The notes below the pieces were generated by a model, which did not search any database, was not told the DNA's origin, and was given only the letters and a program-made list of their open reading frames with translations. A stretch of 64,000 nucleotides of DNA from a virus (taxonomy: Duplodnaviria; Caudoviricetes). Below are positions 1-64,000 of the stretch, piece after piece. A program made the position numbers and the translations under genes. The stretch lies in the IMG/VR virus record IMGVR_UViG_3300007770_000001. One strand, written 5' to 3'. Position 1 is the stretch's first letter. Each line of letters starts with the position of its first letter.

Positions 1-1
1 G

Positions 2-508
2 GGAACCGTCTTCGAGCAAGGCCAGGAACTTGGGCGTGGAGACCTGGATATCTTCACCGAAGACTCCGACGGGAACCCAGTCAATGTCTACGAGATTTCA
101 TACTCGATCTACTACGTGGACTCGGACAACGGGGCTGAAGTTCTCATCGGTCCGGATACCCGAACGCCGGTGAATCCTGAGGTCGGGGAATACTACGCTG
201 CGGTCCGGATTCCCAACTCTGCCGTGGCGGGCTGCTACCGCATCAGGTGGCGGGTCCGAGAGACTGCTTCCTCATCCCAGGAAGGTGCTGTCCAGGAGTT
301 TGGCGTCGTTGCGGATGTCTCAGGAACGGCAGATGTCTACACGACGGCGGTCCGGGACCTGATCAACAAGCTCCGGATCATGACCAGGGACAACTGCCTG
401 GGCGGGGACACCCTGGTGGAAGTGGACGCGGACGGGGAGATCATCCAGGTGAGCCTCGAGGACTTGTACGAGGCGATTGGGGATATGCCCATGCAAGAGG
501 CATCCTGA
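2..508 (+). CDS. N-terminal half of a fractured virion neck/head-tail protein gene: N-extein (5' truncated by window) fused to 37-aa split-intein N fragment
   Basis: Frame open from nt 2; ...KLRIMTRDN then CLGGDTLVEVDADGEIIQVSLEDLYEAIG (intein block A, Cys1 at 395); TGA 506-508. Confidence 0.85.
   Translation, partial: GTVFEQGQELGRGDLDIFTEDSDGNPVNVYEISYSIYYVDSDNGAEVLIGPDTRTPVNPEVGEYYAAVRIPNSAVAGCYRIRWRVRETASSSQEGAVQEFGVVADVSGTADVYTTAVRDLINKLRIMTRDNCLGGDTLVEVDADGEIIQVSLEDLYEAIGDMPMQEAS
395..505 (+). other. Split intein N fragment (IntN, 37 aa, acidic)
   Basis: CLxxDTxV block A; 10 D/E and no K/R in 37 aa; ends at stop codon. Confidence 0.88.
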
Positions 509-1440
509 TGCCAAGACCCGCGACACCCCCCAAAGACCCGCCTCCGGAGATCGTCCCGTACCTGGAGAAGCATGAGATCAGTTGGGAGTTGTTCTCGCGC
601 AGGATGGTCCGTGATCCCGAGGTGAAGAGGATTCGAAGCGAAGTGGTTACCGAACTCCACCAACAGGGGAAAACCTGGGCTCAGATGACAGCTCTCACTT
701 CTTTCGGCGCGGGGCAGCTGAGAGGGTACACCCGTGCGGTAGGTTGTGTGGCCTCCCGAAAAAACCTGAGCGAAGCGGGAGCACGTTCTGGCAGGGCCCG
801 AAAAGGGGAGAAGAAGCCATGGTTTTCCAAGCAGATGAAGGAGAGATGGGAGAAGGGAGAATTCGACTTCCATAGAGGGAGGGTGCGTTCGGAGGAAGAG
901 AGGCAAGCTCTCAGGGATTCTTGGACTCCAGAGAGGAGAGCAGCGTTTTGCCGAACCATGACGGAACGTTGGGCAAACCCGGAATTCCGGCAGAAGTTGG
1001 AAAGATTCCATCAGGACCCAAAGACACGTATGGAGAGATCCGCACGGCAAGCAGCAGCTATCAAGGCGGATCCCCAGAAATGGTCTTGGGGGAAGGGTTC
1101 CCGGGTACGCAGCACCAAATCGGATAGAGCGAGGTTTTGGGTTCGAAGCACCTTTGAGACCGCTGCTGTCCGGCTATTGGAAGGGGATGTCCAGGTTGCC
1201 AGCTACGAGTACGAGCCTGTTTTCAAGGATGAGGCAGGCCTCACAATTTTGCCAGACTTCAAGGTGGTCTTCACAGACGGGTCATGGAAGATTGTCGAGG
1301 TGAAAGCAAGTTGGGTTCTTAGACTCCCCCCAGAACACCCCAAAGCCCAGAAGCTCGCGCGTTACCGCCGGTTAGCAGAGCGGCTGGGGGTGTCTTTCGA
1401 GATTTGGACAGAACAGGACGTGCTCCATGATCACCTCTGA
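508..1440 (+). CDS. Free-standing PD-(D/E)XK (TnsA-N-like) putative homing endonuclease with HTH/NUMOD-like N-terminus, 310 aa
   Basis: STFE...YEYEP...ILPDFKV...IVEVK motif; ATG 508 overlaps upstream TGA (TGATG), preferred over track start 247. Confidence 0.8.
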   Translation: MPRPATPPKDPPPEIVPYLEKHEISWELFSRRMVRDPEVKRIRSEVVTELHQQGKTWAQMTALTSFGAGQLRGYTRAVGCVASRKNLSEAGARSGRARKGEKKPWFSKQMKERWEKGEFDFHRGRVRSEEERQALRDSWTPERRAAFCRTMTERWANPEFRQKLERFHQDPKTRMERSARQAAAIKADPQKWSWGKGSRVRSTKSDRARFWVRSTFETAAVRLLEGDVQVASYEYEPVFKDEAGLTILPDFKVVFTDGSWKIVEVKASWVLRLPPEHPKAQKLARYRRLAERLGVSFEIWTEQDVLHDHL

Positions 1441-1816
1441 GACCAGAAACAGGATTCGCGCCGCTTTCTCAGTGGGTCGGCTGAAGACCCGCACCGTCTC
1501 TCCGGAAGGGAAGGGACGTTGGCAGCGTGTTCTGAAAGCATCCAAGATGGAGATTCCAGATTCTTTGGATTGCCTGGAGGTCTCTACTTCCAGGGGGTCT
1601 ATGATCCTCACGGAAGACCACAGGGTTTTCACGGCACCCACTGAGAAGACAGAGGCGAGGAATCTGGAGAAGGGATCTCCTGTGCTGGGGTCTGGGGGCC
1701 TGCTGATCCTGGTGACTCAGGTCCGGGCTGCCCCTCGCGAGCGCTTCATGTTCGACATCACCGTGGAGGGGGATCACAACTTCATTCCCGTGGGGTCTGG
1801 GGTCGTGGTGTCAAAC
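1427..1816 (+). other. Split intein C fragment (IntC, 130 aa, basic N-terminus)
   Basis: Blocks B, F, G present; first 40 aa contain 11 K/R. Confidence 0.88.
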
Positions 1817-2317
1817 TGCCCCGACAAGCACTACAAGTTCCGTCCTCCTGAAGGAACGGAGACCGTGGGCTGCTACAACCAGGTCTTTGGTTATATCTGG
1901 ACTGACGAGGAGCTTGCCCAGTATCTCGAGATGGCCCTCTGGAAGTGGAACCTCTACCCTCCGGACACTTCTGCCAAGTGGACCACGGTCGACAAGGTGT
2001 ACAAGGGGAAGCAGGGTTGGAGATCAGCTCTCCTGTGGGGAGCTCTGGTCTTGGCCGCCCAGGCTCTCAGCTTCCAGTGGGTCGCGAATGAGTTCGGCTA
2101 CAGCATCGGAGGAATCAGCCTCGATCTGGAGAAGTCCTCCAAGTACCAGGCTCTCCGGGCGGACGCCGAGGCTCAGTGGACTCAGCTCACAGAGGCGAAG
2201 CAGCGTACCGAGAAGTACATGCGGGGCTTGGCCCAGCCCAGGTTCGGCAGGGGGGTGAGGTCGGCCTTTGGTCCACATGTGGGAGCGGGAATTTTGTCTC
2301 CACGGTCATTCATCTAA
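1427..2317 (+). CDS. C-terminal half of fractured neck/head-tail protein gene: 130-aa IntC fused to 166-aa C-extein
   Basis: LTEDHRVF (block B), MFDITVEGDHNF (block F), VVSN/C (block G, Asn 1814-1816, Cys+1 1817); extein CPDKHYKFRPP...FGYSIGGISLDLEK; neck assignment is inference. Confidence 0.85.
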   Translation: MITSETRNRIRAAFSVGRLKTRTVSPEGKGRWQRVLKASKMEIPDSLDCLEVSTSRGSMILTEDHRVFTAPTEKTEARNLEKGSPVLGSGGLLILVTQVRAAPRERFMFDITVEGDHNFIPVGSGVVVSNCPDKHYKFRPPEGTETVGCYNQVFGYIWTDEELAQYLEMALWKWNLYPPDTSAKWTTVDKVYKGKQGWRSALLWGALVLAAQALSFQWVANEFGYSIGGISLDLEKSSKYQALRADAEAQWTQLTEAKQRTEKYMRGLAQPRFGRGVRSAFGPHVGAGILSPRSFI

Positions 2318-2382
2318 CCGGTTTTTAGGGCTTTATTTGGGACGCAGGGTACGGTAACCTTCCTTCAAGGGGGTTCTCACCC

Positions 2383-3900
2383 ATGCCCATCATCTGTCCC
2401 CATTGCTCACGTAGATTCAAGGGCACATCGATCAATTCCAGGCACAAACGTGTCTGTGCCGGATGGCCGAACCCACCCTCTCCGATCCCCTGCCTGTGCG
2501 GCCATGAATCCACTTCATCTACCCAGATGAAGCGCCACCGTCGGACTTGCTTTACATGGCAGTCTCGGGACAAGAAGGCAGTGGCCCAGGCGCGGAAGCG
2601 GGAGACCTCTCTTCGGAGGCACGGGGTCGAGAACGGTTCTCAGGCCCCTTCTGTGCAGGCACGACGTGCTGCGACCAACCTCGAGAGATACGGACACACC
2701 AATCCGGGAGCCTCAGAGCAGGCCAAGGCCAAGATCCGACAGACCAACCTGGAACGCTATGGCGTAGAGCATGTCACCTCATCTCCGGAGGTTCAGGCTC
2801 GGATGCGGGAGACCCTACGGAGGAATCATGGGGTCGGCAACCCGTTTGAGTCCCCGGAGGTCCAGGCCAAGATCCGAGCTACGATGCTCGAGAGGTACGG
2901 AGTTGAGAATCCCCAGCAGTGTCCGGAGATCCGAGCCCGCACGACAGCTACGTGCAAGGCCCGTTACGGAGGCAGGCTTCTTGCTTCTCCGGAGATTGCT
3001 GCGAAGGCTCGAGCCACGAACCTGGAACGCTACGGGGACGAGGTCCCTCAGCGCACTCCCGAACTTCGGGAGAGGACCCGCCAGACCAACATGGAGAGGT
3101 ACGGAGTCCCCTGGACCTGCATGGACCCAGAGGTCCGAGCGAAGCAGCTGGCGACGCACCACAAGAGGTATGGGTCCCACTACTTCGCCTCAGAGGAGGG
3201 CAAGGCCCAGATTCTCGCATCTTTCCGAGAGAGGTATGGGGTCGATCATTGGATGCAGGCTGAGGGGGCGTGGGACAGGCTCGTCGCCGTGTTCCAAGAG
3301 AGATACGGAGTCGACCATCCTCTTCAGCTCGCAGAGTTCCTGGAGAAGCGCGTCCGGACAACCCAGGCCCGCTATGGCGTGGACCACGTGCTTCAGGACG
3401 TGGAAATCATGGCCCGTCTCCAAGCCACGAACATGGAGAGGTATGGCCACCCCTTTGCGATGCAAAACAAGGAGGTGAGCAGTAGGATGGTTGCCACCAA
3501 GATCGAACGGTACGGAAATCCCTGGGGACCCTCTCCGGTAGACGGACCCAACGGTCTGGAACAAGCCGTTCATGCCCTTGCCCCAGAGGGATCCCTCCTA
3601 TTCACAGGGGATTTCACGTTCTGGAGATGGCTGCCAACACTCTCCAAGCACAAGAACCCCGATTTCATCGTTCCGGGACCTGATCCGGACCATCCCAAGC
3701 GGGGAGTCACGAAGGTCGTAGAAGCGTTTGGCGACTACTGGCACAGCCGGATGTTCACGGGAAAGGTGCCGTTCGCCCACGAGCAGGAGCTCATCTCCGC
3801 CTATCAAGAGGTCGGTATCGAGTGCCTGGTCGTCTGGGAGTCCGAGGTCAACTCAGAGCCTGAGGGAGTTCAAGCCCGGCTGGCCAAGTTCCTCTCGTAG
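2383..3900 (+). CDS. Putative homing endonuclease: N-terminal Zn motifs, 14 x ~23-aa (E)RYG repeats, C-terminal Vsr-like nuclease
   Basis: Repeats TNLERYGVEHV etc.; C-terminal KNPDFIV...VVEAFGDYWH...CLVVWESE. Confidence 0.8.
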   Translation: MPIICPHCSRRFKGTSINSRHKRVCAGWPNPPSPIPCLCGHESTSSTQMKRHRRTCFTWQSRDKKAVAQARKRETSLRRHGVENGSQAPSVQARRAATNLERYGHTNPGASEQAKAKIRQTNLERYGVEHVTSSPEVQARMRETLRRNHGVGNPFESPEVQAKIRATMLERYGVENPQQCPEIRARTTATCKARYGGRLLASPEIAAKARATNLERYGDEVPQRTPELRERTRQTNMERYGVPWTCMDPEVRAKQLATHHKRYGSHYFASEEGKAQILASFRERYGVDHWMQAEGAWDRLVAVFQERYGVDHPLQLAEFLEKRVRTTQARYGVDHVLQDVEIMARLQATNMERYGHPFAMQNKEVSSRMVATKIERYGNPWGPSPVDGPNGLEQAVHALAPEGSLLFTGDFTFWRWLPTLSKHKNPDFIVPGPDPDHPKRGVTKVVEAFGDYWHSRMFTGKVPFAHEQELISAYQEVGIECLVVWESEVNSEPEGVQARLAKFLS

Positions 3901-3902
3901 TT

Positions 3903-4124
3903 TCAGGAAACCAGCGCCCAGGTATCTGAGTCGGACGGGTGCTCTACGAACCCCGCACGGATGAAGTACTCGGGGTCGATTTGGGAGGACTCGCCCATCT
4001 TGACGGCGATTCGCCGCCCGTTGTGGGAGTAGCTGGCGATCCAACCTGCTTCCTCCAGGAGCTCAGCGAACAGCGTAGCCAGGCCGGCGGACTCGAAGGT
4101 GTGTGAGAAGACACGGTAGAACAT
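3903..4124 (-). CDS. Hypothetical protein, 73 aa
   Basis: ATG start, packed between neighbours. Confidence 0.6.
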   Translation of the reverse strand: MFYRVFSHTFESAGLATLFAELLEEAGWIASYSHNGRRIAVKMGESSQIDPEYFIRAGFVEHPSDSDTWALVS

Positions 4125-4145
4125 GGTTGTCTCGGGGGCTTGGGC

Positions 4146-4565
4146 TCAGTGTTCGTCGTTGGTGGTCCAGACCACCTTGTGGTCCTGGTTGCGGTCGGTG
4201 ATCTCGGTGCAGTAGCCCTCTTTCGTGTAGGTCCGGCACTTCCGGCAGGCCTTGGCCGCCCGGATGGATGAGAAGCTCTCGCCGCAGGAGCACTCGTAGT
4301 GGCAGAGCGCCATCGTCTCGGCGTAGCGAGCCTCGTCCGCCGCGACCTGCTCGGCCTCGAAGTCGGCGGAGAAGTCCCGGACCGCGCCGGAGCGGAGATC
4401 CTCGGACGCCACCTTGCAGCAGCGCGCGGCGTGGCGGTGCTGCCGATAGCAGTTCGTGCACCCGGCGCACTTGAACGGGTGCGCGTTGGGTCCCGTCAGC
4501 TCGACCGGGAAGCCGTTCACGAGGACGGTACGGGCGGAGGCGGAGCGGGTTTCTGAAGCGGCCAT
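4146..4565 (-). CDS. Cys-rich (Zn-binding) hypothetical protein
   Basis: CxxC motifs; AGGAG RBS and conserved promoter motif upstream. Confidence 0.75.
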   Translation of the reverse strand: MAASETRSASARTVLVNGFPVELTGPNAHPFKCAGCTNCYRQHRHAARCCKVASEDLRSGAVRDFSADFEAEQVAADEARYAETMALCHYECSCGESFSSIRAAKACRKCRTYTKEGYCTEITDRNQDHKVVWTTNDEH

Positions 4566-4585
4566 GTTGTTCTCCTGTCGCCTTC

Positions 4586-4613
4586 GTTACGTCCAGCCCC
4601 GCAGGAGGGAAAC
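4586..4613 (-). promoter_or_regulatory. Class I promoter-like motif GTTTCC-N13-GGACGTAAC
   Basis: One of 8 equally spaced copies, upstream of RBS of 4146..4565. Confidence 0.75.
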
Positions 4614-4669
4614 CCTCCCTACTCCCAATCGCGAACCCATAGTTGGGCGCACCTCCCCGCTCCACGTGA

Positions 4670-4846
4670 TCAGGCCCCGTGCTTGCTGGGTTGGCTGTCC
4701 CATTCCTCTCCCTGGTGTCCGTAGGTGTAGAAGTGGTTGCAGCGGCCGTTCCGACACTGGTACGTAGGTCGCCCGTCAGCAGCCTCTCCTGTCCGCTCGA
4801 CGGTTTTCTTCCCACACGCGGAGCATTGACCCCGTTCTACTTTCAC
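4670..4846 (-). CDS. Small Zn-ribbon protein, 58 aa (below track cutoff)
   Basis: AGGAGG RBS, GTG start; MKVERGQCSACGKK...YQCRNGRCNHFYTY. Confidence 0.7.
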   Translation of the reverse strand: MKVERGQCSACGKKTVERTGEAADGRPTYQCRNGRCNHFYTYGHQGEEWDSQPSKHGA

Positions 4847-4864
4847 GACGCCCCTCCTATCGGA

Positions 4865-5176
4865 TCATTGACGGAGCGCTTCTCGATCCAGAGCCTCTTG
4901 CAGGAGGTTCTCCAGTTCCTTGACGCGCGCTTCGAGCTCTCGCTGTTTCATCGCGTGGGTGGAGTTGATGAGCTCTCCGGACTCCCACTTTGCCAGCTGG
5001 CCGTTCTGGAACTGTTGGCGGCGGAGCCCTGTGAGGATGCTACCTACTTGGCCAGCCAAGCTGATGGCGTGTCTGAGAGCAGCGGCTTCAACTGGAGCCG
5101 CCACCTCCTCTGCGTGGGCCAGCATATCCTGATGCAGGCCCGAAGCCGCTTGGACCAACCTGTCGTACCTGCTCAT
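4865..5176 (-). CDS. Hypothetical coiled-coil protein, 103 aa
   Basis: GGAGG RBS before ATG 5176. Confidence 0.7.
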   Translation of the reverse strand: MSRYDRLVQAASGLHQDMLAHAEEVAAPVEAAALRHAISLAGQVGSILTGLRRQQFQNGQLAKWESGELINSTHAMKQRELEARVKELENLLQEALDREALRQ

Positions 5177-5202
5177 AGCACCTCCATGGAGGGTTACCGG
5201 GA

Positions 5203-5496
5203 TCACTCGTCGTAGAGGAAGCTGTCCTCCTCGGCAAGTCTGTCCTCGAAGTCCCATGCCTGGGAACGAGCCCTGTTGTAGCAGACCAAGCAGAACCGGA
5301 AGGTGAGGTATCTCCACCGACCATCGTAGAAGTAGCGGGCGCGGGCGTCCCAGTACCTCTTGCCGCAGTCCCCACCACAGTCTCGGCAGGTGTGCTTCTT
5401 CAGGGAGTTCCGCACCGTTCCTGTGAGAGATACGACCCCACCCTCAGCGTTGAACTCAAGCTGGTTTGAGCCCGGCGTTCTCTGCAGACGTCCCAT
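5203..5496 (-). CDS. Hypothetical CxxC protein, 97 aa
   Basis: GGAGG RBS; class I motif upstream. Confidence 0.7.
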   Translation of the reverse strand: MGRLQRTPGSNQLEFNAEGGVVSLTGTVRNSLKKHTCRDCGGDCGKRYWDARARYFYDGRWRYLTFRFCLVCYNRARSQAWDFEDRLAEEDSFLYDE

Positions 5497-5516
5497 GATG
5501 ACACCTCCATGGAAGA

Positions 5517-5570
5517 GTTACGTAGACATCCAGAATGAGGAAGTTTCCATAAGGGGGCACCAGACGTAAC
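5517..5570. promoter_or_regulatory. Back-to-back divergent class I promoter motifs with overlapping -35 boxes
   Basis: Minus: ACTTCC-N13-CTACGTAAC (5517-5544); plus: GTTTCC-N13-AGACGTAAC (5543-5570). Confidence 0.72.
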
Positions 5571-5590
5571 TGCTTCGCAAAGGAGCCTCT

Positions 5591-6091
5591 ATGGATCCCG
5601 ACCCCTCCGTCTTCCTCTGGTGTCTCAACTACCGCAACAACGGCATGTGGACTCTCCTCTCCGACTACCGGGACGCGAGCGAAGCTGCTGCCCTGGCGGT
5701 CGCTGTGTACATCGCCTACCGGGGCATCATCCGTGACACCCATTGCTCCGACGACACCATCGTCATCGAGACTCCATCCATCATGGGAGCAGTGGATGTC
5801 CTCTACCTGAAGGGACACCCTTCCCTGATCCGTGAGGTCCGACGGGTCCTCTCCACTTTCCGGAGCGGGTCGGTCCGCGAGGTCTTCGAAGAGATCATGG
5901 AGATCCCGTATCCGGAGAGCCTCCGAGGCGACCCCTACCGGGCGGTCTGGGCGGTCGGAGACCTCCTCAGGAACCCGGAGTTCACCCCGGAGGAGTGCGT
6001 CGATACCCTTCCTCCGTATCGGAACAACAAGATGGGTCCGTTCTCCGAACACCAGCCCCCGCCGTGCTACGGAGGACAGCTCCCTACTTGA
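5591..6091 (+). CDS. Hypothetical protein, 166 aa
   Basis: AGGAG RBS, promoter motif, typical codon bias. Confidence 0.75.
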   Translation: MDPDPSVFLWCLNYRNNGMWTLLSDYRDASEAAALAVAVYIAYRGIIRDTHCSDDTIVIETPSIMGAVDVLYLKGHPSLIREVRRVLSTFRSGSVREVFEEIMEIPYPESLRGDPYRAVWAVGDLLRNPEFTPEECVDTLPPYRNNKMGPFSEHQPPPCYGGQLPT

Positions 6092-6494
6092 TCCAAGCCA
6101 GGGTCCAGATGGCTCCTTCCGCAGACTTGCCTTCGAAGGCGAGACCCTGGAACGTGCAGTTCTCTCCTGTGCAGGATTTCTCCCCATCCCTCCCAGACAG
6201 AAGCTCCGATCCGCAGCGGAAGCAGAACTGAGGATAGCCCGACCCTTCTACTGCGGACAGCGCAAAGGAATCCCCCGGGCTCGAGAGGATCCCCGCGAGA
6301 GGGTGGTGCTCCCGGAGGTTGTTCCCTTCCGTCGGGCACTCCATGTTCGAGCAGTACCAGTGGGTGCTCTTGTCTGCCCCCGGCTGGGGGCCCTCGAAGT
6401 TCGAGTCCTCCCATGCGTTGAGGGCGTCCGCCTCCAGGGCGTAGAAGTCCCTCTCAACACGCTCGAGGGTTCTGGAACAGCAGGGGCATCTCAT
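6084..6494 (-). CDS. Cys-rich hypothetical protein, 136 aa
   Basis: ATG 6494 coupled to upstream stop; several CxxC motifs. Confidence 0.7.
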   Translation of the reverse strand: MRCPCCSRTLERVERDFYALEADALNAWEDSNFEGPQPGADKSTHWYCSNMECPTEGNNLREHHPLAGILSSPGDSFALSAVEGSGYPQFCFRCGSELLSGRDGEKSCTGENCTFQGLAFEGKSAEGAIWTLAWIK

Positions 6495-6931
6495 TCCTTC
6501 TCCAGGAGCCTCTTCATGACCTTGAGCGCAGCGGAACGCTCCCAGCGCCTCCGAAGAGCATACCGTCTCTTCAGAGCTTCCTTCCGACGTCTCTCCGTCT
6601 TCCGTTGGCGGAAGTTCCCGTGGCAGTTCCAGCCCTGAGGGCCCCACGGAGGTATGTCTTCCCCGTCCTTGAGGACCTTCCAGTAGCTGAGGTCCTCCCC
6701 GCTGTGCGGACCTACCAATACGACGTGGCGGAGAGATAGGCGGCGCCAGATCCGTGCGTTCTTCTTCGGGAACCTGCCGGGCCACGGCCACCGGTGCATA
6801 CTCTCACCGCACTTGGGGCAGAGAGGAACAGAGGGTGCTTCTCCGTATCCGGTCTGCTTCTGCCTTCTCGCCCCCTCTCGACAGGGAAGGCAGAACCACT
6901 GGATCTTGATGCTGTTGGTAGGGGAGCCCAT
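6491..6931 (-). CDS. Zn-finger basic hypothetical protein
   Basis: CLPC...CPKC motifs. Confidence 0.65.
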   Translation of the reverse strand: MGSPTNSIKIQWFCLPCREGARRQKQTGYGEAPSVPLCPKCGESMHRWPWPGRFPKKNARIWRRLSLRHVVLVGPHSGEDLSYWKVLKDGEDIPPWGPQGWNCHGNFRQRKTERRRKEALKRRYALRRRWERSAALKVMKRLLEKE

Positions 6932-6940
6932 GCCCCTACC

Positions 6941-7390
6941 CTACCGGAAGATGGCCTCCAGAGCAGGATCCAGTTCCTGAACCATGTCCGGCCGTCCGGG
7001 ATGTGGGATCCCGTTCAAGGTGAACGGACGCCAACGGTGGTGTTTGATGAGGAAACACACCACCCGAAGGTCGGCTTGCCCCGGAGTGCTCAGACAGATC
7101 ATCACTACCGCCCCGAACTCTTGGACCAGAGGCTTGATCCCCGGGTCCCGGTACGTCGCGACGTCCGTCCGAAGGGCCTCAAGGATGTCTCCCCGATTCA
7201 TGGAGATTTCCCGCTGCTGCGCCGCCTCGTAGATCCAGGGACACTTGGCCATGAGCATCTGAATGGTGATCGCGATCTGAGCCTGGCCTGCGACCTGCTC
7301 CTGGAACTCGCGTCGGTTCCGGTACTCGTAGACCCATCCGATGATCTTTGCTACTGCGAGTTCCTCTACCCATTTCCTTGTTCCGGGCAT
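6941..7390 (-). CDS. Hypothetical protein, 149 aa
   Basis: AGGAGG RBS before ATG 7390. Confidence 0.7.
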   Translation of the reverse strand: MPGTRKWVEELAVAKIIGWVYEYRNRREFQEQVAGQAQIAITIQMLMAKCPWIYEAAQQREISMNRGDILEALRTDVATYRDPGIKPLVQEFGAVVMICLSTPGQADLRVVCFLIKHHRWRPFTLNGIPHPGRPDMVQELDPALEAIFR

Positions 7391-7454
7391 CAGCCCTCCT
7401 TGTAGTGCTGCCCGGTTACCGGCGCGGTAATCAGGTGTAGATTCTGGAGGTGTC

Positions 7455-7892
7455 TTGGGAATCCGTAGAACTATCATCAGGATGCTGGCCGCGACCTTCG
7501 AGGAGGACGAGCCGCCGGAGCCGCCTACCCCGGACCCCACAGAGCAGGAAGACCCTCCGGAGAGGTCGGGAGCGTTCCTGGCAGGTCCCAGCGGAATCAT
7601 CCCGGTGCCTGAGGGTATGAGCCCTCAGGAGGCGATCGCTCGCCACTTCGGTTCCCGAAATCCCTCTCCGCAGATCCCACGCACCACCCCGACCAAGTGG
7701 CATGGACCCTCGAGCGACCATTACCACATGAAGGTAGTAAACTGTGCGGAGGAGATGAACCCCGAGAACGATCCCGAGGTCAAGGATCTCCTACAGGACG
7801 GCTGGGAGCCCTTCGGAGTCCACCGCGTTCGGATGGCTGGGACGATGGGTGTCCGGATGTACTTCCGGATGCCCTGCGGAGGCCACGGATGA
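7455..7892 (+). CDS. Pro-rich hypothetical protein
   Basis: GGAGG RBS, TTG start, coupled to next gene. Confidence 0.65.
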   Translation: MGIRRTIIRMLAATFEEDEPPEPPTPDPTEQEDPPERSGAFLAGPSGIIPVPEGMSPQEAIARHFGSRNPSPQIPRTTPTKWHGPSSDHYHMKVVNCAEEMNPENDPEVKDLLQDGWEPFGVHRVRMAGTMGVRMYFRMPCGGHG

Positions 7893-8413
7893 TCTTTACA
7901 AGGCATCCGGACGACCCGAAGTTCACAGTTCCGGGTCGGAAGTTCATCGGCTATTGGAAGCCTCCTCGGGGACCAAACCTCAAGAACCTGCCCGACCCCT
8001 CGAGCTTTATCGATCCAGATATGGAGCAGGATTTCGCAGACAAGACGGCGCGGGTCCTGGAAATGGGCGCCACGTTCGTCCAGTGGAGAGGCCCCTCCTC
8101 GTGCCGTATCTGCGGTGTTCGGAACGAGGCCAAGTGCCTCACGTTCGATGGGACGTGGGTTTGGCCAGAGGGGCTCGCCCACTACGTCCAGGCCCACCGG
8201 GTTCGTCTACACTCCGATTTCATCTTCTATCTTATGCAGATCCCGGAGGAAGTCGGGGCCGAGGTTCTTCTACACCGCGCGACCATGCAGGAGATCTGGG
8301 AGTCCCGGGAGTCGAGGTCCGCTCTGGATCACATCCGCCTGCGAGGTCGCGAGATCAACAGGCATCGCGAGGCTGTCATGTCTCACGCCAAGATCCCCTG
8401 GGATGTGGCGTGA
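7889..8413 (+). CDS. Hypothetical protein with CRIC / WPEGLAHYV motif
   Basis: ATGA coupling; WRGPSSCRICG...WVWPEGLAHYVQAH. Confidence 0.75.
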   Translation: MIFTRHPDDPKFTVPGRKFIGYWKPPRGPNLKNLPDPSSFIDPDMEQDFADKTARVLEMGATFVQWRGPSSCRICGVRNEAKCLTFDGTWVWPEGLAHYVQAHRVRLHSDFIFYLMQIPEEVGAEVLLHRATMQEIWESRESRSALDHIRLRGREINRHREAVMSHAKIPWDVA

Positions 8414-8619
8414 TGGACGGCAAGACCCTGTACAAAACGGGCCTGGGGTTCCTCCTCTCCGCGATCTTCCTGTGCTTCCCCTTCGACTTGGTTGGGCTCT
8501 CCGGTTTGAGGAACATAGAGCCTCACCAGCACACAGGTCTGATAATCATCCTGATGTTGGTCTCCGGCGCCACAGGGTTCTTTTCCCTGGCGCACGCAGT
8601 TGAGAAAGCTCCGAAGTGA
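8413..8619 (+). CDS. Small two-TM membrane protein, 68 aa
   Basis: TGATG coupling; two hydrophobic segments. Confidence 0.65.
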   Translation: MDGKTLYKTGLGFLLSAIFLCFPFDLVGLSGLRNIEPHQHTGLIIILMLVSGATGFFSLAHAVEKAPK

Positions 8620-8765
8620 GGGGCTTCTCCTACATCCAGGTTGAACTCAACGGACACCTCTGGATCTTGACTCCACAGAAGGTAGTCGTGATCAACAAGC
8701 ACACCGGGGAGGTAGGGGTGATCCCCACCTCCCAAGCCATTCGTCTGCTCGAGAGGAAGAAGTGA
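8616..8765 (+). CDS. Small hypothetical protein, 49 aa (below track cutoff)
   Basis: GTGA overlap upstream, stop overlaps next start; fills the gap exactly. Confidence 0.55.
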   Translation: MRGFSYIQVELNGHLWILTPQKVVVINKHTGEVGVIPTSQAIRLLERKK

Positions 8766-9382
8766 TGATTGAACGCGACCCCCTCATGTATCTCAGAGAC
8801 CTTCGCTCCCTCATCTCCATTCTCCGGACCTCCGAGGAAGGGTGGGAGAACCGAGCGGCGGATGCCCTGATCTCCATAGCGCGGAGCCTCAAGATCGAGA
8901 ACCAGGACTGCTTCTGCGTCTCTCCTCCAGGCTTCACCTACCACTTCCCGGTCCAGGAGGACCTCTGGTCTCGGTTCGCGAACGCTCATCGGGGTCTGAG
9001 GCCTGATACCAACAAGATCATCGAGCTCACCAAGACCTGGGCTCCGAAGGACTTGAACACCAGGATCATCCTCCTGACCTATGCCTCGGTCCCGGTCCTC
9101 CTGAAGCTCGGGGATGTGCACCGACGCAGGTTCGCCGGTCTCCTCGAACAGCACGTTGCCATGGTGAGCCTGGGTTCAGAGACGTACCGGAAGCTGGAGG
9201 GCATGGCTCTGGACCGGGAGAAGGCCAACCGCTTCCGGGATCTCATCTCCCTCCTCCACGACCACAAGGGCCTGGACGCCTTCTGGCTTGCTGATGTGGA
9301 CGATGCCCTGAAGGGCCTCCTGGGGGAGGAGTCTTGGAAGGCGTTCCATAGGAACTTCCTCCGGTCCTCGGAATGGAAATAG
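8765..9382 (+). CDS. Hypothetical helical protein
   Basis: Coupled ATG, typical codon bias. Confidence 0.7.
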   Translation: MIERDPLMYLRDLRSLISILRTSEEGWENRAADALISIARSLKIENQDCFCVSPPGFTYHFPVQEDLWSRFANAHRGLRPDTNKIIELTKTWAPKDLNTRIILLTYASVPVLLKLGDVHRRRFAGLLEQHVAMVSLGSETYRKLEGMALDREKANRFRDLISLLHDHKGLDAFWLADVDDALKGLLGEESWKAFHRNFLRSSEWK

Positions 9383-9424
9383 GTGTTCAGCCTATCTGGG
9401 GTATCTCCCTCCCCAGGAGATACC

Positions 9425-9967
9425 ATGCACAAACAGAATCTTGCTGAGTTCCTGACCCAAACCGCAGTCCTCCACGGGGACTTCACCCTGACCAGCGGCG
9501 CCAAATCCAAGGTCTACCTGGACATCAAGAAGGCGGCGCTGACCTCCGAGGGTGCGTACCTGATTGGGATGTCCATGCTGTCCAAGTTCGCAGACCTGGA
9601 CCTCCGCTACAGCGCCATCGGCGGCTTGGAGCTTGGGGCTGTCCCTGTTGTCTCCGCCACTCTGGCCTGCGCTCGAGTCCGGGGAACAATCATCGACGGA
9701 TTTGTCGTCCGCAAGGGGGACCGGAGCCACGGCACCGGGAAGAAGATCGAGGGCGTCGATATCAATGGGCTTCGGGTCGCTGTCCTCGAGGACGTCACCA
9801 CTTCTGGAGGCTCTGCTCTGGAGGCTGTTCAGGAGATTCGGAAGGCCGGGGGAGATGTCGCGGGCGTGTTCACTGTCGTGGACCGACTGATGGGAGCGCG
9901 GGAGTTCCTACACGATCACAGCATCCGGTTCCATGCCCTCACGGACATCAAGGACCTGGGCCTGTGA
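9425..9967 (+). CDS. pyrE: Orotate phosphoribosyltransferase
   Basis: GDFTLTSG..SKVYLD, GGLELGAVP, VVRK, PRPP motif VAVLEDVTTSGGS; AGGAG RBS. Confidence 0.92.
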   Translation: MHKQNLAEFLTQTAVLHGDFTLTSGAKSKVYLDIKKAALTSEGAYLIGMSMLSKFADLDLRYSAIGGLELGAVPVVSATLACARVRGTIIDGFVVRKGDRSHGTGKKIEGVDINGLRVAVLEDVTTSGGSALEAVQEIRKAGGDVAGVFTVVDRLMGAREFLHDHSIRFHALTDIKDLGL

Positions 9968-10350
9968 GCTTCGTCAAAGTCGCCAACGTCCGGAAACACC
10001 ATCGGACCGGGGAGGAGACCCGTGTCTATGTAGGGCGGAAGTGCAACGGCTACGAGGGAAGTCCCCTCGGGAATCCGTTTCGCCCCGGAGGACTCCCCGG
10101 AAGCTCCATCCCCAAGTTCAGGACCTGGCTCGTGGACAAGCTACATGAGAAGGATGCAGCGGTGACTGAAGAGGTGCTCCGATTGGCCCGTATCCACCTC
10201 TCAGGGAAGTCTCTGACCCTCCTCTGCTGGTGTGCTCCCACCGGGGCAGGGTTGACCACGGAGGACAAGCCCTACAAGTGCCACGGCCAAGAGATCGCTG
10301 AGATCGTACAGCAGATCTCCGAGAAGGCTGTAGAACGCGGCATGGCCTGA
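9964..10350 (+). CDS. DUF4326-like protein
   Basis: VYVGR...SPLGNPF...L.GK.L.CWCAP...CHG pattern. Confidence 0.8.
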   Translation: MSFVKVANVRKHHRTGEETRVYVGRKCNGYEGSPLGNPFRPGGLPGSSIPKFRTWLVDKLHEKDAAVTEEVLRLARIHLSGKSLTLLCWCAPTGAGLTTEDKPYKCHGQEIAEIVQQISEKAVERGMA

Positions 10351-10352
10351 GG

Positions 10353-11525
10353 CTACGCGGGGACGACGCCCACCTGGCGCTTGAACACCAGCCCGTGCTC
10401 AGCCAACCACGTTTCGAATCCCTGATCGACCCAGGTCATCGACACCATCCCCTGGTGGACACCTTTGTCTACGATGACCTCTCCTTGACCATGGAAGGGG
10501 AACTTCTGTCGTAGCTCTCGGGGGAGCTCGTTGAAGTCGATCACGACTTTGCTTGCAGGCACCACCGCTTTGACCAACCAGTTGATCGACTTCTTGGCTT
10601 GGCCCGCCGCAAAGTTGGTCGCGACCTGAGCGGATACGGACCAGCTGCTCTCCTTCCCCCGCTTCACCTTGATCTTGTCTCCAACGTGGAGCTTGGTCAA
10701 GTCTCGGACTCCTGTGCGGCGGAACAGTCTCTTCTTGACATCGGCCATAGTGACGCCGGAGTAGTCCCCCCAGTCATCGACCTGAGTCCCAAATCCCCGG
10801 TACACGGTCACCTGGGTGTAGTCCTTCGGCGAGTTCTCAAGGAGCCACTCCTTGACCGGTTTCTTCATCCGCTTCCCAGGATTCTTCGTGTACCGAAGGA
10901 GCTCGTCGATCACCCAGTCTGGCATCGTGAACCCTTCGGCTCCCGGCCCGGCGTCGATCCTCTGGGCTGCGCCATCCACTATCGTCCCTTGGTTCAGGAC
11001 GATGTCGGTCCAGACGTAGTTGACGTGTCTGTCTACGATCCCATCAAACAGAACCCGGAACTTCTTGGCTGTGGTACCGAGCGTGTTGGCATCACGGCCC
11101 ATCGTGTAGCCATCCAGCTTGCCTGCCAGAACCTTGGCCATTTGAATGTGGTCTTCGGGGAAGGTCATCCCCCAGTAGCGATCGAGGGCCTCCTTCGTGA
11201 TGGCTCCCGCTTTGATCGCCCGGTAGCAGTCTCTTTCACTGCCGTCGAACAGTTTGAGCCCTCGATACATGTAGATGTAGTTGTCCATCCCTGCCAAAGA
11301 GCGCACTCCGACATTCCGACGCCATCGCACATAGGACTTCGCGGGTCTCACCGGGAGGAGGCTGTTGTTCGCTTGACGCCCTCCCCACTCGAAGTACATC
11401 GCCCGACGCTGTAGGTCGGGCATCTGGTCGACGAGGTGGGGGAGGAACAGGTAGAAGTTTCCCTGGAGAGCAGCCTGGTGGAGCCCGGCCACCCGCTGGG
11501 AGCATACTTGTAGGGGGGGTGTCAT
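10353..11525 (-). CDS. Protein with C-terminal ADP-ribosyltransferase-like domain
   Basis: TVYRG ... ESSWSVSAQVATNFA ... GQGEVIV (R-S-QxE arrangement). Confidence 0.6.
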   Translation of the reverse strand: MTPPLQVCSQRVAGLHQAALQGNFYLFLPHLVDQMPDLQRRAMYFEWGGRQANNSLLPVRPAKSYVRWRRNVGVRSLAGMDNYIYMYRGLKLFDGSERDCYRAIKAGAITKEALDRYWGMTFPEDHIQMAKVLAGKLDGYTMGRDANTLGTTAKKFRVLFDGIVDRHVNYVWTDIVLNQGTIVDGAAQRIDAGPGAEGFTMPDWVIDELLRYTKNPGKRMKKPVKEWLLENSPKDYTQVTVYRGFGTQVDDWGDYSGVTMADVKKRLFRRTGVRDLTKLHVGDKIKVKRGKESSWSVSAQVATNFAAGQAKKSINWLVKAVVPASKVVIDFNELPRELRQKFPFHGQGEVIVDKGVHQGMVSMTWVDQGFETWLAEHGLVFKRQVGVVPA

Positions 11526-11576
11526 GACACCCCCCCGGAATAGCCAAGGTACCGGACTCAGGCCGCGCGGAGGAGC

Positions 11577-11951
11577 TCAGCGAAGGTGGCCGTGAGGGGC
11601 TTGCCATCGACACACTTGGCAACGAGCGCCTCGTGGGCGGCCTTCTCTGCGGCTTTTTACACATTCCACAGGACATCTCGCGACTCGAGAGAGGGCCTCG
11701 TCCGATACCAGGCCCAGGTAGCGGTCGAGGAAGGTCCAGAGCGACTCCTGGGCGCGTTCTCCGCTTCTGTCGGGGGAAGGGTGGCGGGGTGGCTTCTTCG
11801 ACCGTCTGGAAGGGTGTTTCCGACGTGGTTTGATGCCCTTCTCTTTCCGGCGTCTCGCGACGGTGGAGGCAGTACATCCGATGCGTCCCGCGAGCACTCT
11901 ATCCACCTCTGTCCCCAGCAGCGGGTCCCATTTCTCCCAGTCGTAGGCCAT
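11577..11951 (-). CDS. Putative DNA-binding protein with two HTH-like repeats
   Basis: LLGTEVDRVLAGRIGCTASTVARRR and YLGLVSDEALSRVARC repeats. Confidence 0.65.
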   Translation of the reverse strand: MAYDWEKWDPLLGTEVDRVLAGRIGCTASTVARRRKEKGIKPRRKHPSRRSKKPPRHPSPDRSGERAQESLWTFLDRYLGLVSDEALSRVARCPVECVKSRREGRPRGARCQVCRWQAPHGHLR

Positions 11952-11998
11952 GCCCTCGTTACCCTATATCCTGGGGGAGCCCAACTCCTGAGGTCATC

Positions 11999-12799
11999 AT
12001 GAAGGTTCTCCGTCAGGGCTCTCGAGGCTCCGAAGTTCGTCGTCTACAGCAGCTCCTCAACATCGGCGCCGATGGCATCTTTGGCGCCGGGACCAAGAGG
12101 TCCGTCATCGCGTTCCAGAAGTCGAAGGGCCTCTCTGCTGATGGCATCGTCGGCAAGGGAACGTGGGGCGCGCTCGAGAAGGACTCGGGGGAACCGATCA
12201 ATCCAGACCCCGAGCCTCGGACGGCTGACTGGCTGGTCGCCCAGTACCAGGCCAAGGGCTACATCCTCCACACGGGGGGTCGGGTCAACTTCGGCTCTCT
12301 CCGGACCATCCCCGGAACGCCCAACAGGTTCGATGACTTCGTCTTCATGCTCTGGCAGGAGGGGGGTGTCTGGAAAGTCACGTTCTTCGAGGCCACTACC
12401 GACCCAGGCACCTACTGGCTGGAGAACCCGGGGAACTCTCGAGGAACGGCCATCCTGTGCCCTGGCCAGTACGTCGACGTCTACAAGATCGACAAGCACG
12501 GTGGGAAGTACGAGGCGCTTTGCCAGAGGAACGGCAAGGTCAAGGTGTGGCGGGACAAGGACCGCGACGCCGTTGCCGAGTACCAGCAGGGCTCCGAGGG
12601 CGAGGACGGGTGGTATGGGATCAACATCCACCGCGCTTCCTCGAGCCGCATGTCCACGAACGTGGAGAAGTGGTCTGCGGGCTGTCAGGTGATGGCGGAC
12701 CCTGACGACTTCGCTCGGTTCATGACGACCTGCCACTCCGAGAAGAAGCTCCATGGGGAGACCTTCACCTGGACTCTCTTGGAGAACCACGTCTCGTAG
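11999..12799 (+). CDS. Endolysin-like: peptidoglycan-binding domain + L,D-transpeptidase-like (YkuD-type) catalytic domain
   Basis: ADGIFGAGTKRSVIAFQ...ADGIVGKGTW; INIHRA...WSAGCQV. Confidence 0.8.
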   Translation: MKVLRQGSRGSEVRRLQQLLNIGADGIFGAGTKRSVIAFQKSKGLSADGIVGKGTWGALEKDSGEPINPDPEPRTADWLVAQYQAKGYILHTGGRVNFGSLRTIPGTPNRFDDFVFMLWQEGGVWKVTFFEATTDPGTYWLENPGNSRGTAILCPGQYVDVYKIDKHGGKYEALCQRNGKVKVWRDKDRDAVAEYQQGSEGEDGWYGINIHRASSSRMSTNVEKWSAGCQVMADPDDFARFMTTCHSEKKLHGETFTWTLLENHVS

Positions 12800-12801
12800 G
12801 T

Positions 12802-13314
12802 CTACTGGCTAAGCTCCATGAAGAGCGCAGTTGCGTCGTCCGCATAGACGGCAGCCCCATATCCCGAGCCGTTGTAGCGGCGGAGAGCGCGCCACACATC
12901 TCCGTCCGTCCTGCCCAGATGTCCGCTCAGGATGTAGGCGGAGCATCGGAGGTTGGTCAGGGGGTCCAGCAGGTCCGAGGGATCCTGGATCAGATGGAGA
13001 TTCTGGAGGGTCTCCGTCCAGACGCCCGGATGGATCTGGGCCAGCCCGATCTCCCCGACTCCGCCGATAGCGTCGGGATCGCAGAAGGATTCCTTGGTCA
13101 CCACTGCCCCAAGAAGGGCAGGCGGAATCTGGAACTCCTCGGACACCTGCTCAATCAACACGTCCAAGTGCGTAGAGCTCTGGGATTCGCACAGCTGGGT
13201 CCACTTCCCGACCGGAGGCGCCACAGGAGTGTTCGGAAGGGGGTTCTCCTGGACTGCCCAGACGACAGTGTTCATGGTGGTCAGGAAGCTTAGGGCAAAC
13301 AACACGGTACGCAT
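12802..13314 (-). CDS. Lytic transglycosylase (SLT family) with N-terminal signal/TM
   Basis: KESFCDPDAIG...GLAQI...DPLTNL...ALRRYNG; GGAG RBS before ATG 13314. Confidence 0.88.
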   Translation of the reverse strand: MRTVLFALSFLTTMNTVVWAVQENPLPNTPVAPPVGKWTQLCESQSSTHLDVLIEQVSEEFQIPPALLGAVVTKESFCDPDAIGGVGEIGLAQIHPGVWTETLQNLHLIQDPSDLLDPLTNLRCSAYILSGHLGRTDGDVWRALRRYNGSGYGAAVYADDATALFMELSQ

Positions 13315-13353
13315 CAGCAACTCCAGCAGCGGTATGTCAGGTTCAGCACTGGG

Positions 13354-13381
13354 GTTACGCCTCCGGATTCCAGAGGGAAAC
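13354..13381 (-). promoter_or_regulatory. Class I promoter-like motif GTTTCC-N13-AGGCGTAAC
   Basis: Same spacing as other copies; upstream of SLT gene. Confidence 0.7.
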
Positions 13382-13433
13382 TCGTTAGAGAGGCTATGTT
13401 GGGCTCCTCTCTGAACCGAGTTCCGGGAATCAG

Positions 13434-13937
13434 ATGGATCGCACCTCTCTACGCAACCTCCTCACCAGCGAGGGGCTTCTCTCCAAAGAGGCTCGCAAGT
13501 CTCTCGAGCTCTTGGACAATCTGGACAACGAGCACGCGGTCCAGGACGCGTGGCCTGACGTCACCTACAAGGGCAAGCCTCTTCTCCCCAGCGGGAGAAT
13601 GTACCCCTTCTATGCTCGTGCTGAAGGGGCGATCACCGAGAAGGACTTCCAGGAAGTCTTCATGGGCTACGATCCCGTCAAGGACGTGTTCATCGTGGGG
13701 TTCGACGTCTGGCCCGACGACAACTGGGAAGACGAGTACGAAGAGGACCATCGATACGCTCGTGTTCGCCAGCTTCGGGCTCGGGGCAAGACGGCGATGA
13801 TGTCCGCAGAGTATGTCGTTGTCAAGTTCGACGGACGTGTGCTCGCTCAGCACACTGCCCCCGGCGGGTTCTACCCGAACGGTCTGAAGGATGCCAAGAG
13901 AAGGTTCCCTCGGATGATCTCTATCCGTCTCGACTGA
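13434..13937 (+). CDS. Hypothetical protein, possibly virion-associated
   Basis: ATG start, acidic; class II motif variant upstream. Confidence 0.7.
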   Translation: MDRTSLRNLLTSEGLLSKEARKSLELLDNLDNEHAVQDAWPDVTYKGKPLLPSGRMYPFYARAEGAITEKDFQEVFMGYDPVKDVFIVGFDVWPDDNWEDEYEEDHRYARVRQLRARGKTAMMSAEYVVVKFDGRVLAQHTAPGGFYPNGLKDAKRRFPRMISIRLD

Positions 13938-14616
13938 GAACCCATTCGGGTTTCTTCCCGAACTGAAAGCCGAAGCGACGGATGAGGTCTCCATCCCCGT
14001 CGTCAATCATGTGCTTCACCTCCAGCCCGAAAGTAGTATCCGGGCCTCGCCATACGTTCTGGGCGGGGAGAGCACCCACTGCCCCCAGAGGCGCGCCCAG
14101 GAGTTCCGAGAGGCCCTCGTTGAGGCGCTGGGTGTTTAGCCATATACGTGGAGTCTCTGCATCCTGTCCGTAGACGTGTCGGAACATCCAGGTGGCCAAT
14201 CCCTGGCTCGAGTCCTGCAGATCGAAGAAGGACATCTTGGGAGCGCTGGAGATCTGAGGACACCATACATTGGGGATCGGTGCAACCACCATCCACGGAT
14301 GCGTCCAGTAGTACACAGCGTCCGCGAACTCTCGGGTCCCTTCCGTCCAGAAATCAATGACCTCTGGGTCCGAACGGAGAGTGTGTTCGAACAGGGAGCA
14401 GTACCAGTCCCAGGGGTTCCGAACCACGCCGAACCAGGTACGCTTCTCCCCAGCCTCGGATAGGATGCTCCGGGCTTCCGATATGGATCGGTGCCTTCCC
14501 ACCCCAGGAAACACCTGGGGGTTCTCTCCGAGTTCTCTCAACGCCTGGTAGACGGAGAAGCCCCCGGTCTTGGGCATGTGCCAGAAGGCCAGGCCTGATG
14601 CGGTGTGTACAGCCAT
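13921..14616 (-). CDS. Sulfotransferase-family protein
   Basis: FWHMPKTGGFSV (5'-PSB-like) and FGVVRNPWDWYCSLF (3'-PB-like). Confidence 0.8.
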   Translation of the reverse strand: MAVHTASGLAFWHMPKTGGFSVYQALRELGENPQVFPGVGRHRSISEARSILSEAGEKRTWFGVVRNPWDWYCSLFEHTLRSDPEVIDFWTEGTREFADAVYYWTHPWMVVAPIPNVWCPQISSAPKMSFFDLQDSSQGLATWMFRHVYGQDAETPRIWLNTQRLNEGLSELLGAPLGAVGALPAQNVWRGPDTTFGLEVKHMIDDGDGDLIRRFGFQFGKKPEWVLSRDG

Positions 14617-14660
14617 GAGGGAATAGTACCGTGGCTGGGCTATCTACAAAGAGGGCTACG

Positions 14661-15980
14661 ATGTCCCACGACAACGACGAATCTCGCGCCGGTCTGGTTC
14701 CGTTTTCTCTGGACCAGAATCCTGCTCCCGGACCCTCCCTCGAGGGCCAGGACTACCAGGACAAAAAACAGGCCTTGGTCAACCAGATCATGGCTACTTT
14801 CCGGAAGCTCTTGCCCTCCAACTATGTGGCGGAAACCAACGGTCCGTGGTACTCTCTGCAGTTCCAGGCAATGGCGGAGCAGCTGGCGGATATCCAGCTG
14901 GAGGTTTCCGAGATCTACAAGGACTCCGACTGGGACTTCACCCGAACGGACTTCCTGTGGTCTGTATTGGGGCAGATGGTGTTCCCCGGAGCTACCGACA
15001 GGTCTGGGATCCCGGACATCAGCTCGGATCTGGCGTATCGAGATTTCCTCCATCAGATGGTGGTTCAGCTCCTCAAGGGGGCGACCACCGAGTCCATGGA
15101 AGGAGGCGTGGACGCTCTGGGAGATGATTTCATCTCTACTGTCCTCGAGAGATACCTGGCGTCCCCCCCTCGGGACCCGAACGGTGCATACACGATCAAG
15201 GACCAGTTCACAGTCGATATCTTCATCGAGACCGAATCCGGGGGCTTTCCTGGAGACCCTACGGTCACGGAGAGAAACGCGCGCCTGGTCCTCTCCGCCC
15301 TGAAGCCTGCCCATGTCATCTACACATATAGCCACCTGTTCCGCGACGCCTTCGATCAGATCGCGGATGATGCAGGAGGTCCTGAGTCCTGGGAGATCGA
15401 GGACTACCGCTATGACGACATGCGGAAGTGGTGTCATGGATTCAAGGGCATCACAGGAACGGGGGAGACCCTCTCCAACAGGACCCTCTTCTCAGATCCT
15501 TCCCTCTCCTTTGTTTCTATCACCAAGAACGCGGTGTTGCGGGTCTTGTCAGGCCCCAACGCCGGGGCGTACAGGGTCGTGGGGACGCGTGCTCTCCTGA
15601 GCGGGGCTACGGCTACCCCAGCCTCCTACACGGTCTCCAGCGGGGGCTCAGGGACTCTGGTAGCTCTCGAGGACGATGTGGTAGAGGATACTTCCCGGGA
15701 TTGGGGGGCTCTCGCTGTCGACACTACGATCACGATCCTCGACGGTGTCAACGCAGGCACCTATCGTCTCCACGCTGTCCTGGGCTCTACTGGGGGTCTG
15801 GTCGGGAAGCCAGGGGTGTCTGGGGACCAGGTCCGTCTCTCCCCTTCGATCCTACAGGTGGAGAGACGGATGCCTTCCACCGCGGTCGGCCAGAGCTATG
15901 AGGTAGAGGTGGATAGGCTCGGCCACAAGTCGCCCAAGACGGTCTCCGCTGAGGATGTATCGGCGCAGTTCTACCTCTGA
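14661..15980 (+). CDS. Baseplate wedge / tail protein I-like virion protein
   Basis: LLPSNY...YRDFLHQMVVQLLKGAT...LSALKPAHV pattern of baseplate J partners. Confidence 0.7.
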   Translation: MSHDNDESRAGLVPFSLDQNPAPGPSLEGQDYQDKKQALVNQIMATFRKLLPSNYVAETNGPWYSLQFQAMAEQLADIQLEVSEIYKDSDWDFTRTDFLWSVLGQMVFPGATDRSGIPDISSDLAYRDFLHQMVVQLLKGATTESMEGGVDALGDDFISTVLERYLASPPRDPNGAYTIKDQFTVDIFIETESGGFPGDPTVTERNARLVLSALKPAHVIYTYSHLFRDAFDQIADDAGGPESWEIEDYRYDDMRKWCHGFKGITGTGETLSNRTLFSDPSLSFVSITKNAVLRVLSGPNAGAYRVVGTRALLSGATATPASYTVSSGGSGTLVALEDDVVEDTSRDWGALAVDTTITILDGVNAGTYRLHAVLGSTGGLVGKPGVSGDQVRLSPSILQVERRMPSTAVGQSYEVEVDRLGHKSPKTVSAEDVSAQFYL

Positions 15981-16669
15981 TGCTGTACACAGATAAGCAC
16001 ATCGCTGCCTGCCAGCCTCGAACAGGATCCACTGCTCGAAGACACCGGTTCTCGAGGGTCCTCGGTGCCCGGACCATGTTCACCAAAGATGGGAAGGAGT
16101 TCCATGGACACATGCCTCTCCGTGTTCTTCCTCCTGAACTTCTCGAAGGCCGGGTCGGGGTGGCTACTGTCCGGGACCCCTTCAGCTGGATGGTGTCCGT
16201 CTACTTCCGATTGGTCGCGTTCCCTCCGGGGAAGACCCGTGACTTCCTCAAGAAGTGGGGCGGGGGAACGCACCGATGGGATCGTGTCCTCTACGGGTGG
16301 ACCCACCCCGGGGAGATCGAGTCTCCTATGGAAAGGCATGCTTGGGCGAACCCCTGGGGATCCCAGACGTCCGGGACCGAGGGCCTGTGGAGCGCCTCCG
16401 TCCGCTGGTATCACGAAGGGGCCTCGGTCTTCATCGATACAGCAAGGCAGAACGAGGGCTGGGCTTCTCTGTATCCTGAACACCGCGATGCCCTGATAGA
16501 GTGTGGGCGGACCAACGAGTGGGACCACCCTCTTGTCGGGGACATGTTCACTCCAGAACAGGAGCGCTGGGTCCAGGAAGCCGATGGGGATCTGATGGAA
16601 GCCCTCGGGTATTCGGGAGTAGGCCAACCCAGCACCAACATGGTCTCCGAGTTCCCGGTCATGCGGTAA
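15980..16669 (+). CDS. Second sulfotransferase-family protein
   Basis: CQPRTGSTA, HGHMP, ATVRDPFSWMVSVY; TGATG coupled to baseplate gene. Confidence 0.72.
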   Translation: MLYTDKHIAACQPRTGSTARRHRFSRVLGARTMFTKDGKEFHGHMPLRVLPPELLEGRVGVATVRDPFSWMVSVYFRLVAFPPGKTRDFLKKWGGGTHRWDRVLYGWTHPGEIESPMERHAWANPWGSQTSGTEGLWSASVRWYHEGASVFIDTARQNEGWASLYPEHRDALIECGRTNEWDHPLVGDMFTPEQERWVQEADGDLMEALGYSGVGQPSTNMVSEFPVMR

Positions 16670-16679
16670 TCAGTAATAT

Positions 16680-16758
16680 GCTCCCGTAGCTCAGTTGGTT
16701 AGAGCGCTGGGGTTTAAGTCCTGGGTCGTCACCAGTTCGATTCTGGTCGGGAGTTCCA
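16680..16758 (+). tRNA. tRNA, probable anticodon UUA (ochre suppressor-like) or degenerate; encoded CCA
   Basis: Acceptor GCTCCCG/CGGGAGT, D arm GCTC-AGTTGGTTA-GAGC, T arm ACCAG-TTCGATT-CTGGT, CCA 16756-16758; weak anticodon stem CTGGG-GTTTAAG-TCCTG. Confidence 0.85.
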
Positions 16759-16771
16759 TCTTGGGGGGTGT

Positions 16772-17197
16772 GTGTTACGTGTAGTGGATATCACGGAGGC
16801 GGAGAGGGTTCTCAAGGATCTCGAGAAGAGGGCTCTCCTCCGACCTATCTCGTGGGAGGTCCTGAAGATCGCCAAAGAGAAGGGCGTCCTCCCGCCGACC
16901 AACAACGAGCTCACCGTGCGGCTGGCAGGTGGGCTGCAGGTCACTCTCACGTTCGAGCACCAGCAGTACGGTTTGGTCCGTCACGCATCCTTCTCCACGG
17001 TAACTGGGGAGGCTGAGTCTATGCCGGCTCCGCTCCTCATTCGGGAACTGCTTCCCTTCCTTGGGTTCACTGGTTCTCTCAAGGACTGCCACCTGTGGAT
17101 CGAGGACCTCTCCCATGGAAAGAAGGCCGTCAATGTCATCCAACCGCATGACGGAGACTGGAGTCCTTTCATCACCGATAGACCTGGGAGTGTGTGA
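16772..17197 (+). CDS. Hypothetical protein, 141 aa
   Basis: ORF directly after tRNA, typical codon bias. Confidence 0.65.
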   Translation: MLRVVDITEAERVLKDLEKRALLRPISWEVLKIAKEKGVLPPTNNELTVRLAGGLQVTLTFEHQQYGLVRHASFSTVTGEAESMPAPLLIRELLPFLGFTGSLKDCHLWIEDLSHGKKAVNVIQPHDGDWSPFITDRPGSV

Positions 17198-17918
17198 GGG
17201 CTGTCCCACCCGTAGTCGGTGCCACTCAGCTGCCTGGAACGCGACGGCCAAGCCGGATTCCGTCCCCACCAAGGCGGAAGAGATCTCTATGGTCCACGAG
17301 TGCGTCTCGTGCTTCGATGTTCGCCTGAGCTTCTTCGGCGGGAATGAGGCGTTCCCCATCCCGGATGAGTGTCCCCGCAGGGGTGGGAGCTCTGGTAGCT
17401 GGCGGGAGTGCGGGGAGTGCTATGCCTACAGGGATAGTGTGACCCGACCTCCCCTGACTCCTGAGATGAGGGAAGCTTCCCGTGGTCTCTGGGTTTCCAT
17501 CGTTGAGCGAGTCCAGGACCGACTTGAACACGGCCCTGACTACCACGACCTTCAGCAGGAGCGCAAGGCCAAGGAGGCCGTATCCCGATTCGGTGACGCC
17601 ATAGACCAGTATCCCGCTCTCCGGAAGCTCACGGAGTCAGGAGAGTCGAATCCCGAGGGCCTCCACAAGCTGGTCTCGTTTCTTGACGCTCTACTGGACA
17701 CGGCCCCCGGAGAACCGGACTTCTCTGGAATTGACTCGGAACGGGTCGGGCTGGAGCTGATGGATGGCCTCCTTCAGTCCCTCCAACGAGGGCACGAAAC
17801 CCCAGACTCCTGGCTTCGGGAATGGAAGGTCTGGTACACGAACCGGCGTCCGTTCTTCCGGTTGTTGGGCTATAAGGGGGAGGGGGAGAGCAAACCCCGA
17901 GGTCCAGATGTCTCCTGA
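17190..17918 (+). CDS. Cys-rich hypothetical protein
   Basis: Probable GTG start near 17190; CEGC, CVSC, CGEC motifs. Confidence 0.6.
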   Translation: MCEGCPTRSRCHSAAWNATAKPDSVPTKAEEISMVHECVSCFDVRLSFFGGNEAFPIPDECPRRGGSSGSWRECGECYAYRDSVTRPPLTPEMREASRGLWVSIVERVQDRLEHGPDYHDLQQERKAKEAVSRFGDAIDQYPALRKLTESGESNPEGLHKLVSFLDALLDTAPGEPDFSGIDSERVGLELMDGLLQSLQRGHETPDSWLREWKVWYTNRRPFFRLLGYKGEGESKPRGPDVS

Positions 17919-18342
17919 CGAACGTTCTTCCCTGATCCAGAGGGCTGCCTCTTTTCCCAAGGGTTCCGTGGAACGACGGGAGATCCTCGCTGGTCTCAAG
18001 CAGGCCAACACGGTGGTCATCCCTGTCCCGTTCCCTGCCGAGTCAGGCCAGACCTTTGAGGAACTGGGTCTCTCCTACGGAAATCCCGAGGAGGACGCTG
18101 GTGACGGCCTGGAGGACACCCAGCGGAACGTCCTGTCCTACCTGGGGAAGCGTCGCTCGGAGGACATCCAGGTGATCGGAGGGGAGGGCGCCAACCTTGA
18201 GCTCCTCCGCGCCGCCTGGAAGAAGGGCCGGACTCTGGGTCCTATCCTGGGAGACTTCGGCAATGACGAGGCGGTGGCTGGGACTCTGGGGCGCATCAAG
18301 GCTGTCATGGTCCCCTCCTACCACACTGTTTGGATGATCTGA
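17908..18342 (+). CDS. Hypothetical, probable virion protein with leader-like N-terminus
   Basis: ATG 17908; ERSSLIQRAASFPKGSVERREILAGLKQA; class II motif upstream. Confidence 0.7.
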   Translation: MSPDERSSLIQRAASFPKGSVERREILAGLKQANTVVIPVPFPAESGQTFEELGLSYGNPEEDAGDGLEDTQRNVLSYLGKRRSEDIQVIGGEGANLELLRAAWKKGRTLGPILGDFGNDEAVAGTLGRIKAVMVPSYHTVWMI

Positions 18343-18444
18343 ACGCGGTATAGTTCAGTAGACGGAGAATCCAATGATCGACTACATCCGAGGCTGGTTA
18401 AGGTAGAGTCTCCCCTCTCAGGGGCCTGCCGACTGCACGAGGCC

Positions 18445-18499
18445 CTCCTGGGCTGGTGTTCGCTGATACGACCAAAGCGGCACATCACCAACCCAGGAG
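18445..18499 (+). promoter_or_regulatory. Stem-loop sequestering the Shine-Dalgarno of 18506..19036
   Basis: CTCCTGGG/CCCAGGAG (8 bp), TGGTG/CACCA (5 bp), CGCT/AGCG; AGGAG 18495-18499 is paired. Confidence 0.6.
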
Positions 18500-18505
18500 A
18501 ATACC

Positions 18506-19036
18506 ATGTCCCGTGCCCGTACCACCCATCTCAAGATCAAGATCCACACCCTCGCTGACGAGGCCCGCCATATCCGCCGTGAGGAGCGGAAGGCTCGTCA
18601 GAGGGAGTTCTACGCGTCTCCGGACAAGATGATCCGGAAGGCGGACTCCCTCGAGCGCTTCGCTCGCTGGGCGGACAACTCGGAGAACTCCAGCGCCACC
18701 CGTGCGGAGATCAGCTCCGCTCTGGCCGAGGCGGAGAAGCTCCGCGCCCGCGCTCAGAACTTCGGCGACGAGAGGAAGGCCCACGCTGCCCGGCGGGAGC
18801 GTCTCGACCTCCGAGACCATCGCAAGGGGGTCGTGCGGACGATGTCCCGCTCTTGCCTGCTCGCCTACGGCTACCTCCGGGGCGTTCCGTACGCGAAGAT
18901 CGAGCAGAATCACCGGGAGGACAACTATCCGAACTGGCGGGAGGCCGAGAAGATCATCAAGCGGTTCGGCGGAGATCCCTCTGGGTTCCGCCCCTGGCTG
19001 AAGGGGGAGACGGAGGTGTCCTGTGCGGCGAAGTAG
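18506..19036 (+). CDS. Basic hypothetical protein, 176 aa
   Basis: AGGAG RBS; LKIKIHTLADEARHIRREE...LLAYGYLRG. Confidence 0.8.
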   Translation: MSRARTTHLKIKIHTLADEARHIRREERKARQREFYASPDKMIRKADSLERFARWADNSENSSATRAEISSALAEAEKLRARAQNFGDERKAHAARRERLDLRDHRKGVVRTMSRSCLLAYGYLRGVPYAKIEQNHREDNYPNWREAEKIIKRFGGDPSGFRPWLKGETEVSCAAK

Positions 19037-19388
19037 CTGCAACACAGGAGGCTGTTCCCCGGAGCACATCTGGGGACTCCTCCGTCCCGACGGCCGGCTG
19101 GCGCGCTTCTCGTTCAGCCACTCCGTCTTGACGTGGGTCAACAACCAGGCCCTCGAGGGCAGGGGCCGCATCCAGCGGTTCCGGTTCCTCCGGGGCCTCC
19201 CCATTCCCCCCGGAGGAACCTCTCGTTCGGGCCTCTACGCAATCGTGGCTGAGCGCGGTTCCAAGGGCCGCGTGCTCCGGGTGTGCTACTCGAAGGAGGC
19301 AGCGGACTTCTTCCGTGAGCCGGGCGCTCGATCCATTCATGAGTTTTGGCTCGCTCCGGAAACTCTGGCCCTGAGGAGGGCAGCATGA
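19023..19388 (+). CDS. Hypothetical protein
   Basis: Operon-packed ORF. Confidence 0.55.
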   Translation: MRRSSCNTGGCSPEHIWGLLRPDGRLARFSFSHSVLTWVNNQALEGRGRIQRFRFLRGLPIPPGGTSRSGLYAIVAERGSKGRVLRVCYSKEAADFFREPGARSIHEFWLAPETLALRRAA

Positions 19389-19813
19389 AGTCCAATATCC
19401 AATGGGGCTGGAAGGTCAGCTGTGCTCACGAGAGCTGTTCGGAGCACCTGGAGGTCTGGGGTCCGATGAAGGGGGACACCGAGTATCCCATCGTGCCCGG
19501 TCTCATCAGCGGTTGGAACAAGCCCGAAGAGTACGGAGGATGGTTCTTCTGGAGCTTCCCCAAGGAAGGCCAGCGGTTCTACAGGGCGTTTTGCTCAAAG
19601 CACTCCGCAGCCGCGTTCACCTGGCGGGACGCGGATATCTCCTGGCATCGCAGACTCCGCGAAGCTCGAGACGCCCAGAAGAACTCCATCATCCACAAGT
19701 TGGAGAAGTGGGGCCGGAAGAAGTTCGGACTCCGGATGAAGGGATACATGGAAGACTGGTACAAGAAGAACCCGAAGCCGGCCCCTCCGTGGCCGGTAAC
19801 GGAGAGGGACTGA
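19385..19813 (+). CDS. Hypothetical Trp-rich protein
   Basis: GGAGG RBS, ATGA overlap at 19385. Confidence 0.7.
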   Translation: MKSNIQWGWKVSCAHESCSEHLEVWGPMKGDTEYPIVPGLISGWNKPEEYGGWFFWSFPKEGQRFYRAFCSKHSAAAFTWRDADISWHRRLREARDAQKNSIIHKLEKWGRKKFGLRMKGYMEDWYKKNPKPAPPWPVTERD

Positions 19814-19822
19814 GGAGGCCTG

Positions 19823-21094
19823 ATGGGTCGGTTGAAGAGCTACAACTACGAGGCGCGGGAAGTCTTCTTCACGGAGGAGAACCGTATTCTGGAGAATCAG
19901 ACCCGACACGGTTCCGACTGTGGGAAGTTCTACCTCGTGGTCGATGTCTACAAGACCAAGAAGGGCTCGTGGAACTACACCCGGGGCCGTGTGTTCCGGA
20001 CTGGAGAGGACGAGCCCATTCCCATCGCGGACATCAAGAGGAACTACGGAGGGTTCGGATTCGCCTGGGTCTACGTTGGCCCCCATAGGAAGCCGTTCCT
20101 GGTCTGCGGGTTCGACTACCAGGGCCAGACGTTCGTGGATCTCAGCACTGGCGAGCGCCGCGACGAACTCTCCCCAGGAGCGGAGAAGGGCTTCGGGTTC
20201 TGTTGGATCCACCGGGTTCAGCTCAAGCAGACCCCGGATATCCTCCAGGTCAGCGGCTGTCACTGGGCGTGCCCCTACGAGTATCGGTTCTTCGATATCT
20301 CGGACCCCATCGGGAAAGGATGGCCTCAGGTCTCCATGCCGGAGGAGCACCTCTCTTTGGATTGCCTGGGTAAGACTCGGATCATGGAGACCGGTGAGAA
20401 CAACTTCTCCTGGCATATGTACGAGGGTGTGTTCATCGGGACCGGGGAGTGGCATCGGGATGTGGAGGACACCAGCTTCGACCTACACTGCGAGGTCTCC
20501 AAGCTGAAGATCCAGGGAGGCTCTGCAGAGGAGATCGAGGCAGCCAAGGCAGCGGAGAATGCTCATGATGAGAAGTACTCCGACCCAGAGGATGATCCAC
20601 ACCTCTGGGACACGGAGCTTCTCATCGATCGGAAGTTCGAGTTCGTCCGGGACGCTCACGGAGTCTATGCCCGGCTCCTCTCCGAGACCAAGCATCCCGT
20701 GGTTCTGAAGCGGGAAGAGCTCTATCTTCAGTGGAAGGAGAAGCGTCGGGCTCAGGAAGCCGAGTGGAAGCAGGACCCAATCTTCCAAGAGCTCTCCAAC
20801 ACCATCCCCTTGAAGGGCCGTGTGGGAATCGGATCCCCTTCCTTGAACGACAAGTGGAAGGGAGAGCCGAACCCAGCCTTCTTCCGTGTCACTCTCGGAG
20901 ACCCCAAGGGGGAGGAGAACCTCGCAGCATCCCTCCAGTGGGGAGTCAATGAAGGGCCGCTGAAGCTGTCCTTGTGGTTGCGGGGGAAGGGGGATGTAGA
21001 GAAGCCCCAGTTCCCCCGCACCTCCGAGGGCCTACACCAAGCCCTACGACGCAGCCGTGAGTACCTGGCTGGGGGCTCCTCCGACCAGGAGTAG
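19823..21094 (+). CDS. Hypothetical protein, 423 aa
   Basis: GGAGG RBS, long ORF with typical codon bias. Confidence 0.8.
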   Translation: MGRLKSYNYEAREVFFTEENRILENQTRHGSDCGKFYLVVDVYKTKKGSWNYTRGRVFRTGEDEPIPIADIKRNYGGFGFAWVYVGPHRKPFLVCGFDYQGQTFVDLSTGERRDELSPGAEKGFGFCWIHRVQLKQTPDILQVSGCHWACPYEYRFFDISDPIGKGWPQVSMPEEHLSLDCLGKTRIMETGENNFSWHMYEGVFIGTGEWHRDVEDTSFDLHCEVSKLKIQGGSAEEIEAAKAAENAHDEKYSDPEDDPHLWDTELLIDRKFEFVRDAHGVYARLLSETKHPVVLKREELYLQWKEKRRAQEAEWKQDPIFQELSNTIPLKGRVGIGSPSLNDKWKGEPNPAFFRVTLGDPKGEENLAASLQWGVNEGPLKLSLWLRGKGDVEKPQFPRTSEGLHQALRRSREYLAGGSSDQE

Positions 21095-22063
21095 CACGGT
21101 CAGGTATTCCATGACCTTGTCCTTGGTCCAGGCGTGGATGTACACCCGGGTCCCATCCTCCGACACACCGAAGGTGACTCGGTCTTCCTCAGCGAGCTTC
21201 CGGATCGCTGAGTTGTTCCGGGCGACCTGGTACTCGACACGGAGGCTGACCACACGCTTCCGCCAGCCCATCACGATGGTGGTGTCTCCGAACACGGCCC
21301 GGAACCAGGGCTCCTTGCCTCCGTAGCCGTTCTCGACGGGAATGCGTTCTCCGAGGTCGATGCCTCGCTCTGCCATCTCTGTCCAGACGGCGTCGAAGTA
21401 CTCCCGGTTCTTGGTGATGATGGGGTCCTCGGGGATCGGCAGGTACTCCGAGTAGGCGGGGTCGATCTTGGACCAGTGCGTGTAGGAGTCTCCGTTCTTG
21501 TCCGTCTTCCGTATCGCGAAGTAGCCAACGACACCGGTGATCTCCGGGAAGGCCGGCGGATACAGAGGTCGAAGGAGATCATCCGGATAGGTCAGGTACA
21601 CACCCTTCTTCAGGGGCTTGTCTCGGGACCCCCAGGTCTCGTCGTGCAGCTTCTGCGCGTCCTCGGGGCAGTCGTGGTAGCTGATCTGGTGGTCGGTGAA
21701 GAGCGGAGTGCTTCCGTGGAGATCCGGGAACTTCACGTAGAAGACCTCCTTGAGCCAGGTCGCCCACTCCAGGGTCTCGTGGGCCTTCAGTGCAGCGAGC
21801 CGATGGCGCCAGGTGGGGAGGAGAATCTCGTTCATCCACCAGGACAGACGCTTGGGGAGCATGAGCCGGTCGCGCTCATCCCGACACAGGCTGGTGTTCC
21901 GGACGAAGACCACAACAGCCCCTGCCCGATTGGAGAGGACCTCAACGGCGGCCTTGCACCGAGAGCACGTGTAGTGTCTCTGACACGAGGAACCCCCGAA
22001 GGAGCCCCCTCCTCCGCTGAGCTTGGTTCCATGGCAGAAAGGGCAGGGGGGTGGCTTGAGCAT
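21044..22063 (-). CDS. Hypothetical protein with N-terminal Zn ribbon
   Basis: CPFC...CSRC; AGGAG RBS. Confidence 0.75.
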   Translation of the reverse strand: MLKPPPCPFCHGTKLSGGGGSFGGSSCQRHYTCSRCKAAVEVLSNRAGAVVVFVRNTSLCRDERDRLMLPKRLSWWMNEILLPTWRHRLAALKAHETLEWATWLKEVFYVKFPDLHGSTPLFTDHQISYHDCPEDAQKLHDETWGSRDKPLKKGVYLTYPDDLLRPLYPPAFPEITGVVGYFAIRKTDKNGDSYTHWSKIDPAYSEYLPIPEDPIITKNREYFDAVWTEMAERGIDLGERIPVENGYGGKEPWFRAVFGDTTIVMGWRKRVVSLRVEYQVARNNSAIRKLAEEDRVTFGVSEDGTRVYIHAWTKDKVMEYLTVLLLVGGAPSQVLTAAS

Positions 22064-22072
22064 GGGGTTCTC

Positions 22073-23008
22073 CTACAGGGAGGCCAGGGGGATCATTTCA
22101 CAGAGGAGTTTGGCTCGCTCCTCTGTGAGTCTCATGAGGGGGCGTCCTTGAGCATCGAGAGCCAGGAACTCATCGTTGGTCTTGGACACGTATCGGATGT
22201 CGCAGTAGGGAGCGGGGTCCTCTTCGAGAGGATTTGGAAGACAGGCCGGGTTCTGCTTCGATACCGCAGGCTGGTAGAGCCCGTCGGAGAGGACCGAGAA
22301 GTCCCATACGTTGGCCCAGTCCTGAGAGGACTCGGTCTTGACCCGAATCCGGGTCTGGCCCGTCCATTCGATGACCCCAACCTTTCCACTGGGGAGCATC
22401 CCTCTGTCTCCCACCTTGGGGAAGGACTCCTTCCAGCTGTCTTGCAGCTTCTCCACCTTGATTTGGTGGGCTTCCCAACCGTGTATGGGAGTCTCGTCCC
22501 TATACACCCCAGTGATGAACGCGCGGAGGTTGGTGATGGCGGTCCAGTGGGTGTTTCCGCTTTGGGTCTCTATGAGAGCCCGCCTTCCGAATCCTCCGTT
22601 CACAATCCGAGACACAACCCCACGTGTCCCCTTGGGAACCTTGCGTCCCTTGTAGACCTCGACCCAGGATCCGATCTTGACCTCTCGGAGAGCTTCCTCT
22701 GCTTCCTCTTCCTTGGCCGGGTCCAGGGCCTGCTTCTTCTCTGACTTCTCCGCCAAGTGGAGGAGGCGAATGTTCAGGGTGGCGTCTTCCGTTGCGAAGC
22801 CTCTCTGAGCCATGCCCTCGCAGCGGATGATGCATTCCTCGGAGTTCCCTCCGGTGAGATCCCAGACAGTGGCGAAGGTGGCCTGTACCCACTCTCCGGG
22901 GATTAGCTCGGTCTCACGGGTGCTGACGTGGAGCACCCGCCCCTCGTGAGTCGGGCTCCCGTGGGGAACCCACGCACCGTCAACCAGCTTTTCCCAGATG
23001 ATTGCCAT
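22073..23008 (-). CDS. Hypothetical protein with KOW/SH3-like segments
   Basis: IGSWVEVYKGRKVPKGTRGVV, VGDRGMLPSGKVGVI; RBS and class I motif. Confidence 0.75.
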   Translation of the reverse strand: MAIIWEKLVDGAWVPHGSPTHEGRVLHVSTRETELIPGEWVQATFATVWDLTGGNSEECIIRCEGMAQRGFATEDATLNIRLLHLAEKSEKKQALDPAKEEEAEEALREVKIGSWVEVYKGRKVPKGTRGVVSRIVNGGFGRRALIETQSGNTHWTAITNLRAFITGVYRDETPIHGWEAHQIKVEKLQDSWKESFPKVGDRGMLPSGKVGVIEWTGQTRIRVKTESSQDWANVWDFSVLSDGLYQPAVSKQNPACLPNPLEEDPAPYCDIRYVSKTNDEFLALDAQGRPLMRLTEERAKLLCEMIPLASL

Positions 23009-23024
23009 ATTCTCTCCTGGAACC

Positions 23025-23052
23025 GTTACGTCCCTGGGAGCACTGGGGAAAC
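23025..23052 (-). promoter_or_regulatory. Class I promoter-like motif GTTTCC-N13-GGACGTAAC
   Basis: Upstream of AGGAG RBS of 22073..23008. Confidence 0.75.
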
Positions 23053-23058
23053 CTCGCC

Positions 23059-23072
23059 GGTAGGAACACTAT
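23059..23072 (+). promoter_or_regulatory. Class II (putative late) motif GGTA-N6-CTAT
   Basis: Representative copy, upstream of tail gene cluster. Confidence 0.5.
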
Positions 23073-23187
23073 GGGCACTGCGGCGGCAGGGTCATCCGGG
23101 GTGTCTGTGTCGGAAGTCAGTGCGAGAGCAGATCGAACTCCGACCAGGTCGGGTATCGTCGCATCCCGGAATACGGAGAGACCATAG

Positions 23188-26100
23188 ATGGCGACCCAAG
23201 ACAAGTTCTTCCCCGGAAGCAGCGTCTCCCGCTACCTCATCCCGGGCGAGAGAAGCTGGGGAGAAGCTGTGTACCAGAGCGGGAAGCCCGTTCTGGATGC
23301 CGAGCTCATCCTCTCCCAGGAAATCGTCCGCGAGATGCAGGGCCTCCTGTGGGACCGAGAGACTCCCTCTGGTTGGCTCCGAGGACCTGTTCCCCTCGAT
23401 GGGAATGACTTCGCGGGGTCTCCCACGGCGAACTCCCTCCGCATGGTCAAGCGTACAGCTTTGGTGGCGGGCCTTCCGGTGGTCGTCGAATACACAGGAA
23501 CGACCACTCCTTCCCTGAACGAGATCGTCCTCGATGCCGCGCCGATTTTCGGGGGAGCTCCGCCGGATGTCAAGAGAACGGACTTCATCTTCCTCGAGGT
23601 GTTCCGGGCCCTCGTGTCTCACAGCCCTCGGGCTTCTGCGACCACGGAGGTCATCACCAACGCTGACGTGACGGCAGGAGATACGATCACCATCAACGGG
23701 ACTCCTCTCACTGCTGTGGCGGGTGCTCCCGCCGCCGACGAGTTCCAGATTGGTCTGAACGAGAACGCTACCGCTTCGAACATCGCAGCAGCCATCAATC
23801 TCCCAGGCAACAGCTTCACCAGCATCTGCACCGCAACGACGGATGTCGCGAACCCTGCTCTGGTCAATCTCCGTGCTGCGGATGCTTTGGCTGGCGCCGC
23901 CGGGAACGCTATCACCCTGACTCTCTCCCTGACGACAGGCGGCGCCATCCAAGTCAATGGTGGTGCAGGGCCCACCACGTTCTCTGGGGGTTCGGATACC
24001 TCGAACAAACCGACCCAGGCGACCCTGTATCGCCACGGGAACGTAGACGTTCCTTCGGGAGTGAACTTCCCTGATGATATCGCGGACCCCACCATTGGAA
24101 CCGAGTCCACCAAGCGGGTTCAGATCCAGTACCGCATTCGCACCACAGGGCAGTCCGAAGCCGTCAACTTCAAGACAGGGAACGGCTTCGAATCCTCCGT
24201 TCTGGCTCAGGGAACCCAGTCCGCCCCCGTCGCAGGCTATCCCTTTGTCCCCGCAGATGGGACGTCCTCCAGCGGCTCTTCAGACGCTTCTGCCTACCAA
24301 CGGGTAGACGCGGGCCTTTGGGTTGCTGGGGACGGCTCAGAGGCCGCTGCCACCGCCCTGGGGACAATCGATGGCTATGTCTACGCGGTTCCGATGGCAA
24401 TGGTCTTCCGGCGGAACGATGCATACAACGGAGGGGCCGGCGGGGGCTGGAATCCTCTGACGAATACCAATGGTGCACTCCCCCGTGTCCATGGAGGCTT
24501 TGCCAACCCTGTCGTCGGCGTTATCCCTGCGAACTCTTCAGACCGCCCAGATGGCCGGTTCCATGACGAGATTCTTCCCGCCGATGTGATGGATCTCCGG
24601 AAGCAGGTCTCCCCTGGAGGAATCGATCTGAAAGCGGAGCTCGAGCGGCAGATGACGTCCCTGATGGACGGGAACTTCGGAACCTGGGCCATCGATGCGG
24701 CGGACAAGAACACTCTGGGTGCAGGTTCCGGAGATGTAGGAACTCAGTTCCTGGTCTGCAATGAGGTGGGTCGCTCCGCAGCGAAGGGCGGAGTGGCTCC
24801 GGACAGCGGAAGCACCACTCGGGGCAACGGTATCGGGGACTTCGACCACATCCGCCGTCGGTTCGCTGACTGGCCTGTTGTGGAGCGTCGGGTTCTCCCA
24901 ATCCTCCCCACCGATCTGGTGGGCGCGCAGCCTGGCAAGTACGTCGCCAAGGTCACCGGGGGATACACGACGTGGGAAGCAGGGGATGTGCTTCACATCG
25001 ACCTGGACACCCTGGACGCCACCGGCCTTGGTGGCTGGGCCCACGCTCCCTCTGGAGTTCCCACAGGAGGAGGTGCTGTCACCAACCTGTGGCCTCTTGG
25101 GACCAAGGTGACCAACGTCCTCCGAGTCTTGCATGACGACGGCAACTACAACGCAGCCATCGACAAGAACGTAGCTCTGGACCAGGTCGTTGGTGTGGGG
25201 ACACCCCATATCGAGCTCACACTCGGACGGAACACCCTTCAGGCTACCGGGGGGATCAACGTCGCAGGATACGACCTGGTAGGTGCCGGAGGCGGAGGAG
25301 ACAACAACTCACCACGGCGCATCTGGGTCGAGCTCGAGATCACGTATCCAACGGCAAACGGGACAACCGACACCCCTGTAGAGATCACTCCCGACGCTAC
25401 TGTGTATCCCTCAGGACCGGTTTTCGAGAACCAGACCTCCCAGCGGCCTGATGACTGGGAAGGGGTCATCCAGCCCAAGTACAGGGATGGGGCTCGTGAG
25501 GTAGGTCTGGAGTACATCACCAACGACGGCTCTGGCGCCGGCTCGGGAACTCCGATCACGGACCTGGTCGTCAGCGACTCTACGACTACAGTGACGATGC
25601 CGCGCCGTGTCTATGGTTCGGGGGTCACGACGACCACCGTGACTGACCAGGTGTCCACTCTGCCTCGGGCGGTGGACACCGCGACCACCCCTTATGGGTC
25701 CAGCGCCCGTCGCATCGATCTTCAGGACCCTCTCTCAGGAGCGGGTCAGACCCTGGTCTCGGTGGAGTACTTCGCCCAGGACCCTCTTCCGAACTGGGGG
25801 GCCGTAGGCTACCAGCTGTCCTGCTACTTCAGGTCCGATGCTCCTCAGACTCTGGGCGTTCAGGCGGGAGCTCCCGGAACGGTGCAGATGCCGACGACGC
25901 TCCTTCTGCGTCCCCTGGTTATGTCCCGAACGCTCTGGACAGGCACAGCGGGAGCGGGTAGTGCTGATCTCCCGTATCCCTATGCCAAGCCTCTCGACCA
26001 GATCGCGGTCAACGGGGACCAGAGCCCGTCTCCCTTCCCTGGGGAATGGATCCTCTCGGCGAACGCCTCCATCTCGATTGCTGACTTCAGTGCAGAGACG

Positions 26101-26460
26101 GGCCTGCTGAATCTCCAGCAGCTGGTTCCTGTGGATGGGAACCAGGATTTCCAGTTCAGTTCCCTGGATGTAGACTCGGAGTTCCGAGTCGCATACAAGG
26201 TCTCGGACACGAGTGCCTACCGCCCGGTAGCCATGGCCCAGCCCCTCTCCGGAATCGCAACCCACAAGGTCTGGTTCCCCTTCTTGGCTCGTGCCTCTGC
26301 TGACGGCACCTTCTTCCGGAAGGATGAGGTTCTCCTGGTTGTGGTGAGCCGCTTGGCTATCCTGGACAACACCAACGTGGTGCGGTTCGTGGACTCCAAC
26401 AACGATACATGTGCCGCCGTCTATCGGACGAGGGGCATCTTCCTCTTGGCGTCGGAGTGA
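23188..26460 (+). CDS. Large tail/baseplate-associated virion protein, 1090 aa (paralog of 31909..37248)
   Basis: G/T/S/A-rich; shares KPVLDAE, RTDFIFLEV, RVQIQYR, DGYVYAVP, RPDGRF blocks with 31909 gene. Confidence 0.8.
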   Translation: MATQDKFFPGSSVSRYLIPGERSWGEAVYQSGKPVLDAELILSQEIVREMQGLLWDRETPSGWLRGPVPLDGNDFAGSPTANSLRMVKRTALVAGLPVVVEYTGTTTPSLNEIVLDAAPIFGGAPPDVKRTDFIFLEVFRALVSHSPRASATTEVITNADVTAGDTITINGTPLTAVAGAPAADEFQIGLNENATASNIAAAINLPGNSFTSICTATTDVANPALVNLRAADALAGAAGNAITLTLSLTTGGAIQVNGGAGPTTFSGGSDTSNKPTQATLYRHGNVDVPSGVNFPDDIADPTIGTESTKRVQIQYRIRTTGQSEAVNFKTGNGFESSVLAQGTQSAPVAGYPFVPADGTSSSGSSDASAYQRVDAGLWVAGDGSEAAATALGTIDGYVYAVPMAMVFRRNDAYNGGAGGGWNPLTNTNGALPRVHGGFANPVVGVIPANSSDRPDGRFHDEILPADVMDLRKQVSPGGIDLKAELERQMTSLMDGNFGTWAIDAADKNTLGAGSGDVGTQFLVCNEVGRSAAKGGVAPDSGSTTRGNGIGDFDHIRRRFADWPVVERRVLPILPTDLVGAQPGKYVAKVTGGYTTWEAGDVLHIDLDTLDATGLGGWAHAPSGVPTGGGAVTNLWPLGTKVTNVLRVLHDDGNYNAAIDKNVALDQVVGVGTPHIELTLGRNTLQATGGINVAGYDLVGAGGGGDNNSPRRIWVELEITYPTANGTTDTPVEITPDATVYPSGPVFENQTSQRPDDWEGVIQPKYRDGAREVGLEYITNDGSGAGSGTPITDLVVSDSTTTVTMPRRVYGSGVTTTTVTDQVSTLPRAVDTATTPYGSSARRIDLQDPLSGAGQTLVSVEYFAQDPLPNWGAVGYQLSCYFRSDAPQTLGVQAGAPGTVQMPTTLLLRPLVMSRTLWTGTAGAGSADLPYPYAKPLDQIAVNGDQSPSPFPGEWILSANASISIADFSAETGLLNLQQLVPVDGNQDFQFSSLDVDSEFRVAYKVSDTSAYRPVAMAQPLSGIATHKVWFPFLARASADGTFFRKDEVLLVVVSRLAILDNTNVVRFVDSNNDTCAAVYRTRGIFLLASE

Positions 26461-26466
26461 TCTGAA

Positions 26467-29400
26467 ATGCCTCGCAACGTAAACCCAGCGGGCATCTCAA
26501 CCGGAGGTGGGACTGTTGCCCCGAACTCCGTAGAGGACTCCTCTCTTCGGAATCATCTACGGGATACCCGGCCTCTCGAAGCCCACGTCAATGATCCTTC
26601 CGAATCCCATATGGCGGTCACGGTTCGGATCACTGATAGTGGGGGGATGTACACATCGGATGAGGTAGAAGGAGCCCTGCAGGAGATCGGAGCAGGCCAG
26701 TCTGGAGGCCGGACCAACGGGTGGCTCCAAGGCGGGACTTGGACGGCGGTTGGGAACACCCTCACTCTGGACACCCCTTCCCTGGCTCTGATCGGATCCT
26801 CTGAGGTCTCGTTCTCCGGGTCCAGCATCGCCCTGCCTGATGGGACCCGCTGGGTTTACATCGACGCGACCACCGGGAACCTGACCTCGGATACCGTCGC
26901 TCCCAACCTCGTCAACGAACCCATCCTGGTAGGTCTGGTTGTGACTACCGGCGGGGTCATCAATGTCCTGACAAGCACGGACGCGCGGTTCTTCGTCTCC
27001 CAACTGGACCGGAAGCCTGCTCTCACTCTCCGAGAGACAGGAGGCACCAATGCCACGGCAGAAGGATGCTTCGTCACTCTTGAGGCGGCGCTCCTGTACC
27101 TGCAGACCTATGCGGCAACTGGAGCCTCTGAGGCGGAGACCCAGACGATCGTGGTTCGAGGGCCAATCACTCTGCCCACTACGGTGACGATTCCGGTTCC
27201 TGGGATCCGATTCGTCGGGGATGGAGAGGATGCCGCTTTTGTCACAGGGGCGACCCTCAACCCCATGTTCGATGTAGACGGGGTCACCAATACCCAGTTC
27301 CTCGACCTGACCTTCCGAGCAGACCACACCGGATCCATCGCTGTTGCCAGTACGGGATCCCCCGTTCTGAGTTTCCGCATGGAGCGCTGTCGGGTCATCT
27401 CCGGAGCTCAGGACTGGGACATCGGGGTGAACTTCCCGGACGCGACGGCCGTAAACACCGCGACTATCCGCGACTGCTTGTTCGAAGCGGATACTCGGGG
27501 AATCCTGATCGATCGAGCGCACGATACTCTCGTAGAGCACACCCGGATCATTGAAAAGGGTGCTGCCGGGGTCTCCGGAATCGAGCTCAACCTCTCCGGC
27601 CCCTTTGCCGGAGAGGGGAACAACCATATCCGTGCCTGTCGGGTCTCGGGCTTCACGACCGGGGCTTCTCTTACCGGAGATGGCTCTACAATCTCCAGCA
27701 CAACCCTGGAAGGCTCGAACATCGGTCTGCGTCTGGATGGAGGGGAGACCTCGGCAACGGATCTCCAGATCCTCCTGAGCTCTACCACTGGAGTGGACGG
27801 GATTCTCGCTGACGGTATTCCTTCCATCACCGGATGTTCGATCAACTGCCCTCGTACTGTCTGGGCCGCAGAGAACCCCCAGGGCATCACTGTCCTCGCA
27901 ACGGCCTCGAAGGCTCGGATCACTGGGAACAACATCTACGGTTTCGAGAACGCCACCTCTGGGTCCGGAATCCAGTTCTCGGCTTCCTCCATCCAGAGCA
28001 TCCTCTCCGGGAACACAATCACGAACTGCACGGACGGGATCCACTGCCTTCCCGGTGTCCTGAACTGTGCGATCAACACGAATACGATCTCCGACTGCAA
28101 CGTGGGTATCCGAGTCGAGGGGAACGACATCGATACTCAGAGGTCTTCGAATATCTCCATCGTCGGAAACCTCGTCACCGAGTCCGGAGAGACGGGCATT
28201 CTCCTCGTAGGGGAGATCCTGGACACCAGCGTAGAGGGGAACATCGTAGATGGGGCCATCCCGGGCTCAGAGACCGATCCCACGTCCAATGGCATCCTTG
28301 TTTCGGCAGCCAACGCGAACCTCCCTTCCCGAATCCAGGTGGTCAACAACCTCGTCTGGCGCTGCACTTCGGGGATCGAAGCCAGAGGAACCAACGCGAC
28401 CCTGCAGGTGGCTGAGATCAGCATCCAGGGGAACATGGTCCACCACTGCGCCTTCCCGGAGAACATTTCGGGCGTCACCAACACCTATGACGGGAGGGGC
28501 TCCAAGGGTATCGGGCTGGAATGGTGCTCAAAGGCCCAGGTTATCCAAAACAACATCCACAAGATCGGCACGGGCATTGACAACTCCGAGGTGGAAGCCT
28601 TCCCGAACGGGGGCGGCGCCATCCGAGATGTACAGTCCATCAGCATCTACGCGCGGAACTGTGATCGGCTCTCTGTAGACGGGAACGACGTCCGGGATAG
28701 TGTCGCTCTGGACTTCAACACCACGGGATTCCCTCTCGCTCACGGGATCTTCATCGAGGTCAACTCGGTCGCAACCGGAGCCGACTTTGAGGCGAACGAC
28801 TACTCGATTTGCGACAACCAGATCACCTGGGCGGCCATCCTTCCGGGGGTCGCTGGGGGCGGGGAGCGGGGGATCTCCCTTGAGGTCACGGCTGGGAGCG
28901 ATTCGGACACCAACCTCCTCCGGTTCGTGAAGACCTCTGGGAACATGATCCGCCGAACCCGGCGCAGCGGCATCCGATACATCGTCTCCGGAAGCGTCGC
29001 GGGAGGAAGCTCCGGGATCCTTCATGCCCAGATCAACGACAACATGGTCTGGAACGCCTGCGGCCAAGCAGCCCTCGTAGGGGAAAGCCAGGGTGGTATC
29101 GTCATCGAAGCCCTCGGAACAGGGACTGGCGACCCAATGGAGATCGTCGACTTCCTCGTCCAGGGGAACATCCTGGAGAACATCGGATCCCTCGCGGCGA
29201 CCGACGGAACTGGTATCCTCTTCGCTCTCTTCCGAGAGGCCAATCTCCGGGACATCTCGGTAGTTGGGAACAAGGTCACCGATGCGAAGGACTACGGGAT
29301 CTTCCTCCGGGTGGATTCTACCATCACAGGAGGACCCTCCAACCTGGATCGCTGGCTCATCTCAAACAACACCGTCCGGAACACAGACTTCACTGGCATC

Positions 29401-30168
29401 TTGGCGAACGCAGACGGGGCCGGAGTAGGTTCCGATGAGATCGACGGGGTCGTGGTCCAGGGGAACTACGTCGAGGACTGTACCGGAGGTGGAATCTGGG
29501 TCCAGGCGGACTCTCATATCGTCGGGCTGGACATCTCGAACAACCTGGGCAAGGACAACGGCGCCCACACTGTCACCGTTGTCTTGGCTGCCGCCACCCA
29601 GGATACCATTTCGGAAGCTCTCTCCATCCGTGGGAACACTGATCGAGGAGGGCCCGGTGTGGTGAGCTTCACCTCGAGCCACGGACTGGCAGGCCTCACG
29701 GTCTCCGACAACATTGCGCAGGGCTTCACCGGGACTGCCCTCAAAGTGGATATCGGGAGTTCCTCTTCTGGGATCAGCATCACCGGGAACAACCTCCGGG
29801 AGGATCTCCTTACCACCAACTCAGTTGGGATGGACATCGATCTCCCGAACAACGGCTTGCTTGGACTCACCATCTCCAACAACACCATCCGACAGGACAA
29901 CGGCTCCAGTACCAGCATGACCGTGGACTACTCGGGGGCGGGTACGAGTGCGAAGGGTGTATCGATCTGCGGGAACGCATTCTACGGGGCGACCACCAAG
30001 GTCACACGGACCTTCATGACGGTGGATGGGGGGCAGTGCTCGAACAACCTCGAGATCCCGGATGCTGGTTCTGGGGGCTGGGGCAACGGCGGGGCGGGAA
30101 CTTTCACTGACCAGACAGGAGGATCCCCTCCCTGGGCCAACTCCACTACTGTGAACAACCAGGACTGA
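26467..30168 (+). CDS. Tailspike-like protein with right-handed beta-helix repeats, 1233 aa
   Basis: Many (I/V)xxNx(I/V) PbH1-type repeats; N-terminal HVNDPSESH...VEGALQE anchor-like segment. Confidence 0.8.
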   Translation: MPRNVNPAGISTGGGTVAPNSVEDSSLRNHLRDTRPLEAHVNDPSESHMAVTVRITDSGGMYTSDEVEGALQEIGAGQSGGRTNGWLQGGTWTAVGNTLTLDTPSLALIGSSEVSFSGSSIALPDGTRWVYIDATTGNLTSDTVAPNLVNEPILVGLVVTTGGVINVLTSTDARFFVSQLDRKPALTLRETGGTNATAEGCFVTLEAALLYLQTYAATGASEAETQTIVVRGPITLPTTVTIPVPGIRFVGDGEDAAFVTGATLNPMFDVDGVTNTQFLDLTFRADHTGSIAVASTGSPVLSFRMERCRVISGAQDWDIGVNFPDATAVNTATIRDCLFEADTRGILIDRAHDTLVEHTRIIEKGAAGVSGIELNLSGPFAGEGNNHIRACRVSGFTTGASLTGDGSTISSTTLEGSNIGLRLDGGETSATDLQILLSSTTGVDGILADGIPSITGCSINCPRTVWAAENPQGITVLATASKARITGNNIYGFENATSGSGIQFSASSIQSILSGNTITNCTDGIHCLPGVLNCAINTNTISDCNVGIRVEGNDIDTQRSSNISIVGNLVTESGETGILLVGEILDTSVEGNIVDGAIPGSETDPTSNGILVSAANANLPSRIQVVNNLVWRCTSGIEARGTNATLQVAEISIQGNMVHHCAFPENISGVTNTYDGRGSKGIGLEWCSKAQVIQNNIHKIGTGIDNSEVEAFPNGGGAIRDVQSISIYARNCDRLSVDGNDVRDSVALDFNTTGFPLAHGIFIEVNSVATGADFEANDYSICDNQITWAAILPGVAGGGERGISLEVTAGSDSDTNLLRFVKTSGNMIRRTRRSGIRYIVSGSVAGGSSGILHAQINDNMVWNACGQAALVGESQGGIVIEALGTGTGDPMEIVDFLVQGNILENIGSLAATDGTGILFALFREANLRDISVVGNKVTDAKDYGIFLRVDSTITGGPSNLDRWLISNNTVRNTDFTGILANADGAGVGSDEIDGVVVQGNYVEDCTGGGIWVQADSHIVGLDISNNLGKDNGAHTVTVVLAAATQDTISEALSIRGNTDRGGPGVVSFTSSHGLAGLTVSDNIAQGFTGTALKVDIGSSSSGISITGNNLREDLLTTNSVGMDIDLPNNGLLGLTISNNTIRQDNGSSTSMTVDYSGAGTSAKGVSICGNAFYGATTKVTRTFMTVDGGQCSNNLEIPDAGSGGWGNGGAGTFTDQTGGSPPWANSTTVNNQD

Positions 30169-30169
30169 C

Positions 30170-30985
30170 ATGCAGATCCACGCCAACCTCGCCTCTGACT
30201 CCGTTCTGGGCACGGCCAGCGATCCGATCTCCGGAGGTTCCACCCTGGTGAACGGCAAGTACACGCTCCCGGTTCCGGAGGGTGTCTCCGTTCCGGTGAC
30301 TGCGAGCTCCTATGTTCTCCCCAAGGACTCGGGATCCCTCCAGACCCTCATCGCCAATGATCTCTTGGCCCGGAACCCTGGGTACCAACACCAGACGAGC
30401 AACTTCTTCGCTGCTTCTGCGGACATCGCCCTCCTGGACTTGGGAGCCGCCCCGTTCCCCGCCGCAGGGAACATTTCTACAGGAGCCGTTCCTGTGGGAG
30501 TCCCTGCGTCTGTTGCGCGTTGTCAGGTAGGTCGTGGAGCCGGGCCGGCTCCGGTGGGGATCGCTCCCAACTCCGTGGCCATGCTTCCGATCAACCCCAA
30601 CGCAGCTTCCACCACCTACGGTTGTATCATAACGGATACTCTCGACATCACCTCCTTCAACCCGGGGAACCCAGGGACGGATGAGGTGATGGTTTGGTGG
30701 AAGGTTGCCCAGATGTCTACAACCGAGGATATCGTCACCGGGTACAACATCACCGGAAGTCTCAACACTCCGGCGCGGAAGACCCTCGATGAGACTTCCC
30801 AGACCCCTCCAGGTCTCCTCGTCTATGCAAGTGTGGACGATGGTGTGACCTGGCGTCAGGTCCAGCATCTTCAGCCCACCGACTTGGTTACTCCCGGAAT
30901 GGATCTCCGACTGGCTTTCGTCAACGACTCTGCCGCCAAGATCCATCTCCTCGGGTACGTTGTGATGTTCCCCGATCTGCCCTAA
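30170..30985 (+). CDS. Probable virion structural protein, 271 aa
   Basis: Packed in tail operon; structural-protein composition. Confidence 0.7.
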   Translation: MQIHANLASDSVLGTASDPISGGSTLVNGKYTLPVPEGVSVPVTASSYVLPKDSGSLQTLIANDLLARNPGYQHQTSNFFAASADIALLDLGAAPFPAAGNISTGAVPVGVPASVARCQVGRGAGPAPVGIAPNSVAMLPINPNAASTTYGCIITDTLDITSFNPGNPGTDEVMVWWKVAQMSTTEDIVTGYNITGSLNTPARKTLDETSQTPPGLLVYASVDDGVTWRQVQHLQPTDLVTPGMDLRLAFVNDSAAKIHLLGYVVMFPDLP

Positions 30986-31042
30986 GCGGTTCCCCGCCTA
31001 TACAGATCGGCGGGTAGCGCACCGGTAGAGAAGGGATCCAGT

Positions 31043-31909
31043 ATGGCTCAAGATTTCGGCACCGGCGTCTCTCGTACGCTCTCTGCTGCGGATCCTGTGC
31101 AGTATCGTGGATTGGGGGGGGTTTATCGTCTCTGGGTCTCCCCCCACCATTTCTACGTAGGGAGATCCAGAGATCTTCTCTCCCGTATTCGACACCACAG
31201 GAACTCCTTGTGTCGGAACGCCCATTCTAACCAACACATGCAGAACACTTTCAACAAGTACGGTGGTTTTCGGTGGGAAATCATTGCTCTTTCTGAGGAC
31301 AGAGCAGAGCAGGTCCAAATCGAGAGAAGTGTGTTGGATGACCTCTACAGGACTTCTGGATGCTTGAACAAAAGTGATCGGGCTGTAGGGGGGTGTCGGA
31401 AAGGTCCTCTGTCCGAGAAGACTAAAAAGAAAATCTCGGAAACCAAACAGAAGAACCCGTATCAAGCCACTCCCGAAGCTCGTGCTCGGATGAGTGCTGC
31501 TGCGAGGGGACGCCCCAAAACGGCCGCACACGTCCGGAACAATGCAGAGGCTCAAAAGGGGAAGAAGTTGTCCCCGGAGACCAAACGGAAGATCTCTGAG
31601 TCTCTGAAAGGCAGGAAGCCTTCTCCGGAAACTGTAGAGAAGATTCGAAAAGCGAACCTTGGGAAGAAACGCACTCCCGAGCAGAAGAGACGTCTAAGTG
31701 AAGGGCAGAAGGGGAAAGTTCTCACGCCGGAACATCGCCAGAAAATATCCGAATCCCTCCGGGGTCGGAAACATTCCGAAGAGGCCCGGCGGAAGATGTC
31801 TGTTTCCCAGAGAGGTCGTACTCACTCTGAGGAAACAAAAGCGAAAATTGCATCCGCTCGAAGAGCTTACTTCGAACGGAAACGAGCCCAAGCCCGCCCG
31901 GAGGCCTAA
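31043..31909 (+). CDS. GIY-YIG homing endonuclease with NUMOD3 repeats, fused to 17 codons matching the downstream gene's N-terminus
   Basis: GVYRL...FYVGRSRDL..R...H; repeated xSEETKxKISE motifs; N-term MAQDFGTGVSRTLSAAD. Confidence 0.9.
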   Translation: MAQDFGTGVSRTLSAADPVQYRGLGGVYRLWVSPHHFYVGRSRDLLSRIRHHRNSLCRNAHSNQHMQNTFNKYGGFRWEIIALSEDRAEQVQIERSVLDDLYRTSGCLNKSDRAVGGCRKGPLSEKTKKKISETKQKNPYQATPEARARMSAAARGRPKTAAHVRNNAEAQKGKKLSPETKRKISESLKGRKPSPETVEKIRKANLGKKRTPEQKRRLSEGQKGKVLTPEHRQKISESLRGRKHSEEARRKMSVSQRGRTHSEETKAKIASARRAYFERKRAQARPEA

Positions 31910-31959
31910 TGGCTATGAATTTCGGTAATGGCGTCTCTCGCACCCTGTCCGCTGCGGAC
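31094..31959 (+). mobile_element. Inferred GIY-YIG cassette carrying a replacement 5' end of the tail gene
   Basis: 31043-31093 vs 31909-31959: 14/17 aa, 39/51 nt identical; insert is AT-richer than flanks. Confidence 0.7.
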
Positions 31960-34900
31960 AGGGGTTATGCGGTCGTCGTATGGCAGGTTGACAAACCGCC
32001 TCTGGATTCTGAGTTCAACCTGGCTGCCCAGGCTGCTTGGGAGCGTGAGGCCAATGCGGTCCGGGCGCAGATGCCCTCAGGGTTTCTCCTGGACCCGTTC
32101 CAGTCGGATGCCGACTACGTCACGGACGAGAACTGGTCGAACTGGCTACAGTTGGGACGTCCCGCAGCAGGGGATCAGACCCCGGTCCTTTGGGCCAATG
32201 TCAACGGGTGGCTCATCCCCGTAGCGGGCTCCAACGCCACTGATCTGTCCAACCGGATCAACCTCTGGAACCCGCCGACTACGGATGCCCGCACGGACTT
32301 CATCTTCCTCGAGGTCTGGCTCTCCCTGGTGGCTCCCAACCCCTCCACGGTCAACAAGCCTTCTGCGAGCACGATCTACAAGTACGGGAACACGGAGTTT
32401 GGCGGTACCAACATCGCCGATGATCTCATGGACCCGAACATCGGGATCGAGACTTCGGAGCGGGTGCAGATCCAGTACCGACTCCGAGTCGTGGGGCAGG
32501 GGGCAGGACTGGGCTCCAGCGTGGATCTGACCACATACCCTGACGGGCTGGGAGACCCCAACGTCCTGGCCCAGGGCAATGCGACGGCCCCCCAAGCAGG
32601 TCTCTCCTACGTCAACATGGGAGAGACCCTGGGAGATCCCGGTCTCTGGCGGGCGGGGGATGGAGACTCCACCAACGCTCTTGCGACGGTGGACGGCTAC
32701 TCCTACGCAATCCCCGTGTGTGGGATCTTCCGGCGAAACACGAGCTCGTTCGTCGCGAGGACCACCAGTGGGAATGCCAACCAGAACGGAGCTCTGGATC
32801 GCAACCCAAGCTCTACCACCCCGACCACTCCCGTTGAGGCGACCAGGACATTCACCGAAGTCACGTTGACCTCAGCGATCGACGAGACTGCAACCGGCGC
32901 TGTACAAGTTGACGGGCTGGCCTCCTCGGGTCTGGACAACAGCGACATTGACTGGGATAGCACGTTCCTCGTCATCGATGGCGAGATCATCTACATCGAG
33001 AGCGTCTCGACCGCCACCACTCCCGGGACGATCACCATCAGGGCCACTGAAGGCCGGGGTCGGAACGGAACACAGGCAGCCCCGCACGATGCTGGGGTCT
33101 CCGTACAGTTCTACAACTTCCGCCCTGATGGGAAGTTCTCCGACCAGATCCTTCCCGACGACATCCTCGACCTACGGCGAGGAGTCCAGGCAGGGGACTG
33201 GGACTACAAGGCCCTGCTCGCTCACAATCTGGGCAAACTGTTCGAGAACACCCTCAAGTCGGCGTTCAAGCAGGCCGGTCCCTCGGATACCCAGGGACCT
33301 GTGGTCTTCGAGGTGGACACCCTCCACGCCAACTCGGCGACCTCGACTCCCAACCAGACCGAGGCCCTGGACGGCCCTGACGGTATCCGGGAGGTTTTCT
33401 CCGATGCCTCGGTCCTACAGTCGAACGTTTCTATCATCCTGAATCCCGAGATTGGATCCGGGGGTTCTGCGGTGGTCATCTCCGACTTCACGTCGGACGC
33501 AACCTCCTGGGGTCCTGCAGCTGAGTTCGTCCCTGACGGATTCCAGCCGGATGGCGGGGGTTGGGACAACCAGACGATCATCCATCTCTACATCGGAGGA
33601 GCGACCGGGTCTGGAGGCGCTCGCGCCACCGTTCGTGGGAGCGAGAACAAGATCGTCCGCTTCATCTCCCCACGGGAGCATTGGCTTACCCGCGATGAGA
33701 TCGAAACCGATGCCGGCATCGGCGTTTCCGGAAACCAGTACCCGTTCCTGTTCCGTCTCCTTGAGGAAGGTTGGGGGGACCCTGCCGGGGCTGACGAGCC
33801 TGCTGTGCAGCACCCGGGCCCCATGTTCCCCCTTCCCGAGTACAACTTCGAGCGTCCGTTCATCGTCCTCGGAGGGTCAGTCAACTCCCTCCTGGCATCC
33901 AGCACCGCAGAGGCCGTCGCTACGGGATCCAGTCCTGCCGGGTTCTCCTTGGTTCGCTTTTCGGGCCTGGACTTCGACACTCCCGGGGACTGGTTCCCCA
34001 CAGGCGACGTATCCAGCTTGTCCCCCGAGGGCGTCACCAACACGCTCCTCCATGGACAGCGGAACCTTTTCGATATGGTGACCAATGGAGGTCGGGATCG
34101 CTCCGGAGCGAGCTCCGAGCTCTATCTGGTTCTGGAAGGGGACCTCACCACTCCAGCCAACAACGGAGTCTGGCGGGTCATCGGAGCGGGCACCGCAGGC
34201 TACACAACGGTGGACGGAGCTACGGCCGAGGATCTCGTGGTCGAGCGTGTAGGGGTCGGCGCGAACGTCTTGGTCGCAGGGACAAGCCTCACGGCCTCGG
34301 TCCGTTCCCAGTACACTCACACCGAGGACGGAACCGTAGCTGGAGAGTCCGCTGCAGTCGTCGTTCTCACAGACCTGGGTGGGGCGGTTGGCGGGCTGAC
34401 CTACCCTTGGGACAGCCTCACATCCCTTCCTTCCGTCAGCCAGGCTGTGCTGGACACCACGATTCAGTACAATCCCAGCCGAGGCGGAACAGCTCGAGTG
34501 GCCAACAAGGTCCGTCGAGTTGCCATGGTGGGTGTGGACTCAGCGGAACTCGTTCGCGAGGCGCCGACAGGAATCGACACCAGCTTCGATTCCCAGGCTG
34601 GCATTCCTGAAGGGGAGATCTACTTCCCCTTCTCCCACGTCCAGACTTGGAACCGTCTCCCCAGCCTGGGTCTCTCTGCTCCGAGAGCTCCCGCCTATGG
34701 CAACAGTTCCTACTTCGGAGAGTATCGACGGGAAGCTGAGGCCTTCGTCGACGCAGGATCCAAGACTCTTGTTCTCCGCCCTTTCCAGAGGACTGATCTC
34801 ACCCTGGTTCGCTACCGGGCCACGGCGGGCGCCACGGATCGATTCTTCCCCGACACCTACACGGCCGGAGCCAGCGCAGGAACCTCAGTGGACGGAGGTC

Positions 34901-37248
34901 AGCTGTTCCCCTCGGATGCCGACTACGCCTACGCATTCCCCCACGAATGGATGCCTCGTCTCGGGCGTCAGGATATCCCCTTCCACCAGACCACAGGAAC
35001 CACAGGTCCAGTCTTCTACGGGGTGAATCACCTCTTCGGAGACTCCCAGACGAGCTCGGATGATGTGTTCCGCGTCCTCGGAGGCCAGGACTCCAACTCC
35101 GCAGTGGAGTCCCTCTTCTTCCAGACGGGAACCACCTCGGGGCGTGTGTATGGCGAGTACTTCGCCATGGGAGGCTCAGCCGCCGGCTACCAGGCTCGGA
35201 TCTACGAGGACGTGAATGTCCACTCCTCGGATGTCCCCAGGGGTCTGAAGGGCATCCAGCTGCCCCCGTTCCTGGGCATCGCTCGGATCTATGGAGTCTA
35301 TGACCTTCGGGAGTTCTCGGGACAGGGAGCCTGGGATGCCGATCGCGTGACCCTGAACACTTCGGGAGGGCGGCCTGCCAACCTTCTCCGTGACGACCAG
35401 GACAAGCAGACCCTGTTCATCGTCCCTGGCGGGGGCTCCGATGTCACTGGGGACGAGGACGACCACACCTACGTGATCCCCAACACCCTCATCGACGTCC
35501 GGCGCTCTGGACAGTATGTGGCGGGGGAGACCTTCGATGACCTCGAGTTCGTAGTTGAGTGTGTTGTCTTCGGGTTCGCTCGGGGCTTCATCACCAAGAA
35601 CAACTATGTCTTGGCCCGTCGGAATCTTCCCACGGGAGTGGATCCCATCGCAACCTCTTCTGCTGTTGCGGGGCAGGTTTCCTGTATTCTCCCTTTGCCC
35701 CTGCCCTACAATGAGCAGGCATACATCGCCTATGATCGCACGGTCTACCAGGGCGACCCCTACATGACTCGGGATGGGGCGACCAAGACAACTTCCGACT
35801 ACGAGAACCGCTACGGGATGATCCCTTCCTCCAGCTCCGCAGAGCTCGGGACAGCCATCCAGCAGTTCGATAGCTCCAACGACTACGCCCAGGTCCCTGA
35901 GACTCTGAACGCCCGTGGGTTCGAAGTCCTGGCCTCCGCCGACTTCTACACGACTCTCGGGACGGGCAAGGTCGGGGGTCGGATCTACTCGGGAACGTTC
36001 TTGGATATCGGTGTCGTGTCCTCATCAACACGAATCGCGGCGAGCGCCAGCGACCCCTTGTGGCAGCCCCAGGCCCGAGCCCTCACCGAAGGCCAGGCTC
36101 TGAGCGCCGCCCGGGCAGTCCTGGAGATCGAGGTTCTCACGGATAGCGCAGCTTCCGTAGGCGAGGCGATCGTCTTGGAGAGAGGAACCAAGACGAACAC
36201 TCTGGTATCGAATACGGCCTTCTCAGGAGCCACCCCGGAACTGGTCGCCCAGTCCCTCGTTGGGGCCATCAACTCCTCGGACTTCGCTGCAAGTACTGCC
36301 CAGGTCCGCGCGTACTGGAACGGTGGTCGGGTCTGCTCTCTGGTGTCGATGATCCCAGGAGCCGAAGGGAACGAGACCCACGTGAGAATGGTCCCCGCTT
36401 CCACACGGGCCGTTACAGGGTTCCGAATCCATGCCCGGGGCTCCTTGTCCCAGCAGGCTCTCTCTACGATCACCGGGTCGAACCTCATCGGAGGAGTGGA
36501 TTCTCCGATGAATGGTCGGGATGGTTCTCTGGCGACGACTCCAGTCCGGATGGCTGGCCTCATCGAGCGCCTCCCCTTGGGGATTCTCCTGCAGGACTCG
36601 GACTTCGTCGGTGAGGATCCTCTCCAGAACGGATCGAGTTCCCTTTGGGTCAATCTGAGTGGAGGGGCGGTCTCGGCAACCTCCCTGACTCCTCTCTCTG
36701 GAGACTCCGAGTACGGGCGTGTCGAGGGTTCGGGGCAGATCGCCATGGCAGACGGCGCCATCCTCGAGTACACGGCATGGACCCTTGCCCAGCCTACGGG
36801 AACCAAGAGCTTCCGCCTGTTCCGCGGAGGGGGCTCGGCTTGGGTCATCGACCCAAGCCCCGTGGGAGGCCCTGCAGACTGGTCTGCGGGAGGCTTCGAC
36901 GAGGGCTCTCAGCCCGTGCTGAAGGGCGCGCTCTTGGCTGGCCGGGCCTACTTGGTCCGGAACTTCCCCGAGACGGCCTACACGGGCTCAGACACTCGCT
37001 CGCACGGCTCCGAAATCCAGATGGTCATCTGCACCAACGGGATCTTGGGTCTCGGCCCTCTCTGCAACAAGGGCTATGACCTCAAGGGTCAGATCTCTCC
37101 CACCGGCTACGGAGAGGGCTTGGCTGCCGCTGATCGGTATCTCCTCGAAGGCCGGCCCATGTCCCGAGGACCTCGCGTGAGTGCCTCGACGACAGGAGAG
37201 TTGGCTCCCTTCCCGGGGATGGACGCGGCTGCTGATGATGGCTGCTGA
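31909..37248 (+). CDS. Giant tail/baseplate-associated virion protein, 1779 aa
   Basis: TAATG coupling; paralogous blocks with 23188 gene. Confidence 0.8.
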   Translation: MAMNFGNGVSRTLSAADRGYAVVVWQVDKPPLDSEFNLAAQAAWEREANAVRAQMPSGFLLDPFQSDADYVTDENWSNWLQLGRPAAGDQTPVLWANVNGWLIPVAGSNATDLSNRINLWNPPTTDARTDFIFLEVWLSLVAPNPSTVNKPSASTIYKYGNTEFGGTNIADDLMDPNIGIETSERVQIQYRLRVVGQGAGLGSSVDLTTYPDGLGDPNVLAQGNATAPQAGLSYVNMGETLGDPGLWRAGDGDSTNALATVDGYSYAIPVCGIFRRNTSSFVARTTSGNANQNGALDRNPSSTTPTTPVEATRTFTEVTLTSAIDETATGAVQVDGLASSGLDNSDIDWDSTFLVIDGEIIYIESVSTATTPGTITIRATEGRGRNGTQAAPHDAGVSVQFYNFRPDGKFSDQILPDDILDLRRGVQAGDWDYKALLAHNLGKLFENTLKSAFKQAGPSDTQGPVVFEVDTLHANSATSTPNQTEALDGPDGIREVFSDASVLQSNVSIILNPEIGSGGSAVVISDFTSDATSWGPAAEFVPDGFQPDGGGWDNQTIIHLYIGGATGSGGARATVRGSENKIVRFISPREHWLTRDEIETDAGIGVSGNQYPFLFRLLEEGWGDPAGADEPAVQHPGPMFPLPEYNFERPFIVLGGSVNSLLASSTAEAVATGSSPAGFSLVRFSGLDFDTPGDWFPTGDVSSLSPEGVTNTLLHGQRNLFDMVTNGGRDRSGASSELYLVLEGDLTTPANNGVWRVIGAGTAGYTTVDGATAEDLVVERVGVGANVLVAGTSLTASVRSQYTHTEDGTVAGESAAVVVLTDLGGAVGGLTYPWDSLTSLPSVSQAVLDTTIQYNPSRGGTARVANKVRRVAMVGVDSAELVREAPTGIDTSFDSQAGIPEGEIYFPFSHVQTWNRLPSLGLSAPRAPAYGNSSYFGEYRREAEAFVDAGSKTLVLRPFQRTDLTLVRYRATAGATDRFFPDTYTAGASAGTSVDGGQLFPSDADYAYAFPHEWMPRLGRQDIPFHQTTGTTGPVFYGVNHLFGDSQTSSDDVFRVLGGQDSNSAVESLFFQTGTTSGRVYGEYFAMGGSAAGYQARIYEDVNVHSSDVPRGLKGIQLPPFLGIARIYGVYDLREFSGQGAWDADRVTLNTSGGRPANLLRDDQDKQTLFIVPGGGSDVTGDEDDHTYVIPNTLIDVRRSGQYVAGETFDDLEFVVECVVFGFARGFITKNNYVLARRNLPTGVDPIATSSAVAGQVSCILPLPLPYNEQAYIAYDRTVYQGDPYMTRDGATKTTSDYENRYGMIPSSSSAELGTAIQQFDSSNDYAQVPETLNARGFEVLASADFYTTLGTGKVGGRIYSGTFLDIGVVSSSTRIAASASDPLWQPQARALTEGQALSAARAVLEIEVLTDSAASVGEAIVLERGTKTNTLVSNTAFSGATPELVAQSLVGAINSSDFAASTAQVRAYWNGGRVCSLVSMIPGAEGNETHVRMVPASTRAVTGFRIHARGSLSQQALSTITGSNLIGGVDSPMNGRDGSLATTPVRMAGLIERLPLGILLQDSDFVGEDPLQNGSSSLWVNLSGGAVSATSLTPLSGDSEYGRVEGSGQIAMADGAILEYTAWTLAQPTGTKSFRLFRGGGSAWVIDPSPVGGPADWSAGGFDEGSQPVLKGALLAGRAYLVRNFPETAYTGSDTRSHGSEIQMVICTNGILGLGPLCNKGYDLKGQISPTGYGEGLAAADRYLLEGRPMSRGPRVSASTTGELAPFPGMDAAADDGC

Positions 37249-37291
37249 ATGAGGCGTCCCCGGTAACTCCTCTCTGAGAACCGGAGACGTC

Positions 37292-37732
37292 TTGAATCCC
37301 AATCCGATCCCTGTGGCCTCTGTCCAGAACACGCGTTTGGGAGAGCTCTCGGCGGCCCTTCGGTCGGGAGAGTTCACGCAGACTTCTCAGGCCCTGAAGA
37401 GGAAGCTTCTGGACGGAACCTACGCTCACTGTGTCCTCGGCGTCGCCTGCGAGATCGCAGATATCGAGACCCTCTCCTGGGAAGATGGAGAGGGGGATAC
37501 ACTCAACCTTCGGGAGAAGGGCGGGGAGGCTCGGGTCTCTGTCCCTCCCCTGTCTGTTCAGGACCACTACGGGTTCACCCACGCCCAGGGGTTCCGGGTC
37601 ACTATCGACAGGTATCCTCAGCTGCTGAAGGTGGGCCGAGGACCTACCTTCCTTCTGGCGACCCTGAACGACTACGGAGTCCCATTCGAGGTCCTGGCAG
37701 ACCTCATTGATGACTTCCGGGAGAGGAGCTGA
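37292..37732 (+). CDS. Hypothetical protein (HCVLGVAC motif)
   Basis: GGAG RBS, TTG start. Confidence 0.7.
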   Translation: MNPNPIPVASVQNTRLGELSAALRSGEFTQTSQALKRKLLDGTYAHCVLGVACEIADIETLSWEDGEGDTLNLREKGGEARVSVPPLSVQDHYGFTHAQGFRVTIDRYPQLLKVGRGPTFLLATLNDYGVPFEVLADLIDDFRERS

Positions 37733-38610
37733 TGGGACATCCTCGTGCCAAGGGGACAATCCCCTCTGAGGTGGTGTTCTTCCTCCGGAAGCGTCCTGTT
37801 CTGAAGCGAGGGACTGCGGTCTATCCCGCCTTCCCAGTGCCTCCTCACCTGGTTGCTCGTCAGAGCGGGACCTACCACAACGCTGTTAGTTGGGCGCGAG
37901 GCCCTCGTTTCCAAGATCCTTTGGTCCCTCGATCCTGGACTGAGCCGGCTTCTGTCCGTCTCCAGAACATCCCTCGAAGTGGTTATCGGCTGGCTGGATT
38001 CGAGACTCGTTCCGAAGGCGGAACGGCCTGGAAGGTGGTCACTCCCCAGGGTCATCTGGTGGATCTCCGGAGTGATGTGTTCCTTCCGATCCTCATGTCT
38101 CGGGGGGTTCCTGCAGATGGGTTCCTTGACGCCACACTTCAGTGGTGCCAGAACGGGAGCCAGCTGCGTCTGGAAGAGGTGGGTACGGAGGCCCACTCCC
38201 GCTACCGCCCCGTCGGAGAGCCTGAAGCGCCGATTCAGAAGTTCCGGCCCAAGGACCTGGTTGTCGGGGGTTGGTACGAGGCCAAGATCAGCGGATGCTG
38301 TGTCCCTCACATCTATGTGGGCCGGGTCAAGAAGATGGCCTCCACTTTCGAGGCATCCCCCAAGAAGAGATTCGCTTGGCTAATGCTCCCCACCCATGTC
38401 GGGAACTTCGCTGAGTTTCGGGATTGGTGGTCCTCCTGCGGAGCGAGAGTTACCAATCCGGTCGCGGTCCTCCGAGTGACTTCCTCGGTTATCGCTGTGT
38501 CGAGCAAAAACATCAACACCGGATTCACCCATCTGAATCTGGAGCCTTGGGTTCACTGGGAGGACGGACAGGGCTACCAACTCGATCGCACCCGTTACAT
38601 CTGGCCGTAG
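37732..38610 (+). CDS. Hypothetical protein, tandem paralog A
   Basis: Collinear with 38611..39438. Confidence 0.78.
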   Translation: MGHPRAKGTIPSEVVFFLRKRPVLKRGTAVYPAFPVPPHLVARQSGTYHNAVSWARGPRFQDPLVPRSWTEPASVRLQNIPRSGYRLAGFETRSEGGTAWKVVTPQGHLVDLRSDVFLPILMSRGVPADGFLDATLQWCQNGSQLRLEEVGTEAHSRYRPVGEPEAPIQKFRPKDLVVGGWYEAKISGCCVPHIYVGRVKKMASTFEASPKKRFAWLMLPTHVGNFAEFRDWWSSCGARVTNPVAVLRVTSSVIAVSSKNINTGFTHLNLEPWVHWEDGQGYQLDRTRYIWP

Positions 38611-39438
38611 ATGCGCGCCAAGGGATTCATCCCCTCCCGTGTGGTGTTCTTCATCAGAGATCGGAGACCCGTCCCGAACGGGGTGCCTTATCGTCCTGCG
38701 TTCGCCTTGGCGTACCATACGGTTGAGATCCAAGGGGGAATGTGGAACCGAGCACGTTCTTGGGCATGGGAAGATCGCTGGGGCACCCCCAGCCCAGAAA
38801 CCGTAGTCGTAGAGAACCCTCCGAAGACTGGCTACTCGGTTGTAGGGATGTCCTCCCTGAAGAGAGGGCGGAACTGGAAGGTGGTCACGCCTGAAGGGTT
38901 CCTGGTCCCTCTACAGGAGGATGTTTTCGCCCAACTGGTTCTCAATCATGGGATCGGGATGAGAGGGAGAGTTCCTGTTCCTCTCCAATGGTGCCAGAGC
39001 AGTTCGGCTCTCCGTCTTGAGATCGTTGGCTCCGAGGAGCACCAGAGGTACAATCCGAGGGACATGAGTTCTGTAGATCCTCTTGAGTTGCAACTTCCGG
39101 CCTGTGAGCTCCAGAAGGGATCCTGGTACCGAGTAGGCTTCTTGGGCAACAGCATCTATGCGGGCCGTTTCCAGAAGAAGGGCTATGGATCCAGCTACTA
39201 TTACGTTTGGATAGACATCCCTTCCAGCATCAAGACCGCGGAGGAGGTGTCGGTTTGGTTGGTCTCTCTGTGTGAGACTCCAGAGACAGCTCTGGTTATC
39301 GTTACCGAGAGGCCCAGAGCCCGAGGAGCCTTGGGATACTCCACCATGCTTCCGCTGGACCCCTTCCTGGAAAAAGGGGTCTGGAAGAACGGGAACCGTA
39401 TCCCAATGGATCGAGAGGATTTCATCCCGTGTATCTGA
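38611..39438 (+). CDS. Hypothetical protein, tandem paralog B
   Basis: RAKGxIPSxVVFF, WKVVTPxG, LQWCQ, YxGR shared with A. Confidence 0.78.
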   Translation: MRAKGFIPSRVVFFIRDRRPVPNGVPYRPAFALAYHTVEIQGGMWNRARSWAWEDRWGTPSPETVVVENPPKTGYSVVGMSSLKRGRNWKVVTPEGFLVPLQEDVFAQLVLNHGIGMRGRVPVPLQWCQSSSALRLEIVGSEEHQRYNPRDMSSVDPLELQLPACELQKGSWYRVGFLGNSIYAGRFQKKGYGSSYYYVWIDIPSSIKTAEEVSVWLVSLCETPETALVIVTERPRARGALGYSTMLPLDPFLEKGVWKNGNRIPMDREDFIPCI

Positions 39439-39713
39439 ACGATCATGACTCCCCCAGTCAGGCTCTCCTGGAACACCCCTCGGGAGACTGCCAGAGCCCT
39501 GACCCTGGCGTTGTTCCGCAAATCGACAACGCCTTCGATGAGTGGTTCCTGGAGGATATAAACCAAACGATCGGCTTCATATCCGATCTGGTCCAGATCT
39601 CTCTTCTCGGCTCGTTCTGCGGCCTGGTATGGGGGACCCCAGGCGCGGTAATAGGGGCTATCTCCGGCTACTTGATCTCCAAGCTCACCTGCCGTCTCCT
39701 CCTATTCATCTGA
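39429..39713 (+). CDS. Small membrane protein with Gly-rich hydrophobic C-terminus
   Basis: LLGSFCGLVWGTPGAVIGAISGYLI. Confidence 0.55.
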   Translation: MYLNDHDSPSQALLEHPSGDCQSPDPGVVPQIDNAFDEWFLEDINQTIGFISDLVQISLLGSFCGLVWGTPGAVIGAISGYLISKLTCRLLLFI

Positions 39714-39720
39714 GGTTCCT

Positions 39721-39996
39721 GTGACTCGTTGGGCCAGAGCAGTCAGCACTTCTCTCATCGTTCTGCTGGGAGGATTCGCGGTGGTCATCCCTACCGAGAT
39801 CAACGCCCCAAAGCCGGATACGGCCCTGGTGGCGTTCCGGTGTGAGAACGCGTGCTATCCCTTCGCGGATATGCCGAAGCGGGTTGGGGGAGTCCTCACC
39901 TGCTTCTGCGCCCATCCGGACAGCGTGGTGGGGGAACCCACTTGGGTTCCCCTCCCTCTACCGCCTCTCTCAGAAGAGGACGTCCAAGTCCCGTAG
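39721..39996 (+). CDS. Small secreted/membrane Cys-containing protein
   Basis: N-terminal hydrophobic helix; CENAC...TCFC. Confidence 0.6.
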   Translation: MTRWARAVSTSLIVLLGGFAVVIPTEINAPKPDTALVAFRCENACYPFADMPKRVGGVLTCFCAHPDSVVGEPTWVPLPLPPLSEEDVQVP

Positions 39997-40260
39997 GGCA
40001 GCCTCGGTAGCGAGCATCGCCGGGAGAACGCGCTCCCCGGGGATCATGTCGGTGGGCGTCCCGTCGTACTCTCCGTGGAGCTGGGTGATCTGTCCATGCG
40101 GACTCTCCCACTCGCCGTCGATGCCGTACTTGCCGTGGATCACCTCAGCGGTGGTCTGTCCATCAAGGGAGACGAACTGCCAGTTCTCCCCCGTCCAGAA
40201 CCAACCTTCCCGCTCCAGACTGCCTTCGGCCGCTGCGATTTCCAATTCCAGGATATTCAT
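39970..40260 (-). CDS. Hypothetical acidic protein, 96 aa
   Basis: AGGAGG RBS and class I motif. Confidence 0.75.
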   Translation of the reverse strand: MNILELEIAAAEGSLEREGWFWTGENWQFVSLDGQTTAEVIHGKYGIDGEWESPHGQITQLHGEYDGTPTDMIPGERVLPAMLATEAALRDLDVLF

Positions 40261-40276
40261 TTGACCTCCTGCTAAG

Positions 40277-40304
40277 GTTACGTCACATCCTCATACAGGG
40301 AAAC
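40277..40304 (-). promoter_or_regulatory. Class I promoter-like motif GTTTCC-N13-TGACGTAAC
   Basis: Same spacing; upstream of 39970..40260. Confidence 0.75.
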
Positions 40305-40318
40305 CGGTAGAGAGTTCT

Positions 40319-41122
40319 ATGACTGATCTTGTCGCGTACCGGAAGTCCGTTGTCACCCCTGACGTAGCCGAGGCCCTCCGCAAGCTGGAGCTTGCCGGCG
40401 CAGAGCGGGGTGGTATCCGGATTCAATACCAGGGAGTCCCTCGAGGGGATGCCTCTTGGGAGGGGGTCTCGAAGGGTCCTGGACCAACAGGACTTCCGCC
40501 TCATCTGTCCATGCGCCCATCCGGACGCGAAGTCTACCTCTCGGTGTCCTTCCTGGAAGGCTCCGGAGACAGGTTTGGAGAACTCGCCGTCCTCTGGGGG
40601 TTGGCGGTTCCTCTGGGGTTCATGCCATGGGATCGCTATCCTGTCCCGAGCCCTACGGACCGAGTGTTCCACTATCTCGGCCCTTGGTCCCTGGTAGGGG
40701 ACTCCCTGCAAGGTGAGGGGAAGGGGGAGCTCGTGTGGCCTTCTATCTGCTCTGCTGCTCAGATAGAAGTCGGCACATGGTCCGGAAGGAATCTCCTCGA
40801 GAGAACAGTCCAGTCCCACCTACATCGGCTGGGTGTCAACTGTGGCCCCGTCGATGGCCTGGTCGGGGAGAGGACCCTTCGCGCTCTGAGGGCCTTGGGT
40901 CTCGGAGGGACTCCTCTCCATGAAGTAGTCGGGGCTCTACCGCGTCTCCAACCCCCTGGGACATCCCAAACCTCTACCAGGACAGCCAACCTGACCGTCC
41001 CTCGAGGCCTCTCGTTAGAGGCGTATCCCTCAGGAGACCTCGAGGTAGCTCGATCCCACACTGGGATGGCTATCACGGTAGGAGGGAAAGGGAAGCTGAC
41101 CATTCTCTTCCGGGAGTCCTGA
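40319..41122 (+). CDS. Peptidoglycan-binding domain protein
   Basis: VQSHLHRLG...GPVDGLVGERTLRAL. Confidence 0.7.
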   Translation: MTDLVAYRKSVVTPDVAEALRKLELAGAERGGIRIQYQGVPRGDASWEGVSKGPGPTGLPPHLSMRPSGREVYLSVSFLEGSGDRFGELAVLWGLAVPLGFMPWDRYPVPSPTDRVFHYLGPWSLVGDSLQGEGKGELVWPSICSAAQIEVGTWSGRNLLERTVQSHLHRLGVNCGPVDGLVGERTLRALRALGLGGTPLHEVVGALPRLQPPGTSQTSTRTANLTVPRGLSLEAYPSGDLEVARSHTGMAITVGGKGKLTILFRES

Positions 41123-41124
41123 CT

Positions 41125-41736
41125 GTGAAGCCATGGCGCCAAAACCTCGGCCCTCCATCTGCGTGTACTATCGGGGGAGACTGCATCTTCGACGAGGTGG
41201 ACAAGGGCGCTCAGGAGATCGAGCAGAAATGGCGGACCCTCGCCCGTCGATGGCCGTCGGTAGCTACAGGATCCGTGTCTCGTTTGTTCGGGCTTGGGAC
41301 CCCCCTCGTGGATGTCGAGTGGCTCCTGGAGGTTCTCTTCTCTCCTCCCCGGACCTGGCCCATGGGCCTCACCGAAGACGAGATCGAGATCCTCAAGATT
41401 GCAACGGCGGTTGCCCAGTACGTGTCGTTCGGAGCCCGTGGCGCCCAGGCTACTCCCGGCTCAGATGAGAACACCCTCCTGGCAATGAAGAAGCTGGCCG
41501 CCCTGTTCCGCAAGAACATCGCTGTCCCTATGTACCGAGAGTACGACAAGGGTGTCCAGAGAGCCGGTGCTCGGATCGCCCCTCTATGTCCTGATCTCTA
41601 CGACGAGTCCTGTACTGTCGAGGACGCCAAGGGTATCTTCCAAGGGGATATGCAGAGGGGGTGGAGGGCTTCCACCTTGCGGGTTCGTCCTGAGACCCAG
41701 AAGGTTCTCCCCCTGTTTTGGGATTGGCTCAGCTGA
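41125..41736 (+). CDS. Hypothetical protein, 203 aa
   Basis: Operon-packed ORF, typical codon bias. Confidence 0.65.
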   Translation: MKPWRQNLGPPSACTIGGDCIFDEVDKGAQEIEQKWRTLARRWPSVATGSVSRLFGLGTPLVDVEWLLEVLFSPPRTWPMGLTEDEIEILKIATAVAQYVSFGARGAQATPGSDENTLLAMKKLAALFRKNIAVPMYREYDKGVQRAGARIAPLCPDLYDESCTVEDAKGIFQGDMQRGWRASTLRVRPETQKVLPLFWDWLS

Positions 41737-41778
41737 ACCTCTGCGGACCCGGTAACTCCAGAGAGAGGTCTGGTTCGG

Positions 41779-43560
41779 TTGCTCCAAGAGGTCTATGCGA
41801 AGCTGAAGAAGGTTCGGGACAAGGAGGATCTCAACCTCCCACCGAACCCGTTTCTGCGTAAAGAGATCAAGAGGCCGGGTCGAGACCCGATCCAGTTCAA
41901 GCTGCGCAACTATCAGAAGCAGATGGTGGTGCACCTCCTCTGTATGAACCGCTTCGTGGTGGGGGATGATACTGGTCTCGGGAAGACGATTGAGACCATC
42001 GCTGCCCTGTGTTACGTCTGGATCAACAATCCGGATACCAAAGCGGTCATCCTAACCAAAAAGAGCTCGGTCCCTCAGTGGTACTCCGAGTTCGAGAGGT
42101 TCACCAAGGGGGTCAAGGTCATCCTCTGTGTGGGAGGTCCCAAGAAGCGGGCCAAGCTCCAAGAGGAGTGGGAGAACAGCACCGGACCTACCGTCCTCAT
42201 TCAGGGCTACTCCTCGGCGTGTAACGACTTCGCGAGGATGCACAAATGGGAGGACTACACTCTCATTTGTGACGAGGCAACGGTGTTCAAGACCCCAACC
42301 ACGCGGGTCCACCGAGTCTGCAAACACCTAAGTGCTCAGGCTCTCCGTTGCTGGGGTCTCACCGCAACCCTCATCAAGAACAACCTGATGGAAGGGTACG
42401 GCATCTATCGGGTGGTGGTCCCTACCCTGTTCAAGATGACCGCTAACACATTCATGAATCGGTTTTGCATCGTACAGATGAACCGAGTCGCGAGGAACCG
42501 CAGAGTTCCCCAGATTGTAGGGTACAGACCCGAACAGCTTGAGGACTTCCGAGACTCCATCGATCCGTTCTATCTGGGCCGACCGAAGCACGCTGTCGCT
42601 GATGACCTCCCTGTGTTGGAGTCCCGAGACGTCACGGTAGGCCTCACCAAGTTCCAGCACACCAAGTACCAGGAATCCTTGGGTGGGCTCCTTGAGTACG
42701 GAGACGGAGGTGAGCGGGAGGTCAGCCATCTCACCGCCCTCATCTACTGCCAGGAGATCGTAAACCATCCGGGCCTCATCAGCTTCCCAGACTACCCTTC
42801 CGAGAAGCTGGATGCCCTGGTAGATCTCCTGTCTGGAGGATCGGAGCTTGAGGGCGAGAAGGTCATCGTGTTCACCCGGTTCTCTACCATGGTGGGGATC
42901 GCCCGCGCCGCTCTGGAGAAGAAGGGCATCAAGTGCACCCAGGTGACAGGCGCTGAGGGAGAGAAGCAGCGCAAGGACGCGATGGACGCGTTCCAGAATC
43001 CCAAGGACCCGACCAAGGTCATCTTCATCACGATGGCGGGTGGGGATGCGATCAACCTCCAGACCGCCAAGGCCCTGATCTTCTACGACACCCCTTGGTC
43101 TGCAGGGGACTACATCCAGATCCTTGGTCGGATGATCCGCATCGGAAGTCTGCACGACCGGGTCTTCGCGATCCACCTCATCGCGCGGAACACCATTGAC
43201 GAGCATGTCCAGAAGGTGATGCACAAGAAGAAGGAGCTCATCGAGAAGGTCCTTGGCGAGCGTCTGCGGGGAGAGAAGGGCGGAGACGTCATGTATGCTG
43301 CGGGTTCCGAGACCAAGAACCTGTTCGACGCGATGGTTGCCGACGCCCAGAGCAAGACAGGGACATCCAGATTCACTCCTCAGAAGACCACCCGGAGACC
43401 GAAGTACCCCAAGAAGGGAACCACGGCTCCCGCAGTCCCCAAGAAGAAATCTCCTCCCAAGAAGGCGCGACGCCCTTCCCCCAAGGATATCCGTGTCCCT
43501 GGACCCGATTCGGATATGTCCGAAGATTTCAAGCCCCGCACGGTAGGCTTCAAGATATGA
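41779..43560 (+). CDS. SNF2-family helicase
   Basis: LRNYQ, GDDTGLGKT, LICDEA, WGLTAT, KVIVFTRF, AGGDAINLQ, QILGRMIRIG. Confidence 0.92.
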   Translation: MLQEVYAKLKKVRDKEDLNLPPNPFLRKEIKRPGRDPIQFKLRNYQKQMVVHLLCMNRFVVGDDTGLGKTIETIAALCYVWINNPDTKAVILTKKSSVPQWYSEFERFTKGVKVILCVGGPKKRAKLQEEWENSTGPTVLIQGYSSACNDFARMHKWEDYTLICDEATVFKTPTTRVHRVCKHLSAQALRCWGLTATLIKNNLMEGYGIYRVVVPTLFKMTANTFMNRFCIVQMNRVARNRRVPQIVGYRPEQLEDFRDSIDPFYLGRPKHAVADDLPVLESRDVTVGLTKFQHTKYQESLGGLLEYGDGGEREVSHLTALIYCQEIVNHPGLISFPDYPSEKLDALVDLLSGGSELEGEKVIVFTRFSTMVGIARAALEKKGIKCTQVTGAEGEKQRKDAMDAFQNPKDPTKVIFITMAGGDAINLQTAKALIFYDTPWSAGDYIQILGRMIRIGSLHDRVFAIHLIARNTIDEHVQKVMHKKKELIEKVLGERLRGEKGGDVMYAAGSETKNLFDAMVADAQSKTGTSRFTPQKTTRRPKYPKKGTTAPAVPKKKSPPKKARRPSPKDIRVPGPDSDMSEDFKPRTVGFKI

Positions 43561-43567
43561 GGCACCC

Positions 43568-43981
43568 ATGACCCTACGCAAAATAGAAGACCTGGAAGAG
43601 TACCGGAAGCAACGGGGGGCGGGCACGCTTCCTCCGGCAGAGGATTCCTGGAAGACACCCCAGACACAGCCCCTGAAGGACGCACTTCCCTCCGTGGAGC
43701 CCCTCACGGATCTGGACATCCTTCATCTGTGGACTCTGATCGCGGAAGCTCACGACTCGGTCTCCGTGCCTGAGCCCCAGACAGGTGTTCTGGCCCTGGA
43801 GAAGATCACCAAGGAGTCTGCTCGCCTGATGCAAGAAGCGCCGGAGGCCCTGGCTCGGGCTCTCACGGATCTGGACGAGCTTCGGATTCGCTACGACGCT
43901 CTCTTGGCCTATGTCCGATACAAGGCCCCCAGAGACGCCAGGGCAATGCATGTTCTAAAGGCTGTCACCCAGGGTGAGTGA
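43568..43981 (+). CDS. Hypothetical protein
   Basis: GAGG RBS, packed. Confidence 0.65.
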   Translation: MTLRKIEDLEEYRKQRGAGTLPPAEDSWKTPQTQPLKDALPSVEPLTDLDILHLWTLIAEAHDSVSVPEPQTGVLALEKITKESARLMQEAPEALARALTDLDELRIRYDALLAYVRYKAPRDARAMHVLKAVTQGE

Positions 43982-44742
43982 TGGCCATCGTCCAGGTAGT
44001 CTCAGACCTCCATCTTGAGTTCCACAGGCCCGCCAGTCAGAAGCGCCTGATCGAGGAGATACACGAGCCTGGCGTGGACGTCCTCGTCATCGCGGGAGAC
44101 CTGTGCACTCTGGATAGGCTGGCATGGGCTCTTGGCCACTTCTGCAGACTGTATCCTCATGTGGTCTATGTCCTGGGGAACCACGAGTTCTACGGGTCCT
44201 CGGTGGGGGGAGTCCTTCAGGAGATGGCTTGGATCACCCAGCAGCTTCCCAACCTCCACTGGCTGGACAACTCCATCGTGAAGGTAGCTGGGGTCCGGTT
44301 CATAGGAGGCACCCTGTGGTTCACCAAACCCAAGAACGCCCTCCGCTCCGAGTGGGTCCTTCGGATGAACGACCACCGGATGATCAAGGGGTTGGAACCT
44401 TGGGCTCACGAGCAGAACCAGGCCTGTGTTGAGCTCCTACAGCAGGTTCTGCCCACCGATGTGGTGGTGACCCATTACATGCCTTCCGAGGTATGTGTGT
44501 CCCCGTGGTACAAGGGCTCCCCCCTCAATCACTTCTTCGTCCATGACCTGACTCCTTTGATAGAGGAGCGAGGCCCCGCTCTGTGGGCCTACGGACACAC
44601 CCATGACCGAGCAACCCACGTGGTGGGGAAGACCCTCTTGGTAGGGAATCCTCTCGGATATCCTGGGGAGAGGGAGCATGAAGCTCGAGGCCGGTTCTCG
44701 TCCAGTCTGACGATAGAGGTCCCTGCCCCCTCCAAACCGTAA
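43978..44742 (+). CDS. Calcineurin-like metallophosphoesterase
   Basis: VSDLHLE, IAGDL, VLGNHE, VVVTH, YGHTH, GNPLGY. Confidence 0.92.
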   Translation: MMAIVQVVSDLHLEFHRPASQKRLIEEIHEPGVDVLVIAGDLCTLDRLAWALGHFCRLYPHVVYVLGNHEFYGSSVGGVLQEMAWITQQLPNLHWLDNSIVKVAGVRFIGGTLWFTKPKNALRSEWVLRMNDHRMIKGLEPWAHEQNQACVELLQQVLPTDVVVTHYMPSEVCVSPWYKGSPLNHFFVHDLTPLIEERGPALWAYGHTHDRATHVVGKTLLVGNPLGYPGEREHEARGRFSSSLTIEVPAPSKP

Positions 44743-44762
44743 CACACTCACAGGAGGGGAAC

Positions 44763-45488
44763 TTGGCATCTGCGAATCCTGACTGCCCAGAGTGCTTTGG
44801 CACGGGAAACGTAGAGGGAGAATACAACCCTCCCCACCCCCCGAAGTTCGAGAGATGCGAGTGTGTCCAGCAGGCGGACATCCTGCAGAACGTAGAGAAG
44901 GCCCTGAAGGGTCTCTCCATGCAGCCTGTTGTGAAGCAGTCCCCCCTGGCAGGCGCACATCAGGAGAACCTCTGGATTACTGCGGGATCTGAGTTCCTGC
45001 CTCATCTGAGGCACGTAGCCATCCGGAGGCCCCCTCATTGGTTCCTACAGGTCTCCACAGACGCTGATCTCATCACCGCGTGGTTGGCCACTATTTCTCT
45101 CCAGGGCGGGGAGATCCATGACGCGGATGCGATCAAGACATCAACCCGATTCCTCACCGTCGTGGATCTCGCGGAGCCCCCAGACCTGCTGGTCCTGCGG
45201 ATGGGAGTCAAGGTAGCTCGGAACGCTGCTGCCCCCGAAGTCCTGGCAGAGGTCCTGAACCACCGACTCCACATCGGGAAGCCAACTTGGGTGTGGGACC
45301 AACCAACCCACCCCCTTGACACAGGCCATCTATGCTGGTCCTCGGCGGTCGGGCAGTCCCTGTCCAGCTATCGCCGGGTCAAAGACCTATCCAATCCCGC
45401 TGCCAAGAAGAGGGCGCGTACCCCTGGTCGCAAAACGGGCCGTCGCGCACCCTCCCGCACCACCCTTCGAAGGGGGGGACCTGAGTGA
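44763..45488 (+). CDS. DnaC/helicase-loader-like protein with Zn finger, no recognisable Walker A
   Basis: CPECFG...CECV; PDLLVL...EVLNHRLHIGKPTWVW; directly upstream of DnaB. Confidence 0.6.
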   Translation: MASANPDCPECFGTGNVEGEYNPPHPPKFERCECVQQADILQNVEKALKGLSMQPVVKQSPLAGAHQENLWITAGSEFLPHLRHVAIRRPPHWFLQVSTDADLITAWLATISLQGGEIHDADAIKTSTRFLTVVDLAEPPDLLVLRMGVKVARNAAAPEVLAEVLNHRLHIGKPTWVWDQPTHPLDTGHLCWSSAVGQSLSSYRRVKDLSNPAAKKRARTPGRKTGRRAPSRTTLRRGGPE

Positions 45489-46969
45489 AGGTTCTTCTGC
45501 GCTCTACGTTCAGAAACAGCCCCTCCGACGACAAGGACTCCTTCCTCCGAAACGCCCAAGCATTGCGGGCCTCTGGGGTCGAGTTTCCTGTGGAGGAGGA
45601 CGAGGCGGTTTGGTCCTGGATTCAGGATTTCGTCTCCCAGTACCGGCATGTCCCTGACGCCTCTACAGTGCGTCAGCACTTCACCATCGCAGGCCAGCTC
45701 ACCGTCGTCGACCGGTTCGAGACGGTGGCCGCAGCCGACCCAAAGATCCAGGGAGACTTTCTCCAGCTTCTGGAACGCGTCGCGGAAGATCGACGTCTCC
45801 GGTTGACATCGGAGATCCTCAAGGACGCCAGCCAGATTGCGGTTCGCGGTCTATCCATCAAGGAACCAGGCCAACGCAAGGAAGTACACCTCAGAGGGCC
45901 TGTACAGGCCCTACAGTATGTCGTGGACCGCGCTGGGGATGTCACTACCCCCCTATCGGGGGTCCCTCTCTCGGGGAACGCTACGACGGATGGGGACTCC
46001 TTCAAGGAGGAGTACGAGCGGGTGGAAGAAGACCCTATCGCGGGCTTGGGGCAGTTCTCAGGCATCGAGCAGATGGATGTTGTCCTCAAGGGGGCCAAGC
46101 GACAGCAGATGTGGCTCCACGCAGCCTTCACTGGAGGCCTGAAGTCCACTCTCGCTGTCAACTGGATCTACAACCAAGCGATCTACTACAGGCACTCCTC
46201 AGTGTTCATCTCTCTGGAGATGCCATACGCGCAGGTGCGGCGGATGATCTACGCCATCCATACCTGCCATCCCAAGTTCCGGGATACCCGTCGCAAGCTG
46301 GGAATCAAGAAGAGTCTCGACTACACCAAGATGCGGGACGCAGAACTCTCCGCGGAAGAGAAGACGTTCCTCTTTGACTACGTGGTTCCGGATCTCATGG
46401 ATACCGAGAACCTGTATGGATCCATGTACATCGAGGTGGCGGACGCGCTCAAGGCAGACTTCAACGTCAATGATCTCCGCTCGAAGGCAGAGCTCCGGTT
46501 CAGCCAGGACCCCTCGGTTCGCATGGTAGTCGTGGACCACGCCGGCCTGATGTCCTCCCGGAACCGGCACAACTCCACCACGGAGCGGCTCAACGAGGTT
46601 CTCCGGGACATCAAGAAGCTCTCCATGTCCTTCAACCAGGGCTTGGGGATCGCTATGTTGGTGTTGTTCCAGATCTCCCGGGAAGGGTTCAAGTCCGCAG
46701 AGAAGAACGGAGGCCGCTACAACCTGACGCACCTCAGCTATGCGAACGAGGCCGAGCGCTCCTCGGATATCGTGACCGCTTCTTGGGTCGATGATCAGCT
46801 CGAGGAATCAAACCTGGTGAAGATCCAGCACCTCAAGGCTCGAGAGGACGCGAAGTTCAAAGAGTTCTATGCCGGGGTACTCTGGCCTGCCCGCCGCATC
46901 TTCACGACCAACGATGTTGTCCCCGAGATGGCCAAGAAGACGGGCGACAAGATCGACCTGGGGTTGTGA
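45485..46969 (+). CDS. dnaB: Replicative DnaB-like helicase
   Basis: AAFTGGLKST, FISLEM, VVVDHAGLM, LFQISREG, ERSSDIV. Confidence 0.88.
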   Translation: MKVLLRSTFRNSPSDDKDSFLRNAQALRASGVEFPVEEDEAVWSWIQDFVSQYRHVPDASTVRQHFTIAGQLTVVDRFETVAAADPKIQGDFLQLLERVAEDRRLRLTSEILKDASQIAVRGLSIKEPGQRKEVHLRGPVQALQYVVDRAGDVTTPLSGVPLSGNATTDGDSFKEEYERVEEDPIAGLGQFSGIEQMDVVLKGAKRQQMWLHAAFTGGLKSTLAVNWIYNQAIYYRHSSVFISLEMPYAQVRRMIYAIHTCHPKFRDTRRKLGIKKSLDYTKMRDAELSAEEKTFLFDYVVPDLMDTENLYGSMYIEVADALKADFNVNDLRSKAELRFSQDPSVRMVVVDHAGLMSSRNRHNSTTERLNEVLRDIKKLSMSFNQGLGIAMLVLFQISREGFKSAEKNGGRYNLTHLSYANEAERSSDIVTASWVDDQLEESNLVKIQHLKAREDAKFKEFYAGVLWPARRIFTTNDVVPEMAKKTGDKIDLGL

Positions 46970-47475
46970 TGACTGCCGTAGCTGCCATCGAAGACGCGAT
47001 CCGGCGCAGTTGGAATGAGCGCTTCGTCAGGGGAACCCCTGCGGAGTCCTTGGCCGAACGCCATCTGAACGAGGTCCTCCAGGACTTCATCCTCACCGAA
47101 CCGGTCCTCTCACGCCTCCAGCCTTTCCCGGTCCGGATCCGGGTCCGGATCGTACGGGGTGGGGACATCATGTGGGGGTTCGTCGCCCAGGGAGACCCCA
47201 AGGGGCTGTCCTTGTTCCAGCTGAACCACCCGGAGGACTTCGAGTCCAACTTCCCTGCGAACAAATGGATTTCGCGGTACTCACCCACCCGCGCGTCAGA
47301 GCAGGAACTGGTCTCCATCATCGCACAGATTCTCTCCTATTCCTCCCTTCGGGAGGAATATGGCCAGGATACCTTGGGGGTCCTGATGGCCCTCGGTGCC
47401 CACCGACAGGTGGAGAACCCGGACGAGAAGATCGCGACCCTCGCCAACCGTATCGACAAGGTGCCCCTCAGATGA
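46966..47475 (+). CDS. Hypothetical protein
   Basis: Coupled within replication operon. Confidence 0.7.
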   Translation: MMTAVAAIEDAIRRSWNERFVRGTPAESLAERHLNEVLQDFILTEPVLSRLQPFPVRIRVRIVRGGDIMWGFVAQGDPKGLSLFQLNHPEDFESNFPANKWISRYSPTRASEQELVSIIAQILSYSSLREEYGQDTLGVLMALGAHRQVENPDEKIATLANRIDKVPLR

Positions 47476-48062
47476 ACAGAGCAGGACGTGCCGCCGAGAA
47501 CATCCGAGAGCACGTCCCTATCTCCCGTCTGTTGGCCGACTACGGCTACATGGTGGATCCCCGAGGGGATGACCGGGAGCAGCAGTTCTCCTGCGATCTA
47601 CATGGGGACGGACAGGACAGCAAGCCCTCCGCTCGCCTGTACCCGGGGAGCGGTCAGTTCTACTGCTTCGCCTGCGGGATATCTCGGGACCACGTTGCCC
47701 TGGTCCGCGAGAAGGAGGGTGTCTCCTTCTGGGAAGCCGTCAAGATACTGGAGCGTCGCTACGACGTCCCTGCGCTTCCCTGGGAGCCTGACGAGCAGGA
47801 GCGTCCCCCTACCCCCGAGGAGGAGGTTGCGACGCTCCTACAGTCTTCTGAGACGGCCGAGGATGCCCTCCGGAGAACCGAGCGCCTCCTTCGCACTACC
47901 ACCCGAGAACGAGAGCTCCCTGTGAAGACTTGCATGGGTCTGTGGGGAGTCTATGACCGGGTAGTGGCCGCCCATCAAGAGGGTGTGGAAGAAGCCCAGA
48001 TCGTTCAAATGGCACACAGCATACTGGAGAAGACCAAGAAGTCTCTCCGTGGAGAAGCATGA
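47472..48062 (+). CDS. Stand-alone CHC2 primase zinc-binding domain protein
   Basis: SCDLHGDGQDSKPSA...FYCFACG...EKEGVSFWEAVKIL; no TOPRIM. Confidence 0.82.
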   Translation: MNRAGRAAENIREHVPISRLLADYGYMVDPRGDDREQQFSCDLHGDGQDSKPSARLYPGSGQFYCFACGISRDHVALVREKEGVSFWEAVKILERRYDVPALPWEPDEQERPPTPEEEVATLLQSSETAEDALRRTERLLRTTTRERELPVKTCMGLWGVYDRVVAAHQEGVEEAQIVQMAHSILEKTKKSLRGEA

Positions 48063-51022
48063 TCCAGTCCAGTCTCTTCGACCAAATGGCAGATCTCGCG
48101 AAGCCCCGGCTCACCAAGAAGCCCTGGATGGAGACGGTAGAGCTCATCTTGGGGGTGCCTGATCTCATCCCCCAGGTGATTCAGGAGTGTATCGAATCCG
48201 GCATCTACGGGCTGGATTTGGAGACCTCCGGCCTGGACCAACGTGCGTTTCCCAACGATACGGGGGAGCTCGAGACGGTCGACAAGATCGTCGGCGTATG
48301 CATCGCTCCGACGACCTCCAAGGGCTACTACTTCCCGGTTCGACACAAGGACCAGGGAGCGGAAGCCAACGTGCCGGTCCGTCTCATCAAGGAGATGATC
48401 GAGAAGATCCAGGAGGGGAAGGCGGTCGCGGTGTTCCACAACGCCAAGTTCGACCAGAAGTTCCTCAAGTACGATCCCTGTGGGGCCATTGGGGAGTGGG
48501 ACGAGCCGGATACCTGGCACGACACCTGGATCCTTGCCTACCTCCGCAACTCTCGCCAGCGCCAGAAGGGTCTGAAGTTCCTGGCGGGGTCCGAACTCGA
48601 CCGAGAGATGTTCGAGCTCCATGAGCTCTTCCTCAAGGAGCGGGGGAAGAAAATCGACAAGGACTTCTCCAAGTTGGACCCCCTGTGGGAACCGGTCCTC
48701 TGGTACGCGGCTCCTGACGCCATCAACACCCTGGCCCTGTTCGAGATCCTCTATCCGGCGATCTCGGAGGAGGACCAGTTCGGCAACGCCCAGAACGTCA
48801 TCTACACGATCGAGAAGATCTGCTCTACGGCCACAATGTGGATGGAGCAGTGCCGGATCTTCATCGACCGGAAGAAGCTCGAAGAGCTCATCCGCCTGGG
48901 GCAGCAGGAGTGGTGGGAGTGCGTCAACAAGGTCTACGATGAGGTTTCTGCCGCTCTTGGGCGGGACGCCCGCCCCGCTTGGCTGGGAGAGATGGGGCGC
49001 ATCTTCAACAAGGATGTGATCTCCCCCAACTACGGGGAGGTCCGAGCGATGGCTCTGACCCGTGTAGCAGAGCCGGCCAGGCCTTCCATCACCAAGTCCG
49101 TCCCTGGTCTGGTGAACAAGAAGCAGCGGGAAACGGTTCACTTCCCCCACACCTACGACATCACGATCCCCGCCTCTCTGGGGCTCCTGCTCCGTGAGAT
49201 GAACGTCCCTGGCCTGGTCCCCACGGAGAAGTCCGGACAGGTCAAGACGTCGAAGGACGTGCTGGACAAGGTCATTGAGGACCAGGGCGAGACGCTGCCT
49301 TGGATGAAGTCGGTTCGCCGCTTCCGGCAGATCACCAAGTCCCTGGGCACCACCCTGCTCAACATCTACAAGGACTCCTCCCCGGAGCGGGCCCCTGACG
49401 GGTGTGTCTGGGCCAACTTCAATGGTCTGAAGACGGATACGGGTCGGTTCTCCACCCCCACGCCACGGGACAAGAAGAACTTCCACGGCCAGGTCAACTG
49501 GAACGTCCAATCAACGACGGCCACCTACGACAAGAGCCTGCCTGCCTGTTCCTACCGACAACGCGAGGTGGTGGCGGCCAAGCCCAGCTACATCTTCTTC
49601 GCGATCGACTACTCGGGCGTAGAGCTCCGGATCGTCACCAACCTCTCCGGCGAGCCCAAGTGGGTGGCGGAGTTCTTCCGGTGCGCTCCGTGTGGTCTGG
49701 AGTTCGATCGGGGAACAGAACCTCCACCGTTCTGCCCCGAATGTGGGTCCAACAAGATCGGGGACCTACACACGCTCACCGCTATCGGGATCTACGGGTC
49801 AAGCGATAAGCTCAAGAGACAGACCGGCAAGATCGTCAACTTCCTCCTCTGCTATGGGGGCTCAGGAATCGCTGTCCAGAGGTCCACTGGGTGCAACGAG
49901 GAGGAGGGCTGGCGCATCAAGAACCAGTTCGACAAGACCTACCGGGGCCTGCAGGCTTGGTGGCGCGCCCAGGAGCGTCTGGCGAAGAAGCAGAAGTACG
50001 TCACCACGGCGTTCGGCCGGAAGTATCCGGTTCCCGACATCGACCACGAGTACAACAAGTTCCGGTCCAAGGCCAAGCGGAACGCGGTCAACGGGCCTGT
50101 ACAGGGAACCTCCGCTGACATCATGAAGCTGGCGATGGGCCTCCTGTATCGGGAGTTCAAGCGCCGGGGATGGATCAACCGGGGGCCGGACCTTGAGGAC
50201 CTGGTTCGGATGGTCCTCACCATTCACGACGAACTCGGGTTCGAGATCCATGAGTCCATCGTAGACGAGGCCATCCAGGTCATCTGCGATATCATGTGTC
50301 GCAAGACGGTCGGCCAGCTGGGGTGGTTGATTCCCCTCAAGGTCGACGTTGAGTTTGGCGCCAACTGGACCGTCCCCAACAACCTCACCGAGATGTCCTA
50401 CAACAAGGGTGGTGGTGACTGGACCCCCTATCTGGCCAAGGTCTTCCCGACCTACTATGCCAACTACCTGGAGCACGGGGGGACCCCCGTAGCGGAGAAG
50501 GAGGAGCCGCCCCCCTCGGACGACAACGGAGGAGGTGCTCCCAGTGAGGGCCCTCCGGGTCCCGATCACCCCGATGCCTGCACCACCTGCAGCGGGCATG
50601 GCTACACTCCGTTCGAGGACTCCTGTTCCAAGTGCGAGGGTTCGGGTTTCCGCGCAGACGGTAACTCCAACCCTCCGGATGGATCATCGGGAGGCAGTTC
50701 AGAGATTCCCTCCCCGGTTCCCCCGCCTTCTTCCACTGTTGGACAGGATGGCTTGGGTTCTGTGGCTTCTCCGCGAGGCCACTCTCGGGAACCGGGGAAG
50801 GTTTCTCGGGTCGGAGATGGGCGAGAGTTCGTCTACAAGATCCAATCTCATCTGCTGACTCCCGACAACGCCGAGAAGTTGGCCCGTGTGGTCCAACGGT
50901 GTCAGGGTCGAGGCACGGATTCTGTTCGGATCCAGAGCACTGGGGGTACTGATCTCTTGGGCCATCCCGTCCGCGTCGCTCTGGATGAGTTCAAGATCAT
51001 TGCCCAGTACGAGGGTCTGTAA
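48059..51022 (+). CDS. polA: Family A DNA polymerase with 3'-5' exonuclease
   Basis: LDLETSG, HNAKFD, YAAPDA; KTDTGRFS, IDYSGVELR, KIVNFLLCYG, VQGTSADI, IHDEL. Confidence 0.93.
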   Translation: MIQSSLFDQMADLAKPRLTKKPWMETVELILGVPDLIPQVIQECIESGIYGLDLETSGLDQRAFPNDTGELETVDKIVGVCIAPTTSKGYYFPVRHKDQGAEANVPVRLIKEMIEKIQEGKAVAVFHNAKFDQKFLKYDPCGAIGEWDEPDTWHDTWILAYLRNSRQRQKGLKFLAGSELDREMFELHELFLKERGKKIDKDFSKLDPLWEPVLWYAAPDAINTLALFEILYPAISEEDQFGNAQNVIYTIEKICSTATMWMEQCRIFIDRKKLEELIRLGQQEWWECVNKVYDEVSAALGRDARPAWLGEMGRIFNKDVISPNYGEVRAMALTRVAEPARPSITKSVPGLVNKKQRETVHFPHTYDITIPASLGLLLREMNVPGLVPTEKSGQVKTSKDVLDKVIEDQGETLPWMKSVRRFRQITKSLGTTLLNIYKDSSPERAPDGCVWANFNGLKTDTGRFSTPTPRDKKNFHGQVNWNVQSTTATYDKSLPACSYRQREVVAAKPSYIFFAIDYSGVELRIVTNLSGEPKWVAEFFRCAPCGLEFDRGTEPPPFCPECGSNKIGDLHTLTAIGIYGSSDKLKRQTGKIVNFLLCYGGSGIAVQRSTGCNEEEGWRIKNQFDKTYRGLQAWWRAQERLAKKQKYVTTAFGRKYPVPDIDHEYNKFRSKAKRNAVNGPVQGTSADIMKLAMGLLYREFKRRGWINRGPDLEDLVRMVLTIHDELGFEIHESIVDEAIQVICDIMCRKTVGQLGWLIPLKVDVEFGANWTVPNNLTEMSYNKGGGDWTPYLAKVFPTYYANYLEHGGTPVAEKEEPPPSDDNGGGAPSEGPPGPDHPDACTTCSGHGYTPFEDSCSKCEGSGFRADGNSNPPDGSSGGSSEIPSPVPPPSSTVGQDGLGSVASPRGHSREPGKVSRVGDGREFVYKIQSHLLTPDNAEKLARVVQRCQGRGTDSVRIQSTGGTDLLGHPVRVALDEFKIIAQYEGL

Positions 51023-51327
51023 TGAGAGACCGAGTCAAATCGCTCACCGACGAGAACGAGGACACCTATACGTGTGAGAACGAGCAGTTCTGGCCCCCTC
51101 CCGAGGCGTTCATCTATGAGAACGCCCAGGCCGTTCGAGCCGAGTGGGGGGATACTGTCTATGAGCGGTTCCGGGTCTGGGAGAGGGTCTGTGGTCTGAA
51201 GAGCATGAGCCATGACAAGTGCCTCGAGTGCCCTCACGTTCTCAAGAATGGGCAGAACAAGCGCAGACGGAAATCTGCCCTGCCCTCAGCTCAGGCTGTA
51301 GGTCCTGCGCGGAATCGGAAGAGGTAG
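51022..51327 (+). CDS. Hypothetical Cys-containing protein
   Basis: TAATG coupling to pol. Confidence 0.65.
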   Translation: MRDRVKSLTDENEDTYTCENEQFWPPPEAFIYENAQAVRAEWGDTVYERFRVWERVCGLKSMSHDKCLECPHVLKNGQNKRRRKSALPSAQAVGPARNRKR

Positions 51328-51351
51328 AGAGCCTATCCCGGCACTCCCTCC

Positions 51352-52395
51352 ATGAAGACCGGCGCTTCCCTGACAGTTGGAGATAGGACTTCCCCTCTGG
51401 AGGCGGACCTCCTGGTTTCCATGGCGAGGGATCACTCCTTGATCGGGAAGGCTGTTCGGGTCTCCCCTGTAGCGGAAGGGAGACTCCAGAAGCGACGCGG
51501 GGAGACCGGAGAGATCACCGGCGTAGTCGTTCGGTACGGAGAGGTCGTCTGCTACGAAATCTCGATCGACGGAGACACCTACAACGCGACCCTCAAGGAT
51601 GTCTTCACCAACCGACAGGTCCTTGAGGATATCCAGCCGGCGACCTCGGAGATAGCCAAGGTCCAGGAAGCCCTGGCTCACTGGATGCAGCCCCGGACCT
51701 ACTGGGAGTCGCGGATAGACGGGTTGGAGAACCTGTTTTTCGAGATGGCCTCCCTCTCCTTGGATGTCCATATGGACATCACAGACGGGCTGAAAGTCAT
51801 CATCCCGAACGACTTCGGGGATATGGCCGTAGTTCCGGTGACTGTCACCCCCGTGCGGAACGCTTGGATGATGACCCTGGGGGTCTGCTGGGATCGTTCC
51901 CCCCGACCCTTCTCCAAAGGGGATGTAGCCAAAAGCCACTGGGTTCGTACCTTTGAGTTGACTCAGGAGGCGGCGGACTATCTGTGGAGAGAGAAGTCCC
52001 TGCCCTGGGGATTCGCTCTGGAGATCCTTGATCGGAACAAGCACCAGACCAAGAAGACCCTCCGGCCCCTGTTTGAGAAGACCATGCGGCGGGTCCTCGC
52101 GGAGTCCATGAAAGTCCTGGGCCGCCGGAAGGTCCTGGGTCCTGTTCATGTAGGGTTCTCCGATGTCCGCCTCCCGGCCACCGCTATTGGATTGACGGAG
52201 CCTCCTTCTGATCGACGCCCCTACACTGTGGTGTCGATATCCCCCCGCACTCTGAATGACCCCCACCAGCTACAGCAAGTGGTGCTCCACGAATGCATTC
52301 ACATAGCGGTAGCGTCTACAGGGGGCGAGCCTCACAACGCCGAGTTCATGAAGATGGCGGAGGCGCTGGGTCTCGACGAGGAATATCGCAACTGA
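51352..52395 (+). CDS. Protein with C-terminal SprT-like zinc metalloprotease
   Basis: VVLHECIHIAV...HNAEFMKMA. Confidence 0.78.
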   Translation: MKTGASLTVGDRTSPLEADLLVSMARDHSLIGKAVRVSPVAEGRLQKRRGETGEITGVVVRYGEVVCYEISIDGDTYNATLKDVFTNRQVLEDIQPATSEIAKVQEALAHWMQPRTYWESRIDGLENLFFEMASLSLDVHMDITDGLKVIIPNDFGDMAVVPVTVTPVRNAWMMTLGVCWDRSPRPFSKGDVAKSHWVRTFELTQEAADYLWREKSLPWGFALEILDRNKHQTKKTLRPLFEKTMRRVLAESMKVLGRRKVLGPVHVGFSDVRLPATAIGLTEPPSDRRPYTVVSISPRTLNDPHQLQQVVLHECIHIAVASTGGEPHNAEFMKMAEALGLDEEYRN

Positions 52396-52396
52396 G

Positions 52397-52424
52397 GTTT
52401 CCCCTCCCCACCCTGGGACGTAAC
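52397..52424 (+). promoter_or_regulatory. Class I promoter-like motif GTTTCC-N13-GGACGTAAC
   Basis: Upstream of AGGAGG RBS of 52445. Confidence 0.75.
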
Positions 52425-52444
52425 TCTGGGGCAGGAGGGAGAAT

Positions 52445-52906
52445 ATGCGATACGACCCCCGGAGCTTTTCCGACCGTTGCAGCTTGGCTCGTGAGCTGAT
52501 CACCAAGCTGGAAAGCTGTGGGTTCTCCCCGACGGAGATCCCCGGAACTCAGGAGAAGGTCTATCAGCGCCAGGTGCCCAACACCTCCCTGTGGATCACC
52601 GTCTACACGACGGTCGTGGTCGACTCCTTCGATCCCAACGGCGCGCTTTGCGTCCGGACATCTGGTTCCGACGCCATCCGCGTGGTTCTCCTTCACACCA
52701 AGAACCGTACTCGGGGTGTCGGGAAGGAGAGGCGGGTGAATCGGACGGGCACGATCCCGCGGATCACCCACCGGATGCACGAGAGGATGCGGGACGCCTA
52801 CCTGAAGGCTCTCGAGACCGAGCGTTGCTCCAGCTGCGGGAGCGCCCTCTTCCTCTCCAAGAAAAAGAACCAGGTCTGTGCGGACCTCTGCTGGAAGAAC
52901 CGATGA
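52445..52906 (+). CDS. Hypothetical protein with C-terminal Zn motif
   Basis: RBS, promoter motif; CSSC...CADLC. Confidence 0.78.
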   Translation: MRYDPRSFSDRCSLARELITKLESCGFSPTEIPGTQEKVYQRQVPNTSLWITVYTTVVVDSFDPNGALCVRTSGSDAIRVVLLHTKNRTRGVGKERRVNRTGTIPRITHRMHERMRDAYLKALETERCSSCGSALFLSKKKNQVCADLCWKNR

Positions 52907-53097
52907 GCAAGAGAAGCCTACAAATCCTGGTCCGCCGCACTCGGGGAGGGCACGCCATGAACCTGGTCCGAGAGCGGATCTCTGAGATGTCGGATGAGGA
53001 GGCTCGTCAGTGGCTCGTTCTCTTCCAAAACGTCCAAACCCAGGCGCAGCAGGAGGGCGAGTCGAACGTCCGTCGGAGGTATCCGTGGCATCGGTAG
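52903..53097 (+). CDS. Small hypothetical protein, 64 aa
   Basis: ATGA coupling at 52903. Confidence 0.6.
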   Translation: MSKRSLQILVRRTRGGHAMNLVRERISEMSDEEARQWLVLFQNVQTQAQQEGESNVRRRYPWHR

Positions 53098-53864
53098 ACG
53101 ACCTGATCATGAACTGGTCCAAGGGACCCAAGACCCCCACCACCAAGAAGGCTCCTCCTCCGGCAGAGCCGGCCAGGGACACCTCGGAGCTCGCGGCAGC
53201 CCAGGCGCTTCGCAAGGCCCTCCTGGAGCTGGAGTCCGCAGGCAAGGAGTATCCCAAGCAGACTCACTGGATCCCCCTGGTCCGCAAGGCCCTGGGACGG
53301 AGCCGTCTGCGCCGGAGCCTGTTCGACAAGGTCGTGGCTGCGGGAATCCAGGCCAAGCTGTTCAAGAAGGATGGCGAGTACCTGTTCATCCCCCCAGAGA
53401 CCAAGGAACCGGCCAAGAAGCCTCCCTCCAAGAGGACGGAATCCCCTGGGATCCGGATTCCGGAAAAACCCAAGGCTCCCTCTCCCCACCGGATCATGGA
53501 CTGCGGGCACCCCAACTTCCAGAGAGTCCCCAAGGAGGGAACCGAGGACGAGGAGTATCTCTGCAACCAGGTACGTCCTCGGAACGTTCGCCGGTTCAAC
53601 GGCCCGGAGGACTGCTATATGTGCTCCGCAGGGCTCCCTGGGAAGCCCCAATACCAGAAGGGGGAGTACCGTAGCCCCGTTCCTCTGGGGAACCGTAGGA
53701 CGGCCTCCAAGGACTCCCATACAGGCTTTCCTGGCCTGTGTGCAGACCCTGAGACCGGCTTCTACATCGGGGGGGTTGGGAACAACTGCAGACTCTACCA
53801 TGACGGACCGGAACGCTGTGTAGCGCACGCTCCTCGGGAAACCAAGACCGGTAAGGACACGTAG
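53085..53864 (+). CDS. Hypothetical Lys/Pro-rich, Cys-containing protein
   Basis: GGAGG RBS before GTG 53085. Confidence 0.68.
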   Translation: MASVDDLIMNWSKGPKTPTTKKAPPPAEPARDTSELAAAQALRKALLELESAGKEYPKQTHWIPLVRKALGRSRLRRSLFDKVVAAGIQAKLFKKDGEYLFIPPETKEPAKKPPSKRTESPGIRIPEKPKAPSPHRIMDCGHPNFQRVPKEGTEDEEYLCNQVRPRNVRRFNGPEDCYMCSAGLPGKPQYQKGEYRSPVPLGNRRTASKDSHTGFPGLCADPETGFYIGGVGNNCRLYHDGPERCVAHAPRETKTGKDT

Positions 53865-53865
53865 G

Positions 53866-63800: not shown

Positions 63801-64000
63801 CTCCACCGACACGGCCTCGGAGAGCACCCTGGTCACCAGCCTCTCGACCAACCAGGCTTCTGTGTATCTGCTCAACAATGGCCTCCTGTACGACACCACT
63901 GATGGAGGAGGAGCGGACGGGTCCTTCAAGGCGGTGTTCCAGGACGATGTGGCTATGGAGCTCCTGGATGCTTCCACCAGCCTGTCTGGTCTGGGGGCAG
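60835..64000 (+). CDS. Large baseplate J / gp6-like wedge protein (3' truncated by window; absent from ORF track)
   Basis: ATG 60835, frame open where checked to window end; PQIKLESGSFTRD, GQATFFT, VGTSGNLAAGQI, GEDVESN..L..R, GTERGY. Confidence 0.82.
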   Translation, partial: MSTNPQVYGPDGVLRTEASYSTTLESKFVQGTIPLDTVDVQVSINGAGWSSDTNLIEWGDGDWTVPNPASEPNGLLLLPGANIIQVRAIRSTGSTTLSAKATISLVSDSDLGSTASAPTNIKVAQENNSVTIQSESSEDEGFRGMLFYASQYPGGGADGYTRINVDMVSEGSLREETTDWATLEATPDVLVDSEGDPVADPMIYRVATQQEDEDETVLQVDINETFEVPESARDLQVFLVLKTIREITVYEFAHSRSAGPSSTPSTVRVGSFATLPSNTPLFYVVTAVYYDSAQNLEYESAHSAEVSGHPSTVTTALASIPTVSRQAIVQEYVKTVFRSNPQIKLESGSFTRDTGMDPFSYETERVRFLVDFFNRARVPELLLQIDDPNGTGTSVPVSQSPYKLALQAALYLSSPADVQAIIDGAFEAYASNYGETRLSGTASQGQATFFTTKKPTRSIPIPLGSVISGGGVQFATTRASSIDFERLASFHNPTTGRYQVTVPIRCLTVGTSGNLAAGQINTVVSSLGGGLSVVNASDLIPGEDVESNLALTVRVRNSLASVDSGTERGYFKTAARVAGVQKVDVISAGEALMQRDLEDGVHRGGKVDIWVQGSKLATVTDTFSFSFEIGTDIQFVLVGDPADLVFQALDPDLSEDNPIVEMLDDASAGYEFKNVTTGEAFDLTGVSVTAFDRIQLSTAVSQPSVSLTDVVLGSYRRRVGNTFVLPRQPVSEITSVVGSVSGTLPDTAVLLVHPDAPLETGRSTLAKDYLQITAYTDDDGNQVPSGETISETDESHVLVGQYAEFLDNLGANYLTIVVKDSTGTITYKGPDDPSGDPDYTVTLGTQTVPVSITRTETGDIPSGATVLVSYDHDENFTVTYKINLVVSLTQDAIDADKHSTADVIVKDAIPIPMDIDATVVLVRGREQSTVGSAIRTNLKNFFANLRLGDPVRQSDIIKVIEDTEGVSYVVVPLTRMVPASGATFIREGVSTDTASESTLVTSLSTNQASVYLLNNGLLYDTTDGGGADGSFKAVFQDDVAMELLDASTSLSGLGA

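Follow-up and report, generated by a model that had tools for sequence, protein, structure and literature searches.

How can a virion protein be made from a gene that is broken in two, with the gene for another protein lying in the gap? The question is raised by the start of a 64-kb window (the whole stretch of DNA analyzed, 64,000 nucleotides of virus record IMGVR_UViG_3300007770_000001), in which three overlapping ORFs lie on the + strand. A preliminary description had read them as a virion structural gene fractured around a free-standing endonuclease and rejoined by an atypically split intein. Our analysis makes it very likely that the locus is a fractured adaptor gene of a marine jumbo myovirus-like phage, and that a class-1 split intein rejoins the two halves by trans-splicing.

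Organization of the fractured locus

ORF1 (positions 2–508, + strand) is open at its 5′-end, and alignment to contiguous homologues places ∼2 missing codons upstream of the window. Its C-terminal end reads MTRDN, followed by a segment that begins with CLGGDTLVEV and closes with QEAS. The ORF1 stop shares bases with the ORF2 start codon (TGATG), and the last 14 nt of ORF2 (1427–1440) are shared with ORF3 (1427–2317, + strand, 296 aa). The features are as follows:

2–394, + strand: N-extein, the N-terminal 131 aa of an adaptor-like protein, with an Ig/macroglobulin-like β-sandwich and the first helix (from homologue alignment, model and fold)
395–505, + strand: IntN, 37 aa (CLGGDTLVEV..LEDLYEAI..QEAS), block A with Cys1, β1-β2-α1 (from sequence, alignment to a cis homologue and complex prediction)
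506–510, + strand: TGATG stop/start overlap, inside a small GGCAUC-CU-GAUGCC hairpin
508–1440, + strand: free-standing putative endonuclease gene (ORF2), 310 aa, helical N-terminal region and C-terminal TnsA-like PD-(D/E)XK domain
1427–1816, + strand: IntC, 130 aa, basic N-terminal segment, block B TEDH, block F DITVEGDHNF, block G VVVSN
1817–2317, + strand: C-extein, 166 aa and stop, starting with Cys+1 (CPDKHYKFRPP..), probable helical head-to-tail adaptor domain and C-terminal tail
2383–3900, + strand: DUF7487 gene, 505 aa, homing-endonuclease-like according to its PHROG annotation

The overlapping ORFs are presumably co-transcribed and translationally coupled. When RNA folding was compared with shuffled sequences, the hairpin at 506–510 was below significance (z −0.5), and neither a promoter/terminator scan nor RNA folds at the ORF borders gave anything better than shuffles. 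RNA splicing as an explanation of the split was rejected, because an Rfam scan found neither a group I nor a group II intron.

The existing gene call for ORF3 (P0003) begins at Met59 and hides half of IntC. Residues 1–58 are conserved among homologues and supply most of the predicted contacts to IntN, and the P0003 start is wrong. Shortening of IntC by automatic gene callers means that comparable genes are being overlooked.

In PHROGs, ORF1 and ORF3 had no match, and ORF2 had a weak "head closure" match that is probably spurious. The DUF7487 gene is a separate element outside the intein cassette; it lies downstream of both intein-less and split alleles, and a search against PDB sequences returned zero matches. 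The DNA polymerase gene at 48059–51022 was considered as a second fractured gene and rejected, with both its exonuclease and polymerase domains present.

The host protein and the intein halves

The joined exteins align gap-free with contiguous proteins, namely Tunturi_5 gp319, phage G gp165 and dozens of 297-aa metagenomic proteins. These intein-less homologues, which the preliminary description had proposed to look for, run unbroken over the RDN/CPD junction (..TRDN-[ND]PD[RK]NY..), and contiguous proteins of ∼297 aa make up 66 of the best 119 non-self metagenomic matches. In one of them (P0031) the sequence is TRDNCPDKNY, in essence the junction that splicing would produce. The insertion site lies in a conserved motif, ..LR.(M/L)(T/L)RD(N/Q) followed by (C/S)PD(K/R).Y.F.PP...

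Residues 115–280 of an intein-less homologue, which form the helical domain (model pLDDT 73), were aligned by VIA-align with about twelve adaptor or neck chains solved by cryo-EM, at Z 7.2–8.7. Matches of the C-terminal domain were to Pa223 (9nwi_A, Z 8.7, 110 aa aligned, rmsd 3.8), the P1 connector (9ums_E, Z 8.4, 121 aa aligned, rmsd 4.8) and T4 gp13/gp14 (9lu4_D, Z 8.2, 114 aa aligned, rmsd 6.2). These matches are of moderate strength; for helical domains, a Z of ∼8 can reflect a common arrangement. The adaptor fold is visible with VIA-align and not with Foldseek, which returned from PDB only Ig-like matches to the N-terminal domain of the extein model, none at E < 1e-3. Tunturi_5 gp319 carries the annotation "head-tail connector". 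The extein is probably a head-to-tail adaptor (neck) protein with an Ig-like domain and a modelled helical adaptor domain, in line with the neck or head-tail identity first proposed for it. It shares the helical domain with phage adaptors (T4 gp13/gp14, P1 connector, Pa223 and the T7-like gp11 type), but differs from them in having an extra N-terminal Ig/macroglobulin-like domain; it would be located in the virion.

The ORF coordinates, the position and charge of IntN (395–505, 10 acidic and 0 basic residues in 37 aa) and blocks B, F and G stand as given in the preliminary description. The first 45 residues of ORF3 hold 11 basic and 4 acidic residues. Cys1 (395–397) is common to all nine homologous IntN pieces recovered, which are 29–37 aa long, the shortest being that of L055. 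IntC carries TEDH (block B), FDITVEGDHNF (block F) and VVVSN followed by Cys+1 (block G). The 23 diverged IntC sequences compared all have T62, H65, H117 and N130, at least 90% of them have D110, and the +1 residue is Cys or Ser in all 23. Class-1 intein features are thus present (Cys1, block B T-x-x-H, block F Asp/His, C-terminal Asn and +1 Cys), except for the penultimate His. The penultimate residue is Ser129, as first noted, although it is not the oddity it was taken for: among the 23 homologues it is mostly Ser, with His in 3 and Gly in 2, and Ser is the norm in this intein family. Some inteins splice without a penultimate His.

The HINT identity proposed earlier was recovered in three ways: (i) Pfam Intein_splicing (PF14890) matched ORF3 residues 96–130 at E 3e-4, which is below the gathering score; (ii) a profile built from the 23 IntC homologues matched many solved inteins (2jmz at E 2e-14, 4e2u at E 3.5e-10); and (iii) a contiguous mini-intein at the same adaptor site (P0038/L006) aligned over its whole length with 5bkh, the solved PolII mini-intein (E 1.7e-5). 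TerL inteins were not among the PDB matches at E up to 1 in the cis-homologue and IntC profile searches. Alignment to contiguous inteins places the break after LEDLYEAI, and on this evidence the split point is the atypical S2 site, after helix α1, as the TerL-type position suggested at the outset would have it.

Association of the fragments, earlier attributed to charge complementarity, was addressed by complex prediction. IntN and IntC scored an ipSAE of 0.81, with 0.00 for the best control; among solved complexes 51 of 78 attained the mark used, among mismatched pairs 2 of 108, and the score may in part reflect the model's memory of solved split inteins. Prediction runs had at least 90% of contacts in common, with a partner pLDDT of 82. 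The two pieces are thus predicted to bind into one HINT domain.

Complex prediction speaks to binding, not to chemistry, and the halves might no longer splice, serving only as a non-covalent dimerization module of a two-chain adaptor. The absence of the penultimate His would fit such a module, and there is a precedent in the fragmented NrdA of phage Aeh1, which is reported to be assembled via interaction domains derived from a mobile element (PMC3045599). We nevertheless regard loss of splicing as unlikely. Cys1, T-x-x-H, the block F His and the terminal Asn are invariant, the block F Asp and the +1 Cys/Ser are conserved as given above, and this conservation of catalytic residues is a pattern unexpected under selection for binding alone. 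Furthermore, the cis alleles have the same residues and can yield a functional adaptor only by splicing.

Trans-splicing would then proceed as follows: (i) after translation, IntN would dock onto IntC and complete the HINT fold; (ii) Cys1, block B T-x-x-H, block F D/H, Asn130 and Cys+1 would carry out protein trans-splicing; and (iii) the products would be a ∼299-aa adaptor (..MTRDN-CPDKHY..) and the excised intein pieces.

The predicted endonuclease and probable mobility of the cassette

The ORF2 model (pLDDT 86) matched TnsA in Foldseek (1t0f_A, E 9.7e-6, prob 1.00), and ORF2 matched Pfam PF08722 at E 0.005. E217, D250, E264 and K266 are invariant across 28 ORF2 homologues. From model and alignment, ORF2 is a predicted TnsA-fold PD-(D/E)XK nuclease, which sharpens the PD-(D/E)XK assignment that the middle gene had first been given. 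Like Tn7 TnsA (1t0f, 1f1z), its C-terminal domain has a restriction-enzyme-like fold and a conserved E, D and E-x-K. In contrast to TnsA, ORF2 has a long helical N-terminal region, lacks a TnsB/TnsC partner and a transposon context, and is located inside an intein coding sequence. This location suggests homing-endonuclease-like behaviour. The TnsA-like gene would have entered the intein-coding DNA at the loop that follows helix α1 (S2), leaving an acidic IntN of 37 aa on one side and an IntC of 130 aa, basic at its N-terminus, on the other. In co-infection, alleles that lack the intein or the endonuclease are probably cut by the enzyme, and the cassette would spread in this way.

The three-gene cassette was found in more than 12 independent metagenomic phage loci. 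The order N-half, TnsA-like endonuclease, C-half is seen in L001, L004, L005, L008, L009, L047, L051, L055, L061 and the P0016 locus, and the endonucleases of the recurrent cassettes are 36–50% identical to that of the window. Intein presence or absence changed at least 11 times on the extein tree, of which the well-supported (starred) branches force only ∼4; P0121 was scored as intein-less though it is split, which changes the count only slightly. Near-identical exteins differ by presence of the cassette, a patchiness that is indirect evidence of homing. As a gauge of whether the cassette travels as one unit, the identities of endonuclease, IntC and extein in nine loci correlate weakly (rho 0.3–0.4, from pairs that are not independent).

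The window C-extein sits on a long branch (0.5 vs. a median of 0.08 in the extein tree) with three invariant columns altered (E146T, K245R and N247D), and the endonuclease is decaying in some relatives (a frameshift in L060, a deletion in L056), as would suit a decaying pseudogene whose neck function is supplied by another gene. This is very improbable, however, for an adaptor gene in which all three ORFs are intact and the extein retains 48 of the 51 columns invariant in intein-less homologues; the layout is also conserved in the loci with the diverged endonucleases noted above, and no second copy of the adaptor, IntC or endonuclease was found in the 64-kb window.

That faulty assembly or gene calling has made a contiguous endonuclease-containing intein look split, a worry already voiced in the preliminary description and fed by the wrong P0003 start, is scarcely conceivable, as both borders show stop codons and frame changes, window positions 1–2400 are intact, identical and free of indels in per-run contigs of four runs from two marine studies (none of the RNA runs contains the stretch), and the same three-ORF structure recurs in those more than 12 diverged loci from other samples.

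Two observations on relatives concern the origin of the split. A cis allele (L006) and split alleles (L058–L060) share >90% DNA identity. The adaptor gene of relatives has a second intein site (site b), where inteins that are atypically split and would be cysteine-independent also occur; the versions in L033 and L052 have Ser1 with Thr or Ser at +1, and that in L033 is split by a DUF559/Vsr-like nuclease, for which a search against PDB sequences gave zero matches.

The chances seem evenly balanced that, in this intein lineage, free-standing endonucleases have repeatedly landed in the loop after helix α1 rather than at the canonical site. On this reading, unrelated nucleases would have split two paralogous adaptor inteins at that loop (a TnsA-like one at site a and, in L033, a DUF559/Vsr-like one at site b), L006 and L058–L060 would preserve the 3′ border of a very recent nuclease insertion or loss, and the site-b inteins of L033 and L052 would be natural cysteine-independent atypically split inteins. 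According to a 2026 paper (PMC13014065), PolB16 is the only known intein of that kind.

Comparison with known fractured genes

Fractured genes, as described by Dassa, London, Stoddard, Schueler-Furman and Pietrokovski (2009, PMC2677866), consist of two host ORFs with split-intein halves and a free-standing homing endonuclease gene between them. The adaptor locus shares with them the two same-strand host ORFs, the intein halves, the endonuclease ORF in between, the contiguous host homologues and the phage origin. The 2009 terminase locus, with a long C-part (122 aa) that has all motifs except N1 (PMC2677866), is broken at the same unusual point as the adaptor intein. The preliminary description was right about the fractured arrangement, but this unusual split with a free-standing endonuclease had already been reported for that terminase locus. 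In contrast to the 2009 set, (i) the host is a probable non-enzymatic virion protein (the adaptor) rather than a DNA-metabolism or packaging enzyme; (ii) the endonuclease is TnsA-like PD-(D/E)XK rather than GIY-YIG or Vsr-like; and (iii) the ORFs overlap, whereas theirs have a 27–51 nt spacer, nuclease family and spacer being descriptive features of that set and not strict criteria.

The AceL-TerL and GOS-TerL inteins from phage metagenomes are atypically split, with IntN of 25 and 37 aa (Thiel 2014; Bachmann and Mootz 2015, as presented in PMC13014065 and PMC11766414). The adaptor intein shares with them a short IntN (37 aa here, 29–37 aa in the family) ending after helix α1 and a large IntC with blocks B, F and G, but its IntC has 130 aa vs. 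104 aa, and its extein is a probable adaptor, not TerL. It also differs in its Cys1/Cys+1 junction and penultimate Ser.

The system is a widespread new example of a known fractured-gene arrangement, not a new kind of system. What is new is the type of host, a probable virion component, and the family of the nuclease; its closest known counterparts are the 2009 terminase locus and AceL/GOS-TerL. In the literature covered, that outside subscription, we found no head-to-tail adaptor reported to carry an intein.

Very few atypically split inteins are known from nature, and their IntN measures 15–37 aa. The large diverged family described here (IntN 29–37 aa, Cys1, Cys or Ser at +1), with its matched contiguous alleles and cysteine-independent relatives, offers material for semisynthesis and labelling tools. 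The pairs of cis and split alleles, and of intein-plus and intein-minus alleles, make the 2009 model in which an endonuclease invades an intein directly testable. With this locus, the range of fractured genes and split inteins, so far DNA-metabolism and packaging enzymes, comes to include a probable virion structural protein, and an infectious jumbo phage would then need protein trans-splicing for its assembly.

Gene layout and continuity of the fractured gene

The locus comprises three forward ORFs, exactly as the preliminary description had read them:

2-508, +: ORF1, N-half gene, with its 5′ end about two codons beyond the window start
508-1440, +: ORF2, endonuclease gene (310 aa), sharing TGATG with the ORF1 stop and overlapping ORF3 by its final 14 nt
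1427-2317, +: ORF3, C-half gene (296 aa)

ORF1 ends in ..KLRIMTRDN followed by CLGGDTLVEVDADGEIIQVSLEDLYEAIGDMPMQEAS. Its final 37 residues (IntN, 395-505) include 10 acidic and 0 basic residues, and ORF3 opens with a basic segment (11 basic and 4 acidic among residues 1-45), then carries the intein blocks TEDH, FDITVEGDHNF and VVVSN before CPDKHYKFRPP.., so that the acidic and basic halves and the blocks reported earlier are all present. C-terminal intein blocks were also matched in ORF3 by Pfam (E 3e-4, under the gathering score). The existing database gene call for ORF3 (P0003) begins at Met59 and hides half of IntC, dropping 58 conserved residues (window 1427-1600, +). Similar miscalls were seen at L009 and other loci; annotation goes wrong systematically for split-intein halves of this type. 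A hairpin (GGCAUC-CU-GAUGCC, window 498-511) spans the ORF1 stop and ORF2 start (TGATG) and could damp endonuclease translation; by RNA folding it was no better than shuffles (z -0.5).

A tblastn search of phage genomes with the C-extein matched four records: LR745208 (uncultured 485-kb phage), with the three-ORF layout of the window, and the contiguous genes of the Tunturiibacter jumbo phage Tunturi_5 (gp319, annotated head-tail connector) and Bacillus phage G (gp165, two records). The two exteins had been taken for halves of one protein, and when joined they align without a gap over the junction to both Tunturi_5 gp319 and phage G gp165. When 5.8 billion proteins were searched with ORF3, 600 matches were obtained, and the best 119 non-self ones were sorted by class.

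Classes among the best 119 non-self matches to ORF3
Full-length, intein-less (about 297 aa, ..TRDN(N/D)PDRNY..): about 65
IntC plus C-extein, window-like layout: about 45
IntC plus C-extein with a second contiguous intein farther downstream: 6
Contiguous 156-aa mini-intein at the window's site (P0038, 450 aa): 1

The intein-less P0031 reads TRDNCPDKNY at the junction, essentially the spliced junction predicted for the window. The N-half/endonuclease/C-half cassette also occurs in L001, L004, L005, L008, L009, L047, L051, L055, L061 and the P0016 locus, which come from different samples and whose endonucleases are 36-50% identical to that of the window. Window 1-2400 is unbroken in per-run contigs from four runs of two marine studies, which may include the source sample, with 0-1 substitutions and 0 indels. 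An assembly artefact is rejected on the grounds of these unbroken contigs and of the cassette in diverged loci.

Other products encoded in the window are DNA polymerase A, helicases, RIIA, a baseplate wedge protein and a tail spike. The window's proteins recur on contigs as long as 339 kb, and its source is a marine jumbo phage. A second fractured gene, considered at 47172-51022 (+; a DnaG-type zinc-ribbon protein, then a family A DNA polymerase), was rejected, as the polymerase is ordinary, with exonuclease and polymerase domains.

Intein, host protein and nuclease

A profile of 23 IntC pieces matched many solved inteins (2jmz at 2e-14 and 4e2u at 3.5e-10; also CDC21, DnaX, DnaE and gp41-1), bearing out the HINT identity. 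Four residues do not vary across these 23 sequences: Thr and His of block B, His of block F and the terminal Asn. At least 90% also keep the Asp of block F, and conservation extends to the N-terminal 58 residues skipped by the gene caller. Most of the 23 have Ser at the penultimate position, against 3 with His and 2 with Gly; the Ser, rather than His, singled out earlier is correct as a residue and normal for the family. Nine homologous IntN pieces were recovered; each starts with Cys, is acidic and measures 29-37 aa. Over its full length the P0038 mini-intein aligns with 5bkh, the solved structure of the Pyrococcus PolII mini-intein (E 1.7e-5); by this alignment the break in the window falls in the loop that follows helix α1, between ..LEELYDLIDKEN and DSIIKESF... 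An Rfam scan found no group I or group II intron.

Complex prediction with ORF1 residues 127-168 and ORF3 residues 1-136 gave an ipSAE of 0.81 in three of three runs (best control 0.00); the mark for this score is reached by 51/78 solved complexes and 2/108 mismatched pairs. At least 90% of contacts were common to all runs, with a partner pLDDT of 82. The predicted interface, IntN 130-168 with IntC 1-22, 32-43, 105-123 and 128-129, takes in the part of IntC missing from the gene call. IntN and IntC are therefore predicted to associate in a manner resembling solved split inteins, and because these are abundant among solved structures the result is a likeness to them rather than proof.

The extein fold was read from the modelled structure of P0047, an intein-less homologue (pLDDT 73). 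Residues 1-105 form a macroglobulin/Ig-like beta-sandwich (Z about 9), and for the helical domain (115-280) about a dozen cryo-EM chains of head-to-tail adaptors or necks could be aligned, each at a Z that is moderate for a helical domain.

Representative matches of the P0047 helical domain (Z; residues aligned; rmsd)
Pa223 tail, 9nwi_A: 8.7; 110 aa; 3.8 Å
P1 connector, 9ums_E: 8.4; 121 aa; 4.8 Å
P-SCSP1u portal-tail, 8i4m_G: 8.3; 115 aa; 5.6 Å
T4 gp13/gp14 neck, 9lu4_D: 8.2; 114 aa; 6.2 Å
PhiM1 portal-adaptor, 8vb4_M: 7.4; 118 aa; 4.6 Å

Because these matches are consistent and agree with the Tunturi_5 gp319 annotation, a head-to-tail adaptor is the best reading of the host protein, in line with the neck/head-tail role proposed before. 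The intein lies between the first helix and PD(R/K)NY.F.PP, a motif that ranks among the best conserved parts of the family. Of 51 columns that never vary in intein-less homologues, the joined window extein retains 48; its identity to the nearest such homologue is 68%. In several loci the gene upstream of the adaptor gene (L004:2157-2450; also L008, L009, L046, L048 and L055) encodes a domain 30-35% identical to the adaptor beta-sandwich, which looks like a paralogous Ig-like module.

For ORF2, Pfam reported a TnsA-like domain (E 0.005, under the gathering score). In its AlphaFold model (pLDDT 86) the N-terminal region is helical, and the C-terminal domain matches Tn7 TnsA, 1t0f_A (E 9.7e-6, prob 1.00). 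Across 28 homologues, all of about 300 aa and unnamed, E217, D250, E264 and K266 are invariant within the motif RS(S/T)(F/Y)E ... PDF ... EVK. On the strength of the TnsA match and the invariant residues, ORF2 is assigned to the TnsA-type PD-(D/E)XK nucleases, with an intact active site, which agrees with the class first assigned. The four homologues whose context was examined all lie in an adaptor-intein locus (P0123, the window's own; P0145; P0150; and the PF08722-bearing gene beside P0016).

Downstream lies a further gene:

2383-3900, +: DUF7487 gene (505 aa; PHROG 3339/12131 annotation, homing endonuclease)

Its product has repeated modules, a zinc-finger-like N-terminal motif and, in its C-terminal part, the motif ..EAFGDYWH... 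Since the gene is found 3′ of the adaptor gene in intein-less (e.g. L021, L031, L042, L043) as well as split loci (L001, L004, L005, L047), it is a separate mobile element outside the intein cassette.

A second intein site and mobility of the cassette

Relatives carry a second site (site b) in the C-extein, ..NW(I/V)..EF then S...AHN then (S/T)YSIGG, occupied by an intein that has Ser1 and either Ser or Thr at +1:

L005:4664-5143; L049:4679-5173; L056:5920-6435: contiguous mini-intein (Ser1/Ser+1) in the adaptor C-extein
L033:4001-6389: adaptor gene split at site b (..NWIANEF|S..AHN|TYSIGG), Ser1/Thr+1
L033:4771-5766: DUF559/Vsr-like endonuclease ORF between the site-b halves
L052:3623-5061: site-b intein split without an endonuclease, gene halves permuted (IntC plus C-terminal piece, 3623-4249, upstream of N-terminal piece plus IntN, 4291-5061)

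L005 and L056 also have the split intein at the window's site, so that a single small structural gene holds two inteins. The L033 intein is split atypically after α1, with an IntN of about 32 aa; judged from its residues, it is a putative cysteine-independent natural atypically split intein.

In a C-extein tree of 118 sequences, in which one row labelled intein-less (P0121) is actually split, the minimum number of changes between intein presence and absence is 11, far below that for shuffled labels; the starred branches alone force about 4 changes of intein state. Split L061 and intein-less L062 share about 90% identical DNA, with near-identical exteins that differ by the cassette. The 60 nt directly 3′ of the insertion point hold 12 mismatches, where other stretches have 2-3 per 30 nt; this local excess suggests a co-conversion tract. 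The contiguous intein of L006 (4391-4858) and the split alleles L058 (863-1260), L059 and L060 are >90% identical in DNA from ..IKESFKEG.. onward, and all similarity ends abruptly at the exact split point; in the split alleles the start codon of IntC shares nucleotides with the TAA stop of the nuclease gene. This difference fits nuclease gain or precise loss, in either direction. Nuclease decay was seen as a frameshift in L060 (two ORFs) and an internal deletion in L056. The allele pairs and the decay are consistent with a homing cycle and with the gene-breaking model of 2009. Over 9 loci, the identities of nuclease, intein and extein correlated weakly (rho 0.3-0.4, from non-independent pairs).

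Relation to known fractured genes

In 2009, Dassa et al. (PMC2677866) reported "fractured genes" at 27 loci; the hosts were DNA-metabolism enzymes and a terminase, and the nucleases were GIY-YIG or Vsr-like. The terminase intein was "fractured at an unusual point", its 122-aa C-part holding every motif except N1. From that lineage come AceL-TerL and GOS-TerL (IntN of 25 and 37 aa, S2 site), which with VidaL and PolB16 make up the small set of natural atypically split inteins that a 2026 paper (PMC13014065) cites. The window element has the same anatomy as the terminase/TerL inteins and presumably shares their mechanism. In contrast to the 2009 loci, its host is a probable virion structural protein, its nuclease is TnsA-like and its ORFs overlap. 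In the literature searched, with subscription journals outside its scope, no report of an intein in an adaptor protein was found.

The continuous homologues, the HINT profile, the break after α1 and the recurrence of the cassette support the original interpretation of a fractured gene with an atypically split intein. The fractured adaptor gene is not a categorically new system; it is of value for intein engineering and for the study of gene breaking by endonucleases.

Follow-up and report, generated by a model that had tools for sequence, protein, structure and literature searches.

The window is a 64,000-nucleotide stretch of phage DNA. At the locus analyzed here, an endonuclease ORF runs directly into a giant gene, and both open with copies of the same gene start. 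The features of the locus are as follows.

30170-30985, + strand: 271-aa gene, used as a synteny anchor (tblastn in relatives)
30987-31017, + strand: conserved upstream element, CGGT, about 8 nt, CCTATA, about 11 nt, GGGTAG
31043-31909, + strand: endonuclease ORF, 288 aa, intact; a captured leader of 17-21 residues followed by a GIY-YIG domain and NUMOD3 repeats
31043-31093, + strand: copy 1, codons 1-17 of the giant-gene family N terminus, consensus type MAQDFGTGVSRTLSAAD; opens the endonuclease ORF
31115-31339, + strand: GIY-YIG catalytic domain, residues 25-99 (Pfam PF01541, E = 1.2e-5, above the cutoff)
31400-31870 (approximate), + strand: NUMOD3 repeats, the presumed DNA-binding part (Pfam PF07460, E = 7e-19, three stretches above threshold)
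31900-31904, + strand: GGAGG ribosome-binding site of the giant gene, within the final codons of the endonuclease, 4 nt 5' of the ATG
31907-31911, + strand: TAATG stop/start overlap of endonuclease and giant gene, read from the sequence
31909-37248, + strand: giant gene, 1779 aa
31909-31959, + strand: copy 2, giant-gene codons 1-17, MAMNFGNGVSRTLSAAD; start of the functional gene

The TAA of the endonuclease and the ATG of the giant gene share one base, and both ORFs and the TAATG overlap between them are present as an earlier sequence-only reading of the window had described. The endonuclease is in phase with host coding sequence, in a single ORF that begins at the copy 1 ATG and includes the nuclease. 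The giant gene restarts at copy 2 with a complete N terminus, presumably coupled through the TAATG, as was also claimed. GGAG(A) stands at a comparable distance from the giant-gene start in relatives.

The two starts had been reported to match at 14/17 residues and 39/51 nucleotides. Codon-by-codon comparison of 31043-31093 with 31909-31959 confirmed both figures, and a tblastn search of the window with the first 41 residues of the giant gene recovered copy 1 at the same coordinates (E = 5e-6). Half of the 12 base differences are synonymous, one per codon and at the third position; the remaining six fall in three altered codons (Q3M, D4N, and T7N). Under 12 random substitutions, retention of 14 of 17 residues has a probability of ~0.001. 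The likeness ends past codon 17. Copy 1 may nevertheless extend to codon 20-21 (31105), with a one-codon insertion, based on a CAGTAT hexamer (Q-Y) that it has in common with the orphan start of a sister phage, one codon out of register. This sharing hints that the junction is identical in the window and in the sister phage.

Only 57 nt separate the stop of the 271-aa gene from copy 1, and the conserved upstream element lies within them. It occurs once in the 64-kb window; copy 2 has no such element, its 5' sequence being endonuclease coding sequence. In many huge-phage relatives, the element lies 12 to 33 nt 5' of the giant-gene ATG, and at least 25 distinct relatives have it at similar spacing before the giant-gene start (e.g., L007:3938-3985); in the sister phage, it lies 5' of the orphan copy (L087:5811-5858). 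We take it to mark the regulatory region native to the 5' side of the giant gene, with a presumed role as a promoter specific to this gene or possibly as a signal in the 5' UTR. A hairpin was also considered, but its apparent stems differ between relatives, and we therefore treat the element as a sequence motif. Since copy 1 lies behind the native element at native spacing, the nuclease ORF appears to open with the start signals of the host gene. Thus, the proposal that the insertion captured the promoter, ribosome-binding site, and start of its host stands as far as the native upstream element and ribosome-binding site region, which precede copy 1, and the ATG, with which copy 1 opens; the late expression proposed to follow from this capture is conjectural.

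The endonuclease and its distribution

The assignment of the ORF to the GIY-YIG endonucleases was borne out by the Pfam GIY-YIG and NUMOD3 matches and by a PHROGs match to phrog_314, homing endonuclease (E = 1e-30). An alignment of the protein with 16 homologues makes the NUMOD3 repeat pattern visible and has invariant Y28, G40, R48, E94, and N109. Residues 26 to 85 align to residues 4 to 63 of the I-TevI catalytic domain (PDB 1MK0). Based on this alignment and on the catalytic-type residues that are kept, the endonuclease looks intact, with ~22 additional N-terminal residues. Its predicted product is a GIY-YIG/NUMOD3 homing endonuclease of the I-TevI/Seg-like kind.

The G+C content within the ORF is 0.48 to 0.55, versus ~0.61 in the flanks, a dip that fits a foreign origin. 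An identical endonuclease protein is encoded on 12 contigs from two studies. Among the matches listed, the nearest other homologue (P0006) is 41% identical and lies in a different context, with a neighborhood unlike that of the window, and none of 119 other homologues among the matches listed has the captured leader.

The five DNA runs that contain this phage yielded no nuclease-free version of it, and no joint skipping the insert was found in the contigs of four runs. At 31081-31102, there is a contig break at low depth. Three public contigs of the window's phage break between 30596 and 30900. Inside the upstream gene, one DNA run has a minor variant of 30286-30625 (depth 3.6 versus 15.8) in which 27/340 bases differ, and both flanks are common to the two versions. 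This patch is a local mosaic, 450 to 750 nt from the endonuclease; thus, diverged left-flank sequence coexists in the population.

The giant-gene family and related loci

The family of the giant gene comprises >1000 proteins of ~1750 to 1850 aa, encoded on metagenomic contigs of up to 650 kb, i.e., by huge phages. The giant protein also has a match in GenBank, in a 485-kb uncultured phage genome; at the nucleotide level, the window locus has no match among GenBank phage DNA. The most conserved part of the family is the first ~40 residues, MAQDFGNGVSRTLSA..RQFQ.VVWQ..KPPLDSELNL, of which the 17-residue leader makes up less than half. The repeated peptide is thus, by alignment, the near-invariant N terminus of a predicted giant huge-phage protein family. 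Fused to the nuclease is a copy of the family consensus type (MAQDFGTGVSRTLSAAD). The giant gene's own start, MAMNFGNGV...RGYAVVVWQ, is a derived type common only to the closest relative, P0125. Two other apparent departures were set aside: P0140, missing the first 38 residues, has a miscalled start and no insertion, and P0148, with an "MAM" start, has a normal single-copy context and is placed elsewhere in the tree.

We also considered whether the 17-residue motif is a general leader of unrelated proteins. It appears confined to the giant family and a single paralogue in the window (23188-26460, 1090 aa), whose version has diverged; this paralogue matches the first ~530 residues of the giant protein (E = 2e-25). 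It is therefore best described, from these matches, as a family feature. The giant protein has no Pfam match and no PDB sequence match, and a lead to DUF4815 is weak. The gene directly upstream in the neighborhood matches a tail-spike PHROG, and residues 8 to 281 of the giant protein distantly match a Tunturiibacter phage Tunturi_5 gene annotated as tail fiber. These two matches make the earlier label of "tail gene" plausible, and the product is likely a tail-fiber-like virion protein.

We compared the locus with ~165 homologous loci (sets of 2, 80, and 80, plus four contigs of P0125, P0140, and P0148). Loci lacking the endonuclease, with which comparison had been proposed, do exist: the GIY-YIG endonuclease is absent from all ~165 loci fetched, with synteny otherwise preserved. 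A homologue of the 271-aa gene lies 13 to 350 nt 5' of the giant gene in most of the ~160 related loci searched by tblastn. A second copy of the N-terminal motif was found in 0/162 loci of the 2 + 80 + 80 set. Among all ~165 loci, the sister phage (L087/L088) is the only other phage lineage with the duplication.

In several relatives, other ORFs lie in the slot that separates the giant gene from the 271-aa gene homologue. LAGLIDADG-like ORFs of 270 to 410 aa, some of which overlap the giant-gene start, occupy it in L045/L046, L073, L101, L112, and L129; a BCS1-type AAA ATPase occupies it in L162/L163; and still other ORFs are found there in L122-L126 (L124 and L125 included) and L142/L146. Because other endonuclease families occur in this same slot in several relatives, the position 5' of the conserved giant-gene coding sequence is apparently a recurrent landing site for endonuclease genes. 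The window's endonuclease is likewise sporadic among relatives, at a fixed site adjoining a conserved gene.

The sister phage is represented by the P0125 contig, L087 from Logan and L088 from JGI. In a tree of giant proteins from which the first 40 residues were removed, the window and P0125 are sisters (SH-aLRT 98), each on a long branch, and across the region window DNA is 64 to 73% identical to that of L087. In the sister phage, the gene order is kept and the endonuclease is lacking; it also has two gene starts, the first of which is an orphan:

L087:5879-6001 (also in L088): uncalled orphan ORF of 40 codons, beginning MSQDFGNGVSRTLSASERQY, behind the conserved upstream element

Past codon 20 the orphan diverges, and its end forms a TGATG with the real gene start (MAMDLGNGVSRTLSAKNRAYAVVVWQ); ~63 nt lie between the two copies. 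The earlier claim that this nuclease's insertion created the duplication is called into question by the sister phage, in which the same duplication occurs without an endonuclease. The window's nuclease need not have made the duplication, which probably predates the window's lineage. The sister grouping and the shared double start make one ancestral duplication the parsimonious reading.

Pairwise identities among the four 51-nt copies of the two phages are 39, 36, 36, 35, 35, and 30/51. The functional copies of the window and L087 are identical at 36/51 bases and 13/17 residues; copy 2 shares the derived M3 and Y20/A21 with its counterpart. The orphan copies differ at 15/51 bases and keep 13/17 residues, and such conservation of the peptide under random change has P = 4e-4. 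This fits an orphan kept by selection, as a peptide or leader ORF, or one renewed by left-flank recombination with functional alleles of co-infecting relatives. Unless it was renewed by recombination, the conservation of the orphan counts against a functionless remnant of one old event.

Local alignments of the 63-nt spacer of L087 with the endonuclease were no better than shuffles, for DNA and protein alike, so this spacer holds no detectable endonuclease remnant. A spacer peptide that by eye resembles the C terminus of the nuclease failed the shuffle test. Either loss of the nuclease from the L087 lineage or a later gain in the window's lineage would fit; without a trace in the spacer, loss is argued from parsimony, and the duplication could be older than the nuclease. 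Directly 3' of the giant gene, L087 has a sigma-70-like gene on the minus strand (11358-12242), with faint to weak Pfam hits.

Origin of the double start

We favor, as fairly probable, the explanation that a free-standing GIY-YIG/NUMOD3 homing endonuclease gene sits in the extreme 5' end of the giant gene and that an old break-repair event left the double start. The highly conserved 5' coding sequence would have suffered a double-strand break, and a nuclease-bearing template would have served for its repair. One illegitimate joint would have stranded the first 17 to 20 codons of the recipient upstream, and the start of a second allele would have been copied in together with the nuclease. With the joint in frame, the host gene's own signals would drive both transcription and translation of the nuclease. 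The giant protein would be made from copy 2, by coupled re-initiation and also by direct initiation at its own GGAGG, and the giant virion gene probably still works despite the insert. The event is probably old, and a later loss of the nuclease would fit the ~63-nt spacing in the sister phage. Most simply, the 17 residues that the nuclease carries would be a by-product which supplies its expression signals.

The divergence between copy 1 and copy 2 (39/51) falls inside the between-phage allele range of 23 to 42/51, which fits an origin from two alleles. To this extent, the suggestion that the conserved peptide may come from a donor phage allele is plausible, although the 51-nt copies do not tell which of them would be foreign. 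A sliding-window comparison with L087, L007, L008, and L090 revealed no co-conversion tract, with no identity step near the 5' end; with no mosaic boundary beside the insert, the sequence marks neither copy as foreign. The related proposal that the cassette restored the tail gene agrees with the complete restart at copy 2. Its assumed direction, a native upstream copy and a downstream copy from the cassette, would be one of two that fit pairwise identities of 30 to 39/51 without a mosaic boundary.

In the favored break-repair explanation, the resident copy 2 would escape cleavage through its sequence differences. At bases 8, 56, and 59, both functional copies, in the window and in the sister phage, differ from the family consensus. 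That these changes confer immunity to cleavage is only a hint, since two deviations in codons 18 to 24 occur in 18% of family members.

The order of events might also be reversed. An older short tandem duplication would have made a leader ORF coupled to the real start, with the homing endonuclease gene entering the spacer later, in frame. The sister phage fits this order in having a 40-codon orphan and a 63-nt spacer unlike the nuclease, and the rare Y20 is possibly common to all four copies. The orphan peptide is conserved in both phages, and in each the upstream ORF terminates right at the real ATG, as would fit a leader ORF maintained independently of the nuclease. However, break repair is the only evident means of duplicating 51 to 60 nt of a gene start plus a new ribosome-binding site, a duplication without a nuclease occurs in 0 of ~160 other relatives, and both the endonuclease hot-spot slot and a second orphan-plus-endonuclease arrangement in the window (described below) tie duplications to nucleases. 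We consider this order unlikely. A related idea, that the leader is a selected upstream frame which governs giant-gene translation or carries a recognition tag, and that the nuclease was inserted without disturbing it, appears doubtful to us. If true, it would mean that purifying selection on the peptide maintains a leader frame ending on the real start in two sister phages that are deeply diverged, and that this frame heads a 40-residue peptide in one and a homing endonuclease in the other.

A function for the leader on the nuclease itself would be compatible with the favored origin of the locus by break repair. The 17 to 20 residues might serve as a tag that directs the nuclease to the virion or to some partner of the giant protein, or the target copy might be an autoregulatory operator, as I-TevI binds a homing-site-like operator over its own promoter (PMC2988022). 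The in-frame fusion is intact and identical in 12 contigs, the orphan is conserved at the peptide level between sisters, and the N terminus is the most conserved part of the family. Yet the leader covers less than half of the ~40-residue conserved block, it heads a nuclease-free 40-residue peptide in the sister phage, and it is absent from the 119 other nuclease homologues among the matches listed. Such a function is improbable, and the first two of these points speak against the earlier suggestion that the 17 residues steer the nuclease to the virion. It is far less probable still that the ORF belongs to a group I (or other) intron whose splicing joins copy 1 to codon 18. Organelle intron ORFs are commonly fused in frame to the upstream exon, which would favor an intron, and introns are reported from the structural genes of some phages (PMC3706429). 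Rfam gave no match at E <= 1 on either strand of 30000-33000, and a ribozyme core would have no space, since the ORF takes up the insert from end to end. Splicing would make the full gene start of copy 2 and its ribosome-binding site superfluous, and an intron would not fit into the 63-nt spacer of the sister phage. Pfam found no Hint or intein domain. From these searches, the endonuclease gene is predicted to be free-standing, borne by neither an intron nor an intein, in keeping with the sequence-only reading, which had treated the insert as unspliced. The only RNA contig is located inside the giant gene and says nothing on splicing.

Known parallels and a second arrangement in the window

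Fungal mitochondrial mORFs form gene hybrids with atp6 of Allomyces macrogynus; with atp6, atp9, cox2, and nad3 of Glomus sp.; with atp9 of Rhizopus oryzae; and with cox2 of Mortierella (PMC3630166). They lie in phase at the 3' end of the gene, and the duplicated C terminus diverges mostly at synonymous sites (PMC3630166). The window resembles these hybrids in several ways. Its endonuclease ORF is in phase with a piece of the host gene, a gene end is doubled, the copies are far closer as protein than as DNA, the gene is presumably functional without splicing, and a nuclease-free relative reveals the insertion point. In contrast to the mORFs, with a doubled C terminus, the window doubles the 5' end and its start signals, the nuclease inherits an upstream element, ribosome-binding site, and ATG, and a huge phage takes the place of the mitochondrion as host. 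For mORFs, the foreign copy was identified by phylogeny, whereas the 51-nt copies of the window give 30 to 39/51 and no mosaic boundary. By analogy, the locus would function like an mORF hybrid, as a 5'-end mirror image in a phage, yet it stands outside the mORF group.

Closer to the window in host are the free-standing Seg (GIY-YIG) and Mob (HNH) endonucleases of T4-like phages. In T4 reportedly, according to work of Bonocora and others from 2011, the endonuclease MobA is accompanied by the gene 60 bypass element, an extra sequence that keeps the invaded gene usable. The window nuclease likewise travels with an additional piece that would keep the invaded gene usable, but by a restart of the gene rather than by translational bypass. 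A target-like sequence at the nuclease's own expression signals recalls the autoregulation of I-TevI, with a putative operator role. The window shares with the Seg and Mob genes an I-TevI/Seg-like catalytic domain, an adjoining conserved gene, stop/start overlaps suggesting coupling, and a patchy distribution (PMC2988022). Seg and Mob genes lie between genes or split one, as mobE does in nrdA and mobA in gene 60/39 (PMC2988022). Unlike the window, they have neither a duplicated target-gene start nor a nuclease fusion on record in that review.

The locus suggests a way for a homing endonuclease to enter an essential phage gene at its most conserved part with neither intron nor intein: it would bring or exploit a spare gene start and take over the expression signals of the host gene. 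The spare-gene-end mechanism is already known for the 3' ends of fungal mitochondrial genes; for phages, PMC2988022 records no such duplication. Two cases in the window and the nuclease-free "scar" of the sister phage make up a small natural series that bears on the origin of the cassette, on how the resident copy escapes cleavage, and on functions that stranded gene starts may gain. Orphan starts and fusions also mislead gene callers: the giant gene was called from its third codon in one source, and the sister orphan ORF was uncalled.

The other case in the window is a second arrangement of orphan start, endonuclease, and full gene:

53866-55460: orphan start, putative endonuclease, and full gene

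A gapless alignment pairs the ORF at 53866-54012 with residues 1 to 45 of the gene at 55217-57553, 19 of them identical. Between the orphan and the full gene, on the other strand, sits an ORF (53980-55068) with a weak Phage_endo_I match. By this layout, the arrangement is apparently an independent parallel case, without fusion. Elsewhere in the window, an ORF at 247-1440 has a weak TnsA-like endonuclease hit as its only match (E = 0.009).
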